Positions 1 to 64,000 of a DNA stretch of 64,000 bases are shown here, piece by piece. Below the pieces are notes generated by a model. The model was not told the DNA's origin. It searched no databases and saw only the letters and a list, made by a program, of their open reading frames with translations. The stretch's first letter is position 1; each line of letters begins with the position of its first letter. Made by a program: the position numbers and the translations under genes. The stretch is from NCBI GenBank assembly GCA_020184695.1, contig JAANOX010000144.1, forward strand, positions 1-64,000. Reading direction: 5' to 3'. This stretch comes from Histomonas meleagridis 2922-C6/04-290x (Eukaryota > Protista > Parabasalia).

Positions 1-2788
1 CATAAACTTCGATTGTATTACTATACGGCCTTATTTCATCATTCAGTACAGAAATGCAGAACTTTATTGTTTTATATTTTCGTCAATGTTAAGTGAAAAG
101 ACTTTGAGATGAATAAAACGCAAATTCTCCAATAATTTGAACTAGTCCAGGTGTATAAATGCATTATTAGCCGATCCTGTTGTATATAATAATAAATTTT
201 TGTAATATTCTTTGTTAAAGAATTCCATCATTTTGATAATTAGAAAATTTATTATTATTTTGAGATACATTTATATATTTAATTTGAACACCGTAAAAAT
301 GAATAATCATAAATACAATTACACCTTTTGGAATAGAAATAGTTTTCAAGTTGAGCACAGTAACTAAATGCATAAGGAAATAGCTGAGACTGATTCAGGA
401 ATTATAATATTTCTTGGTGATTCGACATGAATCAAAGGAAAATTCATTAATTCGTGTTAAACTTTCGCTGAGTTTAATTGATTCCTAATTTGAGCACAAT
501 TTAGAAAAAGATTTAATTGAAATTATAGAATTTGGAACTTCAAATTTTTCTTTTGTGTTTGAAGGTGGATAATAAAGAATTTGTGTAATGTTTTTGTTAT
601 AAAGAATTCCATCATTATCATTGTTAGAATAAAATTTGTTCTCTTTTGAAACATTAAAAAATTGAAGTTTTAAACATTCATCAAATACTGATTCACCAAT
701 TAAAGTAACTGATTCAGGAATGTTAACATTAACTAATGAAATACAATTATAAAATGCAAAATCATCAATTTGGGTAATGTTATCATTCATAATAATTGTT
801 TCTAAATTATAACAATATGAAAATGCTGAAATACCAATTGACGTTACTAAATTTGGGATTTCGATTTTTGTTAATGAGATACAATAATTAAATGTATTTT
901 CGTCTATTTTATCAATGTTTTCACTTAAAATAATTGTTTCTAATTTGATACAATGCAAAAATAATGATTGACCAATTGATGTTACTGAATGAGGAATTTG
1001 TATATTTGTTAATGAAGTACAATTCCTAAAAGCATGATTTCCGATTGTTTTAACATTCTCACCAATAATAATCACTTTCAAATTTGTGCATTGATAAAAT
1101 ACATAATCATTAATATTAATTATAGAATTTGGAATTTCAAATTTTTCTTTTGTGTTTGAAGGTGGATAATAAAGAATTTGTGTAATGTTTTTGTTATAAA
1201 GAATTCCATCATTATCATTGTTAGAATAAAATTTGTTCTCTTTTGATACATTAAAAAATTGAAGTTTTAAAACATTCATCAAATACTGATTCACCAATTA
1301 AGTAACTGATTTCAGGAATGTTAACATTAACTAATGAATCACAAAAAGAAAACGCAAAATCATTAATTACAGTAACTGAATTAGGAATTGTAATATTAGT
1401 TAATGAATTACAAAAAGAAAATGCAGCTTCTTTAATTATATTAACATTTTCTCCAAAAATAACATCTGTTAAATTAGAATTACAACTAAATGTATATTCA
1501 TTAATTGTGGTAACTAAATTAGGAATTCTAATTTTAGATAATGATCTGCAAGTAGAAAATGCAAAATTTTCAATTATTTTAACATTTTCTCCAAAAATAA
1601 CTTCTGTTAAATTAGGGTTATATCCGAATGCATAATAACCAATATAAGTTACAAAATTCGGAATTATAATTTTTATTAAAAAAACATTTATGAAAAATTA
1701 CCAATTGAAGTAACTGTATTAGAAATTCCTTAAGTTTCTTTTATTTCGTTTTGGATAATATCCGATTTGAGTTATTTCTTTATTATAAAAGAATTCCATC
1801 ATTTTGATAATTCGAATAAAAATTTCTATTTTTCAATTGAAACTTTAATATTTTCAAGACTATAACAAGAAAATGCATTGTTTTCAATTAATTTAACTGA
1901 TTTGGGTATTATGACTTCAGTTAAATTACAATTTGAAAATGCTTCTTCACAAATGGTTTCAACATTTTCCCCAATGGTTAAAGATTCTAATGAATGACAA
2001 TCATAAAATGAATAAGATCCAATCTCTGTAACAGTGTTTGAAATTACAACTGTTTTTAAGTGATAACATGAATTAAATGATGAATCACCAATTGTCTTCA
2101 ATCCATCATTAAATATAAGTGAATAGTGACTACAATAGCCAAAAGAAAAAAATCCAATCGATTTTAATGATTTTGGAAATTTGAAATTTTCTGTGTCAAT
2201 ACCAACACCAAAAAATGCATAATCTCCAATTGTTTCAACATTATCACTCATGGTAATTGAGGTCAATGGACAAGAATAAAACAATTCATTTTCAATTTTT
2301 GTTATTGAATTTGGTAAAACAATGATATCAATATTACATTCTCGAAATGCTGAAGAACCAATAGATGTCACTGAACTTGGAATCGTTACAATTGATAGAG
2401 AAGTACATTCTCGAAATGCTGAAGAACCAATAGATGTTACAGAATTTGGAATTGTGATATTTAATAGAGAAGTACATTTTTGAAATGTTGAAATACCTAT
2501 GGATTTTACAGAATTTGAAAGTGTAATCATTGATAACTCGTTACATGAATAAAAGGAGAAATCTGAAATGGTAACAACTGAATTTGAAATTATTACAGAA
2601 ATTAACGCAGGCCAATTTCTAAATGCTGAATTCTCAATTAGATTGACATCATCCACAAAATTAATAAATTCTGTTTTGTCTTGATATTGTTTGTATGTTC
2701 CTTGTGAAATATCAGCTGCATTGACAACTAGCGTGTTGTTTTCTTCTATGAAAATTTGAGATGAATGAATAATGAACAAAATAAGCAT
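1..2788 (-). pseudogene. BspA-like leucine-rich-repeat (TpLRR/LRR_5) surface protein, broken by many single-base indels; runs off the window start
   Basis: Repeated motif C..L..I.IP.SVT.IG..AF in ORFs 1826-2788 and 485-1297 and in the unannotated frames between them. Frames are joined by indels at homopolymers (about 1830, 1700, 1270-1315, 490 and below). Internal duplication of about 527-740 at about 1125-1338. Confidence 0.85.
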
Positions 2789-3065
2789 TAAAATTCAAAA
2801 TTCTCAAATGAAAATTTGTAATGATAAATACATTCAATTTTGTGTCGGCAGTTATTTCATCGGGATTGACGATTAAAATACATATAAAAAGTCTAATGTT
2901 CCCATTAAAATTCTGCTACAGGAATACTAATATGTAAAAGGCCTTGAAACAAAAATTCACTTTTAGTGCTGCTCGATGCCCATTTATCAAACTATCCAAT
3001 AAGCGCGAACCGAATGTTATTGATATTTTTTTTTATATATTTTTAACATTTTTACACTCATTTTT

Positions 3066-3117
3066 TTATTCAGATGGGGCCCTTTAATCGTTTTCTATTC
3101 AAATCCGATTTTCACCC
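3066..3117 (+). repeat. Dispersed 52-bp repeat, copy 1
   Basis: TTATTCagATGGGgCCCTTTAATCGTTTTCTATTCAAATCCgATTtTCACCC is near-identical to 55333-55384. Confidence 0.8.
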
Positions 3118-3509
3118 TCACTATGATTTTTTTGTTTCAAAATTCGTATTTTTGTGTTTTTTACATTTCATCTATTAATAATTTAATGTTTTACTTACCC
3201 ACTTTTTCCCTATATCATGTCAACCTGCGAATTCATCCATATACTAATATGATTACCTGTTTTTTCGTTTTTTTATTTATTTATTTATTTTCTCTCTTTT
3301 CTCTACTCTTAATTTTTTTCTTTTTTCATTCTTTTATTAAGATAAAATTTTCTTTTATTTATTAATTTTTATCTTATTATTTAATAGTAATTCATTTAAA
3401 TTAGATATTTTGAATATTCACTAAAAATCATTCGCTTTTAACTTTATAAGATTATGAAACAAAAGTATTTGAATTCTTTTCAATTTGTATAGTCTATATA
3501 TTCTTAATA

Positions 3510-3512
<3 letters not shown>

Positions 3513-3544
<32 letters not shown>
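3513..3544. repeat. (TA)16 microsatellite
   Basis: Read directly from the sequence. Confidence 0.95.
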
Positions 3545-3549
<5 letters not shown>

Positions 3550-4460
3550 CCTATTATCATATGCGTAAACCAATTTTATATGAAGATATATCAATTTTAT
3601 TTTTAAGTGTAGTAATACCCACTTGTTCAGAAAGAGAATTCTCAAAATTAATGAGTTTGTTGTGCTTATAATTCATTAAAAATCTTCATCTATTGCAACA
3701 ACCTCATCAAGCACGCAATAGGGAAAAGGTTGATAATTCTTAAATAAAAAAAAGTGTGCAAGATTAGAATTGTAGAATTTTTTTTCATAAATTCTAACTT
3801 ATTATTACTATTAAAAAAAATGTGGAATTTTGTTTACTTATATCAAAAGAACTCATATGACCATTTTTGGAAAAATTATTGTTTTTGTTTTACAATTGAT
3901 ATTTGGCTGATACGTATCATTCAAAATGTTGAGAAACCGTTTAGGTAGAAAAAAACCTTGTTAACCGTCGAAGATTTTCTGAGGTATATAATCGTTCATT
4001 AATTTTTTATATTACTCCAAAAAGTTAGCATGAAATCACATAAAATGTAAGTACATAATGCAATGCATTATAGTGCTTTATTTCATAAAACTAAATAAAA
4101 ATCTGATGTATTTTTATAAATCTATCAAATGTAATTTTACATATTTTAATTTGATCTCGATATAGGCAAAAGGTATTTTCAATTGAAAGTTAAATGTTAA
4201 TTAGAGTCATATTTTTACGTTTTAATACAATAATATTGGATCAAGTTCAGGAACAACGAACATCGAGTACGTCAGGTACAAAAAGACGTTAAATCACTTG
4301 ACCTATTCGAATAGCACTTTTCTGCCGCTGTTTTTTTGGCTTTTTTCATTTACGGTTTTATACAAAAGTAAACTTTTTGAATTATTTTCAATGTCAGTTA
4401 GCAGTTGTGGGAGCAAAACGACATTTTAAAATTCGGCGGGATTAACTGAACATCATTTTT

Positions 4461-5009
4461 ATGTTTGCAAATCAAGGAGAAGTTGAACAACTTGGTGTTT
4501 GGCAACCTCAACAACCAAGCGCCACTGTTACATCATCAGCTATAGATGAAGCAGATAATTCTCACCGTCCACCAAATGCATTTATCCTATATTCTCAAGC
4601 AATGAGAGCAGAAGTTAGGCAGAACAATCCAACCTTATCAAACATTGAAATAAGTAAGATACTCGGCAAAATGTGGAAGGAAGTATCAAATGAAGTGAAA
4701 CTTCAATATAAGCAACAAGCTGCAAAGCTTCAAGAAGAGTTTAAGATAAATCATCCAAATTATACATATAGGAAAGCACGCAGGAAGAGGGCTTTGAACG
4801 AACTTTTGACAAAGAATAATTCCAGTTACGATCCAATGCTAATGATGCACATGGGAATGATTCAAAACCCACAAATGAGTCTTTACCCTGGTCTGAATGG
4901 AATGCAGCAAATGCCTGGAATGGTCGGAATCCCACAGATGGCTGGAATTCCGCAAACACTCTACAGTACGATGAATCCTGCATATTCGTTGACACAGGAT
5001 GCCAAATAA
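4461..5009 (+). CDS. HMG-box (SOX/MATA-type) DNA-binding protein with Met/Gln/Pro-rich tail
   Basis: HRPPNAFILYSQAMRAEVRQNNPTLSNIEISKILGKMWKE...YKQQA...HPNYTYRKARR; Inr-like TCATTT just upstream of the ATG. Confidence 0.92.
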   Translation: MFANQGEVEQLGVWQPQQPSATVTSSAIDEADNSHRPPNAFILYSQAMRAEVRQNNPTLSNIEISKILGKMWKEVSNEVKLQYKQQAAKLQEEFKINHPNYTYRKARRKRALNELLTKNNSSYDPMLMMHMGMIQNPQMSLYPGLNGMQQMPGMVGIPQMAGIPQTLYSTMNPAYSLTQDAK

Positions 5010-5513
5010 TTTTATTTTTAAATTTAGTAATTAAAAACAAATTTTCTAGGAATTTTGTCTAATTGTAAGAAAACAAATATTTGCTCCAAAACCTTATATT
5101 TTATATTAGAAAATAACTGCACATTTAGAGGCAAAGGTATTAATATAGTGAAAAATTGGATAACATATTCGTATTAAAATTTTCGTTTTACCCTTTTAAT
5201 TTTACATTAAAAAAGCATTGTATAAATTATCGTGGAATTACTTATGGTTATTAATGAAAAAATAGAGAATATTGTCAATTTGGTATAAACGTTCGCCTGT
5301 TAGTGTGGGATGTTATGATAAAATATTGTAGAAAAAATCAACTGTTAGAACTCTAAATAAAAATGTCTTTTTATTACGCTCAATCACTCTGTCATGAATA
5401 GATGTTGGGATAAGTTTGTTAATGAAAAAAAGCTTTGAGCAATTTTTATGATTTATTGTTTCTGCCAAATAATATAAAGGACTTCGCAAATACAAAATCA
5501 AAACTTTACGATT

Positions 5514-6410
5514 TTATTGTCTTAATCCGCGAAGAAGTCCCATCAATCCTTCTAAATCGGAATTATCTCCATCTCTGTCCACATGCATTTGAACCTTTCT
5601 CGACTTTGTGCACCACCTTGATATTTCGTTGTCGTATAGCAGTAATGGTTTGTATCTTCCAATCAAAAATTTTAATGTTGATTCAGATCGGAACTCGAGA
5701 CCTTTCAAGTAGAGCCTAGAGAAGTTTACGAGTGGTTGTTTGAGTACTGTGGGCATTGGGTCATCGATTTTGTCAAGAAGATTAAAAAGATAATATGAAT
5801 AATCTAATCCATGAAGTCTGATGGAAGCGATCATTAAAATGCATCTAGCAACAATATACTGTGGTACAAGCGAGTTAATGTCTTCGGTGGTATAGATTTT
5901 GATCCATCGATTTAATAATGTGGATAATTGTTGAAGGGTCTTTTGGACTGTGGCATTCTCTGTAGAATCAGCTTTGTGATTGAAAAGAATATTGATCAAA
6001 AAGGATTGAGCATATCCATAAAATCCTGCAGCAATAGAAATTTCGACTTCTTTGGTTAAAATCATTTCTTGGCTGTCTTGGAAAATAAAACTAAGCTTCT
6101 TGCAGTAACGGAAGAATTCTGGACATGCTATAGCTGGAACAGCAAGTTGTTCGACAAGTTGGAAAAATAAAATCTTTAAATAAGTTCTGATTGTTGGTGA
6201 ATTAAGTGGGAAAATACGAATAGCACGGTTTGCACAAACTGCAGCTGCATGATGTTGATTTTTCTTGATAAGATGACTTGAAAGATTCATAAGAAATAGC
6301 ATTGCGTCATCATTCTTTTTATCTTTTAAAAGCTGCCTTACAATCTTTCTAGATCGCTCAACTGCAAGGTATCCTTTTCCTTCATCTGCAATCTGGAAGA
6401 CTTTATCCAT
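5514..6410 (-). CDS. Probable Get4/TRC35-like helical protein
   Basis: N-terminal GYLAVERSRKIVRQL..KK.DDAMLFL..LS.HL...NQHHAAA, then PLVNF....L..LE....TL..L...YKPLL and C-terminal GLMGLL resemble the Get4 pattern (judged by eye). Confidence 0.55.
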   Translation of the reverse strand: MDKVFQIADEGKGYLAVERSRKIVRQLLKDKKNDDAMLFLMNLSSHLIKKNQHHAAAVCANRAIRIFPLNSPTIRTYLKILFFQLVEQLAVPAIACPEFFRYCKKLSFIFQDSQEMILTKEVEISIAAGFYGYAQSFLINILFNHKADSTENATVQKTLQQLSTLLNRWIKIYTTEDINSLVPQYIVARCILMIASIRLHGLDYSYYLFNLLDKIDDPMPTVLKQPLVNFSRLYLKGLEFRSESTLKFLIGRYKPLLLYDNEISRWCTKSRKVQMHVDRDGDNSDLEGLMGLLRGLRQ

Positions 6411-6503
6411 TTAAGTTGGCTTGATTCAGAGGGTAAAAATTACCCCTCAAAGCGGTTTGATTTTTCATTTTGATTTCAAAAATATTTTTTTTTCATATAA
6501 ATT

Positions 6504-7676
6504 TTATTCAAACAAATCTCCGTAAAGTAATTGATTTAATCTTTCTTGTTCTTTCCTTACTGCATTTTGTTTTGAGTCATCAATTCTTTTGACTTTACAA
6601 GGAGTTATTCTTTGTACTAATGGTCTATTTAACTTTTTTGGTGTTGGTTTTTTTGATCTTTCGATTATATTTTCCATTCTTATTCTTTGTTCTTTAATTT
6701 CTTGTGTTTGTTTTAGTTTACGTTTTTCATTTCTTCTAGCTATATCAAATTTATTTTGCTTTTCAATTATAAATGTTGGTGAAATTGTTTTTAATTTTTT
6801 GTACATTTCTTCAAGAGAATTTTCTAAGTTTTGAAGCATTGTAATGACAGAAAAATCTGTACTTTTATCAAAGCATTTAAAATAAGTCTTTTTAACTAAA
6901 GAAGAAATACGTTGAAGTTCTTTATCAATATTATTTGATATTTGTGGATTAATAACATCTATGTTATCATCATATTTTAATTTATCAAGATTTTCTTTTG
7001 TTGTCTTAATTGATTTTTTTGTTTCTAAAATTTGTGTTTGAATATTTGAAAAATTATCAAAATCAATTTCATTAAATTCATCAAGTTTACGTAAAAGAAA
7101 TAAATTATGGGATTTAATTTTATCTAATTCATCAATTAGAACTAATGGTGTATTAAAATATTGGAGTAATTCTTTATCATTTGTATCAAATGAACGTAAA
7201 AAATTTTTGTAAGTTTGAAACGTTTGAAGTAATTCTTCTTTTTGTGAAATCTCAGATTGAAGAATTTCAATGTTTTGTTTCGTCATTCGGTGTTTTTTGG
7301 ATAAATTACTTTTGTTAAGAGCTGTGATTTCTAATTCCTTTTGAGCATTTGCGATTTCTATTTCAAGTTGAGATGTTTCTTTTTTATAAAGTTTTGCTTG
7401 TTGTTCGATTGTATATTCTCTATTAGCTAGTTTTTCTTCTTCTGTTTCCATTGTTTTGCTTAATCTTTTTATTTCTGATAATTTTTTATTTATCAATAAT
7501 TGAAGTATATAAACTTGCCTTTCTTGTGCAATAAATTCAGTTATCCTTTGCCTTCTAGCAGCGTATCCTTCATGACTTGTTGTAGTTGATGTTGTTTCAG
7601 ATCGATTTTGGAGTCGACTTGCATGATTTGAGTGATGATTGCTCAGTGAGAGATAACCAGGAACACGTGGCTTCAT
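6504..7676 (-). CDS. Coiled-coil flagellar protein, CFAP100/CCDC37-38 (DUF4200)-like
   Basis: RITEFIAQERQVYILQLLINKKLSEIKRL...EEEKL..RE..IEQ and C-terminal KKLNRPLV..I.P match the family pattern. Confidence 0.55.
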   Translation of the reverse strand: MKPRVPGYLSLSNHHSNHASRLQNRSETTSTTTSHEGYAARRQRITEFIAQERQVYILQLLINKKLSEIKRLSKTMETEEEKLANREYTIEQQAKLYKKETSQLEIEIANAQKELEITALNKSNLSKKHRMTKQNIEILQSEISQKEELLQTFQTYKNFLRSFDTNDKELLQYFNTPLVLIDELDKIKSHNLFLLRKLDEFNEIDFDNFSNIQTQILETKKSIKTTKENLDKLKYDDNIDVINPQISNNIDKELQRISSLVKKTYFKCFDKSTDFSVITMLQNLENSLEEMYKKLKTISPTFIIEKQNKFDIARRNEKRKLKQTQEIKEQRIRMENIIERSKKPTPKKLNRPLVQRITPCKVKRIDDSKQNAVRKEQERLNQLLYGDLFE

Positions 7677-7731
7677 ATTATCAGCGCGTTGAACAAGAGT
7701 TGTTTGCCTTAGATTTTCTTTATTATCAATA

Positions 7732-9561
7732 TTGTCTGTATCATCTTCTTTTCGGATTTCAAATATTTCAATATCGGATGGTAATGAAAATGGATTGTTT
7801 TTATTTCTTTTTCTTCTCGGAGAATATATAGATTTTTTCGTTGATATTTTGTACGTTAATACTTCTAAAGATTTTCAAGTGACTGAAGAATTGCCTTCTA
7901 ATAATCCCCAACAATTTATTCAATCACCATTAGAAAATTTAGCATCTGTACTAAAGGAAAAAGAAAATAAAATTCATTCACTCAATTCTGAATTTAAAGA
8001 TCTTCATCAGGAATATGAAACAAATTATAATATCATTACGAAAAGAGATCAAATAATTGAGAAACTTAATGGGGATATTAACATATTATTAACAGAAATA
8101 GAAGCAACAAAATCTAGATCGAGATTAACATTACAATATCTTAATCAATCAAGCGAAAAAGTCACATCCTTAGAAAAAAGAGACCAAGAAATTCAAGAAA
8201 AAATGCATGATATCAAAGGTAGTTTATTAAAAGTACAATTTGAAATTGCAAAAATCAAAGAAATCCAAAATAATAAACCTCAATTGATTTCAAACAACAT
8301 TGATTTTGAATCTATACGTCAAAGGTTAGATGATTCAGAACAAAGAAAAAATATGATATATGGATTAGTATGTGAAATCAATGCAGAATCAAGAAAACAA
8401 ATTTCTACTGTCGAATTAGAACAATCAGAAGAAAGGAAAGAAACAGAAACCAAATTTCGTCAACTTGAAGCCAGGAAAACAGAATTATTAAGTGCGCTTC
8501 GATCAATTGAAAGGAACATGAAAGACGAAATTAACAGAATAGAAAATGAAACGAAAGCAATTGAAGAAACTCCTAAAAAGACTAATTCTTTAAAACCCAA
8601 AATTGATGTTGCTCAAAATGATTTAAAAAATCTTGATTTAGAAATAAATGATTTACAAAAGAAAGCTGAAGAAGAAAAACGAACCGAAGATGAAAGACGT
8701 ATTGTTGTACAATTAATACAAAAAAAGCTTGATTGTAGAGAAGAAAGATTAACGAAAGATTTAGAATTAATTAAAGCAATGATTTATGCAAAAGCATGTG
8801 AAATAGAAAAATTACAAAAGTTAGTTAATGAAAAAAATAATGAAAATGAAAAATTTGATAAAATTATTATTGAATTAGAAAATGGATTTGATCAAAATTT
8901 TAATTTTGTGGAAATGTTAGAAAATGAAAAAGAAAAATTAACAAATAAATATTCTAAAATTGCAAAAAAATATTTTTCATCATGTAATAAAGTTGAAGAA
9001 CAACATAAATCGATTATTCAAAACATTAATAATAAAAGAAAAGAAATAGAAAAACTTTCAAATGCAATTATTAAACTTGTACAAGATGCAAAGAAGAGAT
9101 CTGATTTTTCTCATGAAAAAAGAAAAAAATCGAAATTATTAACGATGGAATTGAAATCTCTTGAAGTAGAACTTGAAATTTTAAATAAACAACAAGAAAA
9201 TGATGAAGTAATTCATGTTTTACCTTCATTAGGTGATTCTCCTGTCATTAAACCTTTAGATACTAAACCCATAAAATCATCGAATCAAAAACAACAAAAA
9301 AATGATCAAAAAAAGAAAGAAATTAACACTAAAAAAATCCAAGAGTTAAATAATGAACTTGAAGTTTTATCACAAGAAATGAAAGAAGCAGAACAAAAAA
9401 CACATGAAATGATAGATAAACTAAATGCTATAAAATTAGAAAAACAAAAAATAACAGAAGAAAATAATCAGCTTCAAAAAGAATTAAAAAACTTTGAAGA
9501 AATTAAAAAATATCATAAAATGATATTGATCTCAAGTACAGAACAACCAAAAAAGTCATAA
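7732..9561 (+). CDS. Long coiled-coil protein; start codon uncertain (TTG, no nearby ATG)
   Basis: 609-codon open frame with heptad, E/K/Q-rich composition. Confidence 0.75.
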   Translation: MSVSSSFRISNISISDGNENGLFLFLFLLGEYIDFFVDILYVNTSKDFQVTEELPSNNPQQFIQSPLENLASVLKEKENKIHSLNSEFKDLHQEYETNYNIITKRDQIIEKLNGDINILLTEIEATKSRSRLTLQYLNQSSEKVTSLEKRDQEIQEKMHDIKGSLLKVQFEIAKIKEIQNNKPQLISNNIDFESIRQRLDDSEQRKNMIYGLVCEINAESRKQISTVELEQSEERKETETKFRQLEARKTELLSALRSIERNMKDEINRIENETKAIEETPKKTNSLKPKIDVAQNDLKNLDLEINDLQKKAEEEKRTEDERRIVVQLIQKKLDCREERLTKDLELIKAMIYAKACEIEKLQKLVNEKNNENEKFDKIIIELENGFDQNFNFVEMLENEKEKLTNKYSKIAKKYFSSCNKVEEQHKSIIQNINNKRKEIEKLSNAIIKLVQDAKKRSDFSHEKRKKSKLLTMELKSLEVELEILNKQQENDEVIHVLPSLGDSPVIKPLDTKPIKSSNQKQQKNDQKKKEINTKKIQELNNELEVLSQEMKEAEQKTHEMIDKLNAIKLEKQKITEENNQLQKELKNFEEIKKYHKMILISSTEQPKKS

Positions 9562-9793
9562 ATCAAATTTTTTATTCATTGAAAAAAAGGTGTCCTTTTA
9601 TCATATCTTTTTGCGGAAACAAATTCACAAGGAAAAATTATTGTTACCATTGATTGTTTTTATTAATAAAGATAAGATTTTGTTTGTGGAATTTTCATAA
9701 AGAGAATAGCTTTTTGATTGGGATATTTTTTACAGTTTTTTCAATACTACGATTAAAAATCTCTCAATGATTTAAACGGTCGCTTAAAAAGAG

Positions 9794-12700
9794 ATGGGAG
9801 AAAGCAAAGCTTTAGGAATTTACAATAACTTTATTCCAACAATGATTGATCAACTTAGTAATTTATTTTGTAACTCTCTAACTGAGTTGGTCACAAAATC
9901 AACAGCAAAAGAAGCTCGTTTATCTTCAAATTTCCCTCAATACAATGATAACTATGTATATCAAATTAACAAAATTGTTCAAATGTCAGTCCCATCACCT
10001 TATGATGCCATTGAATCTTTAATTCCTTTATTACCATTTGCTTCAAATCATTCATTTTATGATCAATTTTTCTTAAAAATCGTTGTTTCAAATCGAGATA
10101 ACCAAATATATAATAGCTTTGCTAAGGTGTGTGCATGTAATTTATTTGGTGATATTGTATCTCAAGTTTTAACATTAATCAAAGGAAAATATTCAAACCC
10201 ATTACTTTTACAAACCATTGTTCTTTTACTTGATGCCAATTTAGAAGTCACAGATCCGAAATATTCCACTTTTTTTTCAAATCAATGGTTAAAAATATCC
10301 AAACAATTTTCAGTTATTATATCATTATTATCAATTAATGATTTTTCAACCATCCATCAAATTTTTACCACAAAAATGAGTCAAAAGAATCCACCAAACA
10401 TCTCATTAATTGGAAATTTTTTCAGATATCTTCGAATCGACGATACGAGTAAAGTTAACAAATGCATTTCATTATATTTCCAAGCCATATCTAATTCCAA
10501 AAAGAAACCACATATCAAATCATTATTATGTTCATTAAAATATTTAATTTTCCAATTGGAAGATTCAAATGAATTTGAAAAATCCAAAGAATTTCAAAAC
10601 ATTTGTAAACATATTAAAGGCAGTGATTGCAAAAACATTGTCAACGAAATCAAAGCGATTTTATTAGGCAAACATAAGAATTTAACTGTTGATGAAGTTA
10701 AACATTTTATATCTAAAATCTTTGAAAGCAATAAAATGAAAACTCAAACAAAACTTAAATGTTTTTTATATATAATTCGCGGTGGAAAATTTGATGCTGA
10801 TTCAATGTTTTGGCGTTTTGGATCATTTAATCATCGGAAAGATATCACAAAAGAATTTACGATGTTATTAAATATTAATTCAGAAGAAATTGTTAAAATA
10901 TATTTTAATTATATGAACAAAATTGAAGTTAATAATAAAACAATTCCATTAATATCATCGATATTATTAAATTTTGCATCACGAAAAATTAGTTCTTTAT
11001 TTAATATCATTCATGAATATACGAATTATAATGAATTAGAACAAATATTTCCATTATTAATAATGTTAAATAATATCATTAATCCTAATTTGAATTTCAT
11101 TGATAACATATTAAAAAATAATACCGAAATTACACAAAAGAAATTACAAGATGATATTCATACAATATTAACATTAATAAAGCCGACTTTGATTACGATT
11201 TTTAATAAAATACAATTCGAACCTATAAAATATGCATTTTCTACTTCGCCTTTATATATTAATAAATGTCCAAATAAATTAATTCCAATATATAATATCG
11301 AAAATGATGATTTTTTATTACAATTAATTAATAACTTAAAAATATCTGATCAAAAGATGAATGAAAAACTAAAAGAATTTAATTTAACATTTAAACGAAT
11401 AAATTTAGAAACATCCAAAAATTTAAACATTGAACCAACATTAAAAGATAAGTCATTAATAAATTTAATATGTTTAATCATTGAAATTGTTACTGATTTA
11501 GAATTAGAAACTATTATATTACCTAAATTAATAAATTCATGTTATTCATCATCACAATGTATTTCTAATTTTTCATTATATGTATTTCAATTTATATATA
11601 TTAAAAAAGAACATTTTCGAATACAAATCATTAAATTAATCATCAAAACAATTTATGAGATAACGAAAGCCGAAAATGTATTTGTTTTATTATATTTATT
11701 ATATCATCTTTTAATGTTACAAATATTACCTATTAAATATGGCGACTTTAAATCATTTACTGATTTTGTTAATGAAATTCAAGCATTATTAATCTTTACA
11801 ATCGAATCACCATATTTAGAAATACGTAAATTAACATTATTAATAATCGATCGATTCCAAGAAATCTGTTATCAAAACAAATATGGTATTACAATATTTA
11901 GTGAGATTGAATCACATAAAAATATTATATTATTACGAATTAAATCTCATTTCCCTTCGAATAAAAATGATTTACCATTTTTCACATTTAATGATATTTG
12001 TTGTTGTTCATGTCATAAGTTATTTAATATGTATTTTATTGAAGTATTAAATATATTATCACAAATATCATTTAAAGAAACATGTAAAATATTATTAGAC
12101 ATAAATTTAGATAAGTTTAAATATATGCCTAATGAAAATAATAATATTGATTTTAATAAAACATTACATTGGATAACTTTAATAATTATGCATTGTGGAT
12201 TACAATTTCCACCAATCGAACGTAATCAACGAATGATTGAAGAAATACCGAAACTTTCAAAGTCTAATTTATATAAAGATTATTCTGATATAAAATTTAA
12301 TACATTAAATTCGAAATTAGAATTAGATATAAAATTCATACAAAATAATTTGGTGCCAATCCTTTCATTATATTTAAATAAAGAATCTAAAGAGAAAACT
12401 TGGGCAAAACAAGTTTTATATACGTTTTTAGATTGTACATCGATATCTTCATCAGTAATCTTTTTCGAATATTTATCACAAAAAATTAAAACTATCATTG
12501 AATATCCAACGAAAGTTAAAATCCTTGAATCATTATTACAAATCTCGAAAATATTACTTTATATGATAAAATTACCTAATTTCCAATTAATGATTTGTTA
12601 TTCTTGTCGAATCGTTAATGACATGAAAAACATTTTACATTATTTCGAAACTTATTCAACACAAAACAATGATAAACAAAAGAATATCAATGTATTAAAT

Positions 12701-15679
12701 AATTTACAAAACAAATTAATGAATAATTATATATTAATAGTCCAATTATTTTGTTCGTTATCTATAGCTAAGTTTGATCCTGGTATTAATTTATCATTTC
12801 ATAATTATCAACCATTCTTATGTTTCATTGAAGGATCTTTTAATATAAATCATCGCCAAAAGATTTTATCATTTTTACAAAAGATTAATAATAAAAAAGA
12901 TATTAATACTACTAAAGCAATACTCGAATTAATATCATGTGCACCGATTTTTGATCAAAAATGTGTTTTTACTGATGAGTTAAAAGAATTATGTATTAAG
13001 AATAATCGATTACATTATATCTTATTAAATCATCCATTTTTATTCGACTCATTTGTTAAAGAATCATTTTTAGGTCATCATGAATATTTTAAAGCAATTT
13101 GTAACTTATATATTAATTTGGATCAAATTTATAACTTCGATCAAGTTAATATAACTAAAGAATTCGTTTTAACTGAAGATGATAAAAAAGTTAATATCGA
13201 GACATTTAAGAAAAGAGGATTTTTATTCATGTTATCATTTTATTATTTAAATTCGAATGATCAAGAAATTCGAAGTTTATCATATGTATTATTACATCGA
13301 TTATGTTGTGTATTTACGACTTTAATTGAGCCAAATAATTTAATATCGATTTCGATCTTAAATGAAATGTTTTCATCTAATAAAAATGATTTTATGTCCA
13401 AAACATTTTCACCTACCAATGAAATTATATCGAAATTAATACATGAAATCACTATAAATTTACCATTTATCATTGATTCATTATTCGAAACATTAATTTG
13501 GTTAATCGAGAATTTGTCATCAATTGAAATCGAAAAGAATTTAATAATATTAACTTATATCGGTCAACATATTAATATAACTAAATATAACATAAATACG
13601 ATTTCACATTTGTTGTCATTGTTCGATAAATTATCCATAAAAAGTCAATCTTTCTTCGGTACATTTTTTGTCGAATTATCAAAAAATAAATCGAACTTCG
13701 ATTACTTATTAAATTCATTGTTTTTCTACGCAGAAAAATATAAAGATGCTTGTAAGACAATATTGTTCTTCTTATCAAAGGAGTATTCTTCAATATTTAT
13801 ACTTCGTTTGATACAACCAATGCAATTCTCGTTTTGGGTTTATCATGAATTATATATGAAAATTAATAACCCGAATTATGTCGTGCCTATTTCTTCTGTT
13901 TCATGTATTCTTTCAGTAATTAATGAATTAATATCTTCACAATTTAATTCAATTATCCCATTCTTGCATATAATTTTAAATTATTCATTGATTTATGTTG
14001 ATGATGAAGAATTTCCGCATTATTTAACCATTCACAAAATTGTATTAAACCTCTCAAATCAATTGAAAATTCCATTAAAACTGAACGATAAGTCGAAATT
14101 TACTTTTTCTGAAGTTTACGTTGACAAAATTTCAATTTCCATTTTGACAAAAATGTTTTCAAATTCATTAAATAAAATTTCTTCTGAATTAAATGATAAA
14201 TGGGCTTCAATTGCATTAAATTGGTTAACACAATGTGGTGATTTGAAATTAGCTACTAAGAGTGGTTATATCTTATCTTCTATTCCGTTATTACATTTTT
14301 ATGGTATGGAAATTCCTTCGATAATGCATTCGTTGTATTCAATTATTTCGAATAATCGTTTGGATCAATCTGATGAAATTGTATCAGGTTATACAAATAT
14401 TTCTTTGATTTGTATTCTTAAGTTTACAAAAACTGAAGAAATTAAACAGCTCATTCAATTTAGATTAAGTAACTTCATTTTTCAGTTCACATTTCCTTTC
14501 CTTTATTTACATTATAAAAACGATGGAGCTACAAAAATCGCACTTGATATAATTAATGCTTTAATTCCTTATAATGCTATACATAATGATTTAAGGATTC
14601 AAGATCATTTTAAGGTTATTGCTAGATTACTTAGTTTTAAGAAGAATCCTTTACAAGCAATGAAATTATTAGGTTCAATAGCTAAATATTTCTCACCAAC
14701 TGATAACATTGAGACCAAAATTTTAGCCATTTGTTTACTTATCCCAAATATGTTTGCATCACTTTGTGTTTATCATATGCTTGATCCATATTCATCTTCA
14801 TTTGATGAAGAAGTCATGGGCTATGCCTTAAACTTAGGTAAGAAGCTAGGCGATGTTGATTTTGGTTCTGATTCTGAAATCCAAAAAATATTTTCCAATA
14901 CATTCAACAATCTTAACTCAACACAACCATCTGATTTTCTTGATTCTCTTTCCAAAGTCCTTTGCCACAAGTATCCACAGCTAATACTCAAATGTGGCGA
15001 ATTATATGTTGGCATACTTTCGGATGAAATTGAGGCCAACTATACCTCTGTCTTTTCCGTTGTCATTGCCTTCTTTCATTACCATGATCATAATTCCATA
15101 CTTTCGTCCTACAATGACATCATTCGGTTTGCATGTAAAATTGGTACTATTCATTCGTACAACTTATTATATGTCATAGGTAATGTCACCAATGACAAAA
15201 GCGACGAACGAATTCAAGCAATTCCTCCTCCATATGAGCTTAAGGACGAAGTTATTCCGATTCAAGAAATCACGACGCGGATCGAAAACGTCATCAAAAC
15301 GATACCCGCGCAGACGCTCGCGCAAGGAGAAGTGGACCTAGAGAACGACGGGTCGATAATACCAATGTACCCACTGCTCAACGACGCGTACGAAGACTTG
15401 GACGAGAACAGACAGCTGATAAAGAACTTGATCATTCAGCCGTACGAAGCGGAGAACGAAAACTGGAACAAGATAAAGGATATCGACGAGAAGAGCGAAG
15501 AGATTGTGATAAAGGAGCAAAGCGAATTCGACTTCTACGCACACGCTGCGGTCGGAGGTCTAAAGGCGCTGAGGAAAAAGGACGAAGCAAACGCGGGAAT
15601 AGTAGACGAGTTCCCACCAGAGTACTTCGTGGTACACTTGAACGAGTACGCGCAGTATAAAAGAAGAATTGGTTACTGA
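9794..15679 (+). CDS. Large HEAT/ARM-solenoid protein, Furry/Tao3/Mor2-like
   Basis: 1961-aa open frame. WASIALNWLTQCGDLKLATKSGYIL resembles the Furry-family W..IAL.WA..C..RH.A.RS.QIF motif. Confidence 0.55.
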   Translation: MGESKALGIYNNFIPTMIDQLSNLFCNSLTELVTKSTAKEARLSSNFPQYNDNYVYQINKIVQMSVPSPYDAIESLIPLLPFASNHSFYDQFFLKIVVSNRDNQIYNSFAKVCACNLFGDIVSQVLTLIKGKYSNPLLLQTIVLLLDANLEVTDPKYSTFFSNQWLKISKQFSVIISLLSINDFSTIHQIFTTKMSQKNPPNISLIGNFFRYLRIDDTSKVNKCISLYFQAISNSKKKPHIKSLLCSLKYLIFQLEDSNEFEKSKEFQNICKHIKGSDCKNIVNEIKAILLGKHKNLTVDEVKHFISKIFESNKMKTQTKLKCFLYIIRGGKFDADSMFWRFGSFNHRKDITKEFTMLLNINSEEIVKIYFNYMNKIEVNNKTIPLISSILLNFASRKISSLFNIIHEYTNYNELEQIFPLLIMLNNIINPNLNFIDNILKNNTEITQKKLQDDIHTILTLIKPTLITIFNKIQFEPIKYAFSTSPLYINKCPNKLIPIYNIENDDFLLQLINNLKISDQKMNEKLKEFNLTFKRINLETSKNLNIEPTLKDKSLINLICLIIEIVTDLELETIILPKLINSCYSSSQCISNFSLYVFQFIYIKKEHFRIQIIKLIIKTIYEITKAENVFVLLYLLYHLLMLQILPIKYGDFKSFTDFVNEIQALLIFTIESPYLEIRKLTLLIIDRFQEICYQNKYGITIFSEIESHKNIILLRIKSHFPSNKNDLPFFTFNDICCCSCHKLFNMYFIEVLNILSQISFKETCKILLDINLDKFKYMPNENNNIDFNKTLHWITLIIMHCGLQFPPIERNQRMIEEIPKLSKSNLYKDYSDIKFNTLNSKLELDIKFIQNNLVPILSLYLNKESKEKTWAKQVLYTFLDCTSISSSVIFFEYLSQKIKTIIEYPTKVKILESLLQISKILLYMIKLPNFQLMICYSCRIVNDMKNILHYFETYSTQNNDKQKNINVLNNLQNKLMNNYILIVQLFCSLSIAKFDPGINLSFHNYQPFLCFIEGSFNINHRQKILSFLQKINNKKDINTTKAILELISCAPIFDQKCVFTDELKELCIKNNRLHYILLNHPFLFDSFVKESFLGHHEYFKAICNLYINLDQIYNFDQVNITKEFVLTEDDKKVNIETFKKRGFLFMLSFYYLNSNDQEIRSLSYVLLHRLCCVFTTLIEPNNLISISILNEMFSSNKNDFMSKTFSPTNEIISKLIHEITINLPFIIDSLFETLIWLIENLSSIEIEKNLIILTYIGQHINITKYNINTISHLLSLFDKLSIKSQSFFGTFFVELSKNKSNFDYLLNSLFFYAEKYKDACKTILFFLSKEYSSIFILRLIQPMQFSFWVYHELYMKINNPNYVVPISSVSCILSVINELISSQFNSIIPFLHIILNYSLIYVDDEEFPHYLTIHKIVLNLSNQLKIPLKLNDKSKFTFSEVYVDKISISILTKMFSNSLNKISSELNDKWASIALNWLTQCGDLKLATKSGYILSSIPLLHFYGMEIPSIMHSLYSIISNNRLDQSDEIVSGYTNISLICILKFTKTEEIKQLIQFRLSNFIFQFTFPFLYLHYKNDGATKIALDIINALIPYNAIHNDLRIQDHFKVIARLLSFKKNPLQAMKLLGSIAKYFSPTDNIETKILAICLLIPNMFASLCVYHMLDPYSSSFDEEVMGYALNLGKKLGDVDFGSDSEIQKIFSNTFNNLNSTQPSDFLDSLSKVLCHKYPQLILKCGELYVGILSDEIEANYTSVFSVVIAFFHYHDHNSILSSYNDIIRFACKIGTIHSYNLLYVIGNVTNDKSDERIQAIPPPYELKDEVIPIQEITTRIENVIKTIPAQTLAQGEVDLENDGSIIPMYPLLNDAYEDLDENRQLIKNLIIQPYEAENENWNKIKDIDEKSEEIVIKEQSEFDFYAHAAVGGLKALRKKDEANAGIVDEFPPEYFVVHLNEYAQYKRRIGY

Positions 15680-16010
15680 AATGAAATAAAAATGTTCGAT
15701 GAAAATGTTTTTGAAGCTTTGAAGATAAATGTTGAAGTATCGGAAGGAATTGTTAATGTGAAATTAAATTATAAAAGAAGAATTGGTTAATGAAATGAAA
15801 TAAAAATGTTCGATGAAAATGTTTTTGAAGCTTTGAAGATAAATGTTGAAGTATCGGAAGGAATTGTTAATGTGAAATTAAATTATAAAAGAAGAATTGG
15901 TTAATGAAATGAAATAAAAAAATGTTCGATGAAAATGTTTTTTAAAACTTTGATAAATGTTAAAGAATGTGAAATTTCTATTTAAATTATAAAAGAAGAA
16001 TTGAATAATG
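15656..16010 (+). repeat. 114-bp tandem repeat that includes the last codons, stop and 3' UTR of the upstream gene
   Basis: TATAAAAGAAGAATTG starts at 15656, 15770, 15884 and 15988. Copies 1 and 2 are almost identical, copy 3 is degenerate, copy 4 is partial. Confidence 0.92.
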
Positions 16011-16530
16011 ATTTTGAAATAAATTATACCAATTGAGATTATGTTCAGTAACATGAAATTTTGTTGAGTGATTGAAACATTGGTATGCCTCTCAAGGGAT
16101 ATTATTCATTTATTCATCAAAGGACAATAATTTTTCTACTTTTTTCCATTATATGTCTTAAATTAATAAAAAAAAAAATCATGTTAATAAAGTTTTATGT
16201 AAAATAGTAAAATGGTTGAATGTTAAAAGTAATACTATGAAATTCCAATACTATATAAATCCTTTTTTTACTTGAATACTGCACAAATGTTTGACCAAAA
16301 ATTTATGAAATTTATTCAATTTAATTTACAATAAACAACTTGTGTTATATCATAAATTGAGAAATTTTTGAATGAAGTGTGTGACTATTTTTTTAAAGTT
16401 TTTTAAAAAGACCGTAATGTTTTTCTATAATTTATATTTTATCCTAATTGAGAAGCGTTATTCAAATTTGTTTTACGAAAATTAAATAAATTTGACTAAA
16501 TGATTTAGAATGATATATCATTCTTAAATT

Positions 16531-18447
16531 ATGAAAGAGATAGCAAGAATACTATCATTATATTTTTATACATTTATTTCAGTTATCCTATTCGTTATCC
16601 TCTTTAGTGTTAAACTACCATCAAAGATTACAATACCTGTTTCAAAAACATATGAAAAATGGGATACAAATTCAGATCCTATTTGGGTTGCACATATTAC
16701 AGACTTACATTTAAATGATATATATCCAATAGAAAATAATAGAACAATACATTTAGTGAAATATATTTCAAAAGTTTTAAAGCCCACATATACTTTATTC
16801 GGTGGTGATTTAGTTGATAATTGTCTTGGTAAAAAAATGCCTCTTGAAGTTAGACAAAAAATAAATGATTGGCATCAATATCATAAAATGATAAATGAAT
16901 CTGGGTTAGATAAGGATTCATATGTAGAAGTAATAGGAAATCATGATCTATTTGGAGTTCTTGATGTTACTGATTCAACACCAGCTTTTGAATATACAAA
17001 TGTTAAAAAATCAGATTTTAATGTTTTTAGTAGGAATAAAAGTGGAATCAATGTTATTTCATGGAATCCTGCAAATCCTCCTTTTGGTCCAGCTGTAGTA
17101 GGTTATGTAAGAACAGTTAAAGGTAACATGCTTGACTTACTTGAAGAAGAACTTAAAAAAGTAGATCAAAATGCCAGTGCAACTTTTGTTTTATCTCATT
17201 TCAATTCCCCATTAGTATTATCTCTTGGTAAATCAAAAACAAAACTTAACCATCATGAAATCATGGAAAAATATAATGTAACTGCATTTTTGGTTGGTCA
17301 TTCACATCCTAAACAAATCGAAACAAAACATTATCGTCCAAATCTTTTAGAAATTACTTCAAGTGCTTCCTTAGATTTTGGTGTATTTACATTGATTTTA
17401 GTCGACCAAAAACACCTCTCTATACATAGAGTGGATGGCTCAATACCAGAGCCTGCATTTGTAACATTTCCAACACCAAGTCAATATGAAAACAATATAC
17501 CAAAAGAAGGAAATTATCAAATAAGAGTTTTATCATTTTCAAATTCAACAACAAAAAATTTCACAGTTTCTGGTGATTTCAATTGTACTTTAAAATACAC
17601 CAGAGATGTAAAAAATGCAAAATTATATTCATGTGATATAAACTTTACTAAAGGAGATCATACAATTTTTATTCGAGGAGATTTAGAAACAGAAATTCAT
17701 TTTACGATCGGAAAAGATTTTGGTCCATTTAAAGAAAAAGTTTCCACTGATTTTGTAGTTAATGCATTTCTTGTAGCATTTTTGATATGCGCAATAAAAG
17801 AATTTATGGTATTATATGGACTTATTACTCCTATGTCAATAAATACTTTGTTCTTTCATGCTGAAAAATGGCTCAAAGATCATGAAGAAGGAAATTATTA
17901 TTGGGCTGTTTGTATTGGATTGGGTCCTGTCTTAACAGGCTATAGATTAAAGCATTTACCAATATGGGTACAAATTATGATTGGAATATTTATCATATGG
18001 ACATTTTGTCTTCCATATTCATTTTTCTATGTTGAAAGAAAAATTTCTTTTGTTTGGTTATATGGAATTGTTGCCAATAACAAATTTAATTTCGATATCT
18101 TTTGTATAATGTTTGCTATTTTATATTTATATGGACCAATGAATATAATTGAAGCTGCTTTTTCAATGTTATATGATCCTATTCATCTTCCTATAATCTT
18201 TAATTTATTGATTTTAATTGCTTTTTATATTGTGGCTATTTGGTTTTGGATATTATATGGTTCAACATTTGATTTTATTTTAAGATTTTTCTCGTTCCCA
18301 TTTACAATAATTCCTTTGATCGCAATAATAGTACATATTGTGTTAAGACTCCATATAATGAATATACTTTTCCAAGATGTAGAATTTTTAGAAGGGCATA
18401 ACTTGATTAATGATTCTGATGATGAAACATCGGAATTAACTATATAA
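16531..18447 (+). CDS. TMEM62-like calcineurin-like metallophosphoesterase with C-terminal transmembrane helices
   Basis: Motifs TDLH, GDLVD, GNHD, SHF, GHSH; N-terminal anchor; several hydrophobic C-terminal segments. Confidence 0.85.
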   Translation: MKEIARILSLYFYTFISVILFVILFSVKLPSKITIPVSKTYEKWDTNSDPIWVAHITDLHLNDIYPIENNRTIHLVKYISKVLKPTYTLFGGDLVDNCLGKKMPLEVRQKINDWHQYHKMINESGLDKDSYVEVIGNHDLFGVLDVTDSTPAFEYTNVKKSDFNVFSRNKSGINVISWNPANPPFGPAVVGYVRTVKGNMLDLLEEELKKVDQNASATFVLSHFNSPLVLSLGKSKTKLNHHEIMEKYNVTAFLVGHSHPKQIETKHYRPNLLEITSSASLDFGVFTLILVDQKHLSIHRVDGSIPEPAFVTFPTPSQYENNIPKEGNYQIRVLSFSNSTTKNFTVSGDFNCTLKYTRDVKNAKLYSCDINFTKGDHTIFIRGDLETEIHFTIGKDFGPFKEKVSTDFVVNAFLVAFLICAIKEFMVLYGLITPMSINTLFFHAEKWLKDHEEGNYYWAVCIGLGPVLTGYRLKHLPIWVQIMIGIFIIWTFCLPYSFFYVERKISFVWLYGIVANNKFNFDIFCIMFAILYLYGPMNIIEAAFSMLYDPIHLPIIFNLLILIAFYIVAIWFWILYGSTFDFILRFFSFPFTIIPLIAIIVHIVLRLHIMNILFQDVEFLEGHNLINDSDDETSELTI

Positions 18448-18620
18448 GTTTATTTAATATATAACTTGCTTTCCATTCTTTTTTATTATGAATAATTTGA
18501 TATTAATTAATAAACATATAAAAATATTTTTGTTTTGATAATAAATGAAATTATTAATAAATAATAACATTTATTTTATATAATAAAACAAAAAAATTAT
18601 TTACAAAATTAAATTCATAT

Positions 18621-20801
18621 TCAGTGCCTTCTTCGGCTGCAATGATGATGATGTCGCCTATGCACTTTATGTTCTTTTTTCGCAGGTTCTTTTATATTTT
18701 CTTTTGAACGCCAAAAGTATTCTCTCGTTTGAAAGTTACGTCGCTCGCCAATATCAATGTCATCGCCACTGTAATCATATGAACTGTTGGAATCAAACTC
18801 ATTAGAAACGATTGAAGTTATTGGATTAACTTTTCGTGCTTCTTCACCGTAACTATCAGAGTCAGAGCGAAAACGTTTTTGATTATTTACATCATTATAT
18901 GTTATGTTTCTTTGCGTTGGCGAAGGCTTTTTATTTTTCATTTCTTCACCATAACTATCAGAGTCAGAGCGAAAGCGCATTTGGTTATTCGCATTATAAT
19001 TTCCATTTCTTTGTCCTGGAGAAGATTTATCATTGTTATTGCTTCTAATTTCTTCTCCGTAACTATCAGAGTCAGAGCGAAAGCGCTTTTGGTTATTCGC
19101 ATTATAATTTCCATTTCTTTGTCCTGGAGAAGATTTATCATTGTTATTACTTCTAATTTCTTCTCCGTAACTATCAGAGTCAGAGCGAAAACGCTTTTGT
19201 TCATTAGCGCTATAATTTGTGTTTTGCGCTGTTGCATACGGCTTGTTTCGAATTTCTTCTTCATAACTATCGGAATCAGAGCGAAAACGCCTTTGTTCGT
19301 TTGCATTATATTTCATACTTCTTTGTTCTGTTGCATGTGCATTGTTTCGAATTTCTTCTTCATAACTATCGGAATCAGAGCGAAATCTTCTTTGCTTACT
19401 TTCATCATATTTCATATTTTTTTGTTCTGGTGAATATTTCCTATTTTCTCTATCATAGTCATCGGAATCTGATTTAAAGCGCCTTTGTTCTCCAATATTA
19501 TAATTTACATTTTGCGCTGCTGAAGGTTTTCTTCTGCTTTGTTTGTGTTTTGATTTTTTATTTTTAGATTTTTTGCTTTTTCTTGAGCGATGAGAAATGT
19601 CTTCGCTATCACTATCGGCTTCAGAGCGATTTCTTCTGCTTCGTTTGTGCTTATGTTTACTCTTTGAGCTTCTGTTTTTAAAGCGTTGCGAAACATCGTC
19701 GCTGTAACTATCAGATTCACTGACATATTTACTTTCATTTATACGATAATCAGCTTGTTTATTGTAGTTTTCTGATTGTAAATTTTTCTGCTTTCTAATG
19801 TCATAATCAAACTTTTGATCTTCGTCACTATAACTCTCTGATTCATTTTCAGATTGCGAATGATATTTTTCTTTGCCTTTATTATTGTCATTGTCCAAAT
19901 CAATTTTAATTTGTTTTCTTTCGTTGAGTTTATAATTTGTGAATATGTTTTGAGGTTTTATACTTGGAAATGTTTGCTGCGTCTTTTGCTGTGGAATATT
20001 TTTGTTTGCGTTAATTTGAATTTGTTTAACATTTGCACCGTCATCTGACAGATTGGATTCGAAATAATTCGAAGTTTTATCGATTTCTGATGTTTGCTGT
20101 GGTCTGTCTTCTTCACTATAGCTATCAGAGTAAGAACTACGAACATGTTTTTGTTCGGAGTTATCGCGACTTCGATGCTTATGATGATGTTTATGATGTT
20201 TGTGATGCGATCTCCGATGGTGACGTGGAGGGGACCTCGGAGGAGATGGTGATCTGAGAAAATTTGTGGTGGGGGATGGCTTGGAATAATTAAATTCATC
20301 CCTATGTATAAAAGAATTGTCTGATGGTAAATATGAATTGATTGGATATGGGTTTGGAAGTGGAGGTGGATCATGGTATGATTTTGGATATGGATTTTGG
20401 TATGGAGATAGGTTTTGTTGAAATGAAATTCTTGTATTTGCTAAAAAATTTGGAGGTTCTCTAATTTCTTTGTACTTGGCATCAATAAGCAATCCCCACA
20501 GATTTGAAACAAAATTTGATGTGTTTTCTTTTAAATATACATTGAGAGTTTCATATATTTTGCTGTAACTGACTTCATTTCCTTTCATTTGGCCAAGAAT
20601 AATTCGTGGAAGGAAGTTTTTGTCGGTATATTTTTTTAATTCATTAGTTATCCAAGGCAAAAATTCTTCAACATTAATATCTTCAATATTTAAAATATCT
20701 GTATTATTCAGTGAAGAATTGGTACGAAAATTTGGATTTGTCCCCATCCCCCATTGATTGCGCTGTGCTGTAAAGTTATTATAAAAATTATTTCTCATCA
20801 C
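18621..20801 (-). CDS. PWI-domain protein (SRRM1/SRm160-like) with Arg/Ser/Asp low-complexity repeats
   Basis: FLPWITNELKKY...F....L..YLKENTSNFVSNLWGLLIDA is PWI-like; RSPSPPRSPPR and His tracts; repeated RRFRSDSDSY. Confidence 0.8.
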   Translation of the reverse strand: MMRNNFYNNFTAQRNQWGMGTNPNFRTNSSLNNTDILNIEDINVEEFLPWITNELKKYTDKNFLPRIILGQMKGNEVSYSKIYETLNVYLKENTSNFVSNLWGLLIDAKYKEIREPPNFLANTRISFQQNLSPYQNPYPKSYHDPPPLPNPYPINSYLPSDNSFIHRDEFNYSKPSPTTNFLRSPSPPRSPPRHHRRSHHKHHKHHHKHRSRDNSEQKHVRSSYSDSYSEEDRPQQTSEIDKTSNYFESNLSDDGANVKQIQINANKNIPQQKTQQTFPSIKPQNIFTNYKLNERKQIKIDLDNDNNKGKEKYHSQSENESESYSDEDQKFDYDIRKQKNLQSENYNKQADYRINESKYVSESDSYSDDVSQRFKNRSSKSKHKHKRSRRNRSEADSDSEDISHRSRKSKKSKNKKSKHKQSRRKPSAAQNVNYNIGEQRRFKSDSDDYDRENRKYSPEQKNMKYDESKQRRFRSDSDSYEEEIRNNAHATEQRSMKYNANEQRRFRSDSDSYEEEIRNKPYATAQNTNYSANEQKRFRSDSDSYGEEIRSNNNDKSSPGQRNGNYNANNQKRFRSDSDSYGEEIRSNNNDKSSPGQRNGNYNANNQMRFRSDSDSYGEEMKNKKPSPTQRNITYNDVNNQKRFRSDSDSYGEEARKVNPITSIVSNEFDSNSSYDYSGDDIDIGERRNFQTREYFWRSKENIKEPAKKEHKVHRRHHHHCSRRRH
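18850..19480 (-). repeat. Coding tandem repeat (KRFRSDSDSYGEEIR...), including a near-perfect 108-bp (36-aa) duplication
   Basis: TAACTATCAGAGTCAGAGCGAAA at 18952, 19060 and 19168, with further degenerate copies. Confidence 0.9.
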
Positions 20802-21150
20802 TTGGTTGGGGCTTACCTCAAAAAAACGTTATAATTTGTTATTACAAAAATTCGTTTATGTTTTTTGTAAACGGATTACTCTGCAGCTCCTTTATTTTTT
20901 CATAATTTTACTTTGTTGGTGCTAAGAAACATAAAATTGGAAATATCTTTGCTAACTAACATGATTTCATATAAAAAATTTCGAGATTAAGCTTTATTAG
21001 CTAATTAGTTCTTTTGATTCTGCTTACAATAAAAAGTATTAAAGTACTTGAATGGATACCCAATGTTTCTTTCTTTAAGAAATCAAAAGTTGAATTTAAA
21101 CTCAAATAATTTAAAAATATTGGCTTACTTTAAATGTTTTATTTATATAA

Positions 21151-21543
21151 TCATATTTTAACAAGAGAATTATCTTCTTTAAAGTCATTTGCAAATGGAT
21201 CTTCTTCAATATTAGTTTGTAGATATTCTATTGAAAAGTTATTTTGATCTGTCTCTTTTTCATTAAAAATATTTGTTTCTTCTTCACTGGATTTTTTCTT
21301 ATTTCGAATGCGTATTAATAAAACAAGTAAAGAAATAATAATTATTATTCCTATTAAAACACCTATAATAATATAAATATATGTTTTTTCACTGATTTTT
21401 GGAATATGTTGATCAAAAATAACATAAAATTTTGAATAAAATGAATAGTAATCCGAATAAATAACAATAGTATAATCATAATAAATTAATATTGTGTTTA
21501 TATATGTAAAAGATGAATTTGCTATTGTAAAAATAAATGATTT
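21151..21543 (-). pseudogene. Orphan C-terminal fragment of a BspA-type surface protein (linker, TM helix, cytoplasmic tail), no start codon
   Basis: The open frame, absent from the ORF track, reads ...YSFYSKFYVIFDQHIPKISEKTYIYIIIGVLIGIIIIISLLVLLIRIRNKKK...EEDPFANDFKED. It parallels 44345-44687 (YSFYSNFF...IGIICGAVVAVLLILGIII). Confidence 0.7.
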
Positions 21544-22036
21544 TTAATTATTCGGTTATTATATTTTCCCGAAACACCTTTTCTTTTATTTAAAAATAAT
21601 TGATAAAAAGAAAAATATAATTTAGAAATTATTAGTAATAAATTAAAAGGAAATAAAAAGTATAAAATGAAAGTCAATATACATTTGCCAAAATAATTGA
21701 AATAAATTCTTAATTTTTTTAGAAAATTAAAACAATGAAGTACGCAATTATTGTAAAAGTTATGAGTAATAAGTATATAATTTTTCAATATTGTATTAAT
21801 TGTTAAGTAAATAGAATGAGAATATTTGGAATTTTTGTTCAAATCAAAATTTTTTAATAATTTGTCAAAATTTATTAAATAATTGGTTTCACAACTAATA
21901 AACAAAATAACACAAATTTTATTGCATTTTAACAAAAATATCTATTATATATATCGAAATAAACAAGAAAATATGATCAAGCATATCATGTACAAAAAAT
22001 TCCTAAAAAAAAAAAAAATAAAAAAACAATTTATTT

Positions 22037-23407
22037 TCAATCGCTAGTGTCAAGCCATTTACCGTCAAAGAAACCATCTTCTGGCAGAGGATTCCCTCTA
22101 TTGAATTCATCAAAGCTTTCTTTAAACATCGAATTGTTATTTGAATATTTTGTTTTTTCTCGTTGTTTCATTATGCAATTCAAATTTTTACATTTCTTTT
22201 TACATGTTTCACTCTTTTTTGGCATATCATATTGAACATGAATTTCCTTTTTAAAATTATTTTCTTGATTTTGTTTAACTCTCAAAGGATTTGGTTTAAA
22301 AACATTTTTCCTATTTTGCGTTTCCCACGAACCATTTGTTATCTTATGATTTATCATTTGTCTTAGTGATTTATACTGCGACAAATTTCCATTAAATTCT
22401 CCAATTAACTCTTTATTGAGATCATCAACGTTTGCATTAGTTTCAATGCTTTGAAGTCTCCTTTTTACTTGCATCTCGATTTGGAACATTGTGTCTTTTA
22501 TTAATTTCTCTGTGTACACTTCTTTCTCTCTCAGTAAAAATTCTTTTGCAACATTTATAACTTCGTCGACATTTGTAACTTTTTTGTTAAATGTTTTCTT
22601 TACTTTAGGTTTCGGATTTTTTTGCTGTCGCCATGCGGTGATCGTCATGCTGAGATCAGTAGCTGCAGTGTTTAGAAGTTGCTGCATTTCCCCTCGCTTT
22701 GTCATTGTTCTTTCGCTTTCTATTTCTTCTGTTTTCATCAATGCTTCTTGATTATCAAATAATTGTGATTTAAGATTTTTGTTGTTTCGGTCTTTTCTTA
22801 TTGTATTTTGTAATTCTTCGATTTTTTTCATCAATAATTCAACATCTGCTTTGTTGTATTTGCGAGTATTTTGTTGAAATTTGAGACCAGGCCTTTTATT
22901 TCTGATGGATTTCCATTCATCATTGTGCTCGGAATGCTTTCTTTCTATATGCTTGTCTAAGTGTTCTATGTTTATGAATTTTTTCATGCAAATTGGACAT
23001 TTTTCATATGATTTGATTTGAGACTTAAGTAAACTGTCTGCTTTTTGAAATGCTGCTTTATACTTAATGGCTTCTCGTGTTATGTGTGTAACTTCACTTT
23101 CTTTTTGTGTGAGTTTTTCTTGAAGCTGCACTTGAACATCACTCATATATTGTAATGCAACTTGAAGAATACAACATAGTCGAACTGCTAATGGATGATT
23201 AAGAATTACAGAATCATATGCAGTAAGATTAGCGCCAACAAATTTTGATAAAAATGGCTTAAGCTTTGTTAAATCACCTGTTTTTTTAATTAATTCCGGA
23301 TCTATTGATGAAACTACGTCCCAATCAATTACTTCTGTTGGTATACAATTTTGAGTTTGTTGTGGAATCGAGAAATATCCCATTTGCTGAGCATATTGAT
23401 CCCACAT
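22037..23407 (-). CDS. DZIP1/Iguana-like protein (Dzip-like N-terminal domain plus C2H2 finger plus coiled coil)
   Basis: IDWDVVSSIDPELIKKTGDL..L...L...V.ANL...LQVALQYMSDVQ, then CPICMKKFINIEHLDKHIERKH. Confidence 0.8.
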   Translation of the reverse strand: MWDQYAQQMGYFSIPQQTQNCIPTEVIDWDVVSSIDPELIKKTGDLTKLKPFLSKFVGANLTAYDSVILNHPLAVRLCCILQVALQYMSDVQVQLQEKLTQKESEVTHITREAIKYKAAFQKADSLLKSQIKSYEKCPICMKKFINIEHLDKHIERKHSEHNDEWKSIRNKRPGLKFQQNTRKYNKADVELLMKKIEELQNTIRKDRNNKNLKSQLFDNQEALMKTEEIESERTMTKRGEMQQLLNTAATDLSMTITAWRQQKNPKPKVKKTFNKKVTNVDEVINVAKEFLLREKEVYTEKLIKDTMFQIEMQVKRRLQSIETNANVDDLNKELIGEFNGNLSQYKSLRQMINHKITNGSWETQNRKNVFKPNPLRVKQNQENNFKKEIHVQYDMPKKSETCKKKCKNLNCIMKQREKTKYSNNNSMFKESFDEFNRGNPLPEDGFFDGKWLDTSD

Positions 23408-23488
23408 TTTGCATACGTTTATTTATTAAAAAGTGCTAATGGTCACTTTTTTACTTCAAATATAAAAGTGGAGAGAAAGAAATATTTA

Positions 23489-25174
23489 TTAAATATGGGA
23501 AATTGTATAATGTAACAAAGCTCTAATATTCTCACAATGTTGCCTAGAGTACACATGCAAAAACTCAGTATAATTTGGACATTCATTTTGTGGTTCAATT
23601 TCAGGAAATTCTTCATGTTTCACACATTCGATTTTCATATCCTTTAATGCATTTTCCATTTGGGCAAATTGCATTTCGGCCATATCCTCATTCATTCCAT
23701 CCACAATTTTCACCACATTATCTTTACATTTCTTTATAAACGCCGCAGAGTTTGATAATGAATTTATAGGCTCACAAAACGCTAAAGCGATCGAAGGATT
23801 CTTCGCTAAAGCACAAAGCAGTTCTATAAATCCGTCATCTTTCTTAAAAAGTGCGGCTCTAAACGAAGTACAAACGGCAATAATTGCCATCACATAGCTA
23901 TTAAACGCACACTCACTCCTCATAACTTTTTTACAAAAGCCGAAAATTCTCTCAAACAATTTATGCCATGATACATTATGCGTACCACGAAATTGTGTCA
24001 TTATAAATAAAATTTGGTATATAATTCGCCCTATTATTGGACTAATTTCTGTTACTGGTGGTTCTTTTTCTAATAAACAAGATATTAATTCCAGTGTCAT
24101 TGCTCCGATTGAACATTCTTTACATTCACTAACAAGTGTGTTAAAACATGAACGAAATTGAGTATAATCGAATGGTAATGATATTGCTGAAGGATTTTTA
24201 TCGAATAAAAATGATATTGAAATTAACATCATTAATAGTCGATCACCTGAATGTGGTGTAGAAGACGAAGCTATTATATGAGAAAACAAAGTAAGCATTG
24301 CTGATATTAACGTGGAATCATTGTTTTCGACAAGTGAAAACTCATAAAAGCACAAAATCCCAGCGTCAATAAACGGCTCAAAAAGTGAAAAATAAACGGG
24401 TAACTGAAAGTCACTGGGATCGAGAAACCCGAGTTTAGCTGTGGGGGGATTTGTTGGTGGTTTCTTAAAGATGAACCAACCACTTTGAGGTTTTTGTGGA
24501 CGACATAGAAAATAAAGTTGTGATGAACGTGAAATAAGATTTGTAACAAATGTACTCAAAATTGAATGATTCGTGGTGTTGAATTCTTGTGTAAAAGGAC
24601 CATTGGGACGGTTGATTTGGAATAAAAGTGAAAATAAAAGAAGATGAAGATCTGATGGAACCATACAATAATTGGTGATTTCATGACATCGTTCTGTAAA
24701 GAAGTCTACAAGTGCATTGGTTTCAATGTCGCCAGTAGCTGATAATAAAGATAATAAAACAAGAACTGGTTCAGGGTCTTTTGTAGATAAGATTGAATAT
24801 ATGAACTCATCAAAAAATTGATTGGCTTCATCAATATTGCAAAGAAAATTAATAGCATCAACGCCAAATGTACCAGATCGAATTTTTGACCATATAGATT
24901 CAAAAATTTGAACAAGTAAATAAGATGCATTAGCTCTTTTTAGTTTGGCTACTTGCGTTTGATCACTCGAGGCTATTGTGTGTAGACATATTTTAATGAA
25001 TTTATGAATTGCCTCTAAGGAATAATTAGAGGCTAATGAATTTTGGACAACAATAAATTCGGGTTTTAACAAAAAGAATGAATGCCAGAAGTAGATAGAT
25101 TCTTTAGTTGTTGCATCCAAATCTCTTTGCCCTGAAAAAATAGGCGGTATCAAGGCAGAAAATTTGGTCTGCAT
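23489..25174 (-). CDS. ARMH3/C10orf76 (DUF1741)-like protein; likely ATG at 25174
   Basis: YFWHSFFLLKP...ANA..LL..IF..I..K...G.FGVDAINFLC.IDEA and VSWHKLF resemble ARMH3. Confidence 0.6.
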   Translation of the reverse strand: MQTKFSALIPPIFSGQRDLDATTKESIYFWHSFFLLKPEFIVVQNSLASNYSLEAIHKFIKICLHTIASSDQTQVAKLKRANASYLLVQIFESIWSKIRSGTFGVDAINFLCNIDEANQFFDEFIYSILSTKDPEPVLVLLSLLSATGDIETNALVDFFTERCHEITNYCMVPSDLHLLLFSLLFQINRPNGPFTQEFNTTNHSILSTFVTNLISRSSQLYFLCRPQKPQSGWFIFKKPPTNPPTAKLGFLDPSDFQLPVYFSLFEPFIDAGILCFYEFSLVENNDSTLISAMLTLFSHIIASSSTPHSGDRLLMMLISISFLFDKNPSAISLPFDYTQFRSCFNTLVSECKECSIGAMTLELISCLLEKEPPVTEISPIIGRIIYQILFIMTQFRGTHNVSWHKLFERIFGFCKKVMRSECAFNSYVMAIIAVCTSFRAALFKKDDGFIELLCALAKNPSIALAFCEPINSLSNSAAFIKKCKDNVVKIVDGMNEDMAEMQFAQMENALKDMKIECVKHEEFPEIEPQNECPNYTEFLHVYSRQHCENIRALLHYTISHI

Positions 25175-25339
25175 ATGCGGCCGTTTATTGTAAAAAGCAA
25201 AAAAAAAATCACAACACAAACTTTGTAAAAAATAAAAACATAAAAATATTTAACATATACATTTTAAGTAGGGTTTTCATTAGTATATAGAAAAAACCTA
25301 AATTATTAATTATTTATTTATTTTATTTATAGTGCATTA

Positions 25340-25500
25340 TGATAGTTGAAATTCTTCTTATACAATAAGGAATTGATGTAAGTATTAGAATCACTAATTT
25401 AATAGTAATTTAATAATTTTCTATTAAACATAATATATGAAAATCATTTTAAAACTTTAGAACAGCTCTTATGCGCATTGTTAATGTATCATATAGATAT
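25340..25500 (+). pseudogene. Single-junction ankyrin remnant with a 72-nt AT-rich spacer
   Basis: IVEILLIQ*GIDVSIR [25390-25461] TALMRIV. Confidence 0.6.
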
Positions 25501-26449
25501 AGTTAAATTAATTAGTGAGAAAAATGAATTCAATGAGTCAAAAAAATTATCATTTCATACAGCTGCTTGATTTTTAGTTAGTGAAAGCAAAGTTGAATCC
25601 ATTATTAATGAATGCAATAAAATTAAATAACAATTAAGTGTTGATTCATTAAGTTATATAATTGATTTATTAAGTTTTATTGTGTTAAATAATTAATTCA
25701 TTAAGTGGGATCTGTGGATGGGATGTTCCAAACCAAACGAATGCGCATTTCTTTTCTTTATGTTTCAATTTTCTCTTCTTAATTAATGTACAGTTATTTC
25801 ATTCACTCCATCTGATTCATCACTTTCTTCGTCATCATTTTTCATTAATTTGATTTTTCTTCTGCTCTTCTTTCAGTACAAGTCAACCTCTTTTATCGAA
25901 TTCGAGTAATTCTTCAATAAATTATGTATCTGTTTCATTATTCAGTACAGTTTCACGAAGAATCTTCATCATATCCGCATCTAATTAGATGCCATTATCA
26001 TTGAAACTTTGTTTTTCATCTGTTTTATTATTGCGATATTTTAAATTCTTATTAACTTTTTTACGAACATTATAAAAAAGGTGGAAAACATTCAGTAACT
26101 TTTTCTATGCTAAACATCGATATACATTTGTTTTTAATTTATTTCCTTTGCTTTAATTTCCTTATTTGTATTTTTACTATATTTAATTCCAAGTATTATC
26201 ATATCACCAAGTTGGGAAAATTCAACAAATTTTGGTAATCAAGAAATCACAAACATATTATCGAAAATTGCAATGCACTACGAAATACTTCTGATGTCGC
26301 ATTCATTAGAATCAGAAGCCTTGAAACATATTAAACAAAATTGCTCGAGTCCTTCATAACTTAATGCTAATGTGGTTGAACTTCTGTTGTAGTATTTAGC
26401 GCATTTAGTAAATAACTTGTGAAGGGTTTGTAAACTTTTTGGAGATGAA

Positions 26450-26463
26450 AAGGGGCGCCCCTT
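26450..26463. other. Perfect 14-bp GC-rich palindrome AAGGGGCGCCCCTT
   Basis: Self-reverse-complementary; about 70 bp upstream of the DUF3447 gene. Confidence 0.85.
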
Positions 26464-26530
26464 AAATTAACTTTTTGTGAGAAATTTTAGACAAAATTTG
26501 AATTAAAAAGGTTTTATAGCGAAAACATAA

Positions 26531-28777
26531 ATGTCTTGCTTTGCAAAAGTAAATGGGGACCAAAGCATGAAAATTCTTTTATCTCTTGAAAACATTGTAT
26601 TTGACTTAAAAGAAGGTAATGTTGATTTAACTGTTGAAAAAGTCTTAAAACTTTTTGATCAAAATAATTCATATTCCTTTTGTTATACAATTTGTAGAAT
26701 TTCATTTCTGTTTTATATATCACATAATTATAATATAGATTTACTTTTGCAATTTATAAATGAACTTCATAAACAAATTTCCCATAAATTCAATTTTCGG
26801 TTCAATATAATTTTTGCTTCAAATTTAAATAAATTTTTTATTAAAAATGGAATTAATTTTATTCTTGATCAAATGGTTATTGAAAATATGATTTCATACA
26901 AAATTTGTAGAAGAAAAAATTCACCATTTTTTATGCAATATAATGATAACTGGCGATATCAAACTCTCTACGCTGATTTTACACAAACATTAAGCACAAA
27001 ATTTAATAAAGAAGCCAAGAGAAATTATTATGATTTATCGGAGAATCATTTTGAACTTCATAAGAAATTAATTAAAGATGGACATAATCCAAATGAAATT
27101 GCAAAAATAATTCGAAACGATGAAATAGAAAAACTTCAAGAAACGTCATCACAAATGAATTTTGATTATAATCAAAAAATTAAACCATCACTTTATGAAA
27201 GGTGTTCATTTATTAATCATGAAAATGTTACATTAATTGATTATGCAGCATTTTTTTCTTCAGTTAAATGTTTTAAATATTTACTTATGAATAATGCAAA
27301 TGTAGAAAACACAGGTAAATATGCAGTTGTAGGTGGAAATGAAGAAATTATTTATTTATGTGAACAAAATCATTCAACATTTGATGATTCATATGAAACA
27401 GCAATTATGTTTCATCGAAACGATATTTTTAAATATCTTTATGAAAATAAATTAAAAAATTTATATGAAAATCAAAACTTTATTGATGACCGTTGTGCAG
27501 ATACCGAATTATTACCATTTAGTTTAGAAGAATTAGGGAAATTTTGCATTTTATATCATAATTATGAAATTTTTTCATTTTTGCTAAAGGAAGGAATGAA
27601 GATTAATGATGATATTATTAAAGAATCAGCAAAAATCGGAAATTTATATATCATTCAATATGTTTTAGGAAAGATTGAACTTCCAAAAAATGTTCTTCTT
27701 TTAGCTATTAGATCAGGAAACACTGAACTTGTTAAGTTCCTCCTTAAACAAAAAGAAGTTGATGTTAATTTTCGCAAAATTTATTTAAAATTTATGTTTA
27801 AAAATTATATTTGGAAATTAATTATAATATTTGAAACTCCATTATTGTTAGAATCTAAGAAAGGTAATGTAGAAATAGTTAAATTGCTTCTTAAAAAAAA
27901 AGATATTTGTATTAATGCTATCGATATTTATTTTTTATATTCAGAATTTTCTTTAATAATTTGATTTTTTAAAATAATTTTTGGAAATTATTCAAATTAT
28001 TTTTAACAGCACTTATGTATGCTTGTCGAAATGGTAACATAGAAATCGTTAAATTACTTCTTGAAAAAAAAAGCATTTGACTTACATAAAGCTCTTATTT
28101 TGGCAATTCGAAATGGAAACTATCAAATTGTAAAATTACTTCTTAGTCAGAAAGAATATGATAAATATAATATCCTTTCATGTTATTTATGGGGGAACTT
28201 CAAGAAGCAACGAGGAAAGGCAAACTAAAAATAGTTAAATTACTTCTTAATTACAAAAAAATTAACATTAATGGAAGAGATATTTAATTAATTTATAAAA
28301 AATATATTATTTTAATTTTATGTTTGATAAAATTATTTGGAATCAGTACAAATTATTTGAAACAGCACTTACGAATGCTTGTCGAAATGGTAACATAGAA
28401 ATAGTAAAATTACTTCTTGAACAAGAAGGAATTGATATTAATGCTAAAGATAATGTTTGTTTATTACGTTTATTGTTTTTTTTTTCAATAATTTTTTGTT
28501 TTTTTAAAAGTTTTGGGTATTAATTAAATTCTTTCATACAGCTCTAATGAATGCAGCTCAATATGGTTACATTGATATAGTCAAACTACTTCTTGAACAA
28601 AAAGGAATTGATATTAATGCTAAAGATAAAATTTATTAAGATAATTTCACATTTTAAAATAATATTTGGTATCAATTTTAATAGTTTGAAACAGCTCATA
28701 AACATGCATTGAGACATTCAAATTTCGAAATTGCTAATATAATTCGTGCTAAATCAGAATCATTAGGTTGTATATAA
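26531..28777 (+). CDS. DUF3447 plus ankyrin-repeat gene, interrupted by five AT-rich spacers (60, 83, 83, 89, 66 nt) and two homopolymer frameshifts
   Basis: LAKIIRNDEIEKLQ...IKPSLYER...TLIDYAAFFSSVKCFKYL..N.A...YAVVGGN.EII..CEQ (DUF3447), then TAL..A.RNG..EIVKLLL modules. Spacers at 27776-27835, 27923-28005, 28279-28361, 28449-28537 and 28625-28690. May be a pseudogene. Confidence 0.8.
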
Positions 28778-29250
28778 TCAAATAATTTTACTTTTGGAAC
28801 TAAAAATAGAATTTTAATGGATCTTCACCATAAAAATCAATATTATTTCCATCATTTCCTGCATTTACACTATATTTTGCAATATCAGGATTCCACAATA
28901 ATAAAGAGTATTATATTGAACATGGCTTCTTAAGATAAAACCAATTCATGTATGTAAAAGATGTGAATATAAGAACATTAAAAGTTTCTATATGATAATC
29001 AATACTTTAAAAAACATCGGTTTAACAAACTAAAATTGACATGCACATGAGCATTATCCAGAGTGTTATCATTTTTTCACTTATAAATAATTGAACACAA
29101 AGAATGTAAAATAACTGTTTTTTTTTAAACGTGGTTAAAATTCAAAATCCAGAAATCAAACCTTTTGATTGCTTTACTTGGCATACGATAATTTAAAGTG
29201 AGGTGATGCGAAAAAACGCATTCAATTTTGAAAGCTTTCATTTTTTTGAA

Positions 29251-30126
29251 ATGAAGACTCTGAGATTGAAGTACAAACAATGGCAAGGCGCATATGGACC
29301 GGATATGGCAAAATACTCCGAAAAATATTTGACATTTATGGAAGCTACGCATGGTTATTTCCAAGGAAATGATATCATCTCATTATTAGCTCCCCCTCCA
29401 ACAGGCCCCGTTGCAGAAGTTCCTGTTCCATACACAGAAACAGAGGAAGATATGGCAACAGTTGATGGTATATATGCAAGAGGTGCATGCTTTAGACAAC
29501 TTAAACAAGCTCTCCAAATCCTTGACGAAAAGCAACCAGCTAAGGTCTGTGTGATTGGAGGCGATTGTGCAGTGAGCACACCAGTTTTTAGCTGGCTTTC
29601 AAATAAGTACAAAGATGAATGTGCAATCATTTGGTATGATGCGCATCCTGACATCACTTGTCCAAACGAAGGATATGCTGGTTTCCATGCCATGGCTCTT
29701 GGTCATGTCCTTGGCATAGGTGATAAACAATTTCTCGATACACTTCCAGGTAGAGTTCCTCCAAGCAGAGCTCTCTTGGTTGGCTTGAGATCACTTTGGG
29801 GTGCAGAGAAAAGAAAGGAAGAGCTTGGATTGAAAAGTTTATCTCCTGACGAATTTAGAAGTAACCCATCTGCTGTTTATGATTGGTTGAGATCAACAGG
29901 AGCAAAGAAAGTCCTTGTTCACTTTGACGTTGATGTTCTTGATCCAGAAGAGTGCAGAATGACAAATTGCACCGAACCAAACGGATTAAAGATTGCTGAA
30001 GTTGTAGAATCAATCCGAGGAATTGAAAGCGTTTGCGAGATTGTATGCCTGACTCTTGCAGAACATATTCCAATTGTTGAAATTCAACTTCAAAGAATGT
30101 TGAATGCATTGCCTTTATTCAAGTAA
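29251..30126 (+). CDS. Arginase/ureohydrolase-family protein, bacterial-like subgroup; likely ATG at 29251
   Basis: MKTLRLKYKQWQG, GGDCAVS, WYDAHPD and HFDVDVLDP metal-binding motifs; Inr TCATTT at 29238-29243. Confidence 0.88.
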   Translation: MKTLRLKYKQWQGAYGPDMAKYSEKYLTFMEATHGYFQGNDIISLLAPPPTGPVAEVPVPYTETEEDMATVDGIYARGACFRQLKQALQILDEKQPAKVCVIGGDCAVSTPVFSWLSNKYKDECAIIWYDAHPDITCPNEGYAGFHAMALGHVLGIGDKQFLDTLPGRVPPSRALLVGLRSLWGAEKRKEELGLKSLSPDEFRSNPSAVYDWLRSTGAKKVLVHFDVDVLDPEECRMTNCTEPNGLKIAEVVESIRGIESVCEIVCLTLAEHIPIVEIQLQRMLNALPLFK

Positions 30127-30249
30127 AAGAAAGGCTGAAAGCTGATTTTTTTTAATTATGATAACCATATCTCTTGCTAATAAGTTGTAAAAATTAATTT
30201 AATCATTTGAATATTATTTGATCGTTTTGACTTATTGCCAAACGTGCAA

Positions 30250-32457
30250 ATGTCTTCTACTTTCCTCGGTCTAAAAAATATATCATTTGATGTTTTCGAG
30301 AAAGCTTTCCCGACATTTGCGTGTTTATCAAAAACATCAACTTTTCGTATCAAATATAATCAAATAAATGATATTTTTACAGTGGAGTTTATTGGCCAAT
30401 TTTTATTTGCAGTTAGACCAGGCGATATAGCAAAACAACTTGTGATTTATCTCCCACATTATTTTATTTGTTCATTACCAAACACACAAGACATTGAATT
30501 AATTCCAGCTAACTGTTATCTTAATACGAAATATTTCTTATCTTTCCAAACAGTTGATGCAAAAAATGGTGTTTTAGAATACATCAGAAATGTGAAAAAA
30601 CAAGTTAAAGATAATAAAATCGAATGGTTTGATGCAACTTTTGATTGTAATATTCATAATCTTGATTCATCTCGACCTCAAAATTGCCAAATTAATGTCA
30701 CTCAACATATGATTGAAATTCGAAAGAAATCAGAAAAAAACACAAAACTGGCACAGATTGATTTTAATCACAACGTTCGTGTTATCACAACTGAACCAAA
30801 TACATATCCTAATATTGCACATCTCACATCTTTTGTAATTTGTCTTCCAAATCGTCAATACTTAATTGAATTTATGACATTTGATGAAATGATCTATTCT
30901 TTTACATGTATGGACTTTTCTCTTCTCCGTCTCTTACTTCCAATTCGTCGTACGCATCTCCAGCCAAGACAAGCCTCTAATTTGCCAACATTTCATCTTA
31001 ACGTTCAATGGGAATTCCCCTTAACGTTCGTCTCCATTCCTTCTCCTCTCAGAAGTGACATCCCATTATGTGTTAAGAAGTATGTTCCTCAAGCTAATTA
31101 TTATGTACCCGAGAAAGCGACAACAGATTTAAATATAGTTCGAATCACAGATACTACAAAACGAACAATTATATTTCCAAATCTTGCACAACATCGAACA
31201 ATTCAAACTGTTCCAGTCGATCCTGAAACTACTGAAATCATTCGACCAGATGTTGAACAAGCGAATGCGTTAAATGAACTTAAGAATGGAATTGTTATCG
31301 AAAATCCAATAATTAAAGTAACGCCAACGAAACAAGAACAGAATGAAATTGATTTTTCTACATCCGAAGAATTACAATTCTTAACGCAAGATTCCAAAAC
31401 GTTATTTTCATCATATTTTGATTCCATTACGATCAATAAAACGCATTTCAAACTTGCGAAATCAATTGGTATATTTACCGATGAAATTAATTCTGAACAA
31501 AGGAAATATAATGGAATTAACATAATCGAACAATTCATGCAAATGATTGCCGAATTTTCACGTTTGAATGGTAAGAACAACACGAAATTTAATGAAATAA
31601 TTTCATATATTTATTCGATAATTTTTTTCGGTAGTGAAACAATTCAACTTGAAAAACAAATTCGTAACTTTGCAAATAACAATTCAACTTTTAACATATG
31701 TTTTCCAAGGCTTAAAATGGATTCAAATCGAGATATATTATGTACTTTCTTTGCGCGTTTAATAATGGCGAAGAAACTCTCAAAGTTTATAACATTAAAT
31801 TTCATCGATTTCGAATGGAAAAACAAAAATTATTCAAAAGATGCACTGATAAATTCGCCTTTGTTTTTTGATAATTTCATTATATGTATTAAGAAACTGG
31901 AAAATATAAATATCCAAACAATATTCCAACCAAAAGAATTCGTTGCTTTCAACTTCCAAAGAAGATTCGATTTATTGATTAAAGATATCGCAAAAAGAAT
32001 TATAACAAAAATCAAAAAAGATTCGGATTTCGAAAACTCAAATGTTTTAGTTGCGGAACTTTGTTCGAATTTTAATCGATTCTTACTTAGCGGATTTTTG
32101 CCTTCAAAAGATATCCCAAATATTTGGATATTCGTGAGAAATGTGCCTGTGAATGTACAATTAAACACAGACGAAATGAACGAGCTGCAAACTTCAATAG
32201 ACGAAATAGAAAAAACAAATTTGAATAACTTACAAAAATTGTCAAAATTGGTAATCAAAGGTTTACAAAAAGGTTATGCCCAAGTGTGGGTGATGTACAT
32301 GTCGAAAGCTGCTATGTTATTGAAAACTCATGATGAAAATGGATTAATAATATGCTTCGAAAGTGTGATGATTGTTGAAAATTCATTTGGAATGGTTTCT
32401 TCAACAAAAATCAAAATCGATTTTAACGAAGTTGTGAAATACATTGGAATTTTATAA
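30250..32457 (+). CDS. Hypothetical 735-aa protein (possible C-terminal RUN-like region)
   Basis: Long open frame; first ATG at 30250. The domain call is weak. Confidence 0.7.
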   Translation: MSSTFLGLKNISFDVFEKAFPTFACLSKTSTFRIKYNQINDIFTVEFIGQFLFAVRPGDIAKQLVIYLPHYFICSLPNTQDIELIPANCYLNTKYFLSFQTVDAKNGVLEYIRNVKKQVKDNKIEWFDATFDCNIHNLDSSRPQNCQINVTQHMIEIRKKSEKNTKLAQIDFNHNVRVITTEPNTYPNIAHLTSFVICLPNRQYLIEFMTFDEMIYSFTCMDFSLLRLLLPIRRTHLQPRQASNLPTFHLNVQWEFPLTFVSIPSPLRSDIPLCVKKYVPQANYYVPEKATTDLNIVRITDTTKRTIIFPNLAQHRTIQTVPVDPETTEIIRPDVEQANALNELKNGIVIENPIIKVTPTKQEQNEIDFSTSEELQFLTQDSKTLFSSYFDSITINKTHFKLAKSIGIFTDEINSEQRKYNGINIIEQFMQMIAEFSRLNGKNNTKFNEIISYIYSIIFFGSETIQLEKQIRNFANNNSTFNICFPRLKMDSNRDILCTFFARLIMAKKLSKFITLNFIDFEWKNKNYSKDALINSPLFFDNFIICIKKLENINIQTIFQPKEFVAFNFQRRFDLLIKDIAKRIITKIKKDSDFENSNVLVAELCSNFNRFLLSGFLPSKDIPNIWIFVRNVPVNVQLNTDEMNELQTSIDEIEKTNLNNLQKLSKLVIKGLQKGYAQVWVMYMSKAAMLLKTHDENGLIICFESVMIVENSFGMVSSTKIKIDFNEVVKYIGIL

Positions 32458-32544
32458 TTTTATGAAATCTGTTATTAAATTGTTTTTATTTTATTAAAAT
32501 TTATAAAAAAAAATATGAAAGTATTCAAACATTTATTAACATGA

Positions 32545-32931
32545 TTAATGATTTGAGATTTTTTGTTCAAATTCTTTGAGGTAACGGAGAGATCTATACT
32601 TTTCATTCATGTGAGCTGTGTAGAATGTGACTGTTGAACTATTATCAAATATTTCGCGTTCGCTTTCTTTTGCTAATTCTTTAGCTAGCCATTCATCATT
32701 TGGCAGTAAAGCAATATACAACTCCTGAAGTTTATCTTGCATTTTAAATCTTGTTCCTGTTGGTATTCCTTTTGAAGATTGATATCTAAATGTCGATTGA
32801 TATATTGGTTCTTTCTCAAGTTTAGTATTTGGAGAGTCATATCCAACAAATTGTATATTATTATCTAGTGGTATTGCCCAATTTGAAATTCTGTTTTCGA
32901 ATTGAGTAATAAAATCCGATTCAGTCTCCAT
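32545..32931 (-). CDS. Hypothetical protein
   Basis: 128-aa ATG-initiated ORF with typical composition. Confidence 0.6.
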   Translation of the reverse strand: METESDFITQFENRISNWAIPLDNNIQFVGYDSPNTKLEKEPIYQSTFRYQSSKGIPTGTRFKMQDKLQELYIALLPNDEWLAKELAKESEREIFDNSSTVTFYTAHMNEKYRSLRYLKEFEQKISNH

Positions 32932-32996
32932 AAGTACGACATGTGATGTAAAATAAAAAAATATTCGCTAAAATTTTTATTTATATTTCTATTATC

Positions 32997-33425
32997 TTAA
33001 TCAAACTCGTACGATTGTAATGAAAAACAATTAAGAAAAGAGGAGTTCTTACAAATTCCAGGAATTCTAGTTAAATCTCCGAGATAATTCTGTAATGCTT
33101 CAGCTCGTTTCTCAACAAACTTTGGGTCTAAGTTTCCACAAATTTTTTTAGGAGGGAAAGGGAGTAAATATTTATATTTACAAAATTGTTTCCGAATTTC
33201 TCTGTCAAATTTACATAATACTGAATATCTTACATTTACATGGTGGAGGGTTACCGTTTGTGCTGGAGAATTTAGAATTCCAATTTCAAGTTGGTATACA
33301 ATTGCTTTGATATTTTCATCATAATGAAAACCTTCAACACTAATGTACATAGGAGGATCCGATACTGCAAGGTATAGCTGGGAAATTTTTTTTTGTGCGA
33401 GTGTCTTGAGTGGAACTGATTTCAT
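32997..33425 (-). CDS. PX (phox homology) domain protein
   Basis: VRYSVLCKFD..IRK.F....LLPFPPKK..GN.DP.FVEKRAEALQNYL..L. Confidence 0.88.
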   Translation of the reverse strand: MKSVPLKTLAQKKISQLYLAVSDPPMYISVEGFHYDENIKAIVYQLEIGILNSPAQTVTLHHVNVRYSVLCKFDREIRKQFCKYKYLLPFPPKKICGNLDPKFVEKRAEALQNYLGDLTRIPGICKNSSFLNCFSLQSYEFD

Positions 33426-34274
33426 CCACTTTGCTGAAGGGTTTTAAAAAATTTCTTTTATCACAAATTTGAATGCATGGAGGGTTCTTTGCCAATACAA
33501 ATTTCAAAGATTTTACACTTTTTGTGATCGATCCCGACCTCAAACAGAGATTGTCAAAATTGCTAAGCGACTTTTTTATAACCATCTTTTGTACGTTAGT
33601 TTTTACAAACCAAGTCAATTTATTTTTGAAAAAAAAATTATAGAAAAAAATTTCCAAATAGATATAAATTAACAGCATGGTATGCTTATTATGTTACCTT
33701 AAGGTAAAAAACAATACAAAACAGTTTTTTTGTAAAAAAAATTGATTATTATTTAGATTTAAATAAAAGGAAAACCTCTAAACATATTAAAAAATATTTG
33801 ACTTTGTGTTAAAAATTCAGCTAAATGCATGAAAAATTTGTATAATTTTTATGTCTATTTTTTTGTAATATATCATAATTAGGAAAAAAATATTAACATA
33901 AAAGGGCAACTACACTAGAAAGAGTTGAAGGACAAAGCGAATAATGAATAATCAATCGATAATATTATTTTTAAGAAAATTTAAATAGTGAATTCTTTTG
34001 TTTTGGTATTTTTTGCTTGTCGCATTCATTCTATAACGACTATCATGTGTATTAGTGTCTAATTCATCTGTAAGATTATCTTACCATTTTTTTCTACAGA
34101 TAAATTTTCATCTCGGAGCTTTCTGAGCAGTGTTAATTGCTAACCGTTTTGATTCAAAATTAGAAATTTTCACACAAAAATTCAATAAAGGGAGTTGTCG
34201 TTGAACAACACATAAGTGGTCTGGCGACCGTTTTAAACTATGATTCTTTGCGGTTATACTGTCAAAAAACGCTT

Positions 34275-34877
34275 ATGTCTGAAGGAATTCCAACCTTCAA
34301 ATTTCTTCTTATTGGAAACAGTGGTGTTGGCAAAACATCACTTGTTACTCGCCTTTGCGAAGACAAATTTTACCGCGAGAAAAATCCAACAATTGGTGTT
34401 GAATTTTTAACAAAAAATATGAAAATTCAAGATAATGATGTTTGCCTTCAAATTTGGGATACAGCTGGCCAAGAAAAATTTCGAGCAATCACAAAATCAT
34501 ATTATCGGAATTCAGTTGGTGTACTTGCAGTATTTTCAATTACTGATCACAAATCATTTGAATCCATGAGTGAATGGATCAATGGTGCTCAAAACCTTTG
34601 CGAAACTAACGTTAAAATTTTGTTAGTAGGGAATAAAGTTGATCTCAAATCTTCACGACAAGTTACACTTGAAGAAGCTCAAGATTTAGCAGATTCCTAT
34701 TCCATTAAATACATAGAGTCATCAGCAGAAAGTAATACAAATGTAACTGAAGCTTTCGAACTTGTTGCGCGCGAAGTGTATAAGGCTTATATTTCAAACG
34801 AAATTGTTCTCTCAAATAACCTGTTTCAACAAGAAAATACAGAAGAAGACAAGAATGATAAGAGGCGATGCTGCTAA
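34275..34877 (+). CDS. Rab-family small GTPase; ATG at 34275
   Basis: GNSGVGKT, TIGVEF, WDTAGQEKF, GNKVD, C-terminal CC prenylation motif. Confidence 0.95.
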   Translation: MSEGIPTFKFLLIGNSGVGKTSLVTRLCEDKFYREKNPTIGVEFLTKNMKIQDNDVCLQIWDTAGQEKFRAITKSYYRNSVGVLAVFSITDHKSFESMSEWINGAQNLCETNVKILLVGNKVDLKSSRQVTLEEAQDLADSYSIKYIESSAESNTNVTEAFELVAREVYKAYISNEIVLSNNLFQQENTEEDKNDKRRCC

Positions 34878-35776
34878 TTATTTATATATTATATAATCTA
34901 TCTGTTGCTTTTTTGCAATAAAACTTTTTTTTTTGGTTTGTTTTGTTTTTATGAATAATTTTAATATGTAAAGAAAAAAAGATTTTGTTGAGTTTAATTA
35001 AATTGTTAAATTTCATGAACACATTTTTATTAATGTACAAACTATAGGGAAATTGACTTACAATTGAATAATGAACGATTGTTTTATATTCAATTTTCAT
35101 GAAATGTGTTTTTATTGTTTGTTATAGAATTAAATTAAATATTTTATTATCTGCCATTAAACAACAACATTTAAATAATTACATAGTCAAGAATATATAC
35201 AAAAGATATATAAATATTTATTACAAGAATTCGGAATTAATTATTCACTAAGTATTAATATTAATAAAGAACAACATTGGAAATTATCATCGACATTATA
35301 TTTAGATTGGAGACATAATTATTACGACCGAATAAACATTTTGATCAACATCAAATGGCATCTTTATTATATGATTTACATGATCAAACAGAAGCATTAT
35401 CAAGATTACAATCATTTAGACAAATAAATTCAGATTCAACTAATTCAATAGAAACCACAACTATTGAAGATAATAAAATAATAATATTAATGAAAATGAC
35501 ATAAATAATGATGAGAGTAAATAATACTATGAACAGTAAATAATTTTTGGTGTTATTAAATGAATAATATTCTATAATGCATTTTTCATTTTATTTTTCA
35601 CAAAATTTATCAGCAAATTATATGAAAATTATGCAATGAAATATGATATAAAATATTCTATTTATCAAATTTTGAGTCATATAATAATATTAATCAAATT
35701 TCATGGGTTATTAATAATGTATGGAAAAAAACTGAATTTAGTAAATTTTTATTTCAATAATTAAATATTTCCTCTT

Positions 35777-37358
35777 TTATCCTTGAGAATCTTTTAATTT
35801 TATTATGTCATCACATTTATGATGTTGAATTTTGTTTACAAACAACTGAATAATATCTGCATATTTATTTTCTGATGCTATTATAAGCGCTGTTTTATAT
35901 ATTTGAAAGTAATTCCAAATGTTTATATGAAATATCATATTATTTAAAAATAATTTAAATAAAACAAAGAAATATTTTTAGCATCGATATCAACATTATC
36001 TTGTTCAAGAAGTAATTTAACTATTTCCGTATAACCTTTTGAAGTTGCTTTTATAAGTGCTGTTTTAAATAATTTGAAATATTTTTAAACATTATTTTGA
36101 AATATTCCAAAATGATTAAAATAAATCCAAAATAAAACAAATAAATACTTTTAGCATTAATATCAATTCCTTCTTGTTCAAGAAGTAATTTAACTATTTC
36201 TGTGTGACCTTTTTGAGATGCATCCATAAGTGCTGTTTTGGGTATTTTAAATAATTTTCAAATATTATTTTAAAATTCTAAATTGTTAAGATAAATTTTA
36301 AATAAAACAAATAAATATCTTTAGCATTAATATCAATTCCTTCTTGTTCAAGAAGTAATTTAACTATTTCTGTATGACCATTTTTAGATGCATCCATAAG
36401 TGCTGTATCAAATAATTTAAATAATTTCCAAATTTTATTTTGAAATATAAAATTATTCAAATAAATCCAAAATAAAACAAATAAATACTTTTAGCATTAA
36501 TATCAATTCCTTTTTGTTTAAGAAGTAATTTAACAATTTCTGTGTGACCATTATAAGATGCTAAAATAAGTGCTGTTCCAAATATTTTAAATAATTTCCA
36601 AATATTGTTTTGAAATATTAAATTATTCAAATAAATATTAAATAAAACAAATAAATATCTTTAGAATTAATATCAATTCCTTCTTGTTCAAGAAGTAATT
36701 TAACAATTTCTGTATGACCATTTCTAGATGCAGATATAAGTGATGTAAAAAATAATTTAAATAATTTTGAAATATTATTTTGAAACACTAAATTATTCAA
36801 ATAAATTTTAAATAAAACAAATAAATATCTTTTGCATTAATATCAATTCCTTCTTGTTCAAGAAGTAATTTAACAATTTCTGTATGACCATTTCTAGATG
36901 CAGATATAAGTGATGTAAAAAATAATTTAAATAATTTTGAAATATTATTTTGAAACACTAAATTATTCAAATAAATTTTAAATAAAACAAATAAATATCT
37001 TTAGCATTAATATCAATTCCTTCTTGTTCAAGAAGAACTTTTGTGACTTCAGAATGACCTTGGCGTGTTGCCCAATGAAGCGCTGTTTCATTAATTTTAT
37101 ATTAATTCCAAAAATAAATATTAAACATTCAATCTTCATGAGAAACATATTTACCATTAATATCAAATATTTTTTGTTCGATTTGCCATTTAATAAATGA
37201 TACAAATTCTTTTTGGTATTGAGAAAGCATCAGGTTGTGAAGAAATTTGACACTTTTAAATTTGGCATTTTTTTATTATCTTTGTTTTCTTTTTCAATAT
37301 ATGATCTCCAGTCGGGTAAGAGTTTATATAAAAATATTAGAATTTTTATAAAGTACAT
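35777..37358 (-). CDS. Ankyrin-repeat gene: eight intact ankyrin modules separated by eight non-coding AT-rich spacers (63, 83, 83, 83, 83, 83, 86, 83 nt); 170-bp tandem period
   Basis: Modules such as TALMDASKNGHTEIVKLLLEQEGIDINAK (87 nt). Spacers at 37087-37149, 36917-36999, 36747-36829, 36577-36659, 36407-36489, 36237-36319, 36064-36149 and 35894-35976. Probable ATG at 37358, with one A7 frameshift near 37270. Confidence 0.8.
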
Positions 37359-37769
37359 ATATGTGATAAAAAGTTAATTTAAACATATCTTGATACATTA
37401 TATTTATGGAGAATCGTATTTAGACGTCGTAACGTTCTCAGGGAACGGTTATTTTCCGCGCCAAATGATTTCCTAAAAAAAACCCCGCGTATTTCTTTTG
37501 GGCATATTATCGACCGTTTATTAAAACTAAATACACGATAGAACTTTTTGAACACATTACAGAACGATAAACGATAGAACTAGCCGTCTCAAAAAGTTTT
37601 ATCGTTTAACGGTCGTCGGCCTGGGCTGAACAATGTATTTGATATGAACCGTAAAAATGAACCCAAACCACACTGGCCATCATGGATGCATGCATCTTGA
37701 TAAACATCCATATTTTTTTCCATTTAGTACTCTTATTAAATCATTTGGTTTTTATTTTTTGTTTTAGTA

Positions 37770-40700
37770 CAGCTCGTTGCAATTGATTTTATAAGGTCAG
37801 CAAAACAAAATATCCGAAATTGAGAAGTTTACAAACCGTCTGCAAAACCGATTACTCCTGATGCAAAAGTAAATCCATTGATCTCAAAACAAAGTATCGA
37901 AAAAGTGATGCGTGCAAAACAAAATACCCCTAAGACAAAAGTAAATACCCAATATTGAAAGGTTTACGAACAGGCAGAAAAACAGGGTATCCCGCTAGCA
38001 AAACTAAATATCCAAATTTGAGCAGTTTACAACACAAAATAAGGACATATGGATTTTGATAAATAAATCAATTGTTTTTTAATTATTCATCTAAAGTTTG
38101 TAGGGAATACGACTTAATTCAAGCTGAGTATTGTGAAACAGTCATCAATTAAAATATTTTCACTTCTTTCTGCTTTATTTGTGATGATAATATTTCTCGT
38201 CACTTTTTTAATCATTCAAAAATTCATTGCATGAATTATGCATTATATATAATTTAAATATATATTTACAGAGTTTTATGTGTAATGTACATCAAACGTT
38301 ATATTATACATATTTTACAATTTATTTGATAGTGTAGTAGTCTAATTGATTAGGCTACTTGGGCGGGAAATAGGGACGTTATCTGTCCCCTATTTGGCCA
38401 TTTTTGGTTCGTATCACGGCGTTTTTGTTTTTTCATTTTTATTTAAATTAATCTGAATTTTTTTTTTCATTTTTTAAATTTGTGAATGGTGACTTTATAG
38501 GCATAAAATTTTTTTCATAATAAAATAGAATTCGATTAAGTATTTTGATAGTGATTTCAATTCAAAAATATGGAAAAATGAAGTAAAAACATCAATAAAA
38601 TTTTTCCCTAGCAATTGCTATGATTTCTGATTCATCATCGAATTTAACCACTGTTTTTCGAACTAATTCTTTCCAAATTCCTATTACATTTTCGATTGGA
38701 TTTAAATCTGAAGAATATGCAGCATTATAAACTACTTTGTTCCACTTAACATTTCTTCAGCATGTTTGTGAATTGATGCATTGTCCATCCAAAACACAAT
38801 ATTTTCTGTAAAATGTATTTCTTTGAGTAGATATTTAAGGAAAGCTTCAAATATCTCACCTGTTACAAATCCTCTAATGAAAAACAATATTGCATACCAG
38901 TCGAACTAATTGCGAATAGAGCAGTACCATGTAATCCTTTGATAGTTTCAGAATTTTTCAATCTTAATGATCCTTCACCCCAACCTCTTACATCGACGTA
39001 ACCCACCTCGAATGATGTTTCATCAACACACACCCAATCATATCCTGCTCGAATGTAGGACATGAGTTTATTACATGCCTTTTTTCTTATTTGTTTATTT
39101 TCCGGTGTGTTCGCGGCAGGTGTTCTTTTCTGTGCCTTTTTGATATAAGAACCCGGTAAATTATCATTCATTGCTTTCTTTTAATGTATCACTGAATAGT
39201 AGAAAGACAAATATCTTCATTTTTAGCTTTTTTATAGTCAGCAGCCATTTCTTTTTAATTCATAAAAGGATTTTTCTTGGGAGAAGAAGTTAATATTTTT
39301 CCATATTCGTAATCAATTTGAATCTTCTATCCACCCTTATGAACTTGAGTTATTATATCCTCTCCTGATCGAATTTTTCTCAATAATCTTTTACAATTAT
39401 TAATTCTTATTCCTGTATTAGCAGAATATCATAATACAGTTTGATCATCATGGTAAGTATTGAATAGATCCAATAATTTTTTTCTTTGTTCAATTGTAGT
39501 TCTGACATATAATTTTTTTCCCCTTTCATTTCCATTTGTATTTACTTTTTTCGTTTTATTTGTATTTGAACTTTTTTTTGTTTTTCTGGATGGTGTAAAA
39601 TTGAATTGTACTGCTTTAATTTCTCTGATTGGAACTACTAAACTTCTTAATGAATACGCATTTTCAATATATCTTTGTATATTTTCTTTAACTTTGACAT
39701 TTAATACTTCAAGACTTCCATGTGGAAATGAATTTGTCTCTACTCCATTTTTTGAATTATTAATATCTATTTTTTGAATTGAATTAGTACATTTTTCTAA
39801 CTCCCAAACCATTGGATAAAAATCATCCAAATTTTTTGATTTAACGTAAATTAAACCAACAATACACATTTCATCGAAACTTGGTAATGTTAGTTCATCA
39901 TCAATGTCATTTAAAGAATTGATATGTTTCACACTCGTATCATTAAAATAGTACCATTTGTGATTAATAAGAAGTCAAATTGTATAATGCCCTGGGTTAA
40001 TATTATTTGAATGATATATAACTCCACGTAAAACAAATTTTTTTGTTTTCAAATTATCTAAACTAAATTTAGACATTCTAAGTATTCTATTAATTTTAAA
40101 AGGGCTATTATCAAAATTCCAATTTTGATCTAAAGGTGCAATAGAAAATATTATAATTTTGGAATGAGTTGTGATTAACTTTGTTTCATAAATTTTTTTT
40201 TCTGCTGTTATGTTTTTTGTGTGAAAATATTTTTCTAATAATGGTTTCACACTTTCTTTGCTTTTTTTATTCGAGCATAATGGAATTTCTGAAATAAAAT
40301 AATTTGTCGTATTTGTTTTTAATTTTTCATTTGATTTTTTTGTTCTTTCAACAAAATAAAGTGAAGTGATGAATAAATTTTTGATTGATTTGGGGAGTTT
40401 CTCAATAATTAAATTAAAAATTTCAAAGAAATCTTGCTGACTATTTGAATTAATCGAAAACTCTTCTGACATTGTGTTAATAAAATCGGATAATTCAGTT
40501 GAATAATCTTTTTCATTGTTCAATGTTTCAAATAATTTTTCGAATTTTATTGTAGAACTAAAATCTGATGCAAGTATTTTTTTGATAGTTTCTGAACATG
40601 GAGGACAATGTAATATCATCTGTAAAAAACAATTAAGATAACATGTGTTTCCAAAATTAAAAATACCATTAGGAACATTTTCCAAATTATCATTGGTTCC

Positions 40701-41007
40701 CCAAGTCGATTGTGCAGACGAATTCATTTGTGACATAAAAATTTCAGATAAAATAAAAATACATTAATATTTATTCACAAATATTTAATATTTATTTTTT
40801 TTTGCAAGCTACTTTGTTATGCACGCGTCACTTTTTTGGATATTTACTTTTGCAATTGGGATATTCAGTTTTGCAAACGTCACTTTTTGGCTATTCTGTT
40901 TGTCTGGTTAGCTACTTTGTTTTGAGTAAAGGAGATTTACTTTTGCACGCGTCACTTTTTGAGATATTTAGTTTTGCACACTATATAAAATCAATTGCAA
41001 CGAGCTG
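37770..41007 (-). mobile_element. Tc1/IS630-superfamily DNA transposon, 3238 bp, nested in the outer element
   Basis: TA|CAGCTCGTTGCAATTGATTTTATA ... TATAAAATCAATTGCAACGAGCTG|TA (perfect 24-bp TIRs, TA duplication); inverted subterminal motif arrays; DDE ORF inside. Confidence 0.92.
38590..40736 (-). pseudogene. Decayed USP (peptidase C19) - HTH - DDE transposase ORF
   Basis: Cys box GIFNFGNTCYLNCFLQ, QQDFFE, His box GHYTI*LLINHKWYYFND. The same frame continues into YVRTTIEQRKKLLDLF (HTH-like), then VCVDETS, WMDNASIHK and YSSDLNPIEN. Interrupted by TGA at 39975 and 39429, TAG at about 39330 and three frameshifts. Confidence 0.85.
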
Positions 41008-43214
41008 TACATCTTATTCAATTTTTGGTTCTTGTTTTTTGATTTAGTACATCTTATTTAAACATTTGGTTCTAATTTTTTGATTTGGCATATCTTATTT
41101 GCTCACTTTGCCTCACTTATTCATTTGATACATCTTAATTTGCATTTCGTACGTCTCATCCAACCTTCACTTATTCATATAGACGCATAATTTAATCATT
41201 TTGATACACCCATTTTAGTCATTGTTTACAAAAATTTTTTTAATTTTTGTGAAATTCTTGTTTTATTTTTTGCGTTTATAATCTTTCTTTCATGTGTAAC
41301 TCAAAACTTTTGTGATTTAGTTTTTAATTTCAGCCATTCTCTTTCATATACGTGGTAGGCAGAGGTTGACGACTTTTTCTGTGTGAATATTATTGAATTT
41401 TTTCCAAGGAATTGAACAGATCTGTTTTTAATCTGACCAAATTTGGTTTCAAAAAGTTCACAATGTGATCATTTTGCATTCAAATAGCTACTTCACAAAG
41501 ATTTTTTCAACATTGATGTTGATACTCATCAGGGAATAAAATTATAAAAAAATTTATTTGATGATAAATTATTGTAATATTGAATAAAATAAATTTCTAA
41601 TATTCATAATTTTCTCATATATATTAATACATACTTCGTATATTATTTTCTAACACAATTCTGTTATAATAGAATTTTTATGGGTATAAAATGGCATTTA
41701 TCTCAATTCAATTTTTTTAACTAATTTTGATGGGAGCAATTTGGCATTGCATAAAAAAATTAAATAATTTTAAGAGAATAAACTATTCAATAATTGAGAA
41801 CATAGCGACCGTTACGACGTCTAAATCCGATTCCCCCCCCCCTATATTTATAATGAGATAAACATCAATTTATAACCAACATCAAATTCCTTAATCTTAA
41901 AGTCTGAAATAAAAAAGTGTGATACTATTGTTTTTTTTATATATTTATATTATCTATGATTTGGAAAATTAATTATTTATCGAATTTATTAAAAAAAAAA
42001 TATGATATAAATAAAATAATATTTTAATTTTTATTTATGGTGATATGATTTTTTTTGATAACAGATCGAGTCAAATCATGCTGTTTTCAAAGAAAATTAT
42101 ATTATTTCCTCTATATTAATTCGCCAAAATATTATTTTTTAATGCAACAAGAATAATCACTTTAGTGTCATCAAGTTTAAATTCAATTTAGAATGAAAAG
42201 CCTAATTATGTCATTAAAATAAGCAAAAATGAATATGAAAACAGTAAAAGATTTTTTTAATAATAAAGATGAATGTATCAGCCTGCAACACACATTAAGA
42301 TAACAAAAAATCCATGCACATTAAATTGTCAAAAGTCTTCTAATAATATTCAATGTTCAGAAGAAAACATTATTTTTATTTATCTTTAAGAAATTGATTA
42401 AGATTATGGACCAATAATAAATGGAGATGCACCTCATGGATATCCTCCAGAAAATCCTCCTGAAAATTATCCTAAAGTTGATCCAGAACCAGTTGGGCAA
42501 TATAAACCATAACCTATTGATTGTCCAGAAGAACCCACACCAAAGAGAGAAAGTAAGTTTATAAAGAATTTTTTTTTTGATTTTTGGGATTGTCACTGCA
42601 GTAATTATTATAGAAATTACAAATTCATGGAAATTACAAATCTTATCTGATATATCAGAACCCAACCTTACTTTTCACATTTGATCTCTGAGCGAATTTA
42701 ATTTATTTTCCTTTTCTGCACTTTATAATAGGAAACAATAGATAAGATAAATCCTAACTATATTGTTAAAATAAACATATATCAATTAAGGGCGTCAGAC
42801 CAGATATGTATTAAGAGTATTTTTGTCACAAATCATTATATGTTGGATTTAAATCGATATGAATTTCAAACAATAGTATACTCAACATAATGAAAATGAA
42901 ATATTAAAAATATTCCATGAATTTACACATAAACATGGATATTTATATTTTGCATGGAAAAAATGGTTGAGAGGAATTCAGAAGTCATTCAAATCATCAT
43001 TAACAAAAAATGAGTGAAAAATATCTATTGCATTCAATATTCTCAATATTAGTTTTCCCACAATTATTAATCGAAAATATAATTAAAATATAAAATGTCA
43101 AAACACAATATGATTAAAATATTTATTTAAAATCATATTAAAAATTATTATTTTATTTTCGAGATATTTTCATTTTATATTTAGCTTAGATCTGGTCGGG
43201 CTGAATAACGATAG

Positions 43215-44687
43215 GTTACCACCTTTTACATCACACCAAAAAAGAACAACAATTTTGAAGTACTTTATCAAACCTCATCATATTATTTTAAGAGTATCAA
43301 GAATTCAAGCTTTTATTCTTCTCATTTTTATTTCTCAACTTTTGACAATTCAACTAAAACACTTTCTATTTCCAATTCAACAGATTATGGCAATATATCG
43401 CTATATAAAAACGAAACAAAATTTCTTATTATTGGAGGTAATGTCACTGGAATTACAGGTAATAGTTTTTCAGAGTGGAATAATTTGGAAAGTGTAAAAA
43501 TGATTGAATCAATCACTTCCATTGGATATTATGCATTTTCATCATGTTCTAATTTGAGAATATTTTTTATTGGAGAAAATGTAGAAATAATTGGAAATTA
43601 TGCATTTTCTAATTGCACATCATTAGAAAATATTACAATTCCAAACAAAGTAACAGAAATTGGAAATTCTGCATTTGAATTTTGTTTTAATCTTCAAATG
43701 ATTAAAGTTTCAAGCGAAAACACAAATTATTCCAATTATAACGAAGATGGAATTTTATATAACAAAAACGTCACCAAAATTATTTGTTATCCATGTGGGA
43801 AAACAAACGAAACATATACATTCCCAACAAATGTCAGTGTAATTGGTGTTAATGCATTCTGTAATTGTATCTCATTAAGGAACATCGAAATTCCATGCAA
43901 TATAACATCAATTGGCGACAAAGCATTTTCATCATGCTGCAATCTCACATGTATTTTTTATTATGGGGAAACAGTCCCAACGAATACATCGAATGTATTT
44001 GATAATAATAATTTAATCAGAAGTGTCATGACAATCGATTCATATAGGGGCCAAACATTCTGCGGTATAAATGTCAGTAAAGGAACAGTAATTGATGAAT
44101 GTCTCCCACCAACGCAATCATTCACACGATCGAACACATACTCAAACACATTTACGAATGCATTTACCAAGTCTAATACATTAACGAAGTCAAATACATT
44201 CACTAAGTCGAATACTTTTACGAAGTCGAATACATTATTACCTTCGAATGTAACGCTCACACTTTCGATTACGAATTCATATTCCATTACTGAAACTGTT
44301 ACAATTTCTGGCACATATTCTTATTCATATGTGTTGACTTGAATTGGAGTCGGAACAGATTTAATTTATTATGAATATATTGTAACTCGTTATTCGACGT
44401 TATATAGCTTTTATTCGAATTTCTTCACAATTATCGACATCATAAATCCTGTTGAAAAAGGTATTTCTCAAAAGTCTTTAATAGGTATTATCTGTGGCGC
44501 GGTGGTTGCAGTTTTGCTGATTTTGGGAATTATCATATTTCTGGTAAAGATATCAAAGAAAAGTAACAGCAAATCAACAGCGGTAAAATTCGAACCTAAA
44601 AATTCAACCGGAAGCGATATGAAATCAGATAAAGTAAATCAGGAATATAATGTGCTCGTGCTGAAAGATCAGGACCAATGGATATAA
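43215..44687 (+). pseudogene. BspA-like LRR surface protein with FTKSNT repeats, TM helix and tail; in-frame TGA at 44340-44342 and no clear start codon
   Basis: LRR_5 motifs and NDGILYNK..TKII.YP. The frame of 43485-44342 continues without shift into the TM segment of 44502-44687. Confidence 0.8.
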
Positions 44688-44956
44688 AAATGATAATAAT
44701 GTGTCATTACTTTAAACAGAAAGAACTTTTGTAAATGTTAAACATGAGTCAATGACTTCGTGAAATAATTTTCGTTTTTATGTAATTTTAATGTTTATAT
44801 AATTGACAAAAATAACATTTAAACTTTTTTAGTAATTTCTTGAATATTTATTCCATATGTTTTGAACTTGATGTTACCGAATTTTGCTCACTCTTTATCC
44901 AGTTGTATTCTTTAATTAATTGGTTTTTAAATTTTTTTCATATTAATTTATTTATT

Positions 44957-45800
44957 TTAAAGCAAAGACTCAAGTGCACTGATTACTTCATCAGCGTTTG
45001 GTCTTTTGCTTGAATCCTTATCAGTCATATTCCTGATAAGTGATTTTAATTTTTCGTCAGTATTTATGTTCGCTTCGCCGTTTTCCTTAAGTTTTTTTAT
45101 AGTTTTCATTTTCGATATTTGAGTATTAAATGACCCAAAAAACTTCGAGGAAAATGATTCCAAGGCTATAAATATCAAATTTAGGACTCAGCTTTTCCTT
45201 TTTTCATGTTCCGGAGAAGCATAAAGTGGAGTCGAACTTTTTATGGCATCGTCACTTATGAACATATTAAATGATGAGATGCCAATGTCAATGATCTTTG
45301 GAAGACCATCGTTTCCAATAAAAATATTGGAGGGCTTTAAGTCACGATGAATGATGTTGTTATCGTGGAGATATTTAAGGCCCTTAGAAATATAAATACA
45401 CTTTTGAAGTTTGTCTTTTTCACACAATTCAGTGATATTTAAGTTTGGACATAACTCCATTTGAATATATAATGAAACATTGTCCTTTTGTGGATTGCGT
45501 TCAATATGTCATAACATTTGATAACATTGGGATGCGAAATTTGTAATAATATTATATATTTAACTGCATTTCATATTCATTATATTGACCAGATATTGGA
45601 CTAACATTTATCAAAGATTATGTGTTTGTAACAATTGAGATATTAAATATGCTATTGAAACATTAATATTTCAGTTGCAATAATTTATTATCTGCGATTA
45701 TCACATAAAATAGTTGGATTGATAAATGTATTTAATGTATGTATTTGATCCTCTTTTTGTTGATGATTTCCTTTGCATAATAAATTTGATCAATCAACAA
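44957..45800 (-). pseudogene. Fragmented Ser/Thr protein kinase
   Basis: HPNVIKCYD, YIQMELC, IHRDLKPSNIFI...PKIIDIG, TPLYASPE and DSSKRPNA lie in shifting frames with stops. Confidence 0.8.
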
Positions 45801-46210
45801 GCAGAAATTCGAACTTTTTGAGGTAATATGATTTGTTTATTTAGCTTGTGTAGATGATCAAAGAATCATGTAGTAGGAGAAAGGGTATACTAACACATAT
45901 AAACATATTGATTAAGCATTAACATTGTTATGGGCGACCAAAGACCAAAATGCACAAACCTTCATTCTAATATTAAACAAATTTTCTCACTAAATTCACT
46001 TTCAAAATATGAAATTCATCTTGTTCATTTCTGTAAATACTGGTGTTTGCAAATGCTGAGTCTGACATTTTATTCATAAAATTGAATACAAATAACGTTA
46101 TTGCGTTTAATTTTTCTACGAAATTGTTTGTATTTTCAATATTTTATGTATTTTTATATCAAAAAGTTGTTTCTTATTTTTTACAACCCATCCAACGCAA
46201 TCGTTTGCTT

Positions 46211-47290
46211 CTAACCAGAAACTTGTTTAAATTCTGGATGGAATTTCAGAACCTCGTTCCACAGCAACACCTTCAAATCATGCAGGGTTAGATCTGATGA
46301 CTCGAATTCGAATTCATCCAGTGGAAATGTTACCGGTTCATCGAAAGGATCATGAAGCTGTTGTAAGAAAGGATGCTCTAATGCCTCCTCTACTGTTATT
46401 CTTTTTTTCGGATTCCATGTTAACATCTTTTCAAGGATATCAACAATTACTGGATCAAGCCCAGGAAACAGAAGCCCGAACGGAACCTTTGGCTTGAATG
46501 GCAAGCTTTGCATGAACTGCCGAGCCTTTGGGTTTGTGCAATCGACCAAATCTTCCTCAGTTGGAGATCCAATAGTATCTGCTATCAGAGCTAATTGGTT
46601 CATTGTACCCTTTCCAGGGAATAAGGCACGACGGAGAATAAGTTCTGCTAAAATACAACCGACACTCCACATATCCATTGCAAACCCATATTTATCATAG
46701 TTAAGAAGTACTTCTGGAGCACGATACCACCGTGTGGCAACATATTCTGTAAGATATTCAAAGCCATTGCTGGGATCGGAAACACGAGCAAGACCAAAAT
46801 CACATATTTTTAAATCGCAATTGGCATTGAGAAGAAGATTACTAGGTTTAAGATCGCGGTGAAGAATGTTTGCTGAGTGAAGGTACTTAAGACCACGCAA
46901 TAACTGGTAAATAAAATACTTCCAATGATCAACTATTAATGGCTGTGGACTGGAAATAATTTTAAACATATCCGTCTCCATAAGATCAATCACCATGATG
47001 ATGACACGGAAATTTTCAAATGAAGGAAGTGTTGTTACATTGTGAAGATTTGTAATGTTTTCATGTCGAAGATGAGTGAGAATTCTGATTTCACGAAGTG
47101 TACGCTTGGCATCTAGGGTAGATTCAAACAAACGTTCAATTCGTTTAACAGCAACATGTTGATTTGTAACTTTATCAATTGCTTCAAAAACAATTCCGTT
47201 GGCACCTCTCCCGAGAAATTTTATAAAATGATAGCGTCCTTGCGTTTCGGCTTCAAGTTGTTGTAAGCTGAAACTTTGATTGTTTTGCAT
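46211..47290 (-). CDS. MAP kinase (CMGC, TEY activation loop)
   Basis: GRGANGIV, VAVKRI, HRDLKPSN, DFGLAR, LTEYVATRWYRAPE. Confidence 0.96.
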   Translation of the reverse strand: MQNNQSFSLQQLEAETQGRYHFIKFLGRGANGIVFEAIDKVTNQHVAVKRIERLFESTLDAKRTLREIRILTHLRHENITNLHNVTTLPSFENFRVIIMVIDLMETDMFKIISSPQPLIVDHWKYFIYQLLRGLKYLHSANILHRDLKPSNLLLNANCDLKICDFGLARVSDPSNGFEYLTEYVATRWYRAPEVLLNYDKYGFAMDMWSVGCILAELILRRALFPGKGTMNQLALIADTIGSPTEEDLVDCTNPKARQFMQSLPFKPKVPFGLLFPGLDPVIVDILEKMLTWNPKKRITVEEALEHPFLQQLHDPFDEPVTFPLDEFEFESSDLTLHDLKVLLWNEVLKFHPEFKQVSG

Positions 47291-48010
47291 TGCTTTAATT
47301 TATCAGAAGAAGATATTTGTCACTTTTGAGGATAACATTTGAAAAAATGAAAATTAATTTGACCAAAAGCCGATACATATAGAATAATGTGTACGGCCAA
47401 AAGAAAAAGTATAAATTTGAACACACCGAATTCAAAAAGTAATATATTATCCAGAAAAAGTGTTTTCTCAATCAAAATTTGTATGAAAATATAAACTGAT
47501 TGTAATTGAAGAAATAATTCAAAAAATATGAAAAAGAAAGCATATCTCAGAGCTATACCTTGTGTTAAACACAAAACACAATTATTCTATATATATCTTT
47601 TGAGTTATTCTCGCATATTTTTTCGAAATTAAATGAATAATTAAAAAAGCAAAGTATTTTCTCCATAATATAATTAAGTGAATCACCAAGTCAGTAAAAG
47701 CATATATTTATTGATAATCTATTTTTTGTTAAGGAATAATTATGTAACATTTAATTCAATTTTTTCTCATATTATTGGAGTAACAATCCTATTTAGCATT
47801 AGCAAGCTAAATATTTTTATGACAATATTAAATGTATGTGATTTTTGAAATTAAATTTGATGATTGTAAAGTGTATCTAAAAGTCAGCAAATATTAACTT
47901 TTATAATCTTTTATATACATTTTTAAATAAACCTTAAAAAGGGAAATACAACCCAAAAATCACATGGCATTGCAAATGGAAAATATGAAATAAACGGTCG
48001 TAACAATATT

Positions 48011-48032
48011 GGCGGTTATGGTCCTTCCTTTT
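48011..48032 (+). promoter_or_regulatory. Trichomonad M3 (GGCGGTTA) plus M5 (CCTTT) core promoter of RPS8
   Basis: M3 at 48011-48018, CCTTTT at 48027-48032, ATG at 48037. Confidence 0.75.
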
Positions 48033-48036
48033 ACAA

Positions 48037-48636
48037 ATGGGTATCACACGTATGGGAGATCTCAAGCGCGCAAAGTCAGGTGCACGTTCAGTTGCCTGGC
48101 GTAACAAGCGTAATCATGCTGTTGGTCGTCCAGCTGCTAACACACGTATCGGTGAAAAGAGAATCCACCTTGTTCGTACACGTGGTGGTAACTACAAGCG
48201 CAGAGCTCTTCGTCTTGATCATGGCACATTTTCATGGGCCTCAGAAAACGTTTCACGTAAGACACGTATCCTTTCCACAGTTTATCATCCATCTGATAAC
48301 GAATTCGTCCGTACAAACACACTTACAAAGGGATCCATTGTTTCTATTGATTCTGCTCCATTCAAGCAATGGTATGAACGCCATTATGGTAAAGGACTTG
48401 GTCGTTCCCAATACGAAAAACCAGCAAATGTTAGCGAAAGAGTTAAGCAAAGATGGGAGAAGCTTGCTAACGAAGCTCCACTTGCTAACAACTTAGTTTC
48501 ACAATTCGATCAAGGACGTGTTCTTGCAGCAATTGCTTCCCGCCCAGGTCAATGTGGTCGTGCTGATGGCTATATCCTTGAAGGTGAAGAACTCGATTTC
48601 TACATGGCTCGTGTATCAAAGAAGGGCAAGAAATAA
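48037..48636 (+). CDS. RPS8: 40S ribosomal protein S8 (eS8)
   Basis: MGITR...KRA.SG..., GRPAANTRIG, RTRGGNYKRRALRL, SRPGQCGRADGYILEGEEL.FY. Confidence 0.97.
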   Translation: MGITRMGDLKRAKSGARSVAWRNKRNHAVGRPAANTRIGEKRIHLVRTRGGNYKRRALRLDHGTFSWASENVSRKTRILSTVYHPSDNEFVRTNTLTKGSIVSIDSAPFKQWYERHYGKGLGRSQYEKPANVSERVKQRWEKLANEAPLANNLVSQFDQGRVLAAIASRPGQCGRADGYILEGEELDFYMARVSKKGKK

Positions 48637-48709
48637 AGGAATTTCCTTTTGAATATTTTACATGATGTAAATTTTTCAAAAATTGTGTTTATTTTGACAC
48701 TACATAGAA

Positions 48710-49660
48710 ATGAGCGGCGAAGAGAATTTTTTCTACGAATTCCTCCTAAATTATGAGAATGAGGAATCGTCGTCTTCAGATGATGAAGTATATAAACCTG
48801 ATGATGCAACTGATGATGAAGATGATATTGACGTCTCAATAGATGCTCAAGAAACTACACAGAATCAATCTTCACTTGATTTATCAGCTGTTATGAAAAG
48901 ACTTGAAGATCGCACACGTATTCCAACAAGCCAGATTTTTGTTACGCCTTTACCTAAACTTGAAGATGTTCCTGGATCCCAATTTACTCTTCCTCAATGG
49001 GAATTACTACGACACCAATGTCGTATGCACTTTGCATTGCTTTGCCGTTCTCTTAAATTCGCATCTTTTTGTGCATCTAGCGATACCATTCTTAATGGGA
49101 TACTTGCACAAATATACTCATTTAATGAAATTTTTAAATCTTCTATTAAAGCCACTGATTATCTCAACAAACTATTTAGTAGACGCATTTTTGTTCCTGT
49201 AATTGGTGATCCAAAAAAATCATCCATCATTTTGACAGACCAAATTATTGACCACTTTCTGAAAGGCAAATCCTTAGATGATCTTGTTGAAGCTCCGTTA
49301 TTTAATGATCTTCTTCAAGGTTCTCCATTTGCTGATGAAGGTCGACCATTTATTTTTGGCATAAATAATGCGTGGACATTAGAAGAAGAAGAACTACTTC
49401 AAGTTGCTGCACAGAGATTTTCGACCCCAGCCGAAATTCAGAAATACGTTATTCCATGTCGAAGTATCGAAATCATCTCAGAGCACCTTAAAAAGGAATG
49501 GATTCATGAGAAAGCAACCCCTGAAACAAGAAAAGGGAGCAGAAAAAGAAAAACAGGTGCAAATGATCAAGCTCCTAAAAATGATCAGGAAGATGATCAA
49601 ATGTTTATCATACAAGATGGAATGCAATTTACAGATGTTGGAAAGCTCCCAAATGCATAA
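48710..49660 (+). CDS. Hypothetical nuclear protein with acidic tract and C-terminal SANT/Myb-like motif (GON4L-like pattern)
   Basis: FYEFL..Y...SSSDDEVY.PDD, FT..QW..LR.QC..HF.LL, NAWTLEEEELL...A.RF. Confidence 0.5.
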   Translation: MSGEENFFYEFLLNYENEESSSSDDEVYKPDDATDDEDDIDVSIDAQETTQNQSSLDLSAVMKRLEDRTRIPTSQIFVTPLPKLEDVPGSQFTLPQWELLRHQCRMHFALLCRSLKFASFCASSDTILNGILAQIYSFNEIFKSSIKATDYLNKLFSRRIFVPVIGDPKKSSIILTDQIIDHFLKGKSLDDLVEAPLFNDLLQGSPFADEGRPFIFGINNAWTLEEEELLQVAAQRFSTPAEIQKYVIPCRSIEIISEHLKKEWIHEKATPETRKGSRKRKTGANDQAPKNDQEDDQMFIIQDGMQFTDVGKLPNA

Positions 49661-49696
49661 GGCTTTGTTTTTATAATTAATTAAAAATTATTTTTT

Positions 49697-50182
49697 TTAC
49701 CAAGTTTCACGGAATGGTGTGAAGCAAACAGCTTTGATGACTTCTGGTTTCACAACGTGGGCTTCCTTTGGTTGGGCTGGAAGGCGCTTCAAAGCTGATT
49801 TGTCGAGTTTGATTCCCTTTTCTTTAGCTTCTTTCTTAAGCTTTTGGGTTTGTGCAACACGGTTCTTGAAATCATCCCTGCACTTTGAGTGTTGAATGTG
49901 CTCTGTGCGAACATAGATACGCTTTGGAGCAATATGATTATTGACACGGCGATAAATTAAAAGACCAACTGCGTGTGGTGAAACATTCCAAACTGTTCCT
50001 GTACGGCCATTGTAAAGACGGTGTGGCATACCTTTCATAACAGCTGAGTTTACATGAACATCAACAATATCACCAATTCTGAAAGTACGAAGTTGTTGGG
50101 ATGGAGCTGGCATTCCGTGTTTCCTGAACTTACGTGCAAAGAGATAGCGTGTTCCCCAACGAAGACCGGCTGTATGACCCAT
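49697..50182 (-). CDS. RPL21: 60S ribosomal protein L21 (eL21); true ATG at 50182
   Basis: MGHTAGLRWGTRYLFARKFRKHG...GDIVD...GMPHR.Y.GRTG.VWNV...KRIYVR.EH. M5 (CCTTTT) at 50187-50192 and M3 at 50199-50206 lie upstream on the minus strand. Confidence 0.96.
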   Translation of the reverse strand: MGHTAGLRWGTRYLFARKFRKHGMPAPSQQLRTFRIGDIVDVHVNSAVMKGMPHRLYNGRTGTVWNVSPHAVGLLIYRRVNNHIAPKRIYVRTEHIQHSKCRDDFKNRVAQTQKLKKEAKEKGIKLDKSALKRLPAQPKEAHVVKPEVIKAVCFTPFRETW

Positions 50183-52839
50183 TCTTAAAAGGACGGCCAA
50201 ACCGCAAAAAACGTTTAAAAAGGCACCCCAAATTAAATACCACAAGCCAGTATTGAGAAATTACATAATATAAGTCCATCTGAATTACAAAAAAAGTTTA
50301 ATATTGCTAAAGTTGATGTTATTAAAAATATTCATGAAAAATTATTATTAAAATATAATAAAATTAATAATATTATTGTTCAATTAAGATAAACGAGTTA
50401 CTAAAATAATGAATTATTTTATATTTGGATATAATCTTTTTGATTTTGGTAAGATAGTATTGAAATTCAAACTAAAGGTTGATTTAATCTTAAATTTTAA
50501 TGAAGATATTTATGTTTTTCCTAAACAACATTTTTCATGATTGTGTTTATTTCAAAAAAAATAGCATTTTCATTTATTATCCAATTGCATGCATATTAAA
50601 TTTAATATGTATACAAAATTAGCATTTAAAACCTGCGCACCTCAGATTGTATTATTTAAAATAAGTTTTCGAAATGAGAAAAACGATTAAAATTCACTCA
50701 ATTGATTGTATCTCGAAAAATAGATTATCTTGATAATATGAATGATTTTAAAATATTGCATCCTTAAAGTACAAAAAATTTGTCATTTTTTTATCTAAGA
50801 AGATTGTTATATTCAATAATTCTTCATTACGTAATAATAATATATAAATGGTAAATGAAATTAATTTCGTTTACTCTATTGTTTCATTAATATTTTTTTA
50901 TGGAGTAAGTCGAAATGAGTAAATTGTTTCATTGAAATTAATTGCGTTCAAAATTTATAAATTTATAAAAATCAACGGTTTCCATCGTTATCATTATGGG
51001 GCTTCCCATGTGTCATTTTTCTAATAAGTTCCTGTGACCAATAACAGAAATACATCAGAAAGAAAAATACATTATGATGGTTAAAACATGGATAAAAAAT
51101 TCGATTTTGTGGTTTTAAAAAGCTTCCTGATTATCTAATGTTTTCCATCATCGAAGTTAATGCTAAAATCTCATGAGGAGAATTCATTACCCAAAAAAGA
51201 TATCTGGAAATTTCGTGCTCATCTTTGTAAAAATCTACTACACAAATAAACCACAATGAAGAGTGTTATGTATATATCCCCCGCACCCAAATTTAAAGAA
51301 AAAAAACATACAAATACATGGAAAAACCATATAAAGCTGTCTGAGCTTGGCCCCATAGTAAATCAAATGTAGATAACAGTTAATGAATTTTATTATGGGA
51401 TCAAATTTGATTTTCAAGAGTTTTTCAAAATTAATTAAGATTATTAAAATGGATAATTTTTGAATTTAAAACACAATGTTTATTAAAGATTTATCCGAAA
51501 AAATATAAATGTACTTCGAAGTCTCTTGTTATAATATCTTATTAAAATTATTAGAAATTAGAAGAATTTTCGATCCAGACATCGATAGGTTCATCCTCTC
51601 AAATCTGGAAGCGCCATTCATCACATCCAGAAAAAATTCATATCTAAAAACTATTACTGACTCAGCTGCTGAGACAAGATCTTGTCATGATCTGATCAAT
51701 GAACTCGAAGAACATGAAGAAACAAGCTTCATTAAAAGAAAAAAAAAATAATTTCCTGTTCATCATTGAAGAAGACTTTGACAGGGCAGAAGTTTCAAAT
51801 TCTTTACAAAACCCTGCTGAATACCACCGAAAACACAAAATAGATGTTAGTAATCGATGGGATTAATCAAATGAATGCAATAGATATTGCGATGTTATCA
51901 TTTTATGAATGGGGGCTAATGGAAGAAGAAACAGTGTCTACAGAAAACATAGCTCATTTTAGAATTGAATGTTGGGGAAAAGCCGAAAAAAGTTCCTTAA
52001 ATAGTAAAAAAGCTCGTTAAAAATAAAAATAATTTTTTTTTTCAAAATTATATACCGGTCATTATAATTCTCATTGGTGATCTAGAATGAAAATTATCTG
52101 CTGTTTAGATGAGGAAGTAACTGATGATTAGATGGAGAAGTAAATGATGATTGCACACCTCAAAAATGAAAATGGCGCCTAAACTTCGGCTACCTGCCAA
52201 CAGAGCGTAAATCAATTCCAAAAATTCTATGAGGTCTCTCATGCCGAAATTTCAATTAAATGTTACACACCCCAAAATTTTGAAGTATAAGATCAATACA
52301 ACAAGGTTTAATAAAGTGCCGAAGAATTTTAAATAATAGGAAATTGAAGAATAAAATAACGAGCGACCGTTAAGAGAATGAAAAAAAATGATTAAATAAA
52401 AAAGTTCAATAAATAAAAATTAAAAATAAAAATTGATAGTAAATAAAATGAATAAAATAAGGTATAAAATATAAATTCAAACATTAAAAAAGAATCTGAT
52501 TAATTTTTAAAGTAATTAGATATCAATGCAAAAATATAATGTATTTTAGGATATATTTTTCTGTGGTTTATATGTTTTGCGCAAGTTTAAAAAATCTTCT
52601 TCTCAAAATAATCATTGATTCTCAACTTAATAGTTATGGAAAAATAGAGATTTTCCATATAAAAATAATTTAAATATACAGCTATTTCGGAGTAACATCA
52701 ACTTTCAATTAAGAGATATTTTTATTTTACTAAAATCTTAAAAAGATAAACAGTCTTTTTAAACGCATCAGTCAACCATTCTGATAAGTGGTAATCGTGC
52801 AAGTTATCAAAAAATCTAGAACACTTACCAAAGTCTAAA

Positions 52840-54037
52840 CTAAATGGCACCTTTTTCACTGAGTAATTGTTTTATTTCTCTGAAACCCAACTGTTTAGCA
52901 ATTGCAATTGCTGTTTCAAATTATTAAAACATATATCAAATTATTTAAACATATTTCAAATCATTAAAACATATTATAAATTATTAAAATGAATATTTTT
53001 TGCATTAACATCAATTCCTTCTTTATCTAAAAGTAATTTTACTATTTCTATATTCTTATTTCTAACTGCTATATGAAGTGCTGTTTCAAATTATTAAAAC
53101 ATATTACAAATTATTTAAATAAACAGTTTTTGCATTCACATTAAATCCTTTATCTAAAACTAATTTTACGATTTCTATATTTCCTGATTTAACTGAATAT
53201 GGTAAAATTGTTTTTGGAATTTGCTGACTTTCTATGTCACTTTCTATTACAAATGTATTTCCTTTTGATGCTATTTCTTCTATAATTTCATTATTCATAT
53301 TCATTCCTTCTTTTTCTAAAAACATGAAGATTTCATAATTATTAAACTTTATACATTTTTTCCCCAAGATATGTTAAATTTTCTCCACTTAAATTACAAT
53401 TATCTTGATTTTCGATATCAGAATTCGATTTTGTAAAAGAAAAGTTTGAAGATGAAAATTTTCCAATTTTATTTTCATAAAGATAATGAAAAATTTCATT
53501 TCGATGAAATTCTATTGCTGTTTCATATGCTTCTGTAAATGATGAATTATTTTGTTCACATAAATGAATAATTTCTAAGTTTCCACCTGCAATTGCATAT
53601 TTACCTGTGTTATCTAATTTTGCATTATTCATAAGTAAATATTTAAAACAATTAATTGATCCAAAAAATGCGCAATAATCAATTAATGAAACATTTTTAG
53701 TATTAACAAATGAACATCTTTCATAAAGTGATGGCTCAATTGTTTGATTAAAGTCAAATTCATTATGTGATGATATTCCTTGAAGCTTTTCTAAATCATC
53801 ATTTCGAAGTACTTTCGCAATTTCTAATGGATTAACTCCTTCTTTTACATATTGCATATGACGCTTCCAATCATCTTTTGATAATTCATCAAGTGCTGAG
53901 ATGAATTCTTTAATAATTTGTGGTTCTGGATTTTTGTCCTCCAAATCATTTATTTCTTCTCTTGTTTTATATTGAGAAAAATATAATGTGTTCATGTTCA
54001 TCACTGAAGATGGTTCAATTATTTCTTCTTCGATCAT
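52840..54037 (-). CDS. DUF3447 plus ankyrin gene with a homopolymer frameshift (about 53360) and two spacers (43 and 83 nt) made of near-perfect 20-nt tandem units
   Basis: IAKVLRNDDLEKLQ...IEPSLYER...SLIDYCAFFGSINCFKYL...YAIAGGN.EII..CEQ. Spacers at 53085-53127 and 52915-52997. Ends TAIAIAKQLGFREIKQLLSEKGAI*. Confidence 0.8.
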
Positions 54038-54199
54038 CTTTTCAAAAAAAAGAAATATGATTCTTGCTTTACTATTTTCAGTAAATATTCACAAAAGATT
54101 TGAACAAGATTAGCTTCAGTTTCACTTTTGTTTTTATCTTTTTCATCTTCTTTTTCTTTTAAAGTTAATAAATATTTAATATATATATTTTCATTATTT

Positions 54200-54467
54200 G
54201 ATTGAGAAACAAAAGCTGAATAGATGAGTATGGAAACAAGAGATCAATGAAAATCAATGAATCAATGAAATCAAGTACTGGTCTTCCTGGACTCTAAATA
54301 TTCGTTATTTCAGATCTCCCTAATTTGAATTGATGCAGCCAAAATTTTATGGTATTAATATTTAGTGCATCTTGGTGATAAACATCATCTAACTCTTGTT
54401 TAATTTGGCTAAGTTTAAAGCCTTTTCGTTTCATAAAAAATATTACTGCTCTTTTTTCGACTTCCAT
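54200..54467 (-). mobile_element. Mariner-type transposase 5' fragment (N-terminal HTH)
   Basis: MEVEKRAVIFFMKRKG....QIKQEL..VY...AL...TIKFW...FK.GR.EI..*SPGRP matches the mariner HTH pattern; no catalytic domain follows. Confidence 0.75.
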
Positions 54468-55332
54468 AAAAATGAAATACGTTATAATAAATGACAATAT
54501 GACGATTTATTTTTGATATTTTCTTAATATATGACATATTGGTAGGTATATTATAATGCGGTCGGGACTGATCCCGACCTTTTCTTTTAACATAAAGGGC
54601 ATTTCGGGCTCTTCAGCCCCCTATGTTGGCTCGCTTCGCGCGCTACGAAATGATTTTTGTGAGCCATACAATTCGTATGAAATTTTGAATGCGCATTTAA
54701 TATTGATAAGAAGGGGGACTTTTATGCCACTTATCACGTAAACTTATCAAAAACCTCCTGAAAAATGCTGTGTTATATATAGCCATTTAAATGATCAAAA
54801 AGTAAATGCAGACTTCGTTGAGCCTGCACATTATCATCCATCATTTTTTGATCTAGTGTCTATTTATGGCTTAAGAAGGAAATTTTTGTGGGGTTGGTGG
54901 ATTCCTATATCTTAAATATATCTTAGTAACTTCAAATTGGTTTGGAATTGAGTTACATATGCTTCATCAAATGAATGATTTTATTCGCATAAATGAATGA
55001 CTCTGAATTTCCATCTGCATGTTTCAGCGCAACATTTACATCAACACCATTCATAATGTTGTTTACACTCAAAAAAATTAAAGGAAAAATAGTGAAATGA
55101 AAACTAATTTTTATTATTAATTTTTCATCATTTTTATGGTTCAGCATCTATTTCTTCAACATAACTTATTTCACTGCTGACTTGTTTGTTACTTCTTTTA
55201 CGAATTACTAAAAATACTATTAAAACTGCAATAATTGCAGTCTATTATTTTCATTAAAAATGTTTTTTGGTTGATTTTTCGTTTTTTTTTATTGTTAGCA
55301 GATAAAAAATGACAGAAATTTAATTGAGTGGT

Positions 55333-55384
55333 TTATTCGAATGGGTCCCTTTAATCGTTTTCTATTCAAATCCAATTGTCACCC
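55333..55384 (+). repeat. Dispersed 52-bp repeat, copy 2
   Basis: Near-identical to 3066-3117. Confidence 0.8.
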
Positions 55385-56084
55385 CTCTCAAAAAGTTGAG
55401 AAATTTCTCATATTAAAATATGAATTTCTACGACTATTAATATTCAAACAAAAATTGGTCAAGCATTTTATCTACACACTAAATCTGATTATCCTCTTTT
55501 GATCTAAAATAAGATATGAACTTTATTCTTCTTATATTTATGTAACTGTTTTTTTAAAATTATCATAATTCTTCTTCTGCCTCTAAAAATTTAAAAATTA
55601 TATATTCAACAAAGAATTGTTCTTGATATTAAGTAACTTTATCTATTTGTATTAATATGAATTTGTCACTTTTAAATTGGAATGAATGCTATTTAAAATT
55701 TTTCTTGAAGTCGTTTCATACCTACCAAATATACCAGCACTCCGGGTCATTTATTATTGTTTTTGATATACAAAATTTGTTCATTTGTTAATTTTGAAAT
55801 TATTATTTCCCCACTCAGTTTGTTTCGATATCACTTTTCTGTAAAGTAATTAATGAAAATCAAATACTTTACTTGATATAAACACGATAGAGGACGTTAA
55901 AAATAATTACAGCCATCTCAAAATATTTTGACGTATCCGACTTTTTGAGTGAATAAAGTTTTGAAAATTGATGACCGTTAATATCATTTTTTTATCTTGT
56001 CTTCAAAAAGCCATATTGAATGCTCTATGAAAATATTCAATGTGCATTTTCAAAAAAGGCATTTCGCCTGAACAAGTCATTTGG

Positions 56085-57684
56085 ATGGATTCTCGTTCTG
56101 ATCCCCTTGTTCCAAGCGAAAAGAAAGTAGAAATTGGACACTATGTTCTTTCACATACTCTTGGAGAAGGTTCGAGTGGTAAAGTCAAATTAGCAGTAAA
56201 TAAAGAAACAGGTGAAGAAGTTGCAATTAAGATTATACCAAAATCAGAATTTTTACAAAGCCCAGATCTAAAAATTAAGGTTCAACGCGAAATTTCTCTC
56301 ATGAAAATTGTTAACAATCCAGGAATACTCAAATTAATTGATGTTCTCGAAAGCCAACGACATCTTTATATTGTTATGGAATATGCTGAACAAGGTGAAT
56401 TATTTGATTATTTAGTTTCACATAATCATCTCGAACCAAGTGTTGCTATTGAATTTTTCAGACAAATTGTTTGCACAGTTGAATATCTCCATAGCCTTGG
56501 TATTTGCCACCGTGATCTAAAACCAGAGAACATCCTACTTGATTCATGCACAAGAATCAAACTTGCAGATTTCGGATTTGCTCGATGGGTGAAGTCAAAC
56601 CTCACAGAAACGGCTTGTGGTTCACCACATTATGCTGCTCCTGAAATCATCAAAGGCCATCCTTATGATGGGAAAATCGCAGACATTTGGAGTATCGGCG
56701 TCATTTTGTATGCTTTACTTGCAGTATGTTTCTTAACGTCCTCCGATCGGAAGACGTTTATTTCCAACCGCTAACACATAGGGCTATTTACCATTCGATG
56801 ACACGTCTGTTCGAAGTCTTCTTTTAAAGGTCATTAAAGGACACTTTGACATGCCGCCATTTCCTGCTTCTATTCAGGACCTTATTCGAAAGATGCTTAT
56901 TGTTGATCCAGCAAAACGTATTACTATTGAAGGTATCAAAGCACATCCAGCCTTTCGCATAGGTATTGATCCACTTTACATTGTCCCTACACCTGTTCCA
57001 TTTCCAAAATTCAGTCCGGCTATTGATCCTAGTACACTTTCTCATGAAGTATTAGACATTCTTTCACATATTGGATTCTCTGATGATGAACTTGAAACGC
57101 AACTGAAGTCTCCTGACTTTACAACTGCTAAAGTATTTCTTTCGATGATTAATCGTACACTTGACCTTGAATCTCTTCCATGGGAACAAGCATTTTCAGG
57201 TCCTCCGCAACCCACAATTGACAAAACAATTCCAGTTGACAAAAACATCATTGATTCTAATGCTAATAAATTGAAAACCAAGACAATTGGACCCTTCTCC
57301 AAAGGGAGAAGAAAAATGGTTCCTGTGTCTTCTTATGAGATGTATTCGGTTGCTAACAGACCTGAATGGGCGCTCGGCGAGGCTCCAGTGACAGAAGTTT
57401 TAAGAGAAATGAAAATCGACATAAACGGTCGCTCGACATGGAAAATTTTTGCAACGATCCAAAATAAATTAGGCGACATGCAACATCAATGGTTCCATCC
57501 AGATCCAATGACAATGTATGTGAGAAGTAATTCAGGATCGTTGTACTTGAGTTTGGTTGGAAAATATTTTTCACCAAAAGATGTGAAGTTAACAGCATTG
57601 TTGCATAACGGAGATAATAAGGAATTCACTGAGTTAGTATCAAATTTATTTGAAGAGGTTTCAAATCTTGAAATCGAATTGTGA
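56085..57684 (+). CDS. CAMK-group kinase (BRSK/SNF1-like), two exons: 56085-56723 and 56782-57684
   Basis: GEGSSGKV, VAIK, HRDLKPEN, DFG, TACGSPHYAAPE. Splicing restores LYALLA|GYLPFDD. Inr TCATTT at 56077-56082. Confidence 0.93.
56724..56781 (+). other. 58-nt spliceosomal intron of trichomonad type
   Basis: 5' GTATGT; 3' GCTAACACATAG (branch point fused to the 3' splice site); removal restores the kinase subdomain IX frame. Confidence 0.93.
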
Positions 57685-58089
57685 GAAAATGATTTTTTTT
57701 TAATAAATAAGAGGTGTGCAAAATGCGTTTTTATCTATAAGTCAATGAATCTTTTCCAAAATATAGGATTATGTTAAAAGTGTAATCAGAATGATTTTAA
57801 AATTTGCATTTATAAAAATTTTAATATTGTAACATGACCTAACTTCACAAGGAGGTGAAGAATACACAGAGATAAACAACCCTTAAATATTTATTTTAAA
57901 AAATAAATGTCAAATGATGTGCAATTCTTGAAATTGGCATAATAATTGCTCTTTTTATCTACTTGGCGATTCGAATAATTAGCAATATGTTTTAAATACC
58001 TTAAGATAAGCTTATTTTTGATTAGAGTTAATAATCTTTTGAATTGAACATTTTAACGTAAAATTATTTAACGTTCACATAAAAATGGA

Positions 58090-59340
58090 ATGAAGCAATT
58101 ACCACAACCAGTGTCACCACTTTTATCATTAAAGGTTAACCGTACTGCAAATGAGATAGCAAACATGGAAACAGAAAGTCAAACAATGAATATTAACCAA
58201 ATTAAAACAGATTTTAAAAATCAGGAAATCCTTAATAATAAAAAAGAAGAAGAAATTCAACAAATAAAAGATTTGCTTGAACATCAGTGCTATACATTTG
58301 TAGTATTTAAAAATCAAATTACTGACTCTCGCAAATCAATGAAAAAAATGATGAACAAATTTCAAGATAAAATGCAATCAATAGAAAAAACATTAAACAA
58401 TTTTTCAGCTGCAGCTTTTCAACAAATAAATGAATTTAATCGGCGAATCGATAATATTTCTCAAACTCTTTCATTAAAACCAATTTTGCATACTATGCTT
58501 TTTCTACCCGATGTTGATCGTATCACAGGCATTGACTCTAACGACAATTTAGTTGCAATTACATCATCAAATGGAAAAATTGGTATTATTAATATTGATT
58601 CTTTTGCCATCACATCAATTACCAGCTACGCGGAGCCATTGTTTTTACCGAGATTTTTTGTAAAAAACGAAAAATATTATTTATTTATATTATCATCAAA
58701 AAATGAATTATTGCTTTCAAGCCCACCCACAACTAGTCCAGAAAAAATACCAAACCTAAAAGTCAATAGTTATGCAATAATTTCTGAAAAAAATGTTGAT
58801 ATTGCATTTGGTCAACAAAATGAGATATCATATTTTATTCTTCATAACAAAGAAATTTCATTAATTGGCACTACAACTAACATTAAAGGAATCGTTAATC
58901 ACATTGTTTATGATAAATTTACAAATTCGATATATGCTATAACAAATCGAAAATATTTTTATAATATTTCCATTGAAACATTTCAAGTTGTTTCCACCCA
59001 TAGATTTGATATTATGCCAATTCAGATATTTCTTACTGAAGTTTTCATTATAATTTCGTTTGGAATTAATGAAATTTGTATTTTTAATAAATTACAAAAT
59101 GAATTAAATGAAATTTACAAATTTGAAGTCAGCGAAGGAATTAAATCCATTTCATGCAATGAAAATTCTATTTTTATTGTAACTAAATCAAATAAAATCG
59201 AAAGAAGAAAACTTTGTAATCCAATGTTTCACGAAATATTAACATCGGAATATGAAGCAAATGAAAATATTTGCTGTATACATTGTAGAAATAGCGAAAT
59301 GTATTTGGCACATAACAATAAATTGAGTTGTTATAAATAA
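58090..59340 (+). CDS. Hypothetical protein: N-terminal coiled coil plus probable divergent beta-propeller
   Basis: 416-aa ORF with a heptad N-terminus and a beta-strand-rich remainder. Confidence 0.7.
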   Translation: MKQLPQPVSPLLSLKVNRTANEIANMETESQTMNINQIKTDFKNQEILNNKKEEEIQQIKDLLEHQCYTFVVFKNQITDSRKSMKKMMNKFQDKMQSIEKTLNNFSAAAFQQINEFNRRIDNISQTLSLKPILHTMLFLPDVDRITGIDSNDNLVAITSSNGKIGIINIDSFAITSITSYAEPLFLPRFFVKNEKYYLFILSSKNELLLSSPPTTSPEKIPNLKVNSYAIISEKNVDIAFGQQNEISYFILHNKEISLIGTTTNIKGIVNHIVYDKFTNSIYAITNRKYFYNISIETFQVVSTHRFDIMPIQIFLTEVFIIISFGINEICIFNKLQNELNEIYKFEVSEGIKSISCNENSIFIVTKSNKIERRKLCNPMFHEILTSEYEANENICCIHCRNSEMYLAHNNKLSCYK

Positions 59341-59748
59341 ATATTTGTGTTTTTGTTGATTTCTTCTTTCAATGTTTACATAATTAAATTGTTTTGTTTA
59401 TGGTGTTATAACACATTAAATTTATAATAGTGTATAGCAGTATCAAGTATAAATAAATTTATTTATAAAATATATTGAAAATATATCTTATAAACAGGAA
59501 ATATTTTCTGCATTTGATATCATTCCTTTATATTTATTTTAAAAAAAAAAATTAATATCTTATGAATCTTTTATTCAGCTGATAATATCACATTTATATA
59601 AATTCTTATAAGAAAGTTGTTCATTTTATCATTTGTTAAATAGAACAAAATTGGTATAAAATCAAAATTAAAATGAAAGTGATTACCAATGTTCAGAAAT
59701 TAAAAAGTGAAATTATATATAAATTAAAAATTGATACCATCAAATCAT

Positions 59749-60081
59749 TTATTTCTTACCCTTTCTGCCCTTTGGTGCTGCTTCAGCCTTTGGTGCTTCT
59801 TCAACAACTTCTTCCTTGGCTCCGGCTGGACGACCATAAGCAACAAGCTTTGAATGCTTGATCAAGCATACAATCTTGCCATCAGCTTCAAGTTGCTTTA
59901 AAACTTGACGAGCAACTGTAAGGGAAATCTTGTAACGATCTGCAAGTTTAGATGGTGTGATGAGTTTGCTACGTGGAACAGCCTTTTCGATTTCTTCTGC
60001 AACTTCGGAAAGAAGGACTGTTGCCCAATCCCTCTTTTCCTTGTTTGTTGTCTTTGTCCACTTCTTCTTAACTTGTGGCAT
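59749..60081 (-). CDS. RPS25: 40S ribosomal protein S25 (eS25)
   Basis: KKKWTK...KEK...VL...E..K.VP..KLITPS.LADRYKISLTVARQ.LK.L. M5 at 60088-60093 and M3 at 60101-60108 lie upstream. Confidence 0.95.
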   Translation of the reverse strand: MPQVKKKWTKTTNKEKRDWATVLLSEVAEEIEKAVPRSKLITPSKLADRYKISLTVARQVLKQLEADGKIVCLIKHSKLVAYGRPAGAKEEVVEEAPKAEAAPKGRKGKK

Positions 60082-60276
60082 CTACTTAAAAGGGCGGCCA
60101 CAACCGTTATAATAGCGGTTATTTACAAGGAGAACGTTTAAATATGGGGAGAAGGAATATAAAAACAAAAATATTTGTTAATTCATGAATAAAACATCAT
60201 TAAATGGATATGGAAAGTTTCAAAATTTTTTAGGTTACGCGTTTTGTTATAAAATTTTCTATCTAATTCTTTTTTA

Positions 60277-60735
60277 TTAAAACAGTAAATCAAGGTAATT
60301 GAACAAGCTAGAATTGGCCTTTGTGATAGCACTCCAAAAGAAAAGAAAACTTACTTCAATAACATCGTTGAAGGAGAAAATATCAATCGCACCTGAAATA
60401 GGAAACCAGAATCTTTTAGGGAAAAAACAAACTCCCTTTTGATACGCCAAAAAAGGCAAGACAAATGTTCTAATTACGCTTGAAACAGGACATAATTCAA
60501 ATGATTTTATCGAAACATCAATAGCATGTGCTTCTCGCTTAAGAAGTGTATAATCTTTGAACCTTTCCCTTGGATCTATATTTTTCAATTGTTCCATTAT
60601 TTGATTTTTCCTTTTCTTTTTTCCAATCTCCGGAATTTTTTTAATGGTGAATAAAATCGTTAAAACAATAAAATCCATCAGAAATGCAGAAACTGCAAGC
60701 TGAGGCCCGCTTGGTAAATAAAGATCAGGAAGCAT
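60277..60735 (-). CDS. Small membrane protein, possibly Get1/WRB-like
   Basis: TM helix, then coiled coil (IDPRERFKDYTLLKRE resembles IS..DEFAKYA.L.R), then P..FWFP and a C-terminal TM segment. Confidence 0.45.
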   Translation of the reverse strand: MLPDLYLPSGPQLAVSAFLMDFIVLTILFTIKKIPEIGKKKRKNQIMEQLKNIDPRERFKDYTLLKREAHAIDVSIKSFELCPVSSVIRTFVLPFLAYQKGVCFFPKRFWFPISGAIDIFSFNDVIEVSFLFFWSAITKANSSLFNYLDLLF

Positions 60736-61303
60736 TTCTGCTGAAATTAGCTGACAAAGTTCCTCAATTTAAACGGTTATGAAAAAATCGAATCTTTTTG
60801 CAAAATCTTTTCTCTCTTATACAAATAAGCTTATCAAAATAAATCTTAATTTAGATGCTTTTTTGATAAAGTTAAATTTGGAAATAAGTATTGTATTAAA
60901 TCTCAATCAATTTAATTTTACGAGTAACGAAAATAAAACAATATTCAAACAAAACGTTAAAATAAATCAGTCAAAAGGTGATTTGTAATAACTTATTTAA
61001 TAATGTTTTGAAATAATTGATATTAATTAAATTGATATTAATTATCATAACTTAAATAAAGAAGTGTTTGACCACCCAATGATTGCATTTTCTCTTAAGT
61101 TTGATTTGACATTCAAATATTGTAAATTTCATGAATAATAATCACAATAATTCTAGCATCATTTTTAATTTATCCTAAATAAGATATTCGACAAAAAACT
61201 AACAAAGGTGTATATGTGAATTGTTCTATGCTTGTGAAACTGCTGGCGACTTTATAGAGTCTAGTAAATTTACTTAACGGAAAAAACGGAGCACCCCAAC
61301 AAT

Positions 61304-64000
61304 ATGGAGTGTCTGGGCGTTCTATCAATTAATTCTCCTTATTCGATCTCAGACGCTAAAATTATTCCTATCCTAGATAATCAAAAGAATGCACTTGTTA
61401 TTGCAAAAGGGTCTGAACTTGAATTTTTTTCAGTCGAAAATGATACTTTCAATTTTCTTTATAAATATAGTGTATTTGGAAACATTTCCCATATAGTCCC
61501 ACTTCATTCATTAGGTGACGCTCAATATAATATTTTATTAATATTTTCAGATTTACGATTTTCTGTCCTACGAAACATTTCAGGAAAAATTACTACAGTA
61601 CAACATGGGAGCATGGGTTCTTCTGTTTGTTGTGTTACAAGTCCACCATTTAAATATAGTATTACATCCACACATTTTCTCATACAAATACAGAATGAAT
61701 TTCAAATTTTTTATATTAACACAATATCTCAACTTGGGATTCCATTTAATTTTTCTGTTAATGCCAAAGCGATTCGTGATTTTGGATTTATTGATATTTC
61801 TTCAACATTTCCACGTATCGCATTTCTTATCGAATCATATAATAGTGGCACACGCCTTGAAATCTATGATCTCGACACTTCATCAAAATTACTTCCTCCC
61901 AAACCATATATTTCATTACTTGTTCCACCAGATTCATATAAAATGATCATATTTAGAGATCGTTCACTTTATGTCTTTACTACTTCATCTTCGATTCATA
62001 TTGAACCTATTTCATGCACTAACATTAAAAAGTACAGTGCGACAATCTTCACATCAGATCCATTAGACAAATATACTTTTTTATCTGATAAACGCGTGTT
62101 AGTTGCAGATTGTTCGAATAATATATATCTCTTTACGTATTTTAAAAGTGATAGTAGTACACTTGCAAGAATTGGAGAAGTGAATACACCAATTGCTTTA
62201 TTATCAACAGAAAATGAACTTAACGCAATATCGATTTCACGTTCTGGCGAATCATCTTTAATATCAATAAGAGGAAAATATTGTAATTTTTACGCAGAAA
62301 CAAAACCAATTTTGGCTAACTCTGGAATTGTTAGATCAATAACAGAAGTTAGTAACAATGAATGCGTTGGAGTTTGCGAAAAAAATTATTTACATATTTT
62401 AAGGGAATCTTTACAATTTACGGAATTATTTAGAACAATAATTCCTGGAATTAAAAACGCTTGGGTTTTTAACAATGAAAATATAATTTTTACTTATGAT
62501 AATCAAACTTCTTTAATGAAATTTTCAAATGAAGAAATTGTTTTACTTGAAAACGATTTCTTAGTTCAAAACGAGCCAACAATTAACTTTTTCTATGACG
62601 ATTTGAATGATTTATTCATTCAAATAACCGAAACAAAAGTTGTGCATTCGAACAAACCCACTCAAAATTTTGAATGCATTATCTCATCGTCAATTTCAAA
62701 ATCTAATTTTGCGATTGCTATTAAAGAAAATGAAAAATATTCGATTTTGATTTATGATATACAAGCGTTTGAAGAAACAAGTAATTTTGATTTGGATGAA
62801 ATAGTTAATATTATTGCAGTTAATGATGAATATATTGCATTTTCAAATTGGTCATCAAATACTATATATATTTATTATATTGAAAGTGGAGACTTAGCCA
62901 AAGAAATTAATGGTGTTACTGCAATATCAATGTTATTTACTAATGATTTTTTGGTTGTTATTGAACCATTTGATCATTGTTGCTTTTATCCTATCAATTC
63001 AGATAATAAACCTTTCAAATATTTTTGTAACGGAACCCATAATTCACTAGTTTATTTACAAGAAGACGATGTTTTAATAACCGGCGAAAAACCTGTTATC
63101 GTTAATCCAAATTCAATACGAGGCATTTCATTTGAGAACTTTACAAATGCCTCTTTTTATCAAGGCCAATTTTTATTTATCAAGGACGACACATTAGTAT
63201 TATGTCATTCGAATGAGTTCAAGAAAACTATTGAAGAAGAACATATTCAATTTGATATTTTAGAGTGTATTCATTTTTCAGATAGAATTAATTTTGTAAT
63301 TACAATCAAAGACAACAAAAACATTATCATAAGTATTGTTGAAAATCCATTTTCTAATCCGATTTCAACAATTGTCATCAATGATGTTCAAATGTATTCC
63401 GGCATATGTTCCATCGAACAAAAAGATAAACATTTTGTTGCGATTGCATATGACAAAACGTTAATTTTGTATGAAATATTATGGGACAAATTTATCTTTC
63501 GATATAAATTGCCATTAGAAAAACAACCGATTTGTATAATGTCATTTAAAGAAATGATATTAATTGGTTATGATGATGAAGTTCTATTATATGAAGCTGA
63601 TATAATATCATTTACAAACATCCAATTAAAAATAGTCACGAATTTACGTACACAAGGGTATACATCATCAATATCATGCGATGAATTATTTATAGCTATA
63701 GCAGATGAGCTGCAATCGATAATATTATATGAATATGATCAACATTCCAACAAATTTAATGAAATTGCTCGAAACCCTTTTAACATAGGCTTTTCCAAAA
63801 TAAAATTAATCGACGACGATATATTTTGCGTCGATTTATTTGGTAATTTATATCAAATGCAAATCGGAGATACCAAAAACGTCGAAAGTTCCGATTTGCA
63901 AATGATTTCAGCGTTTGCAATTGGTCAAAACGTTAGTTCAATTGTTGCGCTTAAAGATAAAAACGCAGTAATAATTGGCACTGAACAAAGTCAATATTTA
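61304..64000 (+). CDS. DDB1-like (MMS1_N / CPSF_A) triple beta-propeller protein, 3'-truncated by the window edge; absent from the ORF track
   Basis: ATG at 61304. LVIAKGSELEFF...YSVFGNI...ILLIFSDLRFSVL and, in the same frame at 63701, ADELQSIILYEYD....FNEIARNP; also CVDLFGNLY. Confidence 0.8.
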   Translation, partial: MECLGVLSINSPYSISDAKIIPILDNQKNALVIAKGSELEFFSVENDTFNFLYKYSVFGNISHIVPLHSLGDAQYNILLIFSDLRFSVLRNISGKITTVQHGSMGSSVCCVTSPPFKYSITSTHFLIQIQNEFQIFYINTISQLGIPFNFSVNAKAIRDFGFIDISSTFPRIAFLIESYNSGTRLEIYDLDTSSKLLPPKPYISLLVPPDSYKMIIFRDRSLYVFTTSSSIHIEPISCTNIKKYSATIFTSDPLDKYTFLSDKRVLVADCSNNIYLFTYFKSDSSTLARIGEVNTPIALLSTENELNAISISRSGESSLISIRGKYCNFYAETKPILANSGIVRSITEVSNNECVGVCEKNYLHILRESLQFTELFRTIIPGIKNAWVFNNENIIFTYDNQTSLMKFSNEEIVLLENDFLVQNEPTINFFYDDLNDLFIQITETKVVHSNKPTQNFECIISSSISKSNFAIAIKENEKYSILIYDIQAFEETSNFDLDEIVNIIAVNDEYIAFSNWSSNTIYIYYIESGDLAKEINGVTAISMLFTNDFLVVIEPFDHCCFYPINSDNKPFKYFCNGTHNSLVYLQEDDVLITGEKPVIVNPNSIRGISFENFTNASFYQGQFLFIKDDTLVLCHSNEFKKTIEEEHIQFDILECIHFSDRINFVITIKDNKNIIISIVENPFSNPISTIVINDVQMYSGICSIEQKDKHFVAIAYDKTLILYEILWDKFIFRYKLPLEKQPICIMSFKEMILIGYDDEVLLYEADIISFTNIQLKIVTNLRTQGYTSSISCDELFIAIADELQSIILYEYDQHSNKFNEIARNPFNIGFSKIKLIDDDIFCVDLFGNLYQMQIGDTKNVESSDLQMISAFAIGQNVSSIVALKDKNAVIIGTEQSQYL

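Follow-up and report, generated by a model that had tools for sequence, protein, structure and literature searches.

Tc1/mariner elements are the textbook minimal transposons, in which inverted ends enclose the gene of one small transposase that works without host-specific factors. A stretch of 64 000 nucleotides from a contig of Histomonas meleagridis, a poultry parasite, was analysed here (hereafter, the window). From its sequence, it had been predicted to contain a Tc1/IS630 transposon whose transposase is fused to a USP deubiquitinase domain. This raises the question of whether such a fusion is native to a transposon family or peculiar to one damaged copy, and of what a deubiquitinase would do in a transposase.

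Element ends, target site and genomic copies

The element covers positions 37770–41007 of the window (3,238 bp). The predicted ends were confirmed: perfect terminal inverted repeats (TIRs) of 24 bp are found at 40984–41007 (5′ TIR, minus strand) and 37770–37793 (3′ TIR, plus strand). They are flanked by TA target-site duplications at 41008–41009, on the upstream side in the coding orientation, and at 37768–37769, on the downstream side. The 24-mer was matched twice in the window, where shuffled sequences gave an expectation of 0. Copies were searched for in the genome assembly of the attenuated H. meleagridis strain (281 contigs, 43,133,364 bp, the largest of 1,157,039 bp). With up to three mismatches allowed, the TIR pattern was matched 18 times and a control pattern was never matched. 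Fainter inverted similarity extends beyond the TIRs, out to 69 nt. All 16 of the ends examined across the genome adjoined TA, and the flanking DNA differed between sites. The window copy was inserted inside a 41-bp tandem repeat, of which an intact junction with a single TA was taken as a proxy for the empty site.

The 5′ subterminal non-coding region (40737–40983, minus strand; repeat families D1/D2) contains direct repeats of about 21 bp resembling GATATTTAGTTTTGCA, a motif also present, inverted, at the opposite end. These repeats are probable transposase-binding sites. The 3′ non-coding region (37794–38594, minus strand), with subterminal repeats at 37799–38041 (families D1–D4), is kept in short non-autonomous derivatives. 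Coding (internal) parts of the element were found at six Histomonas loci, together with several further short derivatives or end fragments. Scans of the window for tRNA genes and Rfam families found none.

Reading frame of the window copy

On the minus strand, one decayed frame leads from a USP (UCH) domain through a linker and a probable helix-turn-helix region to a DDE_3 core. A single transposase ORF bounded by TIRs, which is decayed here, and a TA duplication are both features of Tc1/mariner/IS630 elements; the relatives have uninterrupted single ORFs. From the ATG at 40736 to position 39192, the frame has 4 stops in 515 codons, and the two other frames have 32 and 63. In 1,000 shuffles, the mean was 48.7 stops and the minimum 30. 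The TGA at 39975–39977 lies in frame, so that the frame is kept across it, as originally predicted. The further in-frame stops are at 39429 (TGA), 39327 (TAG), 39255 (TAA) and 39189 (TGA). The copy has also lost single bases near 39182 and 38881, 7 bp near 38740 and about 215 bp near 38600–38618; this last deletion took away the C-terminus of the transposase (its final ~35 codons together with the stop). A crude majority consensus of the copies gave an open frame of 453 aa, from the USP Met into the helix-turn-helix region. The window element is a decayed copy, non-autonomous by damage, of a Tc1/mariner/IS630 cut-and-paste transposon. The family has a single gene, whose product of about 740 aa consists of an N-terminal USP, a partly conserved linker, a probable helix-turn-helix region and a DDE_3 core.

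USP domain and linker

Within the fused ORF, the C19 USP/UCH domain (39837–40736, minus strand) was delimited with Pfam UCH and by alignment with intact relatives. UCH (PF00443) matched 39978–40736 with an E value of 1.4e-17 and 64.6 bits, for a gathering cutoff of 23.9. All the motifs that had been described as retained were located: the Cys box at 40632–40652, QQD at 40431–40439, the His box (GHY) at 39984–39992 and FND at 39939–39947. The catalytic codons are Cys 40641–40643, His 39987–39989 and Asp 39939–39941. The profile score and these residues place the domain in Peptidase C19. When compared with PDB profiles, the USP matched the USP7 catalytic domain best (E 9e-28). In a fold search, USP28, USP7 and USP18 matched the USP part, and the Mos1 transposase was the top match of the C-terminal half.

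The linker (39519–39836, minus strand) was delimited by the stop-free stretch, motif alignment and blastp. It contains a motif conserved in the family at 39648–39731 (FxHGxl.y.d.r...NL..Y..e.P), which aligns with P0044 and P0005-P0047. The blastp matches of a linker piece were transposon relatives only (E 2e-8). A Lys-rich stretch at 39513–39590 is a possible nuclear localisation signal.

Transposase part

The probable helix-turn-helix DNA-binding region (39192–39518, minus strand) follows in the USP frame, is interrupted by the stops at 39429, 39327 and 39255, and aligns to HTH_32 and HTH_Tnp_Tc3_2 of relatives, where the matches to these two profiles are under Pfam cutoffs. In the AlphaFold model of the relative P0044, helices are found at 398–500 with a pLDDT of 70–87. 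This model, made from a 9-sequence alignment, has a pLDDT of 59.5 overall; its transposase half is good, and its USP half (pLDDT ~50) and linker are poorly modelled.

The DDE core is split into three parts on the minus strand. The first (38866–39180) is entered past the 1-bp deletion near 39182 and carries the first catalytic Asp (39022–39024). The second (38735–38881; DDE_3, E 2e-5), entered past the 1-bp deletion near 38881, carries the second Asp (38783–38785), and the third (38595–38738; DDE_3, E 2e-4), entered past the 7-bp deletion, carries the Glu (38691–38693). The two pieces matching DDE_3 (PF13358) are collinear on the profile (positions 53–94 and 108–144), each under the Pfam cutoff; in the relatives, DDE_3 is matched with E values of 1e-16 to 1e-24. 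With D, D and E conserved, the core is the DDE_3/RNase H-like core of Tc1/mariner/IS630. Catalytic spacing in the Histomonas family is D-79-D-32-E. The second Asp and the Glu are 32 residues apart in the Histomonas copies and most members, and 45 apart in the P0044 subclade; the DD34E signature of the Tc1 family sensu stricto is absent. PF01609 (Transposase_11) had no Pfam match in the window copy or the relatives, in which DDE_3 is the transposase domain.

Intact relatives and the history of the fusion

The USP part was found in every other genomic copy that retains the region (C97, C280, C267, C261 and C273). Among these dead Histomonas copies, dN/dS was 0.6–1.3 in all regions, values that are noisy, near neutral and without a sign either way on selection of the USP.

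Relatives were searched for with one 203-aa fragment of the Histomonas element. Intact single ORFs of 746–1,014 aa with UCH, helix-turn-helix and DDE_3, known here from protein sequences alone, were found in public data. An exhaustive HMMER search gave 40 hits among 1.84 billion representatives, including the fused proteins P0005, P0009 and P0021; P0044–P0050 are additional fused proteins. The P0045 cluster contains KAK8840828.1 and KAK8865331.1 of Tritrichomonas musculus, a mouse gut protist, both annotated solely as USP proteins. The T. musculus-type cluster comprises 19 sequences that are at least 90% identical and lie on contigs of ~3.0–3.5 kb, about the size of the element. UCH scored 77–153 bits (Pfam) in the relatives, some of which have two USP domains. 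All complete relatives keep the USP Cys/His/Asp and the transposase D/D/E intact, and transposase identity of the fused relatives is 31–57%. The USP is N-terminal in all of them and in all the Histomonas copies that keep the region, a stable position that puts it with the transposon-borne deubiquitinase and ULP domains, a class defined by function rather than by homology. Related transposases on metagenome contigs were all USP-less (28–35% identity; the two inspected were ORFs of 425–437 aa). Related loci were not found on viral and prokaryote genome contigs, and the fused architecture was absent from ESM Atlas clusters of at least 50 members.

Since other Histomonas copies and intact T. musculus-type ORFs carry the USP, the fusion characterises the family rather than the window copy. 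In the transposase tree, 12 USP-bearing and 4 N-truncated rows form one group, with support (92/87) that lies under the strong-support threshold of the tree tool (at least 95 for ultrafast bootstrap and at least 80 for SH-aLRT). All 14 USP-less rows fall outside, including sisters from Monocercomonoides, Blattamonas and Blastocystis. This topology suggests that the fusion likely arose once. The Histomonas transposon USP is 30% identical (E 4e-12) to that of T. musculus and 27% identical (E 9e-10) to a host USP, so the USP sequence taken alone supports a common origin weakly.

Proposed function

The best overall explanation, which we hold to be highly probable, is a decayed Tc1/IS630 family with a native USP–transposase fusion, in which the USP would serve as a deubiquitinase tethered to the transposase. 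The transposase half would act as in ordinary Tc1/mariner elements, by end binding, excision and integration at TA. The USP half, judging from its catalytic residues, would be active. Its likeliest role would be the removal of ubiquitin from the transposase or the transpososome, shielding them from proteasomal turnover. Ubiquitinated chromatin or DNA-repair factors at donor and target sites could be further targets. The family is presumably extinct in Histomonas, in which every copy is broken and accompanied by just short MITE-like derivatives. The VTD domains encoded by Helentrons are biochemically active deubiquitinases, and their proposed role is to keep transposition proteins from being degraded (PMC9741609). 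The original suggestion that the fusion counters ubiquitin-dependent degradation or silencing is plausible by analogy, and agrees with what others have proposed for transposon deubiquitinases.

The fusion may also be real and the USP not self-stabilising, being instead a ubiquitin-binding or targeting module or acting mainly against host silencing or repair factors. This we consider possible, though on the doubtful side. The presence of two USP domains in some relatives fits this reading, and so does the closest solved relative, USP7, an enzyme that acts on chromatin and repair proteins. A DNA-repair role was proposed for the OTU and Ulp1 domains of transposons by Bao, Kapitonov and Jurka (PMC2836005). 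However, the catalytic Cys, His and Asp are kept across USPs that are just 25–30% identical, and for this reason catalysis is favoured over mere binding.

A broader proposal covers both kinds of target. The family would belong to an undescribed DD32E clade of Tc1/IS630 in tritrichomonads and related gut protists, in which one or two active N-terminal USPs are needed for efficient transposition, through self-deubiquitination or through host chromatin or repair factors, with intact and possibly active copies in T. musculus. We advance it tentatively, as a conceivable extension rather than an expectation.

Alternative origins of the fused gene

A host gene domesticated in the manner of SETMAR, with the Histomonas copies as its relics rather than selfish elements, is very unlikely. 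The T. musculus proteins do carry an ordinary USP annotation, and known domestications include mariner transposases joined to host domains (SETMAR, PMC9062482). Yet the Histomonas ORF lies between TIRs and TA duplications, occurs in several copies at unrelated sites, is decayed at all loci and has MITE-like derivatives. The 19 T. musculus-type members on contigs of about element size, and the DDE triad intact across complete relatives, also speak against domestication.

That the element holds two genes, a USP and a transposase split by a genuine stop or an intron, is less likely still. Accessory genes occur in some DNA transposons, and the window copy has the TGA at 39975 and four further in-frame stops. 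But at all five positions (39975, 39429, 39327, 39255 and 39189) other copies have sense codons, namely Leu, Trp, Arg, Leu and Arg; the first is Leu elsewhere in the family and Phe in C273. Moreover, the 181 codons that join the USP domain to the transposase (39432–39974) contain no stop and include the conserved linker motif, and relatives of 746–835 aa span both domains in uninterrupted single ORFs (UCH, HTH_32 and DDE_3).

The idea that a single Tc1-like copy took up a host USP fragment, the fusion being an accident of the locus, can be set aside almost completely. Capture of host fragments by DNA transposons does occur, and host USP genes are numerous in Histomonas, where at least 11 such ORFs measure 1,932–2,474 aa; the host USPs are, however, just 23–30% identical to the transposon USP. 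The five other copies with the USP region lie at independent TA-flanked sites, and other organisms have intact fused ORFs. The prediction of a native fusion is supported against both of these alternatives.

A variant code in which TGA is Trp and the copy intact has practically no chance and was rejected. TGA does account for three of the five stops in frame, and the one at 39429 corresponds to Trp in C280, but those at 39975 and 39189 correspond to Leu and Arg. The frame is also broken by TAA and TAG and by four deletions that shift or truncate it, and host ORFs of more than 2,000 aa are open under the standard code.

Implications

If a lineage has kept a transposase-fused deubiquitinase, the minimal picture of Tc1/mariner would change. 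The fusion was kept through deep divergence (USP halves ~25–30% identical, triads intact), which suggests that ubiquitin-dependent control of the transposase matters in these protists. On the broader proposal, this would be the first cut-and-paste Tc1/mariner/IS630 (ITm) transposase with a built-in enzyme of the ubiquitin system, and it would offer a tractable way to ask why deubiquitinases have been gained repeatedly by unrelated transposons. Beside the OTU, VTD and UCH of Helentrons, the OTU and Ulp1 of Ginger1, the Ulp1 of Mutator and the IS5-like transposase with C19, the family would be a further independent case. Jointly, these cases suggest that DNA transposons are under a general pressure to bring their own ubiquitin or SUMO protease. 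Intact relatives are available from T. musculus, a mouse commensal that can be cultured, which makes the function testable. The T. musculus copies are at present annotated as host USPs, one of them as ‘USP48’, and USP gene counts of trichomonads are thereby inflated by transposon ORFs. The repeat annotation of Histomonas used a Trichomonas library only, and the family was missed.

Comparison with known systems

In the literature, no paper or entry was found that combines a DUB or ULP domain with Tc1/mariner/IS630, Repbase and Dfam being outside this search. As a correction to the original account of earlier work, C19 USPs had already been published in DNA transposons of other superfamilies. 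Gladyshev & Arkhipova in 2009 are said to be the source for a Trichomonas vaginalis protein of this kind, with IS5 and C19. This protein, XP_001314237.1, has an IS5-like transposase (Pfam transposase_11) and Peptidase C19 (PMC2836005). UCH is also found in Helitron-like elements, in HLE2 subgroups (PMC11417382). In Ginger1, an OTU or Ulp1 domain lies at the C-terminus, and Ulp1 also occurs in Mutator-like elements (PMC2836005).

The Histomonas-type family resembles Tc1/mariner/IS630 elements such as Mos1 in its TA duplication, short TIRs, single ORF and DDE_3/RNase H-like core, and probably in an N-terminal helix-turn-helix region. It is larger than Mos1-type elements (3.2–3.45 kb, with a protein of ~740–1,010 aa) because of the N-terminal USP, single or double, and the linker. 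It is D-32-E, with one D-45-E subclade, where Tc1 is D-34-E. Like XP_001314237.1, it joins a C19 ubiquitin hydrolase to a DDE transposase in a parabasalid; the T. vaginalis transposase is, however, of the IS4/IS5 type (PF01609) and not DDE_3 (PF13358), a comparison made from its published description. Helitron-like elements (HLE2/Helentron, with UCH, OTU or VTD) also carry a deubiquitinase stably in or beside the transposition protein, but this is a rolling-circle RepHel without TIR or TA duplication, whereas the present family is cut-and-paste DDE. With Ginger1 and Mutator, it shares a DDE transposase that has a cysteine protease of the ubiquitin or SUMO families fused to it or beside it. Theirs are OTU (C85/C64) and Ulp1 (C48), with transposases of other superfamilies, and the protease is C-terminal in Ginger1 and N-terminal here. 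Finally, USP7 (HAUSP) and the transposon USP have the Cys box, His box and Asp in common, but the latter is shorter (~290 aa), ~19% identical to USP7, without TRAF or UBL, and joined to a transposase.

Ends, target site and nesting of the element

The transposon at 37770-41007 (3238 bp) is flanked by perfect 24-bp terminal inverted repeats (TIRs) at 37770-37793 and 40984-41007, for which no match was expected by chance. Both TIRs are adjoined by a TA, as read in the original prediction. The insertion target was a 41-bp tandem repeat at 41007-41100 (2.3 copies), which resumes on the other side at 37725-37769. Where the junction between the 41-bp units is intact, it resembles the site as it was before insertion, with only one TA, and was taken as a proxy for the empty site. 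A repeat of about 21 bp is present in several copies in each subterminal region, and its orientation is inverted between the two ends. This anatomy is that of a TA-specific cut-and-paste element. Because of the TA duplication, the TIRs and the DDE_3 transposase core (PF13358), the element was classified in the Tc1/mariner/IS630 superfamily.

The transposon is nested inside a larger insertion (37408-41844). The latter was recognized as an insertion because many other loci (e.g. C144:114228-114367, on the same contig, and C207:101898-102060) have 37300-37407 joined directly to 41845-41900. It is bounded by a 30-nt inverted repeat (37408-37437/41807-41836, 90% complementary). Partial copies of it occur at C69:182529-184942 and at C38:3569-5618, and it lies within a further repeat family of at least 15 copies. 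The G+C content of the window is about 27%, and tRNA and Rfam scans of it gave no match.

Reading frame of the window copy

The minus-strand frame starting at the ATG at 40736 contains four stops in 515 codons, versus 32 and 63 in the other frames and a mean of 48.7 in shuffled sequences. Pfam detected a Peptidase C19 deubiquitinase domain (USP; UCH, PF00443) over 39978-40736 (E = 1.4e-17) and DDE_3 in two collinear pieces. No stop interrupts the 181 codons separating the USP domain from the transposase. The Cys box and the QQD, GHY and FND motifs proposed earlier were all located at their predicted positions. The standard genetic code applies, since host ORFs of more than 2000 aa are open.

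All five in-frame stops of the window copy correspond to sense codons in other copies, which argues against a true stop between two genes. The TGA at 39975 is replaced by Leu in C97, C280 and C267 and by Phe in C273; the TGA at 39429 is Trp (TGG) in C280; the TAG at 39327 is Arg, the TAA at 39255 is Leu or Ser and the TGA at 39189 is Arg in other copies. The minus-strand ORF is further damaged by 1-bp deletions near 39182 and near 38881, a 7-bp deletion near 38740 and the loss of about 215 bp around 38600-38618, which took the transposase C-terminus with it. The window copy is a dead, inert relic.

Copies in the Histomonas genome

Copies were searched for in the whole assembly (281 contigs, 43 133 364 bp). 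With up to three mismatches, the TIR gave 18 matches genome-wide and the control pattern none. DNA searches recovered two near-full copies (C97:62128-65542, 90% identity; C280:395029-397893, 87% identity), a truncated copy holding the USP end (C267) and two internally deleted copies (C273 and C261). Short, TA-flanked, MITE-like derivatives (850-1016 bp) consisting of the two ends only are present at C55:5190-6039, C96:43953-44902 and C188:100341-101356. Their TIR variant is the commonest in the genome (…GCTTTTATA). An internally deleted copy in C146 (end at 218276, one TIR found) resembles them, and more end fragments occur elsewhere. All the ends inspected were TA-flanked and lay in different flanking DNA, so the copies are separate insertions made without segmental duplication. 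In C273 (extracted locus L001:1525-3115), about 1.59 kb of extra DNA lies exactly at the site of the window copy's 215-bp deletion. It has no separate ORF of at least 50 aa, the only one listed being a transposase C-terminal piece that enters its start; this stretch could be another nested element.

The USP reading frame is kept in every copy retaining the 5' half, as opposed to a one-off capture by the window copy. In C97, the transposase part is in a single frame with only three stops and reaches its natural stop. A rough majority consensus of the copies gave a 453-aa open frame running from the USP Met to the HTH region, and the ancestral Histomonas protein was about 740 aa long. No intact copy was found in this Histomonas assembly. 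Compared with one another, these dead copies gave dN/dS values of 0.6-1.3 in all regions, which are noisy and close to neutral.

Fused relatives in other organisms

A 203-aa transposase fragment of the C97 copy was taken as query, because the Histomonas copies offer no long stop-free one. An exhaustive HMMER search of 1.84 billion representatives gave 40 matches, several of them long and with the same Pfam architecture. UCH and DDE_3 were found together in P0005 (797 aa; UCH 27-281, HTH_32 515-564, DDE_3 621-754), in P0044 (746 aa, HTH_32 also present), in P0009 and P0041 (about 1000 aa, HTH_32 weak) and in P0021 (1014 aa, HTH_32 undetected by Pfam). P0009, P0041 and P0021, which come from Logan assemblies and form one subclade, have two tandem USP domains preceding the transposase, with Cys and His motifs kept in both. 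Seeding with P0005 and with protein alignment A4 added P0045 (835 aa), P0046, P0047 and the partial P0048-P0050. Most relatives originate from Logan or ENA assemblies; their contigs measure 2.6-4.4 kb, roughly the length of a single element. No related sequence was found in viral and prokaryotic contigs, and none of the Atlas clusters of at least 50 members shows the fusion.

The P0045 cluster, drawn at a minimum of 90% identity, comprises 19 proteins, two of them from Tritrichomonas musculus. These two bear the names 'USP domain-containing protein' (KAK8840828.1, P0062, 569 aa) and 'Ubiquitin carboxyl-terminal hydrolase 48' (KAK8865331.1, P0063, 723 aa). Both correspond to the 835-aa ORF in shortened form, are annotated without any transposon label and were probably mistaken for host genes.

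Conservation and origin of the fusion

In an alignment of the relatives and the Histomonas fragments (A3), the USP Cys box, GHY and ND are conserved, as are a linker motif (FxHGxIDYxDxR..NL..Y..E.P), a helix (KRLYVKT..QR..L..LYN) and the motifs WVCxDET, WxDNxxxH and SPxLNPIEN. The catalytic spacing is D-79-D-32-E in most members and D-45-E, through a 13-residue insert, in the P0044 subclade. The best hit of a PDB profile search was the catalytic domain of USP7 (E = 9e-28). AlphaFold modelled P0044 well only in the transposase half; a fold search with this predicted structure retrieved the Mos1 mariner transposase and USP28, USP7 and USP18.

Sister transposases without a USP domain, about 420-520 aa long, are present in Monocercomonoides exilis, Blattamonas nauphoetae and Blastocystis, the nearest being P0008, P0022, P0033 and P0039. 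In a maximum-likelihood phylogeny built on the transposase domain, 12 USP-bearing rows and four N-truncated ones group together (support 92/87) and all 14 USP-less rows fall outside the USP-bearing group; the closest partner of the Histomonas sequence is P0001 (100/100). This topology fits a single USP acquisition, after which the lineage split into at least four subclades. Divergence is far greater in the USP halves than in the transposase halves: the Histomonas USP half is 30% identical to that of T. musculus, versus up to 27% to a host USP. Because of this divergence, a common origin of the USP parts is supported mainly by the architecture they share, by the motif in the linker and by the tree of the transposases. 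The three organisms with USP-less sister transposases are all anaerobic protists of the gut, but belong to unrelated lineages, a hint that the transposase lineage spread horizontally among gut eukaryotes.

Histomonas also has at least 11 intronless ORFs of 1932-2474 aa, each with a central UCH domain, e.g. C36:62898-63638 (extracted locus L011:3169-9888, minus strand). The one tested gave a Pfam E of 8.5e-49, and they are 23-30% identical to the transposon USP. They look like a large paralogous family of giant host USPs.

Proposed working of the fused protein

In all complete members, the USP and transposase catalytic sets are both conserved within one predicted protein. By analogy with established Tc1/mariner elements, the HTH region would bind the TIRs and the subterminal repeats, with excision of the element and its integration at TA left to the DDE core. 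A Lys-rich stretch of the linker may be a nuclear localization signal. To judge from its conserved motifs, the USP domain would be an active deubiquitinase (DUB) tethered beside the transposase. Its favoured role would be self-deubiquitination, shielding the transposase or transpososome from the proteasome; the same protective role was proposed for the VTD domains of Helentrons, whose DUB activity is proven (PMC9741609). In a second-ranked role, the domain might target ubiquitinated chromatin, or else repair factors present at the excision gap, as proposed for the OTU/Ulp1 domains of Ginger1 (PMC2836005).

Comparison with known elements

The original prediction of a Tc1/IS630-type transposase with a USP domain was correct and holds family-wide, beyond one copy. 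In the full-text literature searched, no Tc1/mariner/IS630 element was described as carrying a USP domain. The genome paper of Tritrichomonas foetus (2026) nowhere mentions ubiquitin, mariner or Tc1, and that of H. meleagridis (Palmieri et al., 2021; PMC8529796) relied on a Trichomonas library alone for its repeat annotation. With the window copy a relic, it is the transposon family, whose relatives are known from proteins, and the intact T. musculus members that are of interest.

Tc1 sensu stricto is DD34E, and the present element falls outside it. A DNA transposon with a built-in DUB is a known kind, unreported as far as we found in Tc1/mariner/IS630. UCH, OTU and VTD domains were published for Helitron-like elements (PMC11417382, PMC9741609). 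Ginger1 carries OTU or Ulp1, Mutator carries Ulp1, and a T. vaginalis protein combines an IS5-like transposase_11 domain with Peptidase C19 (PMC2836005).
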